A stretch of 62,170 nt of DNA, filler included, from Squatina squatina (lineage: Eukaryota), in the NCBI GenBank assembly GCA_031763465.1. It is 3 parts of 3 records of this genome, joined end to end, with 100 filler letters (N's around TTAATTAATTAA, not from the genome) between each part and the next. Parts side by side here need not be neighbours in the genome. Positions count along the whole stretch, not along the records: positions 15,685 to 44,759 come from JARFOE010000001.1; 2 more parts are not named here. The stretch is one strand, 5' to 3'. Shown in pieces: positions 1 to 62,170 of this stretch. The position numbers were made by a program, and so were the translations under genes. Each line of letters opens with the position of its first letter. Position 1 is the first letter of the stretch. The notes beneath the pieces were generated by a model that was given only the letters and a program-made list of their open reading frames with translations, did not search any database and was not told where the DNA came from.

Positions 1-3000
1 GGGAATTCTTTCCGGTCAACTCATGCTATGAAGGCAATGGGTTAATCTAAATAAAAACAATCAAGTCTCCTTTTACCCTACAATGCAAAAATGAAGATAT
101 TACACATTTCATAAATTCTAAACAAATCATTTTATTGAAATACTCCGCAGAAGATTTATTAATTCATCCAACCTTCTTTCCGAATACAGTATGGTTTTAT
201 TTATAAATCAATTTTCCAATCTTTGGCTGGCTTTGCACAATACACCACCCACACACAACAAAGGATGCCACATGATCAACACATTTTATACTGCAGCCAT
301 CCATCTCACAGATTTTTACTATTAACTATTCATACTCATGTTTTACCCCCATGGGTACACTGATTGTTATTGAATTAATTCCATGTCCAAATGAGCTATT
401 TCATTACCTTCCACTCATGAACTCACTAAAGATTTTCAGAAAACACGACTGTATTCCGAGGTATCACATATACAGAGCAGGCAAACGTAAAGGAATCCTT
501 TAACCACAACTGGAATTCTTGTTCTCTGAGGAGAGATCAGATTCCTCTATTTACCTCTGGTTTGAATATTTAATGCACATTGTAAACAGCTGTCACCATC
601 ATTGATTTCATTGTTTACTTGCACCGTTAATCATTGAATCATGGAATACTACAGCACAGAAGGAGGCCATTCGGCCCATTGAGTCTGCTCTGGCTCTTAC
701 CCCTCCTGCTCCACTTCTTGCTGCCCAGGTGGTGGAAAAGGCTGGTCCCTNNNNNNNNNNNNNNNNNNNNNNNNNNNNNNNNNNNNNNNNNNNNNNNNNN
801 NNNNNNNNNNNNNNNNNNNNNNNNNNNNNNNNNNNNNNNNNNNNNNNNNNTTGGAGGTTGTCAGTTTAGAGTGACACAGGGTTGGCAGACCTGAGTTATA
901 TGGCTAGGGAAGTTGCATGTTCAGAGCTCCGCTTATCAGAATACAGGTTCAATTTTAAATTTAGCAGTAAGCTATGGAACAGTTAGTCTGCTGACAATAA
1001 ACAGGATTAACAATTAAGTTTTGAGAAGTTCCCAGGTGGTTCACTGAACTGCCTTGGAACTTTGGGAAGATTGATTTGCACCAATTGCAGCTAGACTACA
1101 TCAGGTGTAAAAGTTATCTCCTGGAGGTGGTCTCACACCACCAGCCCAAGTTTGATTCAAGAGTCTTCACACCCAAATCACACTACACAGTTTGCATCAA
1201 TACAAAGCCAAAACCAATTTACACTGATGCGAAACTGCAGCAGAACTGGTCTGTAAGGTATTCCATTCCAGTGAAGTAACCTGTTGAGATATCCTCTCAG
1301 TTTGATTTCATAATAGCTCCTCCAATGTCACAACAGTCTTCCTATTGATTCAAAAGCAATTTAACTACCAAAGGGGTTTTATTTTCTCTGTGTGCTATTT
1401 TTAGTGCTGTGGATAACACTTTCATATTAAATTCCTGTCTGCGCCATTTTAACACGTTGGGTTAATTGCTATGTTTACTTACCACTCGAAGGCGTATAAC
1501 TCAAATGTGTTAACAAGTGTGATAAAAATTGCACAAAGAGAAATTTAATCCTTTAGTTGATGAATTTTCCAAGTCATTTTAAAAAAATATATGCTTTGTT
1601 AGGTTGTCTTAACTCCTTACATACAATTTAAACAGAACTAATATTGAACTTACATCCTCGAAATGTAAGCCCTTTCCGAATCACGAGTTATGCAGTATTT
1701 CTTCTTCAGATTATAAGCTATCTGTTTATTATGTATCCTCTACAGATTTTATAGAACCTATATTTGATTCTTACCAAACTATTTTGACTTAGTAACAAAT
1801 ACGTTGCTGAAATCTATGTTACTGGGTGTTTTCTCCCTCCCCAATTCCTCCCTTATTCTCCTGCAGCTGCTGACTCATGCTAAGGTACAGTTGCATGCCT
1901 GTATTCCACCCTCTGTTACCTTGCCAAGTGACTATTCTTCATATGTGAATCTAAGCAATGGGTTATTCCAACCTAAAGGACATTGCAGCCAAGCTTGATC
2001 CTGCCCTGCTCCAACCAACAGTAGCAGGGTCACTGGGTCGCAATACTGGCTGATCTTGCTTCTTGCTAGCCCACGGACACCATGGTCAATTATGCCACCT
2101 CTACCGCCACCCTGATGAGAAAAGATAATTGCAGAGAATGTGAATCGAAGCTGGCACTTTCTTGGTCTGTATAGTTCAGTTATTTAGCGACCAAGCTGTA
2201 GTCTGTTANNNNNNNNNNNNNNNNNNNNNNNNNNNNNNNNNNNNNNNNNNNNNNNNNNNNNNNNNNNNNNNNNNNNNNNNNNNNNNNNNNNNNNNNNNNN
2301 NNNNNNNNNNNNNNNNNNNNNNNNNNNNNNNNNNNNNNNNNNNNNNNNNNNNNNNNNNNNNNNNNNNNNNNNNNNNNNNNNNNNNNNNNNNNNNNNNNNN
2401 NNNNNNNNNNNNNNNNNNNNNNNNNNNNNNNNNNNNNNNNNNNNNNNNNNNNNNNNNNNNNNNNNNNNNNNNNNNNNNNNNNNNNNNNNNNNNNNNNNNN
2501 NNNNNNNNNNNNNNNNNNNNNNNNNNNNNNNNNNNNNNNNNNNNNNNNNNNNNNNNNNNNNNNNNNNNNNNNNNNNNNGCCCATAATTTTATCAATAAAA
2601 ATTAAATAAATGGAAAATGCCAGACACTTCAGATGCTTAGCAAAAGCACCAATGACCAAAATTAAATTACTTTATCAAGCAAAGGTACTGTAAACAAATT
2701 GATTGTAATGTGTAAGGAAAAGTAAAGTAATATTGATTAATATTATTTTACACCTCAACTGAAACTTAGTAGATGCAATATCTGCTGTAAATGCAGATCT
2801 TGAAATTGAGTTTTTCTTTACTCTTTCTTGGTTTATTTTCTTAAATTTTCTGTACTGTTGCCTGACATGGACTAAATAAAAAGTAGTTGTATTTTGGCCA
2901 GTTAATCTTTCACCATTTTCAAGAGCATCATGTAACACAGCACAAGTGCTAGTCTAGAACCCTCCACTGGCAATGGATGAGGATCCTTTCCATGGGTGAG

Positions 3001-3029
3001 TGCTTTGAAAATTTAGGTTGTTATGTCAG

Positions 3030-3330
3030 TTAGGTCCAGTTTATGGCACTCTCAGCCCTGAGCGAAAACATTGCAGGTTCAAGATCCTGAATGTATGATC
3101 TAGGCTCACACTTCAATGCACCACTGAATGGCTACTACATTATAAGAAACCACAGCCCCGCTACCTGTTCAAGTGCATGTTGAAGATCTTATGGTACTGT
3201 TTGAAGAGGCCCTTGTCCTGGGCAATATCCACAGACTAATCACTGTAGGTCCTTGCTGTGCACAAAATGACAGCTGTATTTGCCTACATAACAGGGACCA
3301 CACTTCAAAAGTAATTCATTGGCTGTGAAG
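3030..3330 (+). mobile_element. Degenerate tRNA-head/Deu-domain SINE (SacSINE1/AmnSINE-like)
   Basis: Diverged match to the SINE at 54459-54832 (ttgctgtgcacaaaatgacagct...cacttcaaaagtaattcattggctgtgaag); boundaries approximate. Confidence 0.55.
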
Positions 3331-4264
3331 AATCATCCAAATTCTTTCATACCTGAGTTTACAGCAAATGCTACGATGAGAGGGCAACATAGTTGGGCAA
3401 GCGCACTAATTTCTGCAATCAGTTCTCTCCAACCCCAGTCACACTACTGAGGAGAAGCACCAAATCAAAAGCAAGTATTATCCACAGTGAGGGGGAAAGA
3501 GAGCGTCCCAGGCGAGAAATGGACATTCCTTCCAGAATACACGTCTGAATATTCTACCATGGACCCTCCGACACCTGTTAATCCCCGATTTTAAACAGCA
3601 TTAAGCTCCTTCCACTAAAATCAGGCAGCGCTGTTAATATTCCATAATTCCAACATCCCTTCACAACAGATATTGATCCTGCTACTTTTGATGTGTCAAT
3701 TGAACGCAGCTCAACCACTTTGAAAGTCTTTCCAAAATTACCATTATCCTGTGGTGAGGAGAATGTTTGCAATCTCCAATTTTGCTCACAGTTCGTTAAT
3801 TTTATACTCGTGTCCTCTATTCCTGTGATAATTGTCTAAGCTAAATAACTTGCCTACTGTAACCTTATTGATACATTTATTTAGAAAACCCATAGCCAAA
3901 CGTCTCCAGAGTATTTGCTTGAGCAAAATAAGTTGTCATTTCGGCAATTCATGACATGGTCCCCAAGACCTAGAATCATCCCCGTCATTCTTCTCTGACC
4001 CTCTTCTAATGTATCCATATCCTTTTTATTATTAGGATGACCTCACCACAGATCTGTATAATGCCAGTATATTGTTCTCTTTTATTCCTTCCTCCCCCTT
4101 GATCCTCAGCTCAATCTTGTTCTCCTGTTCCCTAGCTTTATCACAGCTCCCCAATAGATAGCTTNNNNNNNNNNNNNNNNNNNNNNNNNNNNNNNNNNNN
4201 NNNNNNNNNNNNNNNNNNNNNNNNNNNNNNNNNNNNNNNNNNNNNNNNNNNNNNNNNNNNNNNN

Positions 4265-4470
4265 CATTTTTTCACCCAGAGGGTGGTGGGGGTCTGGAAC
4301 TCACTGCCTGAAAGGGTGGTACAGGCAGAAACCCTCAACATTTTAAAAGTACTTGGATGTGTGCTTGAAGTGCCGTAACCAGCAAGGAAAGTGGGATTAG
4401 GCTGGATAGCGCTTTGTCAGCCGGCGCGGACACGAATGGCCTCCATCTGTGCTGTAAATTTCATTGATTC
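4265..4470 (+). mobile_element. CR1-type LINE 3' fragment
   Basis: ttcacccagagggtggtgggggtctggaactcactgcct encodes FTQRVVGVWNSLP, the conserved end of CR1 ORF2, followed by a 3' UTR. Confidence 0.8.
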
Positions 4471-7291
4471 TTTTTATGATTCTAAGAACACCTGTCGTCT
4501 TCTTTGAAAAGTGCTGTGGGATCGTTTACATCCACCTTTGGGGCCAGACATGGCCTCAGTTTAATAACTCCCATAAAAGGCAGTACTCCCCACTAAGCCA
4601 CGGCTGGCACTTAGTGAGGGTTGTACATCCCTTGAACTGACCGTGTTATGTCCCACAAATGTTTAATTTGTCTGTTTGCGACGATCGTGCATTGGATGTG
4701 TTTGCTATCTTTGGGGCAGGCGCTCAGGGAATGAATAATTTCAGAACTCGACCAAGAAACCTTTCAGATAGGGAAGTAAAATGAATAACGCCGAAACCAT
4801 CTATTTACCTTCCCTGTAAAACCCCATTCAGTGATTGGAAGTATTTGAACAAATAGACCAGAGGATCTGGTCAAAAACAATTTGATTATTTCCCTGAAAT
4901 CTGCAATCTGTGCCGTGTGCTGACTTAGCATCCTTTCTGATGCCACTGTAGTTGTCAATTGGGCCTGTCCAAATATTAAGAGGAAATTTAACCTCAGTCG
5001 TAGTGTCTTTAAATTACATTACTCATCCTTCTCTTCATGACTTTGACTGTGTCTTCGCTATTCTGTATTCCTTAGTCAGAGTATACTTGGCTCACTTATT
5101 TAGGTCGCCTGGGTTACCATGGAACCTTTTATCCTGTTAATTATGTAAGTGATGTCACATGATGGTAACATATTACTATGCAAAGCCCCTCCCCATCACA
5201 TGATTCTTATGTAAGTAATTAACTGTTGTGGAAGAATGAGATTGGCATAAGGACTATGAGTCTTTGATTACATTATTCTTAATAGAAGAAAGTTGTCATG
5301 GCAACTGAGATGGTCTAAATAAATGAACACAGTGCCCTGGCCGGAAGAAATAAATGAGGAACACTCAGACAAAATAAAGGCAGAGGTGAATGAACAGTGC
5401 ACTGAAAATGATAACTTCAACATTGAAGTTTAGTTCCATTTTATTTTAATAATTTTTTTTTTCTTCAGCAGAAGACGATGGCACATGCTGGTGTTTGGTT
5501 TCACTGGTCACTCTACTGTACCTTATCCATGTAGCCATTCTTCAAGGGTAGCTTTAGATGATGNNNNNNNNNNNNNNNNNNNNNNNNNNNNNNNNNNNNN
5601 NNNNNNNNNNNNNNNNNNNNNNNNNNNNNNNNNNNNNNNNNNNNNNNNNNNNNNNNNNNNNNNGTCATTTATCACAGTGCTGTTTGTCTTTTAGTGCATC
5701 TCCGAGGACCAGCTAATGAAGCAAACATTAAACCAAGGGTCTGCACCTGCGGTGTTAGCCAGTCAGGTGCTACGAAGCCTGCTGCGAGCTCTCAGCATTT
5801 TCTGTTTTTACCTCAGATTTTTTGCATTCTCAGTTTTTTTAGATTTTTACTCTCACTCCTCCTCTGACCCAACTAAAGTCTCCTTAAATCTGTTTTTTAA
5901 AAGCTCTTGATTTAAGAATGAATGATGTAAGCATATAGTTCAACAATTCTGAATGACTCACGTTTCAGTCCTTGAAGATAGAATGGGGAAATCACTGTTC
6001 TGTTGGGTTGAGATCAGGATAGCATTATAGAACAAGTCAACGCGGTCACATAAAACACCTTTTGTCTACTATTTTAACAAAGGCATTAACCTGTTTCAAA
6101 TTGATTCCATCATTGTTAATTTCACGCAGTGCAATTTCAACAGTAATGTTAATATGAAGGTCATGTGCTCTGTGTACATTACTCCTACTCAATAACCTCA
6201 ACATAACTTAGCATAAGAAGTATTGGGACAGAAACACTAACACGCATAATCCACTGAGGAGAGAGCTGAGCTAGCATACCCACGGACAGAGGCAGCATCT
6301 GAAATGGATTGAAATTAAACTGTAATTGAACTATTTACATGTCACCATCGTGAGTTACCTGCTCTTGTGCCAACACGTATCTTGATTTCCTTTGCGATTG
6401 GATGAAATTAGGTGGCGAATAAAACAATTCAATGGTGGGAAGTGCTTTTTGTGGGAAAACAGTTTTGGGGACTTTTTCAACACGTGCCAGCAAGCAGTTT
6501 TCCCAGTGAAGTCAATAAACCGGTCATTAGAGTTTGTTAACAGGTCCCAAGTCCAGGTGCTGAACTAATGGCTCATCTTGTGTGTGGCAGCAATTAGTCG
6601 ATATGTTGTTTTGGCTTCATGTATATTCCAGATATCAGCGAGTTCCATCTGAGATAAGTCAACATACATTATTGACTCTTTCATCAGAACTTGTCAGCAA
6701 AATATTGACTGGAAGTAGCTCGGCGATCCAACATTTTATTTCTATTTATTGAGTGATTCAGTAACTCAAGCGCTTCATTTTAAAAAAAATTATATAATAT
6801 AATGTAAAATATGCATGTATGCAGGTGAGCCTAACAGTTACAATATCAGTTGCATGTTGATTATGTCACAAAGGAGTGTTTAATGCTAAGGTCCTTTCAC
6901 AAGAACAGATTGGCCCTGAAATTGCTATCGGAGGCTTCGTACTTGCGGATGCCTCCGATCGCAACAAATGTTCTGTACTTGCCTAAGGGTCCTAGATCCA
7001 TGCGACTTTACAAGTTGGAGCCCCCCACCGAGTTGGAGATTTGGAGCGGGGCTCTGTAGATTCCCAGGCAAGTCGAGCGAAGAGGCCGGAGAGGTCACAT
7101 GGGAGGCCCCAGCCAATCAGATATGTCTATCTTTCATTGAACTTTTGGCAGCTCTCGGAAAACTGTCAAGATCTGTCAAAAGTTCAATGAANNNNNNNNN
7201 NNNNNNNNNNNNNNNNNNNNNNNNNNNNNNNNNNNNNNNNNNNNNNNNNNNNNNNNNNNNNNNNNNNNNNNNNNNNNNNNNNNNNNNNNNN

Positions 7292-7562
7292 GGGAGCTTG
7301 CTGTGCGCAAATTGGCTGTTGCGTTTCCTACATTACAACAGTGACTACCAATGTTCCCTCTAATATTTTGTTTTGATTGCGCGGCCCCTTTAGGGTGCTG
7401 TGCGGCCCATTCAAATTTCTGCGCAAGCTCGTTTTTGCCAGCAAGCGGCTACGCAGCCTAACAGGAACATTGATGACTATACTTTAAACATACTTCACTG
7501 GCTGTAAAGTGCTTTGGGATGTCCTGAGGTCGTGAAAAGCGCTATAGAAATGCAAGTCTTTT
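7292..7562 (+). mobile_element. Deu-domain SINE 3' half, interrupted by a MITE
   Basis: gggagcttgctgtgcgcaaattggctg...gctatagaaatgcaagtcttt closely matches 54689-54830. Confidence 0.8.
7349..7472. mobile_element. hAT-type MITE (124 bp)
   Basis: Terminal inverted repeats caatgttcc / ggaacattg; 8-bp flanking direct repeat gtgactac (7341-7348) / atgactat (7473-7480), present only once in the uninterrupted SINE. Confidence 0.75.
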
Positions 7563-8084
7563 TCCCTAGATAGCACCTTTCAACAATGCTTTTTGTTTCC
7601 TTTCGATAACATACCTGTACAGATGCGGCCACACAGTGCTTCTTTTAGATCTATTATGAATAGTAGCATTAAAAATAGTTTCTGCTGATTTGTACCAATT
7701 AACAAATTTATTCTCCATACTTTAAACAAATGTGACAGATTTCTCTGGTAATTAGCATTTTGCATATGATAATGATATTGTTTTGCTTGCTGCATGTTGC
7801 ATACCTGATTGTTTTATAATGGCCAGTAGATTATTCCTAATAATTAGAAACATCTGCCTATGGCTGAATGGAACAGATGTTTCAAGGATTAACAATGAGC
7901 CTGACAGTTCACAATTGGATTTTCAGCTAAATGCTCACATACAGTAGAGACAGTATTTTAGCATAAAATTATTACCTGTCAAAATGTTTTCCTTAAAGAC
8001 TAGTTTGTGAATAGTCAACATTCACACTATCCACACAATTGTGTACCTAAAGTCTGCTTAATGTGCTGCATCAAATATGCAAAA

Positions 8085-8192
8085 CTAGATGATCAGGGTT
8101 GATGAAGGTAATGCAGTAGATGTCATATATATGGGCTTTCAAAAGGCATTTGTTGTCTGTTGCTGCATAAAAAACTTATTCGGAAAATAGAA
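8085..8192 (+). mobile_element. CR1 reverse transcriptase fragment
   Basis: gatgaaggtaatgcagtagatgtcatatatatgggctttcaaaaggcattt encodes DEGNAVDVIYMGFQKAF (CR1 RT motif). Confidence 0.7.
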
Positions 8193-9929
8193 NNNNNNNN
8201 NNNNNNNNNNNNNNNNNNNNNNNNNNNNNNNNNNNNNNNNNNNNNNNNNNNNNNNNNNNNNNNNNNNNNNNNNNNNNNNNNNNNNNNNNNNNTGTTTATC
8301 TCATTTATTTCAAATTTTTCCTCCACAAAATAGAGAATTAAAAATGAGTAGCTGAAGGTCAACAAAAGCCCTAGGAAATGCTAAATTTCAAAAGAATGAA
8401 TTTCATTATTTTATGCATATTTGCTCTCATCATTGCATGCAGAACTATCAGACCAAGATAAATTTATATTCTCCGAGGTTACAAAGTGTAATATATCAGA
8501 CTTATCATTCAGAGGTATTTACACAGTTGTGAAATGAAAGTGGAATTTTACAGATTATAGCAAAAGGTCCCTTAATTCGTTAAGGTGACAGATTTAAGAC
8601 TGAATGGCCCCAGAGCACGTGGGGAGGGTGCAGTGGTATTGTGTAATAAATTATACATACCTGCCAATAGGTTGAGAATCGAAGCCAAAATCATGCAACT
8701 TCATTCAGTTGTTAACCAAGCATTCAGAGCCAGATTGCTGGCCCTACACAAATAAGCTTTCAGGTTCACAAAGGCTGTCAAAAAGGTTTGATTTTATTGG
8801 TGGCTGTTATAAATTCACAGTAATCTCCTAGTACTTGCAGCCATTTAGAGTGGTATTGGTGAATGTATATTACAAGCCTTATAACGTAACACGAATGATG
8901 TCGATCACTTAACTGATAATCAGCTGTGCAGCGAGATACCAGGGATTTTTTTTTTGAGGAACTTTTATCTTATTGGTATCAATAAAAAAATGTCACGACA
9001 TCAAAATGAATCAGCGCACTTAAAGAGTTTATGGGCTCAGATTTAAATCTAGCTAATACCCTGAAAATCCTTGACTCCCTTGCCCAAGAAAATCCCTGCG
9101 ATAATGCTAATCCGACATCGCCTCTGCTCACACAATCGCNNNNNNNNNNNNNNNNNNNNNNNNNNNNNNNNNNNNNNNNNNNNNNNNNNNNNNNNNNNNN
9201 NNNNNNNNNNNNNNNNNNNNNNNNNNNNNNNNNNNNNNNAACACAGTGAAGATATAGTGGTTCCTGTGCTACTGATGACTAGGAGTGGGTGTCACCGGTG
9301 GAGGGAAACCATCCAGGTTTCGATAGTAGGTATGTAAGGGTGGATGAATATTCTGTGAATTCATTCTTTTGTTTGTGGATTTGGGACTGCACATATGGAA
9401 TTTTCCCTCAGGAGATTAAATGAATGCGGCTAAGTTTATGATAGGGTGGATTACACTCAGTTTGTGAGCCAATGGCCATTTGATTTGTTGCATTCTTAAA
9501 ATTATTATACATAAAGATCTATTTAGAGCTGCAAAACCCACAATAGTCATAATCAGCTTTTTTGCAGGAGAAAAATCACTGAATTCCCTCTAAGATGGAT
9601 AACTGCTGAACTTCCGCAGTATCGTATCATAAATGCAGTATGTTTTTTTTAAATGATTACCTTTTGACACTGTTTCCAGTTCTTTACATGACTGGTTCAT
9701 TGCTAACAAGATGTAGCATGTCTTCAATGAAGGCATCCTAAAAATATTGTTCTAATACTGTTTTCTGTTCTGCACTTTCCAGCCAGATCATTGAATCGTT
9801 ACACTGATTTATTTCTCAGTGTTTGTCTAGAATCTAGTACGTCCACATGCTCACTCCACTAAGTGCTTGCTCAGAAGGATTTTGTATGGTTCATTTGCCT
9901 TCCATTCCATTTGTTTGCGCAGTATCTAA

Positions 9930-10226
<297 letters not shown>

Positions 10227-13200
10227 TAGAACCTTCTTTATTGGCCTGGCAATTTACCAACGCTCTTGACATTTGCATGTTGAGAAGGTAATTCTCACTC
10301 TGGCAGGCTATATTATGTAACCCCTNNNNNNNNNNNNNNNNNNNNNNNNNNNNNNNNNNNNNNNNNNNNNNNNNNNNNNNNNNNNNNNNNNNNNNNNNNN
10401 NNNNNNNNNNNNNNNNNNNNNNNNNNNNNNNNNNNNNNNNNNNNNNNNNNNNNNNNNNNNNNNNNNNNGCTCTTCCGATCTAGCATGTGCGACAAGACAA
10501 AGAGAAATTTCCCTTTGCAAAATAATTAATCATGTTTACATTAACGTAATCTGTGGCATTTATGGAATCCTGGTTTAACTCTCTCCTCTCTAAGGATTAT
10601 CTGATCGAATTTTTCATGTTAGTTCCCAGAATATAGTTGGGGAGATTTTCCTGGCCCTGTGCCCAAGCGTGCTGGATCATCTGGGCACAGCGGATATTAG
10701 AAAATTGGGCAGATCGGACGTGCAGCACAGGCATGTAAAGGAACCTGCCATTTAAATGAATGGAAAATCTCAGAGGAACATCTCTGCTACGCACAATACC
10801 CACCTCACCCCACTCCCAACACCGTAATATCCATCCTGTAAATAAAACAAAAATGGTCCCAGTCCCAAAATGGCCGATTACAGTAATAATGAAGACACAG
10901 CCAGACTGCCAATGATGGAAAGCTGAAACGGCTATGTAATTGGTTTGAGCAATTATAAAAGAAAAATAATCTGAATGTTGGAGCTAACTAGTGGCTTCAG
11001 GGAATCGTTTGATGGCTGTTTGCAGATTTTTCTGAGGGGAAGAGAGTTAAAGTAGTAATTACCATGATATAGGCCGTAATTGAATTTTTTCAATAACCAA
11101 AGACAGCCTTATCCCTGTGTGGATTTCTGCAGTTGTGTTACAGAGAGGGCCTTAAGGAAGCTGGGATTGGTGAGAATTCTGTGAAGCCCACAAACAACAG
11201 ACTAATTTCCAACCAGTCCCCAAAACCTTTTAACTAATGGACTTGACAGGATCACANNNNNNNNNNNNNNNNNNNNNNNNNNNNNNNNNNNNNNNNNNNN
11301 NNNNNNNNNNNNNNNNNNNNNNNNNNNNNNNNNNNNNNNNNNNNNNNNNNNNNNNNAAAAGTCTCAACCACTAGCGTTAGTCTTATCAAGCGTTCAACTC
11401 GACTCCTTTACCCCTCCCCAACCCTCGGGGGAAAAAAATCTGTTACAAATCATAATGTAATTTAACATTTTTTCTTTCAATAGGTAGCGGCTAGCTTGGT
11501 TTCTTTTTTAAAAAATTATTTCTTTTTTTAATGTTTTGGCATGTGTGCGCGTCGCCACATGGGAAATTTGCAGCTGGGAGTCAGAAAGCATTAAACGCTT
11601 CATCATTTCAGTTTGATTAGGCAGAGGTCTGATGTTTATCTACAACACGGGACGAATAATGCTCAAATTTTAATCAGATTCAGCCTGAATGAAGCAAACA
11701 CTGGGATGCAATTTGCTCTCCGTGTGCTTTATTACGCATGACTTCACATGCTGCTGGGCCCCCTGGGCTCGTGCAGAGACCTACTTCATAATCAGGAGTT
11801 CAAGCCCATACAAGCAGTTTGCTGAGATATTTGGGTCATTTCATCCATTGTTTCAACCCAGGACATTACGAATGTTTCATTCAAGTGCGTGCACAACTAA
11901 CAGCGTAATCTTAACCGGGAGGGTGGGTGATAGGGGCGGGGCAGGTGAAAAGATGCCTCAGGAAACTTGTAATTATTTAAGGAGATAATGGCGCTGAATT
12001 TGCTGGGAAAGTAATGGCAAGTCAACATTATTAGTGTATAAATAAACCCAGCAATTTGTGATGAGGAAGAGATATGCCCGTGAGTTGTGAATTGGCTCAA
12101 ATTACTGGATGACTTGTGCCGATCCGCTATTAGCCTCCTGGAAATGGGAGCTCACCATCAACCGCCCCGTGAGTGCCAAGAAATTACTGCATTTACGCTG
12201 TTAAAAGGAATTAAATGTGTCGCAGAAAGCTAGGACTGATACCTAACAATGAGGTTTAAGTTCCTGCAATGCCACTCAACCTCTCCGGCCCAGAAAGGGA
12301 ACGATTGAAACTCATTCCTGCAGGTAGTAAATTGTTCATAGAGCTTTTTAAAATTAAAAATATTCAACTTATTCTCTGACTTTTCCTTTCTGTCCATTTT
12401 CTTCTCTCTCTCTTAATCCAATCAGTCCTTTCCTCTCTTTATTTCTCCTTCTGTATCTAGTTTGACTTTGATTCACCCAATCCCCTTCTCCGTCATTCCT
12501 CTGTTTCTTTCTCTATCTCTAAATCTCATTGGTTAAGGAAAGAGACTGTTGTTCTGTCGTTCACTAAGATTCCAGATGCCCCTGTTGTCTTCTCGGTGCC
12601 ATTATCAGCTCGCATTTTTAGCAGTTTGCAGCACAAACATTTTTCGAGCGGAACGGTGAGGAAAAAAATCTAACAAGCGAGCCATGCCACAAGATGCCCC
12701 ACTCCAGCCAATTCTGGGCCATCGGTTAAGTATTAACCTTTAAACACCAGCAAGGTCAGGGAAGCTCCTGTCTCCCTGGGCTGACTGGTTTTATTTGTTT
12801 TCAGCTCATGCATAGTAACACTGAAATAAGCATCAATATTAAAGTAACAAAAGTACTCAACCATCAGGAATAGCTTCATTATTGCGCTAGTAACCCTAAA
12901 TAAACTTCCTCAATATTCCTGCCAGTTTAGCCAGTGAATAACTGAGGCATACTGATCAGCAAATCACAAGTTTTAACCCAGCCAATCTACACTGAGTCAC
13001 TCAGGGTCTGGTTGGGCTGTTACAAGTGTTCTCGGCACCCTTTATGAAGGTGAAAACCGGCTGGGGGTCCCTCGCCTGATTGCTGTCCGGTGACTCCCAC
13101 AGTAAGTACATGGACAACAGGTTGGGGTTGTTCAGCCTCCGTTCTTAAGTGACGCACAAAGGAATCATCTGCATCACTCACTGTTAATGAATAATGTCCA

Positions 13201-15236
13201 CTTGGGAGACACCAATGAAACCAAACCCCAGTAAGGACCTCACACCTTCAGCCAAGAAGGCTTAGAGGAGGAAAATTTGCAGAAAGAAAGAAACCCCAAT
13301 TTGCTAAATTAATCAGTGTAAACAAAGCAACCATTTTAGCCATGCTTGTCTTGCCCCTTCTTTCCTACCATCCTGTCCATATTCTACTTCTGTCTATTTT
13401 GTTCATTCTCGTTTCATTTTTATTCTTTTCTACCTATTCTACTAATTCTAACCTTTTTATATAATTTATTTTTAACTATAAAATTCCCTTCTCTTGCCAC
13501 CCGACTCCCTTGCTTAATTTTAGAGGCGGAGCAATTTTTTTTTTTTAAGTGCATTTTCAGTGGTTGGAAACCAGCTTCAGGGGACAGCTTGAGAACCAAT
13601 TCAAAGCTTAGATTGTGATGATTGACAGGTCTAATTTGATGGGGCAGTTGGTTTGGAATCAGTCAATACTGCCTCAAAAGCACCTGAAATAATAAATTCA
13701 TCCAAGGGCACTTGAAGTATCCAATTGTATTTGTACATTTTTACAAACCATAAGCTAGCTGTGGTATTACCAGGGAGGTTGAGTTTTGCCTAGGTTTTAC
13801 TGGCTGGAGTGCATTATAGGGTGCCTAAAAGAATAATCTTTATATGTGACATTTTATTAATACTTTACCATGAAACAAACACGAGAAGAAAAAAGAGGAA
13901 AGAGCAAATTAACTTAAAGCTGAGAAAATTCATTCAGTCCCAAAAGCAAAAAATAAAGAAACTAAAAGTAACATAATGAGATCAAAAAGCCTTGGGCTGT
14001 GATTCGGGCGCTTATGCGAGGATTGCTCCTGCTAATGTCCTCCAGTGCTGACTCTATTGGAGTTTTCAAGGTCAGTGCTGGAGGGCACCTCATTTCCAAA
14101 GGGCAGTTAGGCAAAAGCACTCTGTTGGACACATCTTCAACACCTGGGAAGTGTGGGCTTGCCCAGGCCCCAGCCTCTTGGCTCCCTGTGTAAGGAGGGC
14201 CAATCTGGGAATGTAATAAAAAATTCCTTCTGGTTTCTTCAGGGGTTAAGCTAATTCCATCAGTGGGATCCACAACCATCCATGTGGAGGCCGCTATGCT
14301 AGAGCTGAATTGGCATAGTAGCCTCCATGTATACACTGGTTCCCAACTGAATCAAAGGAGGGGGGAACGCCATTGTAGGAAGTCCCAACTCCTAGCTCCG
14401 TCTCTTGCCGTCATTTGACATAAAGGGCAGAAAAAGGTTCCACCGCTAACCAGGCATATTGGAATCTCCCAGAAACAAGAGAGATCCAGCACTACTGGGT
14501 CTCTATCATTTTCCAGGCAGTTCTACTGGTATCCCACTGGAGATATGGCAGGAGAGAAGCAGATTGAGGAATTTCAGCCCCAACATCTTTATTTTATACT
14601 ATGTAGAAGTGCAACATCTGCTTGGCACTGTATAGTCTGCTCAGGCCAGTTATGTATTGTGCACAGAAGTATTAGCACTTTGCATATTTCACTATTTATC
14701 TTCACCTGTGTGTCCATACAGTCAGTGGATTTTGCATGGTCATTCCATATAAGATAAAATAGATACAAATTAGTAATTAACATTGGCATTATTGAAAATA
14801 CATTGCCAGTGATTGTAATGAGAAATCAGATAAAAAAATTTAATCTCTTTCTTTTCTTTTTCAATGCAAATTCTTCAATTGTGGTACATTGCTATACATT
14901 ACATTCATAGTTTACAGTGCATGTGACAGTTTATATAGCAAACTGTGATGACAGGTGAGCCTTACAAATGGTTTGTAGGTAATTCTGGAGATAGAATTTG
15001 GGGAACGGCAGTAGTACAACAAGGGTATGTGATTGAGCTTGCTCACTGAATCAGTTTGATGTGTTTTGGTTGTGCCATGTGTACCCATCATATTGTATTA
15101 GCAATACATCTTTCAAAATGGCTGCTCTCAAAGAGCAGACAACTCAGAAGAGAAGGAAGAAAAAATTTGTATTATACAAGACCTTTCACATCCTTTGAAG
15201 TGCAGTCACTGTTATTTTGTAGGCAAATGCAACAGG

Positions 15237-15584
15237 AAACATAGAAAATAGGAGCAGGAGTAGGCCATTCGGCCCTGCTCTGCCATTCAATATGATCAAG
15301 GCTGATCATCTAAATTCAGAACCCTGTTCCCACTTTCTCCCCATATCCCTTGATCCCTCTAGCAATAAGAACTATATCTAACTCCTTCTTGAATATATTT
15401 AATGACTTGGCCTCAACTGCCTTCTGTAATAAAGAATTCCACAGGTTCACCACATTCTGGGTGAAGAAATTTCTCCTCATCTCAGTCCTAAATGGCTTAC
15501 CCCTTACCCTTAGACTGTGACCCCTGGTTCTGGACTCACCCGCCATCAGGAACATCCTTCCTGCATCTAGTCTGTCCAGTCCTG
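15237..15584 (-). mobile_element. CR1-type LINE 3' end
   Basis: ORF 15316-15555: ESRTRGHSLRVRGKPFRTEMRRNFFTQNVVNLWNSL; tail ttctatgttt. Confidence 0.9.
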
Positions 15585-15684
15585 NNNNNNNNNNNNNNNN
15601 NNNNNNNNNNNNNNNNNNNNNNNNNNNNTTAATTAATTAANNNNNNNNNNNNNNNNNNNNNNNNNNNNNNNNNNNNNNNNNNNN
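15585..15684. other. Synthetic assembly linker N44-TTAATTAATTAA-N44
   Basis: Exactly 44 N + 12 nt + 44 N = 100; the 12-mer places stop codons in all six frames. Confidence 0.9.
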
Positions 15685-16577
15685 AGTGGAAGTACAAGAT
15701 GCGAACTACATTGTTACACTGGGCAACATCCTTAGTTTAAGATTTTAGACCAATGGTTCAAATCTAGCCTTTTAAATTCAGAGGTATGGGCAATAAAGTC
15801 ACTTGCAAAATATTGTGTCAGATATTGGATATATGTGGAGGCACAAAAAGGATACAACATAGAATGGAAAAATGTCCATATGTAGGGACGATGGGCCGAA
15901 TAGTCTCCTCCCGTGCTGTAAGATTCTGTGATATGTTTACAACGAATGACGTAAATCATGTGGTTGTGTGGAGTTTGACAACTTTGAAAGATTTTTTTCC
16001 CAGAAGTCTGAAAAACTCCGGTTCTAGCTACCAAAAAACAGACAAAGTCTTTGATAAGGAAAGTAATGGCTGTGAAAGTATTTACCTAAATAGCAAAGTA
16101 TTTAGACATGCCATTGTGCTGTACACCTGTTGAAATCAATCCGGCAGGCACCATGAAAGCAGACTTGAATGGATTTCTTTACAGTCAGTGAAAGAACATT
16201 TTCTAAAGAATGGAGAGTTACTGTACAGGCTGCTTGGTACTGTACTATGGGCCTGCACTGAAGCAGCCACGGGCATAGTTTTAACCACTGTACCTGAAAC
16301 AGTGCCTTTGTTCTTTCTCAAAGCACGCATTAGAGGCCACTGAACGGTCTCAGCAATTTCAAAGCATTAATCAAACATGACATACAAAATGCTGTCACTA
16401 CAGCAGCCCACCCACTATAGGACTGTGGCTGATGGGTTTTCAAAAAGCAAAATAACTGGAGCTTAATATTAATGGCTTTTTTGGGCAGTTGAAGCATTCC
16501 TCATGTAAAGTTGAAATTTTAAGCATGAGGCAGGTTAGGTAGAAGAAAGTATGAGAATTTTAAAGCATTTCTGTCAG

Positions 16578-16788
16578 AAACTCAATCTGAGATTCAGGAT
16601 CAAACTAACACCATCATCTACACATTTTTAAACTCAGTCTGAGATTCAGGATCAAACTAACACCATCATCTACACATTTTTAAACTCAGTCTGAGATTCA
16701 GGATCAAACTAACGCCATCATCTACACATTTTTAAACTCAGTCTGAGATTCAGGATCAAACGAGCACCACCATCGACACATTTTTAAA
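16578..16788. repeat. 52-bp minisatellite, 4 copies
   Basis: Unit aaactcagtctgagattcaggatcaaactaacaccatcatctacacattttt starts at 16578, 16630, 16682 and 16734. Confidence 0.92.
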
Positions 16789-18163
16789 GGAAAAGCAGAT
16801 TTTTTTTCCAGCAGTAACACGATCATTCCATGGTCTTGCTTTAGGGCACTTGAGACAGTTCTTTCATTGTTAGACCTGACACTTATCTCTTTCTTAAAGC
16901 ATGGGATTTAAATCAGATGTTTCTTGAAAGAGAGAAAAAAACAGGNNNNNNNNNNNNNNNNNNNNNNNNNNNNNNNNNNNNNNNNNNNNNNNNNNNNNNN
17001 NNNNNNNNNNNNNNNNNNNNNNNNNNNNNNNNNNNNNNNNNNNNNGCCCTGCCCAATTGGGGCAGGGCTCAGCTTGCTGGACACATGATGTTCAGGCTCA
17101 GACAAATTCAGTCCACTCCTCGGGCCTCCCTGGGTACACGCCTAACAAATCTCCCATTTTCAGGTACTAATGAACAAAAGGAAGGAGTAATTTAGTCCAT
17201 CACTCCTGAAAATTTTAGCACCACTGAGGTATAATATTACATATGATTAGAAATAATGAAAGCAGTTTGGTATTTTGCAACTGACACACTTGCCCACTGC
17301 TACTTTCCAGAATTCGAGCTACCTCATTCATCTCACTTATTCAGAGCAAAAACAGGTATTATTGTCAAACTGTATGTCAGTGTCTAATACACATTGCCAC
17401 TGATTGATTTCATTTTTACAAGGTGACGGCTCTGGTATTCATTCAGTTAGTGAGAAGACTGACTAAAATAGATGAACCATGTGAAAATTCTTCCTGCAAG
17501 AGAACACGACTTGAGTACACAAGGTGAGGAGGACGTATTTGAAGAACCAGNNNNNNNNNNAGGTATAGGGGATTGTTGGATATCTGAAATTTTTTGCGTG
17601 TGTTTCAGCAAGTTTTGAATTGATAGAATAGGATTCGGGTATTTCCCTACATTAAAGGTACTATTTAAATGCACGTTGTTGTTAATAAATGTAGGCCCTC
17701 AAGAACACTGGGGGCAATTTTGACTTTGGGTGATGGTGTTGAATCAGCCCCCCATCCCCTCCTCCATTACGCATCGCTCCTGATTTCCATTTCCATTTAA
17801 GTCATTATCCATTAGTGCCAGTTTTACACTATAACCCATATTTAAAATTACGCTCACTGTCTTTGAAATCCACATAAGCATCCATGTTCTAATGAGGGTG
17901 TATAAAAAAGGGTTACTTTATATTTCCAGTTGGGGAAGACTAATAAACAACATTCCCAATTTTGGGAGAATGGCAAAGATGGGCTTGATCTGGCCTATGG
18001 TGCAGGCATAGACCAGCTCAGCGGACAGGCTTGATCTGACTACTGTAACATGAAAAGAGCAGANNNNNNNNNNNNNNNNNNNNNNNNNNNNNNNNNNNNN
18101 NNNNNNNNNNNNNNNNNNNNNNNNNNNNNNNNNNNNNNNNNNNNNNNNNNNNNNNNNNNNNNN

Positions 18164-18548
18164 TTAGAAGAATGAGAGGGGATCTCATTGAAACTTATAA
18201 AATTCTGACAGGACTGGACAGACTAGATGCAGGGAGGATGAGTCCAGAACCAGGGGTCACAGAATATGGGGTATGCCATTTAGGACTGAGATGAGGAGAA
18301 ATTTCTTCACTCAGAGGGTCGTGAACCTGTGGAACTCTTTACCATAGAAGGCCGTGGAGGCCAAGTCATTAAATATATTCAAGAAGGAGATCGATAGATT
18401 TCTTGCTACTAAAGGCCTCAAGGGATATGGGGAGAAAGCAGGAATGTGATACTGAGCTCGAGGATCAGCCATGATCATATGGAATGGCGGAGCAGGCCTG
18501 AAGGGCTAAATGGCCTACTCCTGCTCCTAATTTCTATGTTTCTATGTT
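18164..18548 (+). mobile_element. CR1-type LINE 3' end
   Basis: RRMRGDLIETYKILTGLDRLD...FRTEMRRNFFTQRVVNLWNSLP and a (ttctatgt)n tail; same family as 15237-15584. Confidence 0.9.
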
Positions 18549-20087
18549 TTTAAAAACCCTGGGCCCCGGTGTCTCAAATACGTGAAATGTGGATTTTATT
18601 TCAAGAATGGAAGATATCATTGTGCTTAGAACTAACTGATCTTAACACCTAAATAGCAGTTTGGAAATAAATTTAAATCACTTTTATGCTGCTTTTGTAT
18701 CCATAAGTTGCCTAGTTATACCACACAGCTGTGTGTATCTGTCCCATGTGCCTTCTGAAACACATATGTTACAATGAATGCTATTCCACTGCAAATAATT
18801 CATTAATTTTACCCAATTAAAAATCTACCACAAATGTTATAGGCAGACACCATGTTTACTAGTGTTGTATGACTTTTTAACATTTTTGTATTTGTTTTTC
18901 TTGTTAGTTTTCTCCCCTATTCTTTTCTTGATTTCTTGCTGAGATAACATTCCTTGGGTGCTCATTCCCCCCTCTGCTACCCTCTCTACTTTGCCATTAT
19001 TCTTGTGTGTACCTTTGCAGTGTGCGTTGGCAGACTATTCATCTACAGAGATCCTAATCCTACTATCTAACAACATCTGCATACATAGTTGCAACACTAG
19101 ACAGTAGAAGCAGGAACAGTGGCCAATTTAATTCCCCTCCATAACGAAATTGCAATAATTTTACTGCCACNNNNNNNNNNNNNNNNNNNNNNNNNNNNNN
19201 NNNNNNNNNNNNNNNNNNNNNNNNNNNNNNNNNNNNNNNNNNNNNNNNNNNNNNNNNNNNNNNNNNNNNNAATGATTTTAATAATAAAACTTAATAAAAT
19301 CCCCAGATGCTAACACAGAAAGGAGACCAATGTATTGTGTTTTCATGGGAATGGAGTTTCACTGGCCCAGCAAACAGGCTCAGTAAATTCGGTGTAGATT
19401 TGATTTTGTGACATTGTCTACACTGTAATACAATACTTAAAAGTAGTTTATAATCATTGTAAGGCTTCAGCAATTGATGCCTTGGGATATACAATGTTTT
19501 GTTTATTGCCCTGTGTAATTTATAGCTTTTGTGCTCCTTTTTCTTATTTCATTCCTTTTCTGTACTGATTATCCGACTGCTGCCTTTCACTGGAGAATCC
19601 AGCTGCCTCCTCCTGTACAATTTAATATCATTGGGGGTAATTTTGACTTTGGGTGATAACGCAAAACAGTTGATAACAAATCAATAGCATTTATATTTCC
19701 ATTGTGAAATGGGCTGCAAAGCCAATCAAGTAGCATAGAAAATAGAAACCTCAGCTGTGAGAAACGTTAATTAATGGAAAGCTGAATATAGCAATCCATT
19801 ATCAGAGAAGCCCTGGGCTCTAGACATAAGCTATGATTGGTGACCTTTAACATTGTTTTTATTTTACCAACTTCCACCAATAAATTCACAAGATGTTCTG
19901 AGTTGGTGGATTAGTTAAAAATTGATCTTTGTCCACTTTTTATATTTTATTGGTCCTAATTCTGCTTTCAAAAGTCTGAATTCACTTACTCATTGTGGAC
20001 ACTGGTGTGCATCACACCAGTGATATCATGACGTGTGTTGTGTGATCCACACAGCAAGTAGGATGCATGTGCATCTTGATACACATG

Positions 20088-20356
20088 ACGGGAATGGTAG
20101 CGTAGTGGTTATGTTACTGGACTATTGATCCAGAGACATGAGTTCCGAATACCCACCACGGCAGCTATGGATTCTCAATTCAGTTAATTAAATAAATCTG
20201 GAATAAAAGCTAGTATTAGTGATGATGGCCATGAAACTACCGGCTGGTCGTACAAACCCATCTGGTTCACTGTTGTCCTTTAGGAAAGCAATTCTGTCGT
20301 CCTTACCTGGTCTGGCCTATATGTAACTCCAGACCTACAACAATGTGGTTGAAATG
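20088..20356 (+). mobile_element. tRNA-derived SINE (second family)
   Basis: A-box-like tggtagcgtagtgg and a degenerate B-box-like segment, then acccatctggttcactg...ccttacctggtctggcctatatgtaactccagacc, which I recognise as a common shark repeat. Confidence 0.6.
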
Positions 20357-21820
20357 NNNNNNNNNNNNNNNNNNNNNNNNNNNNNNNNNNNNNNNNNNNN
20401 NNNNNNNNNNNNNNNNNNNNNNNNNNNNNNNNNNNNNNNNNNNNNNNNNNNNNNNNGCTAGATGTGTCATCACCTGCAGGACACCTCACCCTCCCACTAG
20501 ATTGGATTGGAATGATGAATGTTGACCACTACCCCTTGATGTTTACTCTTTGCCATATGAGGCTAACAGAAATTGGGACAAATAAAAATATATATATAAA
20601 GTGTTGCAGTTACTGTTTAAATAATAAGTACAACTGAAGAAAATATAGTCAGAGAAGGAAAACAGCAGCAAACAAGTAAAGAGAGACATTTAGCTCGGGT
20701 ATTTGAGTCATGTTTGAATTAAAAAGAACTCATTTGGCCTTGTGCCTCAGCTGCTGTAGCTACTTTTTACCCTGTCAGAAGTCAGTAAAATATAAAACAT
20801 GATTTCTGCAGTAAATCAGGGTGTTACTAAACCAGTATTCAAACCAGCCCAAACATAACCACTGGAACATTCTGTTGCAGGTGATAAATATCTTCCTTCT
20901 AGAATTTGACTTATATAAATTGAATACTCTTCTTTTGTGGATCTGTAACATGTTGTTCTTTAGTTATGCAGGGACCTATGCCAATAAGGTGTGGCAGTTC
21001 TGTTATATGTGGGAGGAAGGAAGACCATTATGCTCCACACTTCTGTCTTACACTAATGAAAGAATGTATCGTACTTACCAGCAGTGATGAGATAATCTGT
21101 TTGTTCTGTGCATATCTGATTCTTGACAGAACCTCAGGCATATTCTTACATGAATTCTGGCTTACTACTGACTGCTAACTTGTACGAGTTATCTTTTTAG
21201 CCTCTTGATCAGCCATCATTCCCCAGCCAAGAATGTAGGCAGACAACCTGCTTCTAGGCCTCTGGTCACTTCTACATTTTAGCTAATCACTAACAGACAC
21301 TTAAGACCATTGTGTGTGACTCACCATACATTTTTCTTTGTCTGGCTGTTTAGAAGTGCCTAGTATCACCTCAGTGCCTGTTTAGCAATTCCCCCTAAGA
21401 TTTGGGTCCATATCCAAGGGTATAGAACATATACTTCCATTCAGTGTCACAGCAAAATGGAGCTGAGGCTCTGCTCACTCTCGGTTTTCACCTTCAATAT
21501 TAATCGTGTGGTTGATGAACTTACCATTCATGCTTAATGTAATAAAGACTGTCGTCATTCACTCTCTGTGAATTAAGAGAACTCTGGAACTGGATGTTTT
21601 TCTCTCACAGGGACTGTCTTGCAATCTGCATCAACTTTGTATCAAAATGATCTCAAACTAACTACGTGTTGTTATTTGAGTGTATGATACAATTTTTTCC
21701 TCTTGAAAGATTAATCTAAAACTGTCTGCTATGGCCAAAAGCTATATATTATTTTCTCCTTTACATTTGATTTGGCCAGTTGGAGTCTCTACAGGTGAAC
21801 AGTCACAACACCTGTGCAGT

Positions 21821-22112
21821 GAACCAGGGGTCACAGTCTCAGAATAAGGGGTCGGCCATTTAGCACTGAGATGAGGGGTCATTTCTTCACACAGAGGGTG
21901 GTGAATCTTTGGAATTCTCCACCCCGAGGGCTGTGGAGACTCAGTCGTTGAGTATATTAGACACACGGGGGCGATAAATTTTTGTGAACAAATGGAATTA
22001 AGGGATTTGGGAATAGTGCGGGAAGGTGGAATTGAAGTAGATCGGCATGATCTTGTTGAATGGCGGAGCAGGCTCGAAGGGCCAAATGCCTTACTCCAGC
22101 TCCTATTTCTGA
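21821..22112 (+). mobile_element. CR1-type LINE 3' end
   Basis: TRGHSLRIRGRPFSTEMRGHFFTQRVVNLWNSP plus the CR1 3' UTR. Confidence 0.85.
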
Positions 22113-25100
22113 TTTTCTTGTGGAAGGATTTTTAGAAGTACCATATGCAATGTTGGAACAATGTAAGAGAGGAAACTTTTTATCTCCCATGACGAAGGGA
22201 CTGCTCATTCCTTCGTTCTTGCGTTGCGCTCGCTAGACAAGCTGTACGGGAAGCTATCATGGTCTTTCTGGTAAAGACTTCGAAAGCTGAATGTCAAATA
22301 AAATCCTGAAGTGTCTCACCTGATCCTTGACCTTTCGTATCCTGAACTAAAGAGAGAGAGGCAAATCCCAACAACTTTTCATACTTAATTGTTTTCTATT
22401 GCTATGTTCTGCTGACAGAAGCATCCACATAATTAGTTACTCTGATAAATACTCGGTGGCTTCTCATTGGCACTTTTCCAGTCACTTTTGATTTGTATAT
22501 TCCTGACCTCGTCAGGTCTTTGTTTGCTGCTGTTTTACTTTTGAGCCACTGAGCAAACTAATTCCACATAAGTTTGATTGTAAAACATGCAATATCACAA
22601 TTTGCATAACAGGAAATAAATGTGACCAAGAGGAAGTGTGTGCCAACTGCAAGAATTTTAACACATTCAAGCTATAATGGGCCTGAAATTGCGGCGTCCC
22701 CCGGTGGGACGAATGTTCCCACGCACCCGGGGAGACNNNNNNNNNNNNNNNNNNNNNNNNNNNNNNNNNNNNNNNNNNNNNNNNNNNNNNNNNNNNNNNN
22801 NNNNNNNNNNNNNNNNNNNNNNNNNNNNNNNNNNNNACTGGCACATGACTCCTTGACTTGGAGTTAGATGCCTTTGTTGGTTCCTGAGCTACAGTAAAAT
22901 TCGATTTTCTTGGAGGTCCTTATTTCACCACTTTTCTGTTTTATTTCTAAGTCCTTCAATTATACTTAACTGCCAATGATTTAACAGATAGTATTAGGTT
23001 ATTTTTGTTTCTTCAGATATGTTGCTTTCATATTTTGAAGCTAAATCAGAGAAAAGAAAACTTGTGATATAAAGCCACTGAAAATTGCTGATGACAAAAA
23101 TGAAATGAGAAAACCTCTCTTTTGAAGGACACATTCTTGCACAGAACCTTTTATTGTTCTAGAAGCGCAAACAAAATGTACAATGTGATCCCCTGCTGGG
23201 TGATAGGAAATGATGCTTGGCCCCATTAATAACGTTTAATGAAGCTGTCTCACATCTTGTGCAAGAGGATTTGAAGCCAGTTGAAAGTGTCATATGGAAA
23301 ATTACATTCTGTGCTAATGGAGCAAGGACCTGTTGAGTGGAATTACCCACCTGACTTTCTGGTTCTCTTGCACCCATTCTGTGCCGGCAAGACCGTTCCT
23401 GCCGATGGGAAAATATTTCTATTGTTGTATAAACAGAGCGTAACCATGAGTTGAAGTAGGAGCAGCTCCAAGGAAATTACCGTGCTTCAAAAACAGACAC
23501 TGAGTTCAAGATAACTAAGAAAAAGGCATAATTTGATTGGAGCATGCCTGAGTCTAAATTAAATAAAAGCATAATTCATTGTCCATTGTCTTTTAGGCAT
23601 AGAAATGGGAGTGAGTTTCCTTGAAAGTTCTCTCACTCTGCCCACCATAACTTTGGTAGAAGTTTGGCGGAGCGGGAGAAGCCCTGAGGGACTTCATCCT
23701 AAATGTTTCATAAGACTTTGGACCTTGTGAAAGATAACATTTATGATGCTTTTAAACTCAGAAACCAAAGTGAAGGGCCAACAGCCACAGTAGATGACCC
23801 CAGAAGTATGAAAAAGCAAATGAAAATAAAAAATCAATTGGGAAGTTGTGAATAGGTAACACCAAGCTTGGGTTTTAAAAGGTGAAGATTTTAGGAGGAA
23901 AGAAACACTAACGAGACGCACGGAATTCCACAGTTTTTAGCCTACATTTTCCGACTGAGATTATTTATTTTAAATCACTTATGACCAATGTTAAAATAAT
24001 GTCGCTCCAACTTTTCGGTTTTGAGGTCCTGGGAAAGAATGATGTGATGGCATTGTGGAATCAGTGGGACCTGGATTCTTCCCAAGGAAAAATACTTTGT
24101 GAAACATGGCTTACAATGTTACTCTGGGGAATAAGTCTGCATTTGACTGGAACTCGAGGCATTCATTCAGGTCAGTCAAAGGAAACGACCAGGGCCTGGA
24201 GCATCAATCTGATGGAGTCCATGCCAGTCACAGCCTGAAGTATTTTCTTTCAAGCAGGAGAGAAATTTGAATGGATTAAGATATGGAATGTTCAGCTTGA
24301 AAGTCTGGAGTAAGGGGGAATCGGTATTGAATAGGGCTTGGAAGATCTTAATGGCTCTGCCTGGTAAGGTAGGCTGGGATTTTGTGTTCCGGTGAAATCC
24401 TAGCTTTTTCCTTAACTTGAGCAGATTTCTCCAGAATGAAACTCTTTTGGATATATTTGGTGGATTCCTGGTGGCATTCTAACCTCTGCAATTGAGGTAG
24501 CCCTTCAACTATTAAAACCCCTCTACTGCCATAGCAATGCTGGATGCTGGGACGAACAGATAGGAAATTGGAGGCCCTAAAGAATTAGTTGGGACCTGAT
24601 TGAACAAGTCTCTGGCACAGTCTTCACACCTGACTAACTCTATTCCACCAAAATTATGGTGGCGAGAGGGATGAAAATCATGGCTCCCATATCCAAAATG
24701 GCCCTCCAATGCTGGTTCCTGCCTAAGGCCGCTCTTTGTCTTTTCATCTCTGGGGGGACGGGCCCAGCTCAACTGATGGGGGATCATGAGCTGGGGGGGG
24801 TTCACAAGTTCCCGACATGCATTCCTGGCACGTGACAGGAAAACCAAAGCATTCTGAATGGAACTGCTTTCCTTTAAGGCCACAGGGATCAGTTCNNNNN
24901 NNNNNNNNNNNNNNNNNNNNNNNNNNNNNNNNNNNNNNNNNNNNNNNNNNNNNNNNNNNNNNNNNNNNNNNNNNNNNNNNNNNNNNNNNNNNNNNGGTGG
25001 TGCACAATGTTGCTGTATGTACAAAATATACAGGTTTCTGTGTTTGACGTTTAACTGTCTTGGAACAATATGAAACATTTCTCTTTTTTTTCTCTTTTAC

Positions 25101-27651
25101 ATTCAGTGGGGTAAACAGTCTGCCTTACATTATAGTGAAGTAGCTATCTGTCCATGATGCTTTATTCCAGATGGGTCAGGATTCAGATAATTCAAATTTA
25201 AAGGAGCCAATCTGAAATCAGAAAGAATCTAAATGTTTGTCACAAGGGATGTGCATACCAGATGATGTCTTGAGTTTAAAGCAACTGTGTTGGCTGGGTT
25301 TTTTGAATTGCTGCCTTGACACAACAATTTATGTGCATATTAATCCATCTGGGAAGCAATTTGACTGAAGGCAGAGTAAGCTGACAGAGCAGAGATAGAT
25401 TGAGAGACAGAAACATAAAGAAGGGAGAAAGATTACCTGAGAAAGAGATTGAAAGAAAATACAGAAAGCAAAAGGGAGGGAAGTAGAAAGAGAGCAGTAG
25501 TAGTGTGATAGAAAAAAATAGGAGGGAACATGAGAAAGCGTGGGGAAGAGAGAAAGAAATATTGAGAAATTAGATTACTGATAACAGTTTCTTGAAAGGA
25601 ATACTATGTTCCCAAAATAAACCATCTGATGATGTAACTTTTAGTATGATGCCCTGCGCGGAAAGATATATATAAAGTTTTATTGTAATTGGTATTTCTC
25701 CACATGAGTATCGTTATATTTTTAGGAACTCAGAAAATCTTGCCAGAGAGTCTCCATTTTTTTTGGCTTGATCTCTAATACAGAAGGCTGTCTGATTCCT
25801 TAGGTCCCAGCCCATTTGACTATATATCTGTANNNNNNNNNNNNNNNNNNNNNNNNNNNNNNNNNNNNNNNNNNNNNNNNNNNNNNNNNNNNNNNNNNNN
25901 NNNNNNNNNNNNNNNNNNNNNNNNNNNNNNNNTCAGCTTCTGTGGTAACAAATTGCTTCTCTTATTTCAGGGTGCTGCTGTAATGATCTTCACAGTGAAT
26001 ATTTCTCCCATTACTTGAAGTTTTAAAATAATGATTTTAGGTAGACACAGCAATTTATATAGTGGCTCATTGATTTTGATTAAAAACTGATTTTATCCAA
26101 ATGTAACTTTAATGGGAACTTTAATATATCTGCCTATGATCCCAGAGCAGAATTGGTATTGAAAGCTTATAAAGAGTCTGAAGCTCATGCAATCATTCCT
26201 CTTGCAGGACGATGGCTGGGAGGGGAAGGGGAGAATAAATGAGCTAGTATAAGTAGATTGCTGCGAGTTTTGAGAAGGGCAAAAATTATGTACTTTTTCA
26301 TATTTGCTTTTGTTTTTACAGCCTAAACTGAATAGGAACGAGCTACCCATGGCAATTACATTCAGAACGGTAATCCGTTGTACTAAAGTTCTTTTTTTTT
26401 GTACTTAGGTCTACACAGTGAGTGCTGTCAGTTATTCCTGGCAAGTTCAAAGTCTGCATGCGCCGTCTGCACTTTAAGCCATTTTCCACATAAAAGATTG
26501 ACACAATCTATCATAGATTTGGAAGGATTTGACAGTACATAATAAAACAATAGCAACTGTTATTCCTTGGCTGTCTTCCCCTCTCTTTATTCACTTTAAG
26601 GACAAATCTGCTGTGCATTCCTACCTCTTTTCCCTTGCTAGATCAAGTATTCCTGAGGTGAAAAGTCCAAATGAGGTTTTGAAACATACTGGACGAGTTT
26701 GGCTTTGAACAGATTGGCATAAATCTTACGCAGAGTAAAGTTGAAATATTTTGCAGCTGTTTATAGGTTATGGGAGATAAGTTTTAAATGTTGTATCTAT
26801 AATTGTGTGTGTATATATATATTTATATATGTACTTGTGCACGTGTGACATATATACACACACATATATCTATCTAAAATATCCCAATGAACTCAAGTTC
26901 TAAGCCTGAAATGATAGATATAACACAAGATGAAACAAAATGAAACCCACTGTGTCTGTTTGATATCTTTTATTATGTGAAGGACTGACTAGAGTAGTGA
27001 AAAACATTAAAGCAGAGTTCTTGCCAAAAGACAGTCTTGTGAAATGAGACGACAATTATAATCCATCAGATGCAAGTTCAAATGTACTTAAAAGGAAGGC
27101 AGAAAACATTCTGCAAATATATTTTAAAATGTTCTATGTCTCCAAAATATCCTTCAACCCTACAGCACACAGGCACGTACAATTACTCCAGCTGTTTGGA
27201 ATTTCAGAACAATAATTTTTTTTTAAAAAATGGATAAAACCTGAAACTTGTGCAAATGCTTTTATCTCTGAAAAACCACTAGTCTGTCACAATTAGAACT
27301 GCACTTGCTGGGGTCAGGTTTTACTAAGNNNNNNNNNNNNNNNNNNNNNNNNNNNNNNNNNNNNNNNNNNNNNNNNNNNNNNNNNNNNNNNNNNNNNNNN
27401 NNNNNNNNNNNNNNNNNNNNNNNNNNNNCCTAACGCAGAAATCCTGAAGTTGCCGTTCATCATTCACGGCTCTGCGCTGTGGACCTGCGTGGCCTCCCCC
27501 CATAGTGTAACCAGGAAAATCAGTGAAATTGATAAAAACTTTGGCTTTTCCACAGTAATATCTTGCGATCTTTGTGGGAGGCTTACTCCGGGGTCAGTGG
27601 CGAATGCCTTTGCTTCACTGCTGACTGCATATTAAGGGCCAATACCTCTAA

Positions 27652-28080
27652 CAATGAGCTTGAACCCACAACCTTCTGACTCAGAGGTGAGAGTGCTATC
27701 AGAGCCAAATTGTCAACAACAATAACAACTTGCATTTAGATAGCTCCTTTAACGTAGTAAAACTTCACAAGGCTCTTTGCAGGAGCATAATTGCAGAGCC
27801 AAAGAAGGAGATATTAGAACAGATGAGGTAGGTTTTAAGGAGCATCTTAAAGGAGGTGAGAGAGGTGGAGAGATGTTGGGGTTTAGGGAATTCAAGAGCT
27901 CAGGGCCTCGATGGCTGTGGGCATGACCGCCAGTGGTGGGGTGAAGGAAGTGGGGAATGCACAAGTGGCCAGAATTGGAGAAACACAGAGTTCTTAGTGG
28001 GTTGTAGGGATGGTTGTACAGAGCTAGGGGTGGCGAGACCTTGGAAGGATTTGAACATAGGGACGAAAATTTTAAAGTTG
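27652..28080 (-). mobile_element. SINE head fragment followed by an L2-type LINE 3' end
   Basis: cttgaacccacaaccttctgactcagagg is the reverse complement of the SINE head; acaacttgcatttagatagctcctttaacgtagtaaaac...gaattcaagagctcagggcc is an L2-like 3' end. Confidence 0.6.
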
Positions 28081-31000
28081 AGCTTTGCTGATCTACGTTA
28101 GCCTCTACTGAATTTTTTTAATGCTTAATCTGCTGCAGCTTTGTGAAGGCACATATCACAGGCTATTCATAGCTGATGCCCAAATAAAGCTAAATAGTTT
28201 CTCCACATTTACATTATGGAATCAGGAACTTTGAGCAGATAAAAGTACAGTGCTTGGTTATTACCTTATGCTTTAATTCCAGTGGAATACCTGCTAATGC
28301 AAACTGAGAAAAATGTACTCGTCCAGTATGAAACTTTACTGAAACAAGCTGCTCTAGTGATATCATTATTCACAGTTTTGCAGATTAGCATAGTAAGACT
28401 AAAAGTTTATTTAATTGTTTCCTACACAATGTTGCGGTGGGGGTGGGGGGCGGGGGAAGAAACAGGAGTCATAAAACTTCCCAGAGACAAATGAAATAGC
28501 AAACTCCCCCATACCGTAACATTGAATTACGGTTGGATTTATTTGTTTGTTTGTTGCAGGGCTAAACTTTCAAGGTGCCATACAACTGTACATTTAAATA
28601 CTGTCAAATTAAGAGTTGTTCAGACATTTTTATGAAGTCAGTTACATATATAGCACTGCACTGATGACATTTTTCCATAGGGATATACTGTACAGATTCC
28701 TGCTGCTGCTCCTAGTCTGATAAGTGTGAATATTTGCCAGAGGCTGGAATTTTCCTGTCAAACAGTCTGGGACTAGACCACTTAAACAATGCTACATCAT
28801 CCAGGCCAGTGGTACTTCATCCAACCCATGCAAACTCCTGGCTCAGATCACAGTTTGAACAAATGTGAATGATACCAAAGGAGCACTTAATGTGCTCCAA
28901 TAGATTTTTCTTCTTCAGATATAATTAGAAGACATTTTTCAGAGTAGACTGCTACCCACAAGTATGTTTTGATTTCCACGAATTATGACATCACGCTTCT
29001 GTTATCCAGCCTACCGCAGAGCTTACACAAGGGACAACCACATAGGCTCATTAATTAATACGTAGTGTGGGTCTCATTTCCCAATCTGAAAATGTTTCTG
29101 CTGGATTTTTATCTTCTGATTTAGTTTTAAAATGATCAAATATTCACAATAAATGGTACTCATGTCTAGACATACACCTGAAGAATGTCCACTTGGGCAA
29201 GGTACCAGAGGCATTCCAGTCTCTGTGGAACTGCATCCCAGCACAAAGCTCTCAACTGCCCTGTTTCAATTATGGTATCCCATCCTAAAACCAGCACTTC
29301 TGAGAAAGGCAACAGCTGCCAACAAGACTGTAGCTAATTTGGCAGTTTTATAGAATATCATTCTCTCATCCCAAGCACTGGTGTGAATTCCACCCTTTCA
29401 ATGTGCTACGGATTGAAGGATATGTCCTGGTTCGAGTGGTATGACCGAACCTCTGATTGTCCCTCCCAAGGAGTATATATTCTAACCCTATAGAAACTCC
29501 TGATAGTATGGTAATACTATGTGATTCCTTTCAATTTTTTAGTGAGACCTATTGAGGCTTTTGTTTTTTATTCATTTGACAATGGAAGCAAATACAATTT
29601 GTGCGCACTGATGAGTTTGTGTATGTGCCACCTTGATATAGAAAAATACAGGTATTCATTGGGAACTTTGGAATATAGAATTTATGTAAACTGATACTTG
29701 CGACTGATGAAGGAATCATGAAATTAGAAGAAAGGTTTTTTACTAAGTAGATACTTTTAAAAATCAAGAGTTCAATTATTGAACGGTATGGAATTAAATG
29801 TACATTTCCTGTAACCGCAATTTTACAATTGTGTTCTAATTCCATGAAGTGGCTGAACTGTGGTTTTACAAAGTATTTTCATTTTCTTTGTTTGTTTATT
29901 GACTCATGGGGCTGAAACCTCCTACTGACACTGTGATTCAGTGCAGCAACGTTTTTCTCTTTGATCCAAGGGAGGCTTGTAAAGTTTATTTTTCTTTGTT
30001 GCTAACTTAACTTTCAAAATGGCAGCGACGGAGCNNNNNNNNNNNNNNNNNNNNNNNNNNNNNNNNNNNNNNNNNNNNNNNNNNNNNNNNNNNNNNNNNN
30101 NNNNNNNNNNNNNNNNNNNNNNNNNNNNNNNNNNTTTAAGAATTTAGCTTTTTGCATTGTCTGAGATGACTCATGATTTACAACACTTTACAAAAAAGGG
30201 AAATAGGTTGGTGTGATTAAAAGCACAGCCATATCATTGCACTGTCAGTGTTGGTGCTTCGTGCAATGTATATATCTTTTTGTATAGTGGCCACTATTCC
30301 AAAGATCATGCTACCCAGAATTTCTACCCAATTGTCTACTTTCCTCATAAAAAAGTTGTATCTGTATTTTGTTTGACCCGATCTTTTTTTCTTTTTCATT
30401 AAAAAATATCATGAAAGTTAGAGAATATATAGTTTTACAAACGGCTTGTGTTAACTCAAGAGCATCGATGAGGAATTTACTAACTGAGCTAGTAAGTGCA
30501 TGGACTTCTAACCAGAGCCGCTGGATTATTAAATGGTTCATTACAAAACACAAAATCAGTTTCTCAGAAAATTAAAGAGATATTTTTCAATTGAAAAACT
30601 AGGTTCAACAATTCTGAAGCACTCATTTTTTAAAAAACTGCATCACATGTCTCTGTCACACATTGGTATTTATTTAATTTTAAACTAAATGTTAAAAACT
30701 CACTTGTGCCTGTCAGCTAATGTAGCAACAACTAGATCTGTATCAGTTATCCTAGATCTTTGACCACAGAGTAATCAATTAACTGCATATATATTCTGTA
30801 TATAGTGCTGTAATGACGTTGTTCTTCATTAATCTGAAATGCGAGACCCAATCTAACTGTAAGACAACATGAAAAACAAGTCAGTGCTTTCATAAATGAA
30901 GGAAGAGGTACATCTTTGGCTTTATTCTGAGTACCAACAGCCCTTGTAAAGTCTATTAGAGGGATTTATTAAAGTACCTCAACCTGTGAAACTTGTTTTG

Positions 31001-31514
31001 CAGTAAATCTTTAAAAATTACATTTCTTCAGAAGGTTTTGTGCAGTAATAAATGGTTGAAGTGAAATTTAAGTGGAAGGTTACAGAAATCATATTTTGTG
31101 GTTGTAATACTGAAATCTATCCAAAGGTTAAAAAATCTTGACATTTATCTGCTTAAGCAGTTGTCCAACATATTGAGTTTATGCTTACTGTCAGAGTATT
31201 ACAGTGCTTGAAAATGAAATGTGATGTAATAGAGTACTGGATGCTGAATCCATGACCCTCCTGTTACACTCCAAATGAAGTGTTAGCTGGGGAGATAATA
31301 TACATTCTTATAAGATTTCAGCTTATTTTGGTGTTAAGTGATGCCTTTGGCTTGTGACTAAAAATCTTGAAGCATTTTGATCAGCCAGCACTTTTGTTGC
31401 AGATCAGATTAAAGTAAGTTAGAAAGGAATTAAACACTCAAACTAGAAATATATTTGATATGAGCATTCCAGCTGATTATTCTTGAATCCCTGACTATAT
31501 CACATATATGGCAA

Positions 31515-31638
31515 TTGAAAGGGTGGTGGAAGCAGATTCAGTCGTAACTTTCAAAAGGAAATTGGATAAATACTTGAAGGGAAAAAAAACTTACAGGGTT
31601 GTGAGGAAAGGGCTGGGGCAGTGGGACTAATTGGATCG
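31515..31638 (+). mobile_element. CR1 3' fragment
   Basis: agggtggtggaagcagattcagtcgtaactttcaaaaggaaattggataaatacttg, typical end of CR1 ORF2. Confidence 0.7.
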
Positions 31639-34600
31639 NNNNNNNNNNNNNNNNNNNNNNNNNNNNNNNNNNNNNNNNNNNNNNNNNNNNNNNNNNNNNN
31701 NNNNNNNNNNNNNNNNNNNNNNNNNNNNNNNNNNNNNNAAGGACGGGGAACAATCTAATTGGGTGAAGCCCCATTAATGTTAAAATGAGCACTGGAAGGC
31801 TTGAGTGCTAAAGTTTTATTGACAGGCAAAATGAGGGCAAATAGACTGTGTGATTTGTGACTGCGCGCCGCACCGATTGGAGTGAGCAAAAGGGTCTTCC
31901 AGTGTACCCGTTACAAACATGTCCTTGCACTCAGATGAAAATTCCAACAAGGACTTTATAAGTTAATACCTAGAGCTGACTGACCCAGTGGGTCCGTAGG
32001 TTTATATGAATAATTAAAATTTGCTGCAGGGAATTATAGATTTTATGGTGAACTAATTACGAACAATAACCATTGGTTGTATTAATAGACTGCGATGTTC
32101 CATGTTTGTAATGCAAATTACATACTTTTTGTAATGCATATTATGTTGTAACTTTGCAGATGATATTAATTCAATTTCAGATAACTCTACCAAAAAGGTA
32201 GAGTTTGCACATGATTAAATAACAAATTCCAACTGCTGTTACCATGCACCTCTATGCCATTTGAATAATTAAACAGGGTTACATTCAAATGAAAAAGACT
32301 GAGAGTACAAGGTTGTTACATTAACTAATAAGGTTAAGCCATAATAAGCAGCTTGAGATGCATACGATATTTCAGAGTGTAAGAAAAACTACCAGCAGGT
32401 AATGTTGTCACTAGATCTCAGAGCTAAACACATATCAGCAAATAGAAAGTTAGGAACAGTCTTCCAAACACCCCTGTTAGTTTTGCATACTATGTGCGTT
32501 CCAATGTGGTACTTTCGTCACAGTCTTTTTTTTAATTCCTTCATGGGATATGGGTGTCACTGGCAAGTGGTGGAGAGAGTGAATGATTAATTAAGTTGGT
32601 GGATGGGGTGCCAATCAAACAGGCTGCTTTGTCCTGGATGGTGTTGAGCTTCTCCAAGTGTAATCACGGGATACTGTTGCAAGAACACACTAAACACTGT
32701 GGCTGTATTTTTATTTTAGTACTATTGTCTATGAACCACTTGCCACCCAGCTCATTCACAATATCTAGAATTTAAATGGAATGGTTTTAAAAAGGTTGCA
32801 TTATTTGTGTTTCTTCCAAGAATGGGTAAATCTGCACATTGAAATAGTCTAACATGAAAAAAGTTACATATTTTGTTGCAATTTAGAATTTTTATAGAGC
32901 TGTTTTCTCTTTCAACAGCACTTCCTATAAGCAGACCTTATATCCATGATCCAGCTATTCCTTTTCTATACTCTGTACTCAAAAACTTGCATATCAAAAC
33001 TACTTCGCTCAACTAACTTTAATATAGCCTCACAGAACACTAGCTCTCGTCAAAAGGAGGATATTACCACATTGACCAAACGGTCACACAATAAGGCAAA
33101 TAATAATTTTCTGCTTTTAACACTTAGTTGAAGTGTTGGTTCCAACCCTCAATTCTTTTGATGTAGTGATTCTTAGATGATATCAACAATACTTCACATA
33201 TATGCACAATTTATAACGCTGAGTAGATGTCACAGGTAGAATACAACATATCCCAAGTAGATATGACAACTTCCTGTCGGCATCAATCACACAAAATTGT
33301 ACAATGAAACAAACACGTTCTTTGACATGAAAAGAACAATGTTATTAATTATACCAAGGGAACAAGCTAACAATTCATACATTGCTACACATCCACATAG
33401 TTAGCCCAAATAACACTGGAAAGAGAGGCAACAATCACTGGTGCCATTCTTTTCAGGAGTATTCACAGACACATACAAACCCAGGTCACGTTGGAGATGG
33501 CAGACATTAAATGCATATGTAATGTCAGTTAACTCATCTCTAACACCTCTTACAGTGCATTGAACTCATGTTAAGATAGTGCATTTTCAGGTATGTTTTT
33601 AAAAGGTGAATAAAACACTGACCAAAAGTGCCAATTACTTTGAGGCAGTTCCTGCACCTGAGTGTATTAGATTGCTGGGTTCCACTTTATGGATGGAAAA
33701 TCAGCTGGGTTCCTTTACGGGCATGCAATCTTCCCCACCACATGTTCCATCCATTACAGCCAGGTGCAGCAAGAGGAAAATCTGCCCCATTGTACTAAAA
33801 TGATACCCATTATTAGACTAATGGCTGATGTTAAACTTTAGTCACTCACCAGGTCTCAGCGATTAACAAGTAACTGCACAAATCTCAGAGCTGTAGTCCA
33901 ACACGGTTTTTTTGTAGTCCAGCATCAATTATATTGTCTGCGTTCTGCAAGATATATGGATGTTTAAGAGAAGAGATGATCCTGTCAATAATATTTGCAA
34001 TCTTCTTTCTGCTCCATTTAAGATCCTGATCAGGCAGAATTATAACTGCTTAAGGTACTGAGAAGAATGCCTGACGAATAGAGGCCCCCCACGGGATCTG
34101 TATCGTAAATGACGGGAAACCTAATTCTCCATTTCTGGGCTTCTCACACTGACTTTGACTTTGAAATTGATTGTTTAAGGGTGGTGAAGAATGAAATTGG
34201 AACACATAGAAGTCGTAGATAAGTCATAGAGAAGTGCAGTCATCTGGTCTACATCGACTGTTCCCACCATGAAAAATGGGTGAGTGACCCCAAACTTCAT
34301 GTTCTTGATAAATTAATATAAGAATTTTCTCACACTTATCCTCATCTGGAGAGCTTTACGTCCTTAAAGCCAAAATCAAAAGTATATAAAATATCAAATA
34401 ATACGAGGTAACAGTTGATCTCAGCCAGATCAGACTGTGAAGAGACATAGTTCATGACAGGGTGAATTGATGACAGATGATCACAGTGCCTTTGAAAAGT
34501 TTATGATATTTCAGATTCTACCTTAATCCAATGTGTCTGTCCAAATCTTTATTTCGCTCTCTGTAAAATTTATTGCAAGTAAATTATAATCTGTACGTAT

Positions 34601-35095
34601 TATTCCTGGTTTGCTGTCTGTGAGAATTTTTCAATGTGAGTGGCTGCTTAGCTAGTTTGATGATATCACTGTTGCTTGACACTGGTGATTCGCTTGAATT
34701 GGTCCCAGATTCAAACTAAGGTCGCGAGAGTTAAAATGAATGCCACAGAGATCGCAAGATCTTTGTAGGCAGATTTCTTTGAGATCAGCGGCGAGCGCCG
34801 TCGCTTCATCGCTGAGCGCAAACTCCAGGCTAGTTTGTCCTAGGACCAACAAGATTGAATAATGGCCCGGAATTTGCAGTCAGCGATGAAACAAAGGCAT
34901 TTGCCACTGGCCACAAAGTAAGCCACAGGAACCACATTGCTCGGGAACCATGTCTGTCAACCTGAGGTGTGAGTTCAGTGGCCATTGTTCCAGCTNNNNN
35001 NNNNNNNNNNNNNNNNNNNNNNNNNNNNNNNNNNNNNNNNNNNNNNNNNNNNNNNNNNNNNNNNNNNNNNNNNNNNNNNNNNNNNNNNNNNNNNN

Positions 35096-35699
35096 TTTGA
35101 CCTCACAAAGGCCTTTGACCCTGTCAACCGGGAGGGATTATGGAGAGTTCTTTAAAAATTTGGCTGCGCACAAAAATTCGTCACCATCCTCCGCCTGCTC
35201 CACAATGACATGCAAGCTGTGATCCTCACCAATGGCTCAACCACAGACCCAATACAAGCGCAAACTGGGGTCAAGCAAGGCTGTGTCATCGCACTGAAGC
35301 TCTTCTCCATTTTCCTCGCTGCAATAGTCCATCCCATCTCTATGAAGCACCCCGCTGGAGTCGAGCTAATCTATAAGTCGAGTGGGAAACTGTTCAACCT
35401 CCAGCGCCTCCAGTCCAGAGCCAAGACCAGCCCAATATCTATCATCGAACTGCAGTTTGCAGACGACGCTTGTGTGTGGGCACACTCGGAGGCTGAGCTC
35501 CAATCCATCGTCGACTTATTCACTGAGGTGTATGAGAGAATGGGCCTCACACGACAAAATCCAACACCGCCTCCAGTGTGCCAGCACAGCCTTCAGCCAC
35601 TTGAGGAAGAGAATGTTTGAAGATAAAACCTCAAATCCGCCACCGAGCTCATGGACTACAGGGCAGCAGTGATCTCTGCCCTCCTGTATGTGGCGGAGA
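35096..35699 (+). mobile_element. RTE-clade LINE reverse transcriptase fragment (degenerate)
   Basis: FDLTKAFDPVNREGLW...TGVKQGCVIALKLFSIF...IIELQFADDAC; frameshift and internal deletion. Confidence 0.85.
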
Positions 35700-37850
35700 N
35701 NNNNNNNNNNNNNNNNNNNNNNNNNNNNNNNNNNNNNNNNNNNNNNNNNNNNNNNNNNNNNNNNNNNNNNNNNNNNNNNNNNNNNNNNNNNNNNNNNNNG
35801 GATAATTGTACCCAAGTAGGGATTTTGTTGTTGTGGGCCATTAGCATTGCACCTCCAGTGCAAAAGTGCCCCCTGGCAAGACCTAGTGGCAGCCAAAGGG
35901 GCAGGAAATTTAATGCAGCTCTGCGAGATTGGGACCTTCTGTCTGCTGGTGGAGATCAGCCATTAGGTAGTCTCTATAGTTTTCTGATCTCTGGTGAGGA
36001 TAGGGAACGCCTGCGGAAATTCTATTCCTGTATGTCAACAAATAAAACATAAGTAAATCAAACGCTTTAAGCAACAACTAGTGACACTCACAACCCTGAG
36101 TACTGGGAATGCTGCGAGGCAAAATGTTAGATTGGGCAAGAGGCATGATGATGGTAACCAATAAATGTCAGATGTCAATGGAAAATAAAATCGGGCAAGG
36201 TGTAAATTGGGTAGCCAATCTGATCTTTTCAGTTTCCCATTGGGCAGGTTAGGTTAAAGTTATCCCCTATATTCCTGTCCTCAGGAATATGTTCCAGAAG
36301 TCGCTCTACCTTGTCATAGCACTCATCTGCTTTAAAAAATCTCCTCAAAATCCTTTTCTTTGATCATAAATTTGCTACCCCTCTCCCACCTTATCCCCCT
36401 CAATTTCCCCTTGGTGTCCATAGTTTCTCATCCTTAATATAACACACTTTGAGACATGTTACATGTACATTAAGAGCGCTATAGAAATGGAAGTTGCTTT
36501 TATGGGTTGGACATCCCCTGGACCTCTGAAATTACTGCTCTGCAATCACTTCCAGTTCTCTAGTAATCATTGTAAAAGATATTTGCACGGACACTTTATT
36601 TGTTATCAACCTCAGCCTATTCCTCAACCAATCCATGGTAACATTGTCACAGACCCATTGCTCTGAACACAAAGAGCACTGACAGTAACTGTTAGCACTG
36701 GCAGCATTTTCCAGCATAGAATCAGTCAAAAAAGAATAAAACCCCACATATAACTGAAACAAAGTATTTCATGCAATAATAGACAGAAGGGAGTGATTTG
36801 AAGGAAACAATCTAACCTTGAAGTTCAGATGATAGGAAACAGCCCAGACTTTGCACTTGCAGCTTACGATGCAAACTGAACCACTCAATGAGATTACAGG
36901 CTTGTAATAACTCCCAGGGATTCATTATTTTCTGCGTTTAAAGGGTTAATTTAAAACTGCAGTTTTATTATGTGCTTTTAAAGCTGAAGTACAATTCAAC
37001 ATAAATACTGTATAAAAATACAAAGAAAACTAGTCCTTGTTCTGTTGAAATTAGAGCACAATGAAAAACATCTGCAATGTAAATAACATCCAGTAACTTC
37101 ACTGAGGAGAATCTACATTGTGTTTTAAACAATGTGGGGGCCCAATTGGAGAGCACCGGAACGAGGCATTGAATTGGTGGATGCCTTGCTCTGTGAGCGC
37201 CGACCCGGGAGTGAAGTGTATTGACCTGGAATTCGGGTCTTTGGCTCATTTCCGGGTCAGCGCAACGTGGCAATGCTAATGGAATGTTGCCATGCGCTGT
37301 CCTGGCGAATTGCCGGGGAGTGCCACAGATGCGCCATGCTGCCGAGTCCAGCCCANNNNNNNNNNNNNNNNNNNNNNNNNNNNNNNNNNNNNNNNNNNNN
37401 NNNNNNNNNNNNNNNNNNNNNNNNNNNNNNNNNNNNNNNNNNNNNNNNNNNNNNNCCGGGAGCAGCCCAGGGAAAGCCCCAGCCCTAGAATGGACAATTT
37501 GGATCCCCCCCCCACGTTTGGAATCATTTGGTACCAGGCCCTCGCTGCTGGGAGTGCAGAGGAAGGTGGCTGAAGAGACAACCTTGTGGTGCCTCAGAAC
37601 GGATGGGGTAGCCCTGTTCTCCCTGGGCATTCTCGCGAGCAGGATACACCGGCCAGGACATCATTCTGCTGTTATCATGTGAGTTCTGGTGAGACTGGCT
37701 CTGTACATGCAAACTAAACAGAAAGTTCATTTTAAAGAAAAATCAGTGCTCTGTATGTTCATTTGACATGTGCTGGTGAAAGAGGAGGAGCGGATACACA
37801 GAGCGGGAGCAGGTAAGGGAGAAAATTGCTGGAAAATATTTATTTTTAGG

Positions 37851-37918
37851 AGAGGGTTCGTGAGATTTGGCATTTTCATGAAAGGGGTTCACAGGATGTT
37901 AAAGTTTGGGAACCACTG
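37851..37918. mobile_element. hAT (Charlie-like) DNA transposon terminus
   Basis: aaagtttgggaaccactg is the reverse complement of CAGTGGTTCCCAAACTTT; adjacent ccttagag resembles the Charlie target consensus; other end not found. Confidence 0.6.
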
Positions 37919-39890
37919 CCTTAGAGTATGTTTCAGCTTCAGCCGTTTTTCCCAGGTAGGTGACCGTCAATGAGCACCAATCTACTTCAGAGGTCACACT
38001 TTCGCACCACACGATCCCCAAGAGAAGCGCTAATGCACTCTTCATCTTTTCCTCTTTTATTCCCTTGTAAAATAAAATAGGCAAAAGTTCGCTCAACGTT
38101 GGCCCCTACTACACTATTCAGGCTATGCAGATCCGATTGGTTAAGTAAGCAACTTATTCATATACACAATTTACATGTGTGCCCTTGGCATTTATGACTC
38201 CTCAAGTTATACTTCAGGCCTCTAGGGCTAATGTGCTTTCTGTTGACACCTCTTGTTGCCATTCTTTGAGGGGCTGGGACTGATATTGGTGGCCCTTGTG
38301 GCTGTCTCTGTGGCTGTATCCCCATAGGTACACCCTCATCTTCCATGGTCCACCATTTTATCCTTCTCCTAACAATCTCTTCCGCTCTCTGTTGTTTCCT
38401 TTGCGGTTTGTATAGTTTCATTTGATTGATGTGGAACGATTTCATCATCTTGGGTAGTTGTACTGCATATAGCATTGGGCTAGCTTTTTCCACAATAGGA
38501 CACGGTCCCTTATACAGCAGTTCAAACACTCCTACCTGAGCATAATTCCTTACCATCACCTGATCCCCTGTGTGCCATTCCTGCGATTTGTCTGGTTCTA
38601 AATTCATTTTATTGGCTTGATGTTTTCTGCCAATATTCCCTGCAGTTTGTCTGCAGAGCTCCTCTAACTGTTTCTTCAGGTCTTTCAAAATCCATTCTGA
38701 GTTATTTCATTCTCCTGTCTTTCAGTCAGAACAGGTACCAATAAGTGTACTAGTGTTCTCATAGTTGTCCCTGTCATCAACTCATGAGGTGAATACCCTG
38801 TTGTATGAGAGGTACTTCCTCTGATATCCATTAACACCAGTGGTAACACTTCATCCCATCTCTTCTTTTGTTCTCCCAGTACTTTCCAACGTCTTTCTTT
38901 TAGGATTCTATTCATGCGCTCTACAATCCCTGAGGACTGCGGATTTTGGCTTACATGCCATTTCACTACAAAACCCAGCAGTTTCAAAGTTCCTTGCATT
39001 ATCTGTCCAGTAAAGTAACTTCCCTGATCTGATTCCATGATCTGTGGTAATCCCCATCTGGAGAATACCCCCTTCACCAGGATTTTAGCCGTAGTTAGGA
39101 CAGTAGCTGCCTTACATAGAAACGCCTCAACCCATTTGGTGAAGTTATGTACCAGTACTTATTCCCTGTGCTGAAAGTTGGGAGAGGTCCTATAAAATCT
39201 ATCTGCACTCACTGCCAAGGTCCTTCTGATCTTCAGGTCTGCCCCAAAGGTGCTTTTCTCCTATGTGGGTCTGGATTATTGGCCACACAAATCAGATAAT
39301 TATGATAAAAATCTTCCACATCCTCTCTGATGAGGCTACCATCCCACTGTATTTACACTTCACCACTTTTCCTCTACATGAGGATACCCTACTTCCGGTC
39401 CCCCATGTACAAATGGGACAAAATCCTCCCTCTGGACTGCAGGTACCACCCATTTATCATTCTTAAACAACATCCTTTCTTTTATTCCCACTTCAGGTCT
39501 TCCATAGTGTCCCTCGACAGTCTCCCCCTTTTCTAGTATGCCTAATACCTCCCTGAGTGCTGGATCTGCCTTTTGCGCTTCCGTAAGATTAGGGTGACCA
39601 GATTTTAGGAAGGCCAGACAGGGCCAAAATTTACCTGTCTGATCCGTCGAGAGACTGTGCATGCGCAGTCAGGTCTCTGTCCTGACGGCAAAAAAAGGAA
39701 CATTTGAGGCTCTTTGAAAGAATTGTTGAGTCACCAGGACATTTGGGGAAAAACCGGGACTGTCCCGGCAAAACCCGGGATGTTTGGTCACCCGAGTACG
39801 ATCATCACTCTCATTGGCTCAACCGCTGCCATCATTGCTATTTCCCTCATTCTTTCCATGGGATCCCAAGGCACTCCTCCTACAGAGCCT
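37919..39890 (-). mobile_element. Degenerate LTR retroelement / endogenous retrovirus-like pol (integrase) with possible env start
   Basis: Across frameshifts and stops: LTEAQKADP...WVVP...VHGGPEVGYP...GW*P...NYLIC (decayed HHCC), GPWQ*VQIDFIGPLP, FTKWVEAF, VFSRWGLPQIMESDQG-(35 aa)-ERMN, TGYSPHELMTG, EWHTGDQVMV...YKGP...FHINQMKLY (GPY/F-like). Confidence 0.9.
39590..39795. mobile_element. hAT-Blackjack-like MITE nested in the retroelement pol
   Basis: TIRs tagggtgaccaga / tttggtcacccga; subterminal ccgggactgtcccggcaaaacccggga; flanking direct repeat gtaagat / gtacgat. Confidence 0.7.
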
Positions 39891-41310
39891 NNNNNNNNNN
39901 NNNNNNNNNNNNNNNNNNNNNNNNNNNNNNNNNNNNNNNNNNNNNNNNNNNNNNNNNNNNNNNNNNNNNNNNNNNNNNNNNNNNNNNNNNCAACCCCATT
40001 CCCTGGCGGTCCAGCAATGGCCCCTTCTCCTTCGTCCAGTCAGCAGCTTGGCCCTCCCCTTTAATGAAAGGGGAGGGCCTGTCTTCCCGCCAGCGCTATG
40101 CGTCCCTCCACATAGTGCTGGAAAATTCACGTCCCTTTGCGCTCCAGTCCTGCTCCTGAGAGGACGTGGAGTGCGAAATTTTGCACTTCACTTCCTCTCG
40201 TGAGCAGTAAGTTCGCACAGGAAGTCCTGCCTTACAGCTGTTAAAGGGGCAGTCCTGAATTTTCAGTCGCAGATCTTCAAAATATATATAAAGTAATATA
40301 ATAGAGAAACCAGTGATTTTGTATAAGTCATCAATTTTTCAATATGGGCATTATTATACATTAACTATGTGGAATACTTTGGCTGTTGGCATCCACTGCA
40401 ACACCCAATGGGAAAAATAAAACAAATCGACCCCATAAAATGCTACAATATGCATTATAAAGAATAATTAATTCAATTATAACTGATTTTGAAGTTAGAA
40501 TCTCATTTCAGAGTTGCAATAATGGTTTTAAACTGCTCAAACATCACTTTCATGGTATATAAATCTTTAATTTGTGAAGAATACAAATAGTTGGTTTGTT
40601 ATGTGTTTAAAAACCTGCACCAAAAAGAGTTCAGCTTGAGTTTATAAGCAAGTCAAATAATGAAAATAATAGTGGAGTTTGATCCATGGTGTTGATTTTA
40701 TAACTTAATTTTTTATTTTATAATGTAATAAGATAAACACAATTTTATGCACATTGAATGTGTATCCCCACCACTCAAGCAGCAGAATATGTTATCCATA
40801 GATTACTTTTACCACCCATGATCGAGCTGAGAACTGAAGAAGACTTTCTTGACAGACCTGACTGTGTAGCACATTGGAATTTAGTTGTTAAGGATACAGA
40901 TATCCTATATCACTGGGGCTTGTGAAGCAAGTTTCCTATGACTGTGCCATTCAATCTCCAATTGTTTTACAAAACCGGAATTTTCCCATGTTCTTTAAAC
41001 CATTTATTTGCAAAACAAACCAACTCCAGAATTCTAAAATACAATATTTTGAATAACCTTAAGCATAGNNNNNNNNNNNNNNNNNNNNNNNNNNNNNNNN
41101 NNNNNNNNNNNNNNNNNNNNNNNNNNNNNNNNNNNNNNNNNNNNNNNNNNNNNNNNNNNNNNNNNNNNCTCAGTACTGCACTGGAGTGTCAGCCTAGATT
41201 GCTGTATTTAGGGAAGGTAACACTTAAGTATTCAAGGGAATGCATAAATTGAAACCCAATAATCATTAGTAATTTTCGCAGGGGTTCTCCCGATCTCCAC
41301 CACAACTCTA

Positions 41311-41478
<168 letters not shown>

Positions 41479-41509
41479 TTAACAAAAAAAAAAGCTTGCA
41501 TGTGTTTTA

Positions 41510-41656
<147 letters not shown>

Positions 41657-43028
41657 CTATGGTTTCATTTTCATTTTAAAGTTATTTCAACCACTCCCCT
41701 CTCCTTCGGTATTCTGAGGCCATGCACCATTTCTGGACAAAAGAATGGGTAAACAACCTGCCTCCACCTGCCCATGACGTCTGCATGAAAATGTTGAGCT
41801 AAACATAGAATTATTGAGATTAACAGCACAGAAAGGGGCCATTTGGCTCATTTTGCTTCAGCTGGTTCTTTGGTAGAGCAATCCAAAATGAATCTCACTG
41901 TCCAACTGTCTCCCCTTAGACATCTATCTTCCTCTGCTTCAAATATCCAATTTTTCTTAATAGATANNNNNNNNNNNNNNNNNNNNNNNNNNNNNNNNNN
42001 NNNNNNNNNNNNNNNNNNNNNNNNNNNNNNNNNNNNNNNNNNNNNNNNNNNNNNNNNNNNNNNNNNCCTACGCCTTTGAACCTGTACACCACCTCCTGGC
42101 AGATATGGGCAGGGAGATCCTCTTGTAAAGGTGCCCTGGAGTGCCAAGGTAGACAACAGTCCTCATGCAGCTGTACATCCACTCCACCAATTGCCCACAC
42201 TCTTGGTTTCATACCTCCACATTGGGGATTTCCCATCCTTTTGTTCTTGCTCATCATTTCTTTCCCAAAAAAACATTTTGCATAGGCTGAAACATTTTTG
42301 AGCCTTCAAAAATCTCCAACAATTTTTGCCCCCATGTCTGGTCACTTATCCTTAAGAATCTTCACTTACAATGTCACTCTACATAGCAACCAGCAAAATC
42401 TTTGCCCCATTGCTGTTTTATACCAGACAGGGGTTTTCATAAGTAGTTGTTGAAATTCTCCCTAACTTGACAAGTTAAATCTATGTGCAAAGCTTTAGCC
42501 AATGTCAAGACCTAGCAGTTTTATTGCATGATGCTAGGCAGGAGCATCAGACCTAGGATCTCCAGGACTTCCTGTTCTGGGCATTTACATGACCTGCGGG
42601 CACAAATAATGGGTCCTGGAGCAAGCAACATCACCCCTCCCACCTCACTAACATATAGCTGACTGGTCTGCGGTTGCTGCAGGCACAAGGCAAACTTTGT
42701 TCCCAGGAAAGTCCCAGAATTACCGGTGATCCACCCCTTTTACCTGGTCATTGGACCCAAGGAACTTGATCATCCCTGGGGGCAAAGGCCAGGAGCTTAT
42801 GTGCAGTGCACTGATCAAGGCCAGGAGATTTGAGGCTGTATCTCCAGCCTCTCTAAGGCAGAGATCTTTATTACAACAGATATTTGTGGGTGGAATTTGA
42901 GTGAGATTATACCTGTTGTAAAGTGCTTCTCAAAGTGCTGGAAGATAAGGATTTGTTCCTGTGAACTCAGATACATTGTACGTTAATTCCCCCTGTTCTG
43001 TTCAGTCTATTAGCAGCACATTTTGCTA

Positions 43029-43172
<144 letters not shown>

Positions 43173-43847
43173 TCATGGATTACAAGTCAATATCCATTCT
43201 GCAGAAAAGTTAAAACTGCATGCCCTCAGGGATGGCCTATGAATACTGGTTTAGCACAATCTCCCACATACCAAGAACAAATGAAAACAATATTAACAAG
43301 ATTTTTTTTGTTTAGTGGCAAGTATGGGAAGCAACTCCGAGAACAACAGAAGTTTTTAATACTAGAATTCTACTTGACATTTGTCCTCCTAATGAACCCC
43401 TAAGTTTCTCTGCATTTTAGAGGAGGAATCTTTCATCAACCAGTGTTTTTGCGGCCAGGTTCTTGCGTCCTACTGCACGACGAATGAACTGAATAATCTT
43501 GGAATCAGAAAGAAAAAAATTAATATTTTAGAGAAATGTTCAGAACTTTTAGATTTTTTTCTCCCCTCTTCTCTGCAAGATGGCAACTTAAGCTACAGTT
43601 CCACGAGTGCTGGTTGCCCTCTGGTACCTTGCTCGTGTAGTCAATTTTTACGTGTGAGCTTAAACTTTGAGGGGTCAATTATTCCTGTCTAATACTGTAT
43701 GTCCCAGCCCCTGTAGCATTATGGACAGAGAATAGGGCGGAGACCCATAATGCCAGATTGCTACCCCTTTTGCTCAAGGCATTCATATCATGGTGCAAAA
43801 GGGTAGGGCAGGGAAGTTCCCATTGGAAAAACAAATAGTTCACTGGT

Positions 43848-43999
43848 AATTTGTTTCCTTTAACTTGCGTGACCATGTGGCGTTCTGAGGATCCTGCGCA
43901 GTCTTAAATTGAAAAACCGCACATGCATGGAACTTTGAATGGTCCGCGCAGACCATTAAAGGGGCTGCACAGGCCAAAAAACAGATAGAGGGAACATTT
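43848..43999. mobile_element. Second, inverted copy of the 7349-7472 MITE family
   Basis: Reverse complement aatgttccctctatctgttttttggcctgtgcagcccctttaatggtctgcgcggaccattcaaa aligns by eye with 7350-7415. Confidence 0.6.
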
Positions 44000-44759
44000 T
44001 TCACCGGAGGTCAATTTGGATGTGTGCAAAATGCGCACCACCTAAATTATGCTGGGGTGATCGGGGACATCAAGATCAGCTCTCCGAATCTTAATATAGA
44101 CCATGGAGCTCATTACNNNNNNNNNNNNNNNNNNNNNNNNNNNNNNNNNNNNNNNNNNNNNNNNNNNNNNNNNNNNNNNNNNNNNNNNNNNNNNNNNNNN
44201 NNNNNNNNNNNNNNNNTTTTCCACAGCCTCTGTCACTTTGAGCTGCAACTGAATATGTGTATCTTGGATCAACATTTATGATTGGAAAAGTCTTTCAGTT
44301 TTCATGTTTGTTTTCTTGTAGACTATAAACCAGGAGTATCCATGGGGAGAATGTAATCCTAATATACAGCTGGAATATCATGACACTTATACAACTTATG
44401 GCTGCCTACAAGAGTGTAAATCAAAGCATATAAAAGAACACTGTGGCTGCACACCCTTTTTGCTGCCAGGTTAGTAAACATTTTCAAAGTGCATTTAAAG
44501 TGGGCCAGAGGACCATCAGACTTTACCTTTAAAGATTTAGATGTTGATTTTACACTGGTTCTGGTGAAATTAGAATGCCAAAGACATAGGGGAGGTTTTG
44601 AGGTCTCCTGAGCAGTGGAAATGGAATGGTACTGCCCCAAAAATGGTGAGGAATGACTTACTGCCCTGATCCTGGTATTATTGTGGCCATTGCAATCTGC
44701 CCCATCCTCCCCAACCTACTGCTGGTGGTAGACACTTTCAGTAAGCAAATCGGGGTCCT

Positions 44760-44859
44760 NNNNNNNNNNNNNNNNNNNNNNNNNNNNNNNNNNNNNNNNN
44801 NNNTTAATTAATTAANNNNNNNNNNNNNNNNNNNNNNNNNNNNNNNNNNNNNNNNNNNN
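44760..44859. other. Synthetic assembly linker N44-TTAATTAATTAA-N44
   Basis: Identical structure to 15585-15684. Confidence 0.9.
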
Positions 44860-45020
44860 CACTATTCACATACCTCTCCTTTCACTTGACTAAAATGATC
44901 TGATACATCATTCATTCATTCCACTGGCACATCCTCACAGTTTGTTGGTCTGATTTTTGTTTCTCTCTCCACTCCCCTTTTTTCTGATCAGATTAATATG
45001 CTGGTCTGTCTCTTATTTTT

Positions 45021-45140
45021 CAGTTCTGATGAAGGGTATGAGCCCAAAATGCCAACTGTCCATTCGTTCCACAGATGCTGAATGACCTGCTGCCTGTTTC
45101 CGGCTTCTTCCGCTTTTCTTTCAGATTTCCAACATTTGTC
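45021..45140 (+). mobile_element. Penelope-type terminal repeat fragment with a degenerate hammerhead motif
   Basis: cagtt-CTGATGA-agggt-atga-gccc-AAAA-tgcc-aactg followed by ccacagatgctg...tttcagatttccaacatt; same family as 60638-60733. Confidence 0.6.
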
Positions 45141-45592
45141 TTTGAAAATCAGTCTGGATAAAAACCAACTTGCAGGTATACCAAATCCTTTTATGGAGAC
45201 ATTCAAACAGGATTTCTTTGTTGCTTGCTCACTCTTGTTCCGTGACCTCTATCATTCAAATGTCAACTGTTCCAGTTGAGTGAATTTTATAGTCAATAAG
45301 TTAAAATAATTGAACATTTTGCTGGAACACAAGTCAAGTTGGGAGAGAGGAGATAATGAAAGTTTGTGAACTTTGCCAACAGTTAAATATGTCAGCTTGG
45401 ACCTTTATTTTGGAAATGAACACAGATTCTACTGGAACAGGCTATTCATGACAAGTAAGACTGAGTTGTTAAATTTGGAGAGGTATGGATACCCGTATTG
45501 ACTTTAAATTTCATCAAATCGGGAATTGCATAGGATGTACTTGGGGCAAGGCAGCACCTACTTCAAACCCTCAAGACTTAAACTTTCAACAT

Positions 45593-45616
45593 TCAGATGT
45601 CATCAAACTTGTGCTT
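45593..45616 (-). CDS. ASB7: Ankyrin repeat and SOCS box protein 7, 3' end of last coding exon
   Basis: AAG CAC AAG TTT GAT GAC ATC TGA = KHKFDDI*, the ASB7 C-terminus as I recall it; the rest of the exon is in the gap. Confidence 0.85.
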   Translation of the reverse strand, partial: KHKFDDI

Positions 45617-45716
45617 NNNNNNNNNNNNNNNNNNNNNNNNNNNNNNNNNNNNNNNNNNNNNNNNNNNNNNNNNNNNNNNNNNNNNNNNNNNNNNNNNNNN
45701 NNNNNNNNNNNNNNNN

Positions 45717-46240
45717 TCCCTCATAGTTCCTTGTGTTACAGTCTGCACCATAGTTATGTAACATCCGTGCACAAAGCACATCGTCCTTTAGTGCAGACAA
45801 GTGTAATGGGGTCTGTCCATCTTCCAACCGGCCAAGGTTTGTGTCTGCCCCTCTTTGAAGGAACATTCGACAGTACGAGTGGTTGCTTTTGATCACTGCA
45901 TATCGCAAAAGAAAACCATTCTGGATGTCGATGTTGGCATTGTGGTCCAAAAGAATTTTCACACAGCTTGAGCGCTCTCTGATAATGGCCAGCTGAAGCG
46001 GTGTGGTGCCTTTATCGCTGAGTGGATCGACCTCAGCTTTAAACTCCAGCAGCAGTTTGACAAACGAGTCTCTCCCATAATGGGCAGCCACATGGAGAGG
46101 GGTCCATCCGTCATTGCTCTTAGCATTAATAATATCAGGTCTGTGTTCCGATTCCAACATCAGCCGTGCAATCCGTGCTCGACCATGCATGGCTGCATAA
46201 TGCAAAGCAGTGAAACCTCCAATTAAGTCTTTAACGGTGG
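45717..46240 (-). CDS. ASB7: Ankyrin repeat and SOCS box protein 7, large ankyrin-repeat exon (both ends in gaps)
   Basis: TVKDLIGGFTALHYAAMHGRARIARLMLES...GWTPLHVAAHYGRDSF...GQTPLHLSALKDDVLCARMLHNYGADCNTRNYEG, nearly identical to remembered vertebrate ASB7. Confidence 0.95.
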
Positions 46241-46340
46241 NNNNNNNNNNNNNNNNNNNNNNNNNNNNNNNNNNNNNNNNNNNNNNNNNNNNNNNNNNNN
46301 NNNNNNNNNNNNNNNNNNNNNNNNNNNNNNNNNNNNNNNN

Positions 46341-46660
46341 TGAATGGAGCTGGAGGTTGAGAAATCGCTCGGTGCAGAGGCTGAGGGAGAAAAGCAGTGA
46401 AGATATCTTGGTGAGCAAATTGGCATGGTACTTCGGTGGGTGTTGGCAAACGAGGATTTTATCTGAGAGGCAAGCGGAGTGGAACAAGGTGAGATGCTTA
46501 AAAGGAGAAGGTGCCAGAGGATTAGGGGGGCAAACCAGGGTGCGATTTAATGATGAGAGCCACACCGCCACTGCGGCGGTCTGAGCGGGGCAAATGGTGG
46601 AAGGTATAGCCAGTCACAGAGGCTTCATTTAGGGGGAAGGTGTCATCACCTAAGCTCATG
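46341..46660 (-). mobile_element. L2-type LINE apurinic endonuclease fragment
   Basis: GYTFHHLPRSDRRSGGVALIIKS in one frame and KILVCQHPPKYHANLLTKISSLL in another; APE-like motifs with frameshifts. Confidence 0.65.
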
Positions 46661-47029
46661 GATGGCAAACTCCTCTCTTCCACTGTTAAAGATCCCCTGG
46701 CTCTAATAGCAGGTGCATTTTCACCCCAACTACAAGTTAACTGCTAGTTTAAAGTTACCTGGGTCAACTGCCCCATCCTATTCCCTTGCTGACCTTCCCA
46801 CCCAGTGCGCCTGCGGGGGACTAATCTTTCCTACCTCCTTCTCCCACTCGCCCCTTCCAGTGCTGACCCTGTGGACCCTGCCTTGTACACAAATGAATGG
46901 ACATTTTGGAGGGAGATGAGGAAAGGGGCGGTGATAGCTGATCCAGTGGCTTATCCCAAGGAAGCTGCCTATACATGAGCCATCTTGAACACAATTGTTA
47001 GAACAATGCAGATTATGGGGTAGTATAGT

Positions 47030-47330
47030 GTTTAGAATGATGAAAGGATGGGACAGAGTCGATAGAAACAGACTGTTTCCAGGAATTGAGATGCCATAGA
47101 TACAAAGTTAAATAGAATAGATTTAGAACAGAAGGCAGGAGAAACTTCTTGATAGAATTGTGAGGCTGTGGAATTCAGGGTTAGTGGTTTGAGATTAGAT
47201 TGGATGATTGATGAAGGGATATGGGTAAGATAAATGTGACTACTTGTTCATATGGAGGGTAAACACTGACACAGGCTGGTTAGGCCGAGTAACCTGTTTC
47301 TATATTGTAAAAATTAAGGCGGCTATGGGA
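47030..47330 (+). mobile_element. Degenerate CR1 3' fragment
   Basis: gggacagagtcgatagaaacagactgtttcca...gtgaggctgtggaattc...taggccgagtaacctgtttc. Confidence 0.55.
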
Positions 47331-47442
47331 TAACTGTTTCAGAGAGCCAGCATGGGCACTGTGGGTCGAATGGGTGCCTTTTGTGCTGCAAGATTCCTGA
47401 TTCTGTTGTGTTGAACTTAGCATTTGTTCTTTCCATTTCCAG

Positions 47443-47583
47443 ACACAGAGCGACTTCCTGGTCATCTGCAATGTGGCAAAGATTTTAGAACTGGTGGTCC
47501 CGTTGATGGAGCATCCAAGTGAGACCTTTCTGGCCACTATAGAGGAAGACCTCATGAAACTTATCCTTAAACATGGAATGACG
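47443..47583 (+). CDS. NIPBL: Nipped-B-like (cohesin loader) internal exon, HEAT-repeat region
   Basis: 141-nt phase-0 exon bounded by ttccatttccag| and |gtaaga; encodes TQSDFLVICNVAKILELVVPLMEHPSETFLATIEEDLMKLILKHGMT; absent from the ORF track; orthologue or paralogue unresolved. Confidence 0.88.
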
Positions 47584-47939
47584 GTAAGAATCTAGCGCAG
47601 TTTTAATGAGAGTGGAGACTGAAAAGTTATTTTCTGCAGCGTGGTGGACATGTGCTGCTGACACAAGTTATAGCTTTGTCCAGGGTATTAAAAGTTATGG
47701 AATAAGGTGGGTTGATGAAGTTGAGAATATAAATCAACCATGAGCTCATTCAATGGCGAAACAAGCACGATAGAGAGGGAATGGCCTCCTGTGCCTATGC
47801 CAATTAACTTTTTCAAAAAGGAACTGGTAAAATATCAGCCTGGAACCTGAGATTGTGGGGAGATCAGATGCTGCGCAGGGTGCATGAGCTTGGGGTGGGC
47901 AGTGACTTGATTGACTTGGGAATTTGCGGAAATTTATGC

Positions 47940-48205
47940 AGATCTAAAGCCCAAGGGGTTAAAGGGACAGTGGCTACATAGATATAAAATTGGCTGCGGG
48001 ACAGAAAGCAGATAGTAGTGGAAAATGGTTGTTTTTCCAGACTGGTGGGAGCTGTACAATCATGTTCCCAGGAGTTGATAACAGGACCACCGCTCATTTT
48101 GATATATGTTACTGACCTGGACTTGAGTATACAGGGCATAATTTCAAGATTTGCAGATGACATAAAACTCGCAAAACAGTGAGGAGGGCAATAACAGGAG
48201 GACAT
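47940..48205 (+). mobile_element. CR1 reverse transcriptase fragment
   Basis: KAQGVKGTVAT*I*NWLRDRKQIVVENG...IYVTDLDLSIQGIISRFADDIKL. Confidence 0.8.
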
Positions 48206-49037
48206 AGACAGTTAAGTCTGAAATTAGGGTCCGAAATCTGAACAAAGCAAACTACGTTGGTATGAGAGGCGAGTTGGCCAAGGTAGATTGGGAAACTAGA
48301 TTAAAAATCTGGGAGTAGAAAAACAATGCANNNNNNNNNNNNNNNNNNNNNNNNNNNNNNNNNNNNNNNNNNNNNNNNNNNNNNNNNNNNNNNNNNNNNN
48401 NNNNNNNNNNNNNNNNNNNNNNNNNNNNNNAAACTGGGACTTCTCTTCCCCCACCCCCCCACCAAATTATGTCTCTTCTATCTCTTGCTCCTCCCCCCCC
48501 AGCTGTGTCCTCTTCCCCCGCTCTCTTTCCCTCCACCCCCGTCTTCTCCTCTATCCACTCCCGCCCCTCCGCCCTCTTCCGCCGCCCATTTCCGCCCTCT
48601 TTCCTTTACCCCCATCCCCCAGTTTCACACAGTTGACCATTCCTGTGTGAGCCCAAACTTTGAGGCTATTTGACTGCAAAAGGCATAATACCCGAGTCAA
48701 ATTCTCCTTTCAGCTTATGTCCGCACGTGGATGGTCACTGAACAGTCAGAAGTGGAAATCAATTCTTGAGTTTTTCCTGTTCTGAGTATGTGGAAGCTGG
48801 TTTTATTAATGCATCACTGCTGCATCTCATCAGCTCACTCAGGAGCTGAAATCTGGGGCCCGTCTTATCTGTACTACAGCTGTATTTATCCATTCAGTCA
48901 TCAGAGGAGACAAACCAAGATTCCAATCAGCCCCGTCCACGTTGAGTTTTAATTCTGCTTTGATTTGAACTGGTTGGTTTGAATTGCAAAGTGCTTCATT
49001 GGCAGGGTATTTATAGCCACTTCATGTCTTTCTACAG

Positions 49038-49923
49038 ATGGTTAGATAGCTACCCTCAGGAACAGGCAGGCGCCTCTCGCGAAGCACATGAACATTGCTT
49101 CAATCCCCACTGTATCTTCTTGCTGCTTTTGCAGAGTTTAGCATTTGATCATTGTGTTCTGCTGGATTTCCTGATTTCCGCTGAAACCTGCTTCCTGGAA
49201 TATTTAGTGAGATACCTGCGGCTTCTTCGAGAGGACTGGCAGCCCTTCTGCTGCATTTGTGCTCAGTTTGATGCTGCTGCTGCTGCTGAATCATTTTGTT
49301 GGCCTGCAGTTAATGAAGTCGGTGACGATCTCGATCTCACTGCTGGGGATGAGCGAGACGGGACCAACAGTCGAACTGCTACAAAAGGAGCAATTGTAAG
49401 CCCCCCAGCGCCACCCCTCCTCACAAGTAAGGGAGAGCCGAGGAGCAGCGGAGACACTGCCAGCAGCAGCAGCTCTGAGCATCTGGTGAAGAGTGCTGGG
49501 CCCTGGCCACTTATGCTGTCCCAGAGCCTCGTGGATTACGAGAGCTCGGAGGACTCGGATAGTGATGGAGTGGAAGCCGCCTACATGAATATCCTCAGCC
49601 TGGAAGGCAATCAGGGTGATGGTGAGATAAGTAACACAGGAATAGCTGGTGGGGCAATGAAACAAGCCCCAGAAACAATCAGGAGCATAAACGTTGAAGG
49701 CCATCAGAGAGATGTAAATTCACACAGTTGTGAAAAAGACACAATAATGGCCCTGTCCTTGCAGGGAACATTTAAGAAATCAATGAGCTGTTTGACTGAA
49801 TTGAGGAAAATCATTGGCCGGTTGCAGGGAAGGCGTCTTTTTCCCTACAATGCAACGGCGCTGCTAAAACTGCTGTTAGATATTGAGGCACGCGGCAGAA
49901 AAGGTGATTCAATCTCTGCATAA
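49038..49923 (+). CDS. LINS1: Protein Lines homolog 1, last coding exon
   Basis: Acceptor tctttctacag|; FNPHCIFLLLLQSLAFDHCVLLDFLISAETCFLEYLVRYLRLLREDW (end of Lines_N), SLVDYESSEDSD, RLQGRRLFPYNATALLKLL (Lines_C); TAA at 49921; divergent from ASB7 as in other vertebrates. Confidence 0.92.
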
Positions 49924-50047
49924 CCACCAGTGAAGAACAGATCATCATGACAGTCCAAACACCGTGGGGTTTTTATGTCTAGTGAGTTTATTGATATTAA
50001 TTTTTCTCCAGTATTTGTACTGTATTGATTTAAGATTCAGACTTGTA

Positions 50048-50053
50048 AATAAA
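50048..50053 (+). promoter_or_regulatory. Candidate polyadenylation signal of LINS1
   Basis: AATAAA about 125 nt after the LINS1 stop codon. Confidence 0.45.
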
Positions 50054-50462
50054 AACTTAACACAAGAAATCCTGTTGAGTTAAATTCTTTGGTAAAATAT
50101 TATAGTTTGCAGTGAATAGAATGAAGAACAAGACATGAAATTGGGTAATTTGATCTATTCTACTACATCTCTTCAAAATTGAAAGATCTACAGTATTAGA
50201 NNNNNNNNNNNNNNNNNNNNNNNNNNNNNNNNNNNNNNNNNNNNNNNNNNNNNNNNNNNNNNNNNNNNNNNNNNNNNNNNNNNNNNNNNNNNNNNNNNNN
50301 CCACAACCCCCTCTCTCTCTCGCCCTGGATCTTAATATATGATGGCTGTGACACTTAAGAGAAAAAAGACCATTGTAAAATGTGGGCAATACTGGATCTG
50401 TTTTTGCAGTGCACCTCCTTTCTCCATTATCTTTGCAGCTGAAAATGTCCTTTCTTTGGCAG

Positions 50463-50546
50463 GTGTACAACATGTTTCAGCATCACAGTCTGGGAATCAA
50501 GATCAATATTCGAGTGACCAAACTAGTTTTGCTTCACAGTCGTCCG
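50463..50546 (+). CDS. ADAMTS17: ADAMTS17 exon (metalloprotease domain)
   Basis: 84-nt exon bounded by ttctttggcag| and |gtaagt; encodes [28 protein letters not shown]; this frame is absent from the ORF track. Confidence 0.9.
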
Positions 50547-51074
50547 GTAAGTATGATATGAACAGGAGGAGGCCATTCAGCCCCTTGAGCCTGTTCCACC
50601 ATTCACTTAGATCATGGCTGGTCTGTATTTTAAGCCTATCTGGCCACCTTTAATACCCATGGTTAATAAAAAAAATCCTTTTGGATTTCACCCATCTCAC
50701 CCTCTGCCATTAATCATAACAGCACCCCATGGTCACGTGACGGGCCAGGATTCAGAGTGCGCTGAGATCAGATTGGGTTTATTTTGTCAAATCATTTCAT
50801 TAAAAGGCTGAGCTTTTCTAATCTATAAAAATGTTAATTCATTTTAAATTCCTTTTGAATAACAAGAGCATTTTCATATCTCATCAGTCCAAATTTCCTA
50901 CATCAAACTACAGTGGTTGCTAAGCAACCAGTTAATTACTCATTGTAGAATCTTGCAGCACATTTCTGTTTAAAAGCCAGAAGTTACTTTCTTTGGCAGG
51001 GAAGACTTTTTTGGTTTAAGTAGTTTTTGATTTTCCACATTTGCATAATACGTTTTGAAATCTTTTTTTCTTAG

Positions 51075-51229
51075 GAGCAGCTGTTGATTGGGCATCATGG
51101 AGAGAGGTCGCTGGAGAGCTTTTGTCATTGGCAGTACAAGGAGTTCGGAGCGAAATATCTGGGGAATAACCAGGTACCCGGTGGGAAAGATGACTTCCCA
51201 GCTGTGGACACTGCTGTATTTGTCACAAG
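51075..51229 (+). CDS. ADAMTS17: ADAMTS17 next exon (metalloprotease domain)
   Basis: 155-nt exon bounded by tttttcttag| and |gtactt; encodes [51 protein letters not shown](R); splices in frame to the previous exon over a gap-free 528-nt GT-AG intron. Confidence 0.92.
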
Positions 51230-53064
51230 GTACTTCTTCAGCTCCTGTCTTGCACAGATCCGTTGTGTTCTTTCAGCTGATGAATCCAGTGCTTCAGGTT
51301 TGAATAGTAACCCTCATCACCGCCTTAAGCATGTGGCTTTCTAAACCACTTTGAATATCTCACCCATTCGACTCTAAACAGATTCTTGCACTCTGACCAT
51401 GGCCCTGTGTCCATTATTGTGCTCATGCAACTGGACAGAAAGCCAATGGGTTGATGGGGAACTGAAAACGTCAAATAATGACAACTTGCATTTATGTAGC
51501 AGCTTTAACATAGTACAAATGTCCCAAGGCCTTTCACAGGACCGTTACCAAACAAAATTTGACAGAGATACGCAGGAAGACAAGTGACCAATAGCATTGT
51601 CGAAGAGGTAGCTTTGAAGGAGGAGCGCGAGGCGGAGAGGTGTAGGGAGGATAATTTAATAACTTGTATTTCACATCGAGCACACACCTAGCACCCAGTG
51701 CCATGCCCTCTCATTCTCATCACTTNNNNNNNNNNNNNNNNNNNNNNNNNNNNNNNNNNNNNNNNNNNNNNNNNNNNNNNNNNNNNNNNNNNNNNNNNNN
51801 NNNNNNNNNNNNNNNNNNNNNNNNNGGCCGGGAGGAGAGGTTGCCTGGGGGCACACTGAGCACCGATGGGGGCGGCGAGTGTTAAGGTGCGGGTGCTTGT
51901 TCCACGTCTGGACCAATCTCTGCCTCGTTGGCCAGGAGCTGCCACAGAAACTCTGTTTTGTACAGCATGCTGAGAGTTACATCCCCGCAAAGAATGTTTC
52001 CGTCCGTGTGAAAATGGTAAAGAAAAAATCTGAACCCACGTCTCATGCAGTCTTGGTAAAGAGCCAAAACTGTGACAAAGCTTCTAAAACAGTTTAAATA
52101 AAGCACCTGTGAGATTATTAATGTAATATATAAATCTGCGTTCCTACATGGTGTAACATTGAGAGCTTTGGGAAGATAAATACTTTGTAAATGTGAAGTC
52201 ATGAATATCTGTACCTTTAAACAAAACTATTTGAAAAGCTTCACAGGAAATTCAGCACTGACAGAGGATATGGTTTTAAATTCCCTGCACGCTCCCATGG
52301 ATACTGAGCCAGTTCAGGGTCTGCTCTAACTCATACCCTAAGATGATTGTTCTAAGGTGCTTCTACAATAAATAGTGCATGTGCAGATAAAACAGCTTTA
52401 GGCTGATTTGAATAGCTCCAAATCCCATGTGTTCACTGAACTTGAGCCTGAGCCAAGCCTAGGGCAGCGGGGTGTTTTGTGTATTTAAGTTTTCTCTGAA
52501 TAAAGGTGATTTGTAACAGTGCTGATGCCTGTGCGTCACCGGGCTCTCTTGGGTCCATCTCCAGTTGGAGGGCAGACTGCCATGTACTGATGGTTTGGCA
52601 GCTACATTGACTGGAACTCAACATGCTGCCTGCCAACGCAGTCCCAGCACTGACTGCCAACGCTTTCTCCAGTGTCTCGACTGCAGACCTGTCTTCCGGT
52701 CCAGTACAATGATACATAACTGCAGCAAAATCGCAGCCCTCTGTGCTGCACGCCTTCTTTATTTTTCACATTTATTTACTTCTGCTAATAAGTTGCTATT
52801 ATTCCTGCTGCGTGCTGTTCACTGTATGAAATCACTACTCTGGAGGCTGCACTCACCACACTTGAATGTGAAGCAGCAGGTGTGGATCGAAATCACACTC
52901 CCATAGTTTCAATAACGCATTTTCATTCTTTTCACCTATCGTTTGATTGTATTACTTTGCACCGATGTTCAGTAACAGGAACCAATTTAAATTGTTGGAA
53001 TTACAGGACCTCACTACAAATTGATATGCAAGGATTAAATATACAAGAGATATCGATTTCTAAT

Positions 53065-53225
53065 CAGAGATAGATAGATTTCTAATCATTAAGGGAATCA
53101 AGGGTTATGGGGAGAAGGCGGGACGGTGGACTTGAGAAATGTCGAATCAGCCATGATCCAATTGAATGGAGGAGCGGGCTCAATGGGCCGAATTGCCTCC
53201 TCCTGCTCCTACTTCTTATGGTCTT
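53065..53225 (+). mobile_element. CR1 3' UTR fragment
   Basis: gagatagatagatttc...atcagccatgatccaattgaatggaggagcgggctcaatgggccgaattgcctcctcctgctcct. Confidence 0.75.
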
Positions 53226-54458
53226 CTGTAAGAGTAGGAACAGGAAATCCAGGGACACAGGGATCATNNNNNNNNNNNNNNNNNNNNNNNNNNNNNNNNN
53301 NNNNNNNNNNNNNNNNNNNNNNNNNNNNNNNNNNNNNNNNNNNNNNNNNNNNNNNNNNNNNNNNNNNTAAGGAGAATGTTAAACTTGTGTAAGTCTGTCT
53401 TAATTTGAAACATACCACTTAAATGTAACGTATTACCAAATCCTTTCTGCAGACAAATGATTTACTAAACCTCCAACCCATTCTGTGTCCTGCTGAACAG
53501 CTTGCAGATGTATTGCCAAAAACAATAGCTCTGATTCTAACCTCCCCAAGCCCAACAAGAATGGGATGTGCGGGGGAGATTACAATAGAGACAGTGTGTA
53601 ACTCACTGGGTCCACACTGAACACATACCATGTGCCATTTTAGCAGATGTGTTGTGAGCAGCCAGCGAAGACACAGGCCTTGAGATTCAGGCGTTGGTGT
53701 CTGATGGCGTGGCGGGAGCTGGCATCTTAAAATGGCTCGGGCTCCACTTCCATGAGCTGGATTGAGCCTTGACGCTCCCACTGCCAGCCCCACCTTCAAC
53801 CCCAATTAAACTCGAACTGCCTTACGAACTGCAATGCTTCTCTAAACTGCGGCATCTCTTTAAATCCTGCAGTAGCGCACAGTTTTCCCACCCGGCAATG
53901 GGTGAGCTTCCCAACCCAGACATGGCCCATTACAAGAGCTCCCTGAGATTAAGCTAATGATGTTGCTTCCTGAATTAGGCCCAGGATCAGCCCCTGACCC
54001 ACTCTTGGAAAGTCTGCTCTAATATTGAGTACTGATTACTTATGGCTATTTGTACACTCAAACTGAGATGAAGCCTCAGTTACATTTCTTGATGACCGTT
54101 TTAATTCTTAACCCCCTGGCACCTAAGATGAGCAGTTCAGAGGACCTCCTGGGTCTGAAGTTGGGTCATCAGCTGTTGACTAGCCCAGTATGAATAGAAT
54201 ACAAACAAAAATTGCTGGAAAAACTCAGCANNNNNNNNNNNNNNNNNNNNNNNNNNNNNNNNNNNNNNNNNNNNNNNNNNNNNNNNNNNNNNNNNNNNNN
54301 NNNNNNNNNNNNNNNNNNNNNNNNNNNNNNACTGCTCCCAATCCTCAGGTTTGCTGCTTTTTCTGGCCAATTTATATGCTTGCTCCTTGGATCTTATACG
54401 GTGGAATAATCACAATGTTGTAAATGTTTTTAATGTTCATGAAAAATTTTTTTTAAAC

Positions 54459-54832
54459 GTGATTAGTGCCTTCGCTTCTGAGTCAGAAGGTTGTGGCTTG
54501 AAATGCCACTCCTGAGCACAAAAAATATAGACTGACGCTGCAATGCAGTACTGAGGGAATACGGCACTATCCAAGGTGCTGTCTTTCAGATGAGANNNNN
54601 NNNNNATCCCCAGTGTCCTGGCCAATATTTATCCCTCAATCAACATAACAAAAACCGATTATCTGGTCATTATCACATTGCTGTTTGTGGGAGCTTGCTA
54701 TGTGCAAATTGGCTGCCGCATTTCCTACATTACAACAGTGACTACACTCCAAAAGTACTTCATTGGCTGTAAAGCACTTTGGGACATCCTGAGGTTGTGA
54801 AAGGTGTTATATAAATGCAAGTCTTTCTTTTC
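54459..54832 (+). mobile_element. Near full-length tRNA-head/Deu-domain SINE (SacSINE1-like)
   Basis: Head ctgagtcagaaggttgtgg, body cagtactgaggg...tctttcagatgag, ttgctgtttgtgggagcttgct..., L2-like tail tataaatgcaagtctttctttt; several related copies in the window. Confidence 0.8.
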
Positions 54833-55380
54833 TACAATTGAGCCTTATTGCAAGGAGTTGGAGTAAGAATGTCTGCTTCAATTATAGAGGGCTTGGTGAG
54901 ACCACACCTGGACAGTTTTGGTCTCATTACCTAAGGAAGGATATATTTGCCTTGGAGGCGATCCAGCAGAGGTTCACCAGATTGATTCCTGGGATGAGAG
55001 GCTTGTCGCATGAGGATAGATTGAGTACAATGGACTTATATTCTCTGGGGTTAAGAAGAATGAGAGTTGATCTCATTGTAACATATAAAATCTTAGTGGT
55101 TTTGACAGAGTCGCTGCTGAGAGGCTGTTTCCCCTGGCTGAAGACTCTCGAACTGAGGAGAAATGTCTCCACACAGGGCTGTGAATCTTTGGAATTCCCT
55201 ACCACAGAGGGTTGTGCATGCTTAGTCTTTGAGTATATTCAAGAATGAGATTGATAGATTTTTGGACACTAAGGAATCAAGGCATATGGGGATAGGGTGG
55301 GAAAATGGAGTTGAGATTGAAGATCAGCTATGATCTTATTGGATGGTAGGGCAGGCTCGATGGGCCTATTGGCTATTCCT
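54833..55380 (+). mobile_element. CR1-type LINE 3' end
   Basis: QFWSHYLRKDIFALEAIQQRFTRLIPGMRGLSHEDRL...LRRMRVDLIVTYKIL plus the 3' UTR. Confidence 0.88.
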
Positions 55381-56759
55381 NNNNNNNNNNNNNNNNNNNN
55401 NNNNNNNNNNNNNNNNNNNNNNNNNNNNNNNNNNNNNNNNNNNNNNNNNNNNNNNNNNNNNNNNNNNNNNNNNNNNNNNNTCTCCCCAACTTGGTTTAAT
55501 TATCTCCCCACCCTAGATTGTTACTCCTCCGCACAGCAGGACGACTAACATATGAAAAAATCTGGCACTTATTCCCCCACTTTAAACCCCCTCATCTTGC
55601 CTTCCCTCCCCCACCCCATGGCTAACATGCCAGTGCTGCAGCGGCTGCTGGTGCCTAGCGTTCTAGCCCTCCCGTGCTCCTGCGCTGGACCGGGAGCGTC
55701 AGGACATTGTCCAAAGGGCCTGATGTTAGCAGCTGAGCTCAGTTCACTTTTGCACAAACACAGACTGCAGCATTCACTCTGAGCTACAGGAACAAGCGAG
55801 GCATTGGTAGAACTGTCCGATTTAATGCTGGCTTCGCGGATTTCAATCGATAAATGCAAACCATGAAAGCATGCACCGTAATATTGCTAGACAGCAAACA
55901 CCAGCTCAACTGCTACATTTTCAGCAAACTAAAGCCTGGAAACACATGTGCCACAGTGGCAGCAGAAGAGACATATAAAATAGGGGCTTTGTTCTTGCAT
56001 GAATTTCTTGAAGTTTTGACCTGACTCATGTCGAGCTTTTTCTGTGAACACATGGAGCTGATTAGAGAACATGAAAAAAACAATGACAAACCAATCATTA
56101 AGTGTGATATCAACTTATTCCATTAAGATTGCTTGAGTGTGTCAATAGCTACTGTTCAGCAAGATATTTATCTATTAAAAACTGCATACCATGGCAGCAT
56201 TATGATCTAGTGCTGAGCACTGATTTGTGGCTGTGTGGCCAGAACACTGTACATCTGTGAAACTAATATTGCAGTGAACGGGCAACTTGCTAAATTGGTC
56301 CATGCTAACTGTGAACATGATTTCTATTTGAACAATTTATTAAAAGCATTGTTCCCCTTTTGATAAAATGAAAACACATTCTCCAGCATGCCAAGGTCCT
56401 GACCTATTCAGCCTCTATGTCTCATCTGACCCTCATAACTGCCAACCCAAACCCAACCACTCGCACTGCCAACCCGATCCCTCAAATCCCAACTCTATCC
56501 TTGAAAAGTAAAATCCGATCTAACAATGAATCTGCAATCTCTTTTTTTGATCCTGTTGATTGTACCAAAGGTAGACAGTGCTTGTTACATGCTCCTTACC
56601 CCTCCCTACTCCACCCAACACACCTTTTCAGTCACGGGAAGTTAGGGAGGGGGTATTGGGAAAAATTTTATTCAGTCAATTTTTAACAACTGCAGGAGTT
56701 TGTGAAACAAGCCACCTTCACACTGAGACTTTTTGCAGGGATGAAGGTTACATCAACGT

Positions 56760-56982
56760 CATTGGAAATAGGAGCAGAGGTCGGCCATTCGGCCCCTCGA
56801 GCCTGCTCCACCAGTCAATGAGATCATGGCTGATTCTCGACGTCAACTCCACTTTCTCTCCCGATCCCCATATCCTATGATTCCGAGAGTCCAAAAATCT
56901 ATCGATCTCTGTCTTGAATATTCTCAATGACTGAGCCTCCACAGCCCTCTGGGGGAGAGAATTCCGAGTGAAGAAATTCCAC
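56760..56982 (-). mobile_element. CR1 3' end
   Basis: EAQSLRIFKTEIDRFLD and the 3' UTR ggccattcggcccctcgagcctgctcc. Confidence 0.8.
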
Positions 56983-57422
56983 TCGAGTACCTTGCCGGCA
57001 TGGACTTTGAATTAACACAGTGCCGCCACTCATTAGTTGGTGCACAGGTAGCGCACAGCGTTATAGAGGAAAGGGAAATTCGCTCTTATTCCAAAAGGCC
57101 GTGGCGCTGTGCCAACACACGACTTGAGCGCCACACCCTTTCGAGCCGTTCTATGTTACAGTTCTGTCGTTCAGTGAGTCAATCGGCAAAACACAGCTAT
57201 GCCCCTGAAGCGCTTGTTCTGAAGTCGCTGGTTCAGAAGTCGCTGAGGCAATCTTAAAGGAACTGCTCCCGTGCGCAAACTGGAGCTACACGGGTCCATT
57301 ACATACCGAGCCAAACCGGCGGATGCGACTGGAGCTACCACCAGTAGGAGGAGACCAGCATCCTCACTGAAGAAAAACTTGCCTCTTTATAGCACCTTTG
57401 ACAACCACTAGACGTCCCAAAG

Positions 57423-57537
57423 CCTCAGTACTGCTCCTCCCACAGTGCAGCTCTCCCTCAGTACTGTGCTCCCTCAGGACCGCCCCTCCGACAGTGCGGC
57501 GCTCCCTCAGTACTGCCCCTCCGACAGTGCGGCGCTC
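57423..57537. repeat. 33-bp SINE-derived tandem repeat running into a gap
   Basis: Unit ccctcagtactgcccctccgacagtgcggcgct, about 3.5 imperfect copies; adjacent to an antisense SINE tail (57376-57423). Confidence 0.75.
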
Positions 57538-60500
57538 NNNNNNNNNNNNNNNNNNNNNNNNNNNNNNNNNNNNNNNNNNNNNNNNNNNNNNNNNNNNNNN
57601 NNNNNNNNNNNNNNNNNNNNNNNNNNNNNNNNNNNNNTCAAACTCACTAGTTTGCTGTTTCTTAAGTCACTTTTGCTATGTTTTTTTAAAATTGGAGTGA
57701 GATCTGCCTTTCCGCCCCAGGCACCTCTCCAGTATTCTGCAATTTCTGGAAGATTTATGCCCGAGTTCCTGTAATTTCCTCCGTTATGGATCCTCGGATG
57801 CATCTTATACGGCCCCTGAGACTTGTTCACCTTAAGTTTGCACAGCTGTTTGGCAACCCTGCTGGTAGTGATGTGAATAGTGTCACAACTTGCCTCTACA
57901 ACACCCTATAGTTCCCTTTCCACATCAAATAATCACCTGCCTCTTCCTTGGTTTAAAAAAAACTGAGGCAAAAAATTAGATGTATTAAACATTGATTGAT
58001 ATATTCACTGGCACACCTTCTCCGCGGGCTCTCTTTGATCCCTGCGTCTAGTTCAGACACTCACTCACCATTCTATCTATCCTCTACCCCCTTTTGTTTA
58101 GGTGGAGTCCATCTGGTCTGTATAGACTCCCTCTGTCCCACCATTTGAGGAGCAAAGCCCTGATTCCCTAAAACAAAGCCTTAGCTACATGTTGGTGCCT
58201 AACTACCCTCTGTCTCTTGACTAGCACAGGGCACGAGTANNNNNNNNNNNNNNNNNNNNNNNNNNNNNNNNNNNNNNNNNNNNNNNNNNNNNNNNNNNNN
58301 NNNNNNNNNNNNNNNNNNNNNNNNNNNNNNNNNNNNNNNTCGTACCTGTGTCGGATTTTGACATTGCAAAGGTTATATACCAATAGGGGACAATCCCTAT
58401 AATGCATATCTTTGGGGACAGGACTTGATGTTTTACATTTCTAATTTCGTGTTGGGAGAGTGGGAGGTTTTTACTTTGGAGGTCATTCCTCCAATTATTA
58501 TCTTAATATTTGTTTGTATACTGTGGTTATCGATCAATAAACGCAGTTATATTGCTATTTAATCCTCGGATATAAATGTCACTTTGCATCAAAAATTTAA
58601 ACATGCTGTCTCAATTTCACCTTGACCGCTTTTGGTCAAAAAAACTGAGAAAGACAAGGTTAGCTGTTTTCTTTTTATTTGTAACAAATCCCGTGTACAA
58701 TAAAAAGAACAGTGCACAGCCAGCCACTGCAGCCTGCTACTAATTTCAATCTTAACGGGCAACTTCTTCAGGAAAAAGTGTTTGCCAAGCCATTCATTTG
58801 TTTGCCAAATGCACAGTGCAATGACATAAAAAGCCTTGACATGCAACACCTCGTTGTCCGCACATGACCACCTTGCGACGAAAATGGCGCCCAGTTCTTT
58901 TGGTTCCTCTCCCTCCAGAAACAAAAGAAAGGGGAGCTGCACAGTTATTTCAAGAACACTTTACACTTTTAAGAGTAAATCACAAATAACGGTGGTATTC
59001 TTTAGTTAAATGCCTGTGTGTCAAATTGCTTTTCAGATACATGAAACAGATTACATAACCAGCCTTCAACTTCCAGTGCCTTCTCCAGGCACAGTCCGAG
59101 ACCAATGGGGTGAAAGGCAGTTTTGAAAGTCCAATTTCACCAAGGCTAAGATCACTTACGATCACTTACAATCATTACAACAGTGTGTACATTCCAAAAG
59201 TACTTCATTGACTGTGATTGTGAAAGGTGCTATCGAAATGCAAGTCTTTCCTTTTCCCCAATTTGAGTTATCTTGTAGCTGCAGGGAAAGAGAAGAGCAA
59301 GGGATGAGATGCAAGAGTGACTAACTGGCTGTTACGGCAGTATATCCATCAAAATGATATATAAATAGATTGAACTGCTGAGAAAACTGTTCCAGATTGT
59401 GAGCAGATAAATTAGTTGAGCTTCTTAAAATGGTTTCCTTCTTTTATATGCCACATACCCACTCCAGTGAATGCCGGCTCTTTCTGCTGTAGACATTGTA
59501 ATGACAAAAGCAACTTCTTTGTCTTTTCGATCAAGTGAATATGGGGCATCTCCCCTGTCATTATCCTGGAACGTATAACTTACAGCACGATGGTCATTAA
59601 ACAAAATCCGAGACATGAGCTGCTGACAGTTTTACGACATGGAGTGGTTATTGGAACTCGTCCTAGTTAATAACTTTTTTACCATCTGTGCACCCATTGC
59701 CTCAGGCAATCTGGCCCTTGTGTAAAAGGCGTATACTCCATCTGAAGACATAAAACAGTTGAAAACCAATACCTCGAGACCGAATTCCATTCGAATTTCA
59801 GGTTGAACTATTCCAGGTTTCCTTTGAAGAATATTATAGTTGTGTCTGACATGGAAGTGGTTCGAATTCTAAGAGACAAAACTCTTCCGGTATATCATTA
59901 ATATCATTCATAAAACAAGACTATTGCCTTGGAGAAATTAATTAATCATCATTTCCCACTNNNNNNNNNNNNNNNNNNNNNNNNNNNNNNNNNNNNNNNN
60001 NNNNNNNNNNNNNNNNNNNNNNNNNNNNNNNNNNNNNNNNNNNNNNNNNNNNNNNNNNNNTAGAGGAGTGCAGACATCTTGTCAATTTTCTTGTAAATTT
60101 GTCATGTTTTTTCTCCATATTGTGTTACGATCCTTTTTCCATTGGTGAGTTACTTATCTCAGTGGTCCCGGAAGGAATTTCAAAATTACTTTAGCAGTTT
60201 CTTTCACTCCCCATCTCCTTTTAGTGGCAGTTTTCACCAACCGCTAATCATTTGGCTGTTTTCATAAATCCTTAATAGTTTTTCACTGGGAGCTTTGCCT
60301 GCTTCCCATTGGTGCCTTCTATATCTGTTCAGTTGTGATTTGTTTCAGTTTTATGAATTTTTGAGCCAAGTGACGATCAGAGCAGATGCGTAGGCTCAGG
60401 TGTGTCAGAGTTTGGCACCTGCTGTAAGGTGACCTGCAGACCTGAAGTTCCTTAAATGATGCAGAATACCAATAGGTAAACCTGCTAAGAATTTAAGAGA

Positions 60501-60637
60501 AATATTAGTTGTTAATTGTTCGGGAGTAATTTGAGAAACTTTAAAATCAGTTTATTCTATTTACAGTCTTGATTCTAAAATGTGTAACAGCTGGTTTGAC
60601 ATAAAGCGACCGGGAGAGTGAATGGTACAAGATAATA

Positions 60638-60733
60638 TAAACAGAGAATGCTGGAAATAGTCAGGAAGTCAGGCAGCATCTGTAGAGAGAGAAACAGAGT
60701 TAACGTTTCGGGTCGATGACCCTTCGTCAGAAC
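60638..60733 (-). mobile_element. 96-bp Penelope-type retroposed unit with a 14-bp target-site duplication
   Basis: Flanked by an exact direct repeat ggtacaagataata (60624-60637 and 60734-60747). Confidence 0.75.
60699..60733 (-). ncRNA. Candidate minimal (type I) hammerhead ribozyme motif
   Basis: Minus strand GUU-CUGACGA-A-GGGUC-AUC-GACCC-GAAA-C-GUU-AAC: both core boxes, 5-bp stem II, palindromic AACGUU in place of stem III, short stem I. Confidence 0.6.
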
Positions 60734-60803
60734 GGTACAAGATAATACATGTGTGTCGAGCTAATATCCAGTTATGTGACGCTTTGTACCTTATACCTAC
60801 CAG

Positions 60804-60970
60804 TCCAGGGCCAGGAGGGACAAACTGCCAGGGAGCCAATGTGGAGCACAAGGTGTGTGAGAACTTACCCTGTACCAAGGGATTACCTAGTTTCAGAGAT
60901 CAACAGTGCCAGTCCCAAGACAGGCAAGGTCATCAGAAGAAAAAGCACTGGACTGCTGTCCTCAATGATG
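60804..60970 (+). CDS. ADAMTS17: ADAMTS17 exon (end of first TSP1 repeat and start of Cys-rich domain)
   Basis: 167-nt exon bounded by atacctaccag| and |gtgagc; encodes [55 protein letters not shown]. Confidence 0.92.
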
Positions 60971-62170
60971 GTGAGCACATGTTAAACTGTTTGTTGGGTA
61001 AGGACCATTACAAGATTGAAAGATTATTGACAAAGTGCAGACTAAAGGCGGTGCTGTTTTTCTTCTCAGTCACTTCTCTGTGTAAACTGGTAAAACAAAG
61101 ACTTGCATTAAATTACACCTTAACTCTTTCTTGTTATGTCCCAGACAATGAAGCACTTTTGGGTCACTTGATTGTAGGCAAATACAGTGGCTAATTTGCA
61201 TACAGAAACATTTCAAACAGGAATAAGAACTAGAAGTAATATTTATTTAGCTAGAATTAATTGGCTTACCAATCACCTGGGAGTACTCAATGAACCATCA
61301 ATTGACAAGACTTGGTCTCTACCTTGGCGTCCTGTTGTTCACATTTTAAAAGGAATACAATGTATATGATCTAATTGAAACTAGGCCAATGGTAGTGATC
61401 CTAGATGGGAAGTCGCTGATCTAGGCTAGCATTCCAGCCACCAATCCATAAGATCAGATTGCCTCTGGGTTCAGCCCAAATCAGATAATATTTAGTGTCA
61501 CACAACACAACTGAATGTTGGCGTCAGGTCATAGCCCTAGTTAAATGAAAGATCAGGCAACGGGAGGGGAGGCCCATCACTACGATGAAAAGTCTGTGTC
61601 AGCAGCTCACCAGAGTTGCGATTCTGAAATTGGCTCCAAATCCCTTGACAGATGCTGTGACCATCTTTCACTTTTGAAACATGTGTGTAAAATGGATCTA
61701 TCGGACATCATTGCTGAAAATCATGAATGNNNNNNNNNNCCATAGTTAAGTGTCAAAATTCTCACCAATGTAGAACCGCTCAGCCACAAGTAACTTTGAA
61801 TGTCTTCTTCAAAAGTACTGACCCTAATAGCCGGTTCTCTTGAGCTTAGGCCAAAGTATTAGTTGTTTGCCAGGCTCGTCCATCTGCACTGTCGCTGTCC
61901 ACCAATGTTGGCATTTCTGAATGTCACAGTGAACATCATGCTTCAACCACGAGACGGTATCAAGGTTAGACCATGATGGTCATAGGCCAGTATCCTGCTG
62001 CCAATGTTGTCAGAGCTTACAGAAACTATAATGAGAAACTTTTGCACAATCTCATTTGACACAGTTCTGGCTGGGGATAGGGAAGACTTGATTTTAATTT
62101 TCTTATTCTTGTGGTTAAATCCCTCCATGGCCTCGGCCATCCCTGTCTCTGAAACTTCATCCAGCCCCAT

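What the first reader, a model, noticed from the sequence alone, without database searches (positions are those of the whole stretch)
38158..39890. Decayed retroelement whose integrase resembles the NYNRIN/CGIN1 (lokiretrovirus-like) lineage
Seen: a complete integrase can be rebuilt across frameshifts and stops (several TGA stops look like CGA decay), with a degenerate HHCC finger, D-D(35)-E core and GPY/F-type C-terminus. From memory, WVVP..R.D....VH...GW(W)P, WVEAF, VFSRWGLP and EWHTGDQVM parallel the retroelement-derived integrase domain of mammalian NYNRIN (GWWP, WVEAFP, VFARWGVP, EWNVGDQVL). Inference: this may be a shark member of the poorly sampled lineage close to retroviruses, rather than an ordinary Gypsy element.
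Basis: partly seen in the sequence, partly recalled or inferred. Interest (0 to 1): 0.72.

Follow-up and report, generated by a model that had tools for sequence, protein, structure and literature searches.

The report
Shark retrovirus fossil with F-type envelope
This is a broken piece of an old retrovirus in a likely shark or ray genome; its family is likely a deep-branching ordinary retrovirus near snakehead retrovirus rather than a lokiretrovirus, and its envelope is predicted to fold like paramyxovirus and foamy-virus fusion proteins.

Summary
The integrase is real: minus strand, 39593-38158, with D-D(35)-E intact, four stops and three frameshifts. Sister copies (80-88% identical) supply PR, RT, tether, RNase H and a furin-site envelope. 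Gypsy is excluded by the dual RNase H plus env. Lokiretrovirus is excluded by RT: the family sits inside canonical Retroviridae (99-100 support in three reference trees). Family+Loki is rejected on RT+tether (AU p=2e-8), though not on RT alone (p=0.054). It lies near snakehead retrovirus and frog/coelacanth elements, but that sister link is unstable. The integrase is closer to Loki (44-50%) than to SnRV (33%), but integrase trees resolve nothing, and NYNRIN was not available to test. The family Env models as a paramyxovirus-F/foamy-Env fold. SnRV-like shark ERVs are published (Han 2015), but that elephant-shark copy has a gamma-type env. This scan reported the same kind of element before on other DNA (e1-8155269, e1-7789907).

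The parts
39796..39890 (-). End of RNase H and linker of pol; cut upstream by an assembly gap (39891-39990)
   Evidence: 82-90% identical to sister copies L004, L008, L021, which continue into RNase H and tether; GVPWDP at 39877; gap list
39590..39795 (.). 206-bp MITE (hAT-like; class name recalled) inserted in pol, 9-bp perfect inverted arms, 7-8-bp target duplication
   Evidence: Arms 39592-39600 / 39785-39793; empty site in L004, L008, L021; 40 of 1970 candidates scored, all matching at 80-90% apart from the self-hit
39155..39593 (-). Integrase N-terminal part: degenerate HHCC finger and first catalytic Asp, in two frames with four stops
   Evidence: 40% and 58% identity to P0002 residues 139-285
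38682..39158 (-). Integrase core with D(35)E, 157 codons open
   Evidence: Pfam rve; 64% to shark P0001/P0002; groups with the shark family 100/99-100
38158..38703 (-). Integrase C-terminal SH3/GPY-type domain and tail, up to the pol stop
   Evidence: 48% to P0002 440-544; weak SH3_Tf2-1 and Integrase_p58_C hits
38064..38086 (-). Pyrimidine tract plus AG, a likely splice acceptor for env mRNA (inferred)
   Evidence: Sequence directly; position upstream of the env ATG
37919..38045 (-). First 42 codons of env, beginning with a signal-peptide-like hydrophobic stretch
   Evidence: ORF 37899-38105; 80-88% identical to five copies that reach this point; L005, L017, L033 continue into a Cys-rich ORF, L005 as far as an RKRR site
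37903..37918 (.). Terminal repeat of a Charlie-like DNA transposon (name recalled) at which env homology stops; the other end was not found in the window
   Evidence: Junction against L005 and L033; pattern scan of the window

Best explanation
The stretch is the decayed 3' end of pol plus the start of env of an endogenous retrovirus, from an abundant family that is likely a deep-branching canonical (class III, SnRV-like) retrovirus of sharks and rays and not a lokiretrovirus. Shown in family copies: LTR end, tRNA-Arg(CCT) primer site, gag (coiled-coil start, one CCHC knuckle), PR-RT-tether-RNase H-IN, and env with signal peptide, an Ig-like region, furin site, fusion peptide, heptads and TM. 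Inferred: the ancestor entered cells with a class I fusion protein of the paramyxovirus-F/foamy type, made from a spliced mRNA; it primed reverse transcription with tRNA-Arg and integrated in the germ line. This copy then died, lost CpG and took two DNA-transposon insertions. It most likely makes no functional protein.
For: RT motifs: L002 (85% identical to the window IN and contiguous with it) has DISNGFWS and an LPQ-F-HNS motif like SnRV, whereas published Loki RTs have PFGY-NSP. RT trees: family inside canonical retroviruses at 99/98, 100/99 and 100/99 under a mixture model that includes the L002 piece; Loki is a separate 100/100 clade each time. With SnRV+frog+coelacanth at 95/95. AU test of family+Loki on RT+tether p=2e-8. 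RNase H: Loki+foamy 96/95 with the family outside. RT identity 45% to SnRV against 33-34% to Loki. Dual RNase H by Pfam. L081 is SnRV: its RT matches the supplement's SnRV, 10,688 nt and a 205-codon 3'ORF. Env: a profile from 24 family-like rows ranks 9 foamy Env ORFs (E 6e-8 to 6e-4) and SnRV Env (8e-4) above all other ORFs of L081-L113 (next 0.19). Model pLDDT 70; best matches NDV F Z 10.2, PIV5 F Z 9.2, foamy Env Z 8.0 over 244-288 residues; 36 Foldseek hits at E<=0.001, best 3e-9, mostly F-type glycoproteins. Primer site: 55 exact matches, 0 for the control; 4 of 12 fetched sit between the family LTR end and gag ATG; complementary to a tRNA-Arg(CCT) gene.
Against: RT alone does not reject family+Loki (p=0.054). 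The sister link to SnRV is not recovered on RT+tether, where the family is an unresolved basal branch. The IN is closer to Loki (44-50%) than to SnRV (33%) and groups weakly with Loki plus frog/coelacanth rows (85/54; 83/65). My Loki rows are all ray-finned-fish or unnamed proteins, labelled by eye against the supplement; no Odin, NYNRIN, ERV-L, ERV4, fish foamy-like, lamprey or amphibian Loki rows were available. The window holds no RT, so RT and most of env are taken from sister copies. The folded Env (L114) is from a sister subfamily (L036 vs L076 26% identity, E 1e-26). Fold rmsd values are high (5.5-19 A); Pfam Fusion_gly did not hit; hhalign to one foamy Env gave only probability 20%, E 0.001.
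Confidence: 0.85

Rival explanations
1. It is a shark lokiretrovirus, the first from cartilaginous fish.
For: Dual RNase H, F-like Env and Loki-like IN are all Loki features (PMC7947760). Family+Loki is not rejected on IN (p=0.27) or on RT alone (p=0.054). 0 of 6 chondrichthyan genomes had Loki in that paper, so it would be new.
Against: RT+tether rejects it (p=2e-8); RT motifs differ; RNase H lies outside the Loki+foamy group. A Loki RT query found nothing above 40% over full length among 144 of 2789 candidates scored in this genome.
Confidence: 0.05
2. It is a recombinant: a canonical class III gag-PR-RT-RH front joined to an IN-env block exchanged with lokiretroviruses, in either direction.
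For: IN and env are adjacent and both look Loki-like. IN identity 44-50%. By eye, Loki-Bsp Env shares three landmarks with family Env: the segment before the furin site, the GR-P-W/Y motif after the heptads, and the G-L-P strand. RT and RH disagree with IN. Domain replacement is reported for retroviruses (PMC7947760).
Against: IN support is weak. Foamy and SnRV Envs are also homologous, so shared ancestry explains env without exchange. Frog and coelacanth relatives have the same IN type, so any exchange would be very old.
Confidence: 0.25
3. It is an ordinary env-less Gypsy/Metaviridae LTR retrotransposon.
For: Family+Gypsy is not rejected on IN alone (p=0.26); some database names read 'Gypsy retrotransposon integrase-like'.
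Against: An env start lies in the window; dual RNase H; RT is separated from Gypsy by two starred branches.
Confidence: 0.01
4. It is a domesticated NYNRIN-like host gene.
For: RefSeq names of the shark hits.
Against: Four stops, three frameshifts, a MITE insertion and many dispersed copies; no KH/NYN part was seen next to it.
Confidence: 0.01

Closest known systems
Snakehead retrovirus (SnRV) and the SnRV-like ERV clade (clade Huo of Xu et al. 2018, PMC6001957; CmiERV lineage I of Han 2015, PMC4422223)
   Same: RT motifs and the best RT identity among named viruses (45%); grouped at 95/95 in the RT tree; coiled-coil plus single-knuckle Gag; weakly homologous Env. CmiERV lineage I shows the same RT and IN motifs by eye.
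   Different: IN is only 33% identical to SnRV and does not group with it; primer-site sequence differs from SnRV. CmiERV lineage I carries a gamma-type env (ISD and CX6CC, read by eye) where this family has an F-type env. No SnRV-like accessory ORFs were looked for.
Lokiretroviruses (Wang and Han 2021, PMC7947760) and Odin retrotransposons (PMC9040795)
   Same: Tether plus RNase H; IN 44-50% identical; F-like Env with an RxKR/RxRR site.
   Different: RT, tether and RNase H fall outside Loki; Env has about 230 extra N-terminal residues with an Ig-like region that Loki-Bsp Env lacks; Odin has no env.
Foamy viruses (Env structure, PMC11468914)
   Same: F-like Env fold and detectable TM similarity; best solved-structure hit of the IN core.
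   Different: Not in the foamy clade by RT, RH or IN; Gag has a CCHC knuckle; no Foamy_virus_ENV Pfam hit.
NYNRIN/CGIN1
   Same: Reported as sister to Loki IN (PMC7947760); automatic names of the nearest shark and frog proteins.
   Different: A single-copy therian host gene (PMC9447858); no direct comparison could be run here.

Membership tests
Lokiretrovirus | RT inside the Loki clade, outside canonical retroviruses | tested here: not met
   AU p=2e-8 on RT+tether, p=0.054 on RT alone; tested on sister copies, Loki rows from fish only
Lokiretrovirus | Dual RNase H (tether + RH) | tested here: met
   Pfam RT_RNaseH_2 plus RNase_H in P0003 and L071; same regions in own-subfamily copies L004, L021
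Lokiretrovirus | RH grouping with Loki and foamy RH | tested here: not met
   Loki+foamy 96/95 with the family outside; the tool warns of long branches
Lokiretrovirus | Env similar to Mononegavirales F | tested here: met
   By predicted fold; no Pfam PF00523 hit
Lokiretrovirus | IN grouping with Loki/CGIN1 | tested here: inconclusive
   Weak grouping; no alternative rejected; CGIN1 not available
SnRV-like class III ERV (clade Huo) | RT inside canonical Retroviridae, outside classes I, II and foamy viruses | tested here: met
SnRV-like class III ERV (clade Huo) | RT sister to SnRV | tested here: inconclusive
   95/95; open
Retroviridae | LTR-PBS-gag-pol-env order | tested here: met
   gag-pol-env colinear in L074; primer site after an LTR-like end
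Retroviridae | Paired LTRs and target-site duplication | tested here: inconclusive
   No LTR pair found in contig C21047; fragmented assembly
Metaviridae/Gypsy (env-less) | Single RNase H, no env, RT among Gypsy | tested here: not met
NYNRIN/CGIN1 lineage | IN sister to NYNRIN | not tested
   No NYNRIN sequence was returned; the paper's supplement lists it by name only in the part held

The most novel reading that the evidence does not exclude
This shark/ray family, with its frog and coelacanth relatives, is the basal grade of canonical retroviruses and keeps the ancestral module pair: a Loki/CGIN1-type integrase and an F-type Env homologous to Loki, foamy and SnRV Envs. The F-type envelope would then have been gained once, before Loki and canonical retroviruses split, and replaced in orthoretroviruses. 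NYNRIN's pol part could come from this grade and not from a Gypsy element.
Probability: 0.3. Interest if true: 0.72.

Novelty: new variant of a known kind. Interest (0 to 1): 0.45.

Why it matters
The copy itself is dead. The family bears on how retroviruses got their envelope. Wang and Han (PMC9040795) state that canonical and Loki Envs share no detectable similarity and list four scenarios. A canonical-RT family whose Env links by sequence to foamy and SnRV Env and by fold to F proteins argues for a single early F-type gain or an ancient exchange, and its many copies make this testable by phylogeny. It also warns that 'NYNRIN-like' names and integrase motifs misfile class III ERVs as Loki or Gypsy.

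Tried and rejected
PF00523 search of the genome: no match, and the controls did not ring either, so uninformative. Word-index search with the Env N-terminus: 0 of 1552 candidates. Env against PDB sequences: none. The search for related loci in viral contigs: none. The first Env model (N-terminal 486 aa, pLDDT 55) gave only weak Ig-type matches. Atlas search gave one unnamed cluster at 0.82. Sequencing runs: none was listed. ARAGORN found 0 tRNAs in 12 primer-site loci, as expected for primer sites. No LTR pair in C21047. IN and RH trees do not place the family. PMC9972966 (cartilaginous-fish foamy ERV) is not held, so I could not compare with it; my trees keep the family outside mammalian foamy viruses only. 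The ATG position printed is a script error; 38045 comes. Literature searches with 0 papers: SnRV+env+Mononegavirales+retrovirus; endogenous retrovirus+fusion glycoprotein+spuma+shark+envelope from 2021. Subscription papers, including Marco and Marin 2009 and Hayward 2015, were not seen. Earlier-findings look-ups by place and by sequence returned nothing.

Full report
Observation. The minus strand of 39593-38158 encodes an integrase in four frame segments that align to the Heptranchias protein P0002 at 40, 58, 64 and 48% identity. There are four internal stops and three frameshifts, and the score is 255 bits against at most 23.1 in 50 shuffles. D-D(35)-E is intact and the zinc finger is half lost. 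The stretch lies on one 2.4-kb contig between 100-N gaps at 37356-37455 and 39891-39990. A 206-bp MITE with a 7-8-bp target duplication splits pol at 39590-39795; three sister copies show the empty site.

After the pol stop come a pyrimidine-AG tract and an ATG at 38045 that opens 42 codons with a signal-peptide-like start, ending at a DNA-transposon terminal repeat at 37918. A search with this stretch gave 7 matches from 7 candidates, including the window. Copies L005, L017 and L033 continue into a Cys-rich ORF, and L005 reaches an RKRR site followed by heptads. L035-L040 carry later parts, including a TM-like stretch. These match env ORFs directly behind pol in sister-subfamily loci L074-L076 (L036 vs L076 E 1e-26).

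The family. The window DNA gave 43 matches from 40 of 342 candidates scored: a close subfamily at 76-93% and a wider one at 65-75%. P0003 gave 49 matches from 40 of 8401 candidates; an Env query gave 125 matches from 124 of 2087. Pfam shows PR, RT, tether, RNase H and IN in P0003 and L071, and a CCHC knuckle in Gag. L074 has gag-pol-env in order behind an LTR-like end and a primer site. The exact 18-mer occurs 55 times (control 0); 4 of 12 fetched are at this family's LTR-gag junction, and it complements a tRNA-Arg(CCT) gene. Nearest named proteins are from sharks and rays, so the host is inferred to be an elasmobranch. K2P distances from the window to ten close copies are 0.10-0.15. With the slow shark rate assumed in PMC4422223, that suggests well over a hundred million years, a rough inference.

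Placement. The supplement of PMC7947760 shows that the teleost hits such as P0004 are lokiretroviruses (matched by eye). It also shows that the family's RT motifs are those of SnRV. A motif scan fetched SnRV itself (L081) and 32 further retroviral contigs. These were labelled by tree position, with five checked by Pfam; 16 were used as rows. RT tree, 52 rows: Loki 100/100 apart, canonical retroviruses 99/98, and within them family+SnRV+frog+coelacanth 95/95; family+Loki p=0.054. RT+tether, 40 rows after dropping 12 short, long-branched or redundant ones: canonical 100/99, family+Loki p=2e-8, SnRV unresolved. Mixture model, 24 rows including the RT piece of the window's own subfamily (L002): same split, family basal and unresolved. 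An earlier tree without virus references agreed. RNase H, 30 rows: Loki+foamy 96/95, as published, with the family outside. IN, 58 rows and then 38 after dropping 20: the window core joins the shark family 100/99-100; the link to Loki plus frog/coelacanth rows is weak, and three alternative placements are unrejected. Odin, NYNRIN, ERV-L, ERV4, fish foamy-like and non-fish Loki rows were missing.

Envelope. phmmer over 1.84 billion representatives gave 31 hits at E<=0.001. Of 17 looked up, 15 are named from sharks or rays, 1 from a frog, and 1 is unnamed. A profile built without SnRV ranks 9 foamy Envs and SnRV Env first. The model of L114 (392 aa, pLDDT 70) matches NDV F (Z 10.2, rmsd 19, 288 aligned), PIV5 F (Z 9.2, rmsd 9.6, 265) and foamy Env (Z 8.0, rmsd 5.5, 244) among 48,161 chains, and F-type viral glycoproteins by Foldseek.

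What is known. PMC7947760 (parts 1-3 of 4 of the text, supplement searches and one part): Loki features, IN sister to CGIN1, 0 of 6 chondrichthyan genomes. PMC9040795 (parts 1-2 of 4): Odin and the env scenarios. PMC4422223 (part 1 of 2, supplement part 1): SnRV-like CmiERV lineage I, whose env reads as gamma-type by eye. Passages only: PMC6001957 (clade Huo), PMC11089739 (most chondrichthyan ERV RTs are clade III), PMC4299795 (ERV4; SnRV relatives unclassified), PMC11468914 (foamy Env is F-like), PMC9447858, PMC12440569, PMC10435555, PMC4977317, PMC12193657, PMC13709493 and bioRxiv 2023.10.26.564294. bioRxiv 2021.11.23.469661 (parts 1-2 of 6) covers gamma-type Envs only; its supplements were not seen. 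I found no paper describing an F-type Env in SnRV-like shark ERVs. Two earlier notes of this scan on other genomes reach the same reading; I had formed mine before looking, and they are not independent support.

Verdict. It works like a lokiretrovirus in layout (dual RNase H, F-type Env, similar IN), but it is not a member, because the defining RT test fails. It is a dead copy of a deep-branching canonical ERV of a kind already known from cartilaginous fish. Its IN and env combination was not found in print and is useful for the question of envelope origin. Interest 0.45.

Noticed in passing
window 41308-41478 (-) and 44322-44474 (+): Exons of tryptophan 2,3-dioxygenase and an ASIC-family channel (Pfam). 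The ERV fragment lies on the TDO2 strand, downstream of that exon across two gaps; intron or 3' flank was not settled.
   Followed up: partly
window 35156-35620 (+): Decayed non-LTR retrotransposon RT fragment (Pfam RVT_1).
   Followed up: no
G000:C528071 (L152): A second, more distant retroviral pol (30% over RT-RH, 49% over IN to P0003), possibly another class III lineage.
   Followed up: no
G000:C642609:1185-1595: 47% identity over 140 aa to the Loki RT query, the highest identity seen; not examined.
   Followed up: no
L043 (G000:C354596) and L073 (G000:C547346): Copies with most of env apparently deleted, keeping only its TM end or its start, as expected of intracellular spread.
   Followed up: partly
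P0106 (Chiloscyllium punctatum, 739 aa) and P0109 (Pelodytes ibericus, 723 aa): Long open Env homologs annotated as hypothetical host proteins; candidates for co-opted env genes or young insertions.
   Followed up: no
P0034 cluster: A duck/goose retroviral Pol cluster includes members labelled Priestia megaterium, probably contamination of a bacterial assembly.
   Followed up: no
P0036, P0088, P0089: Pristiophorus japonicus gene models fuse pieces of this family to host genes (intrinsic factor-like, Niban-like, ZFP2-like): annotation artefacts or exonisation.
   Followed up: no
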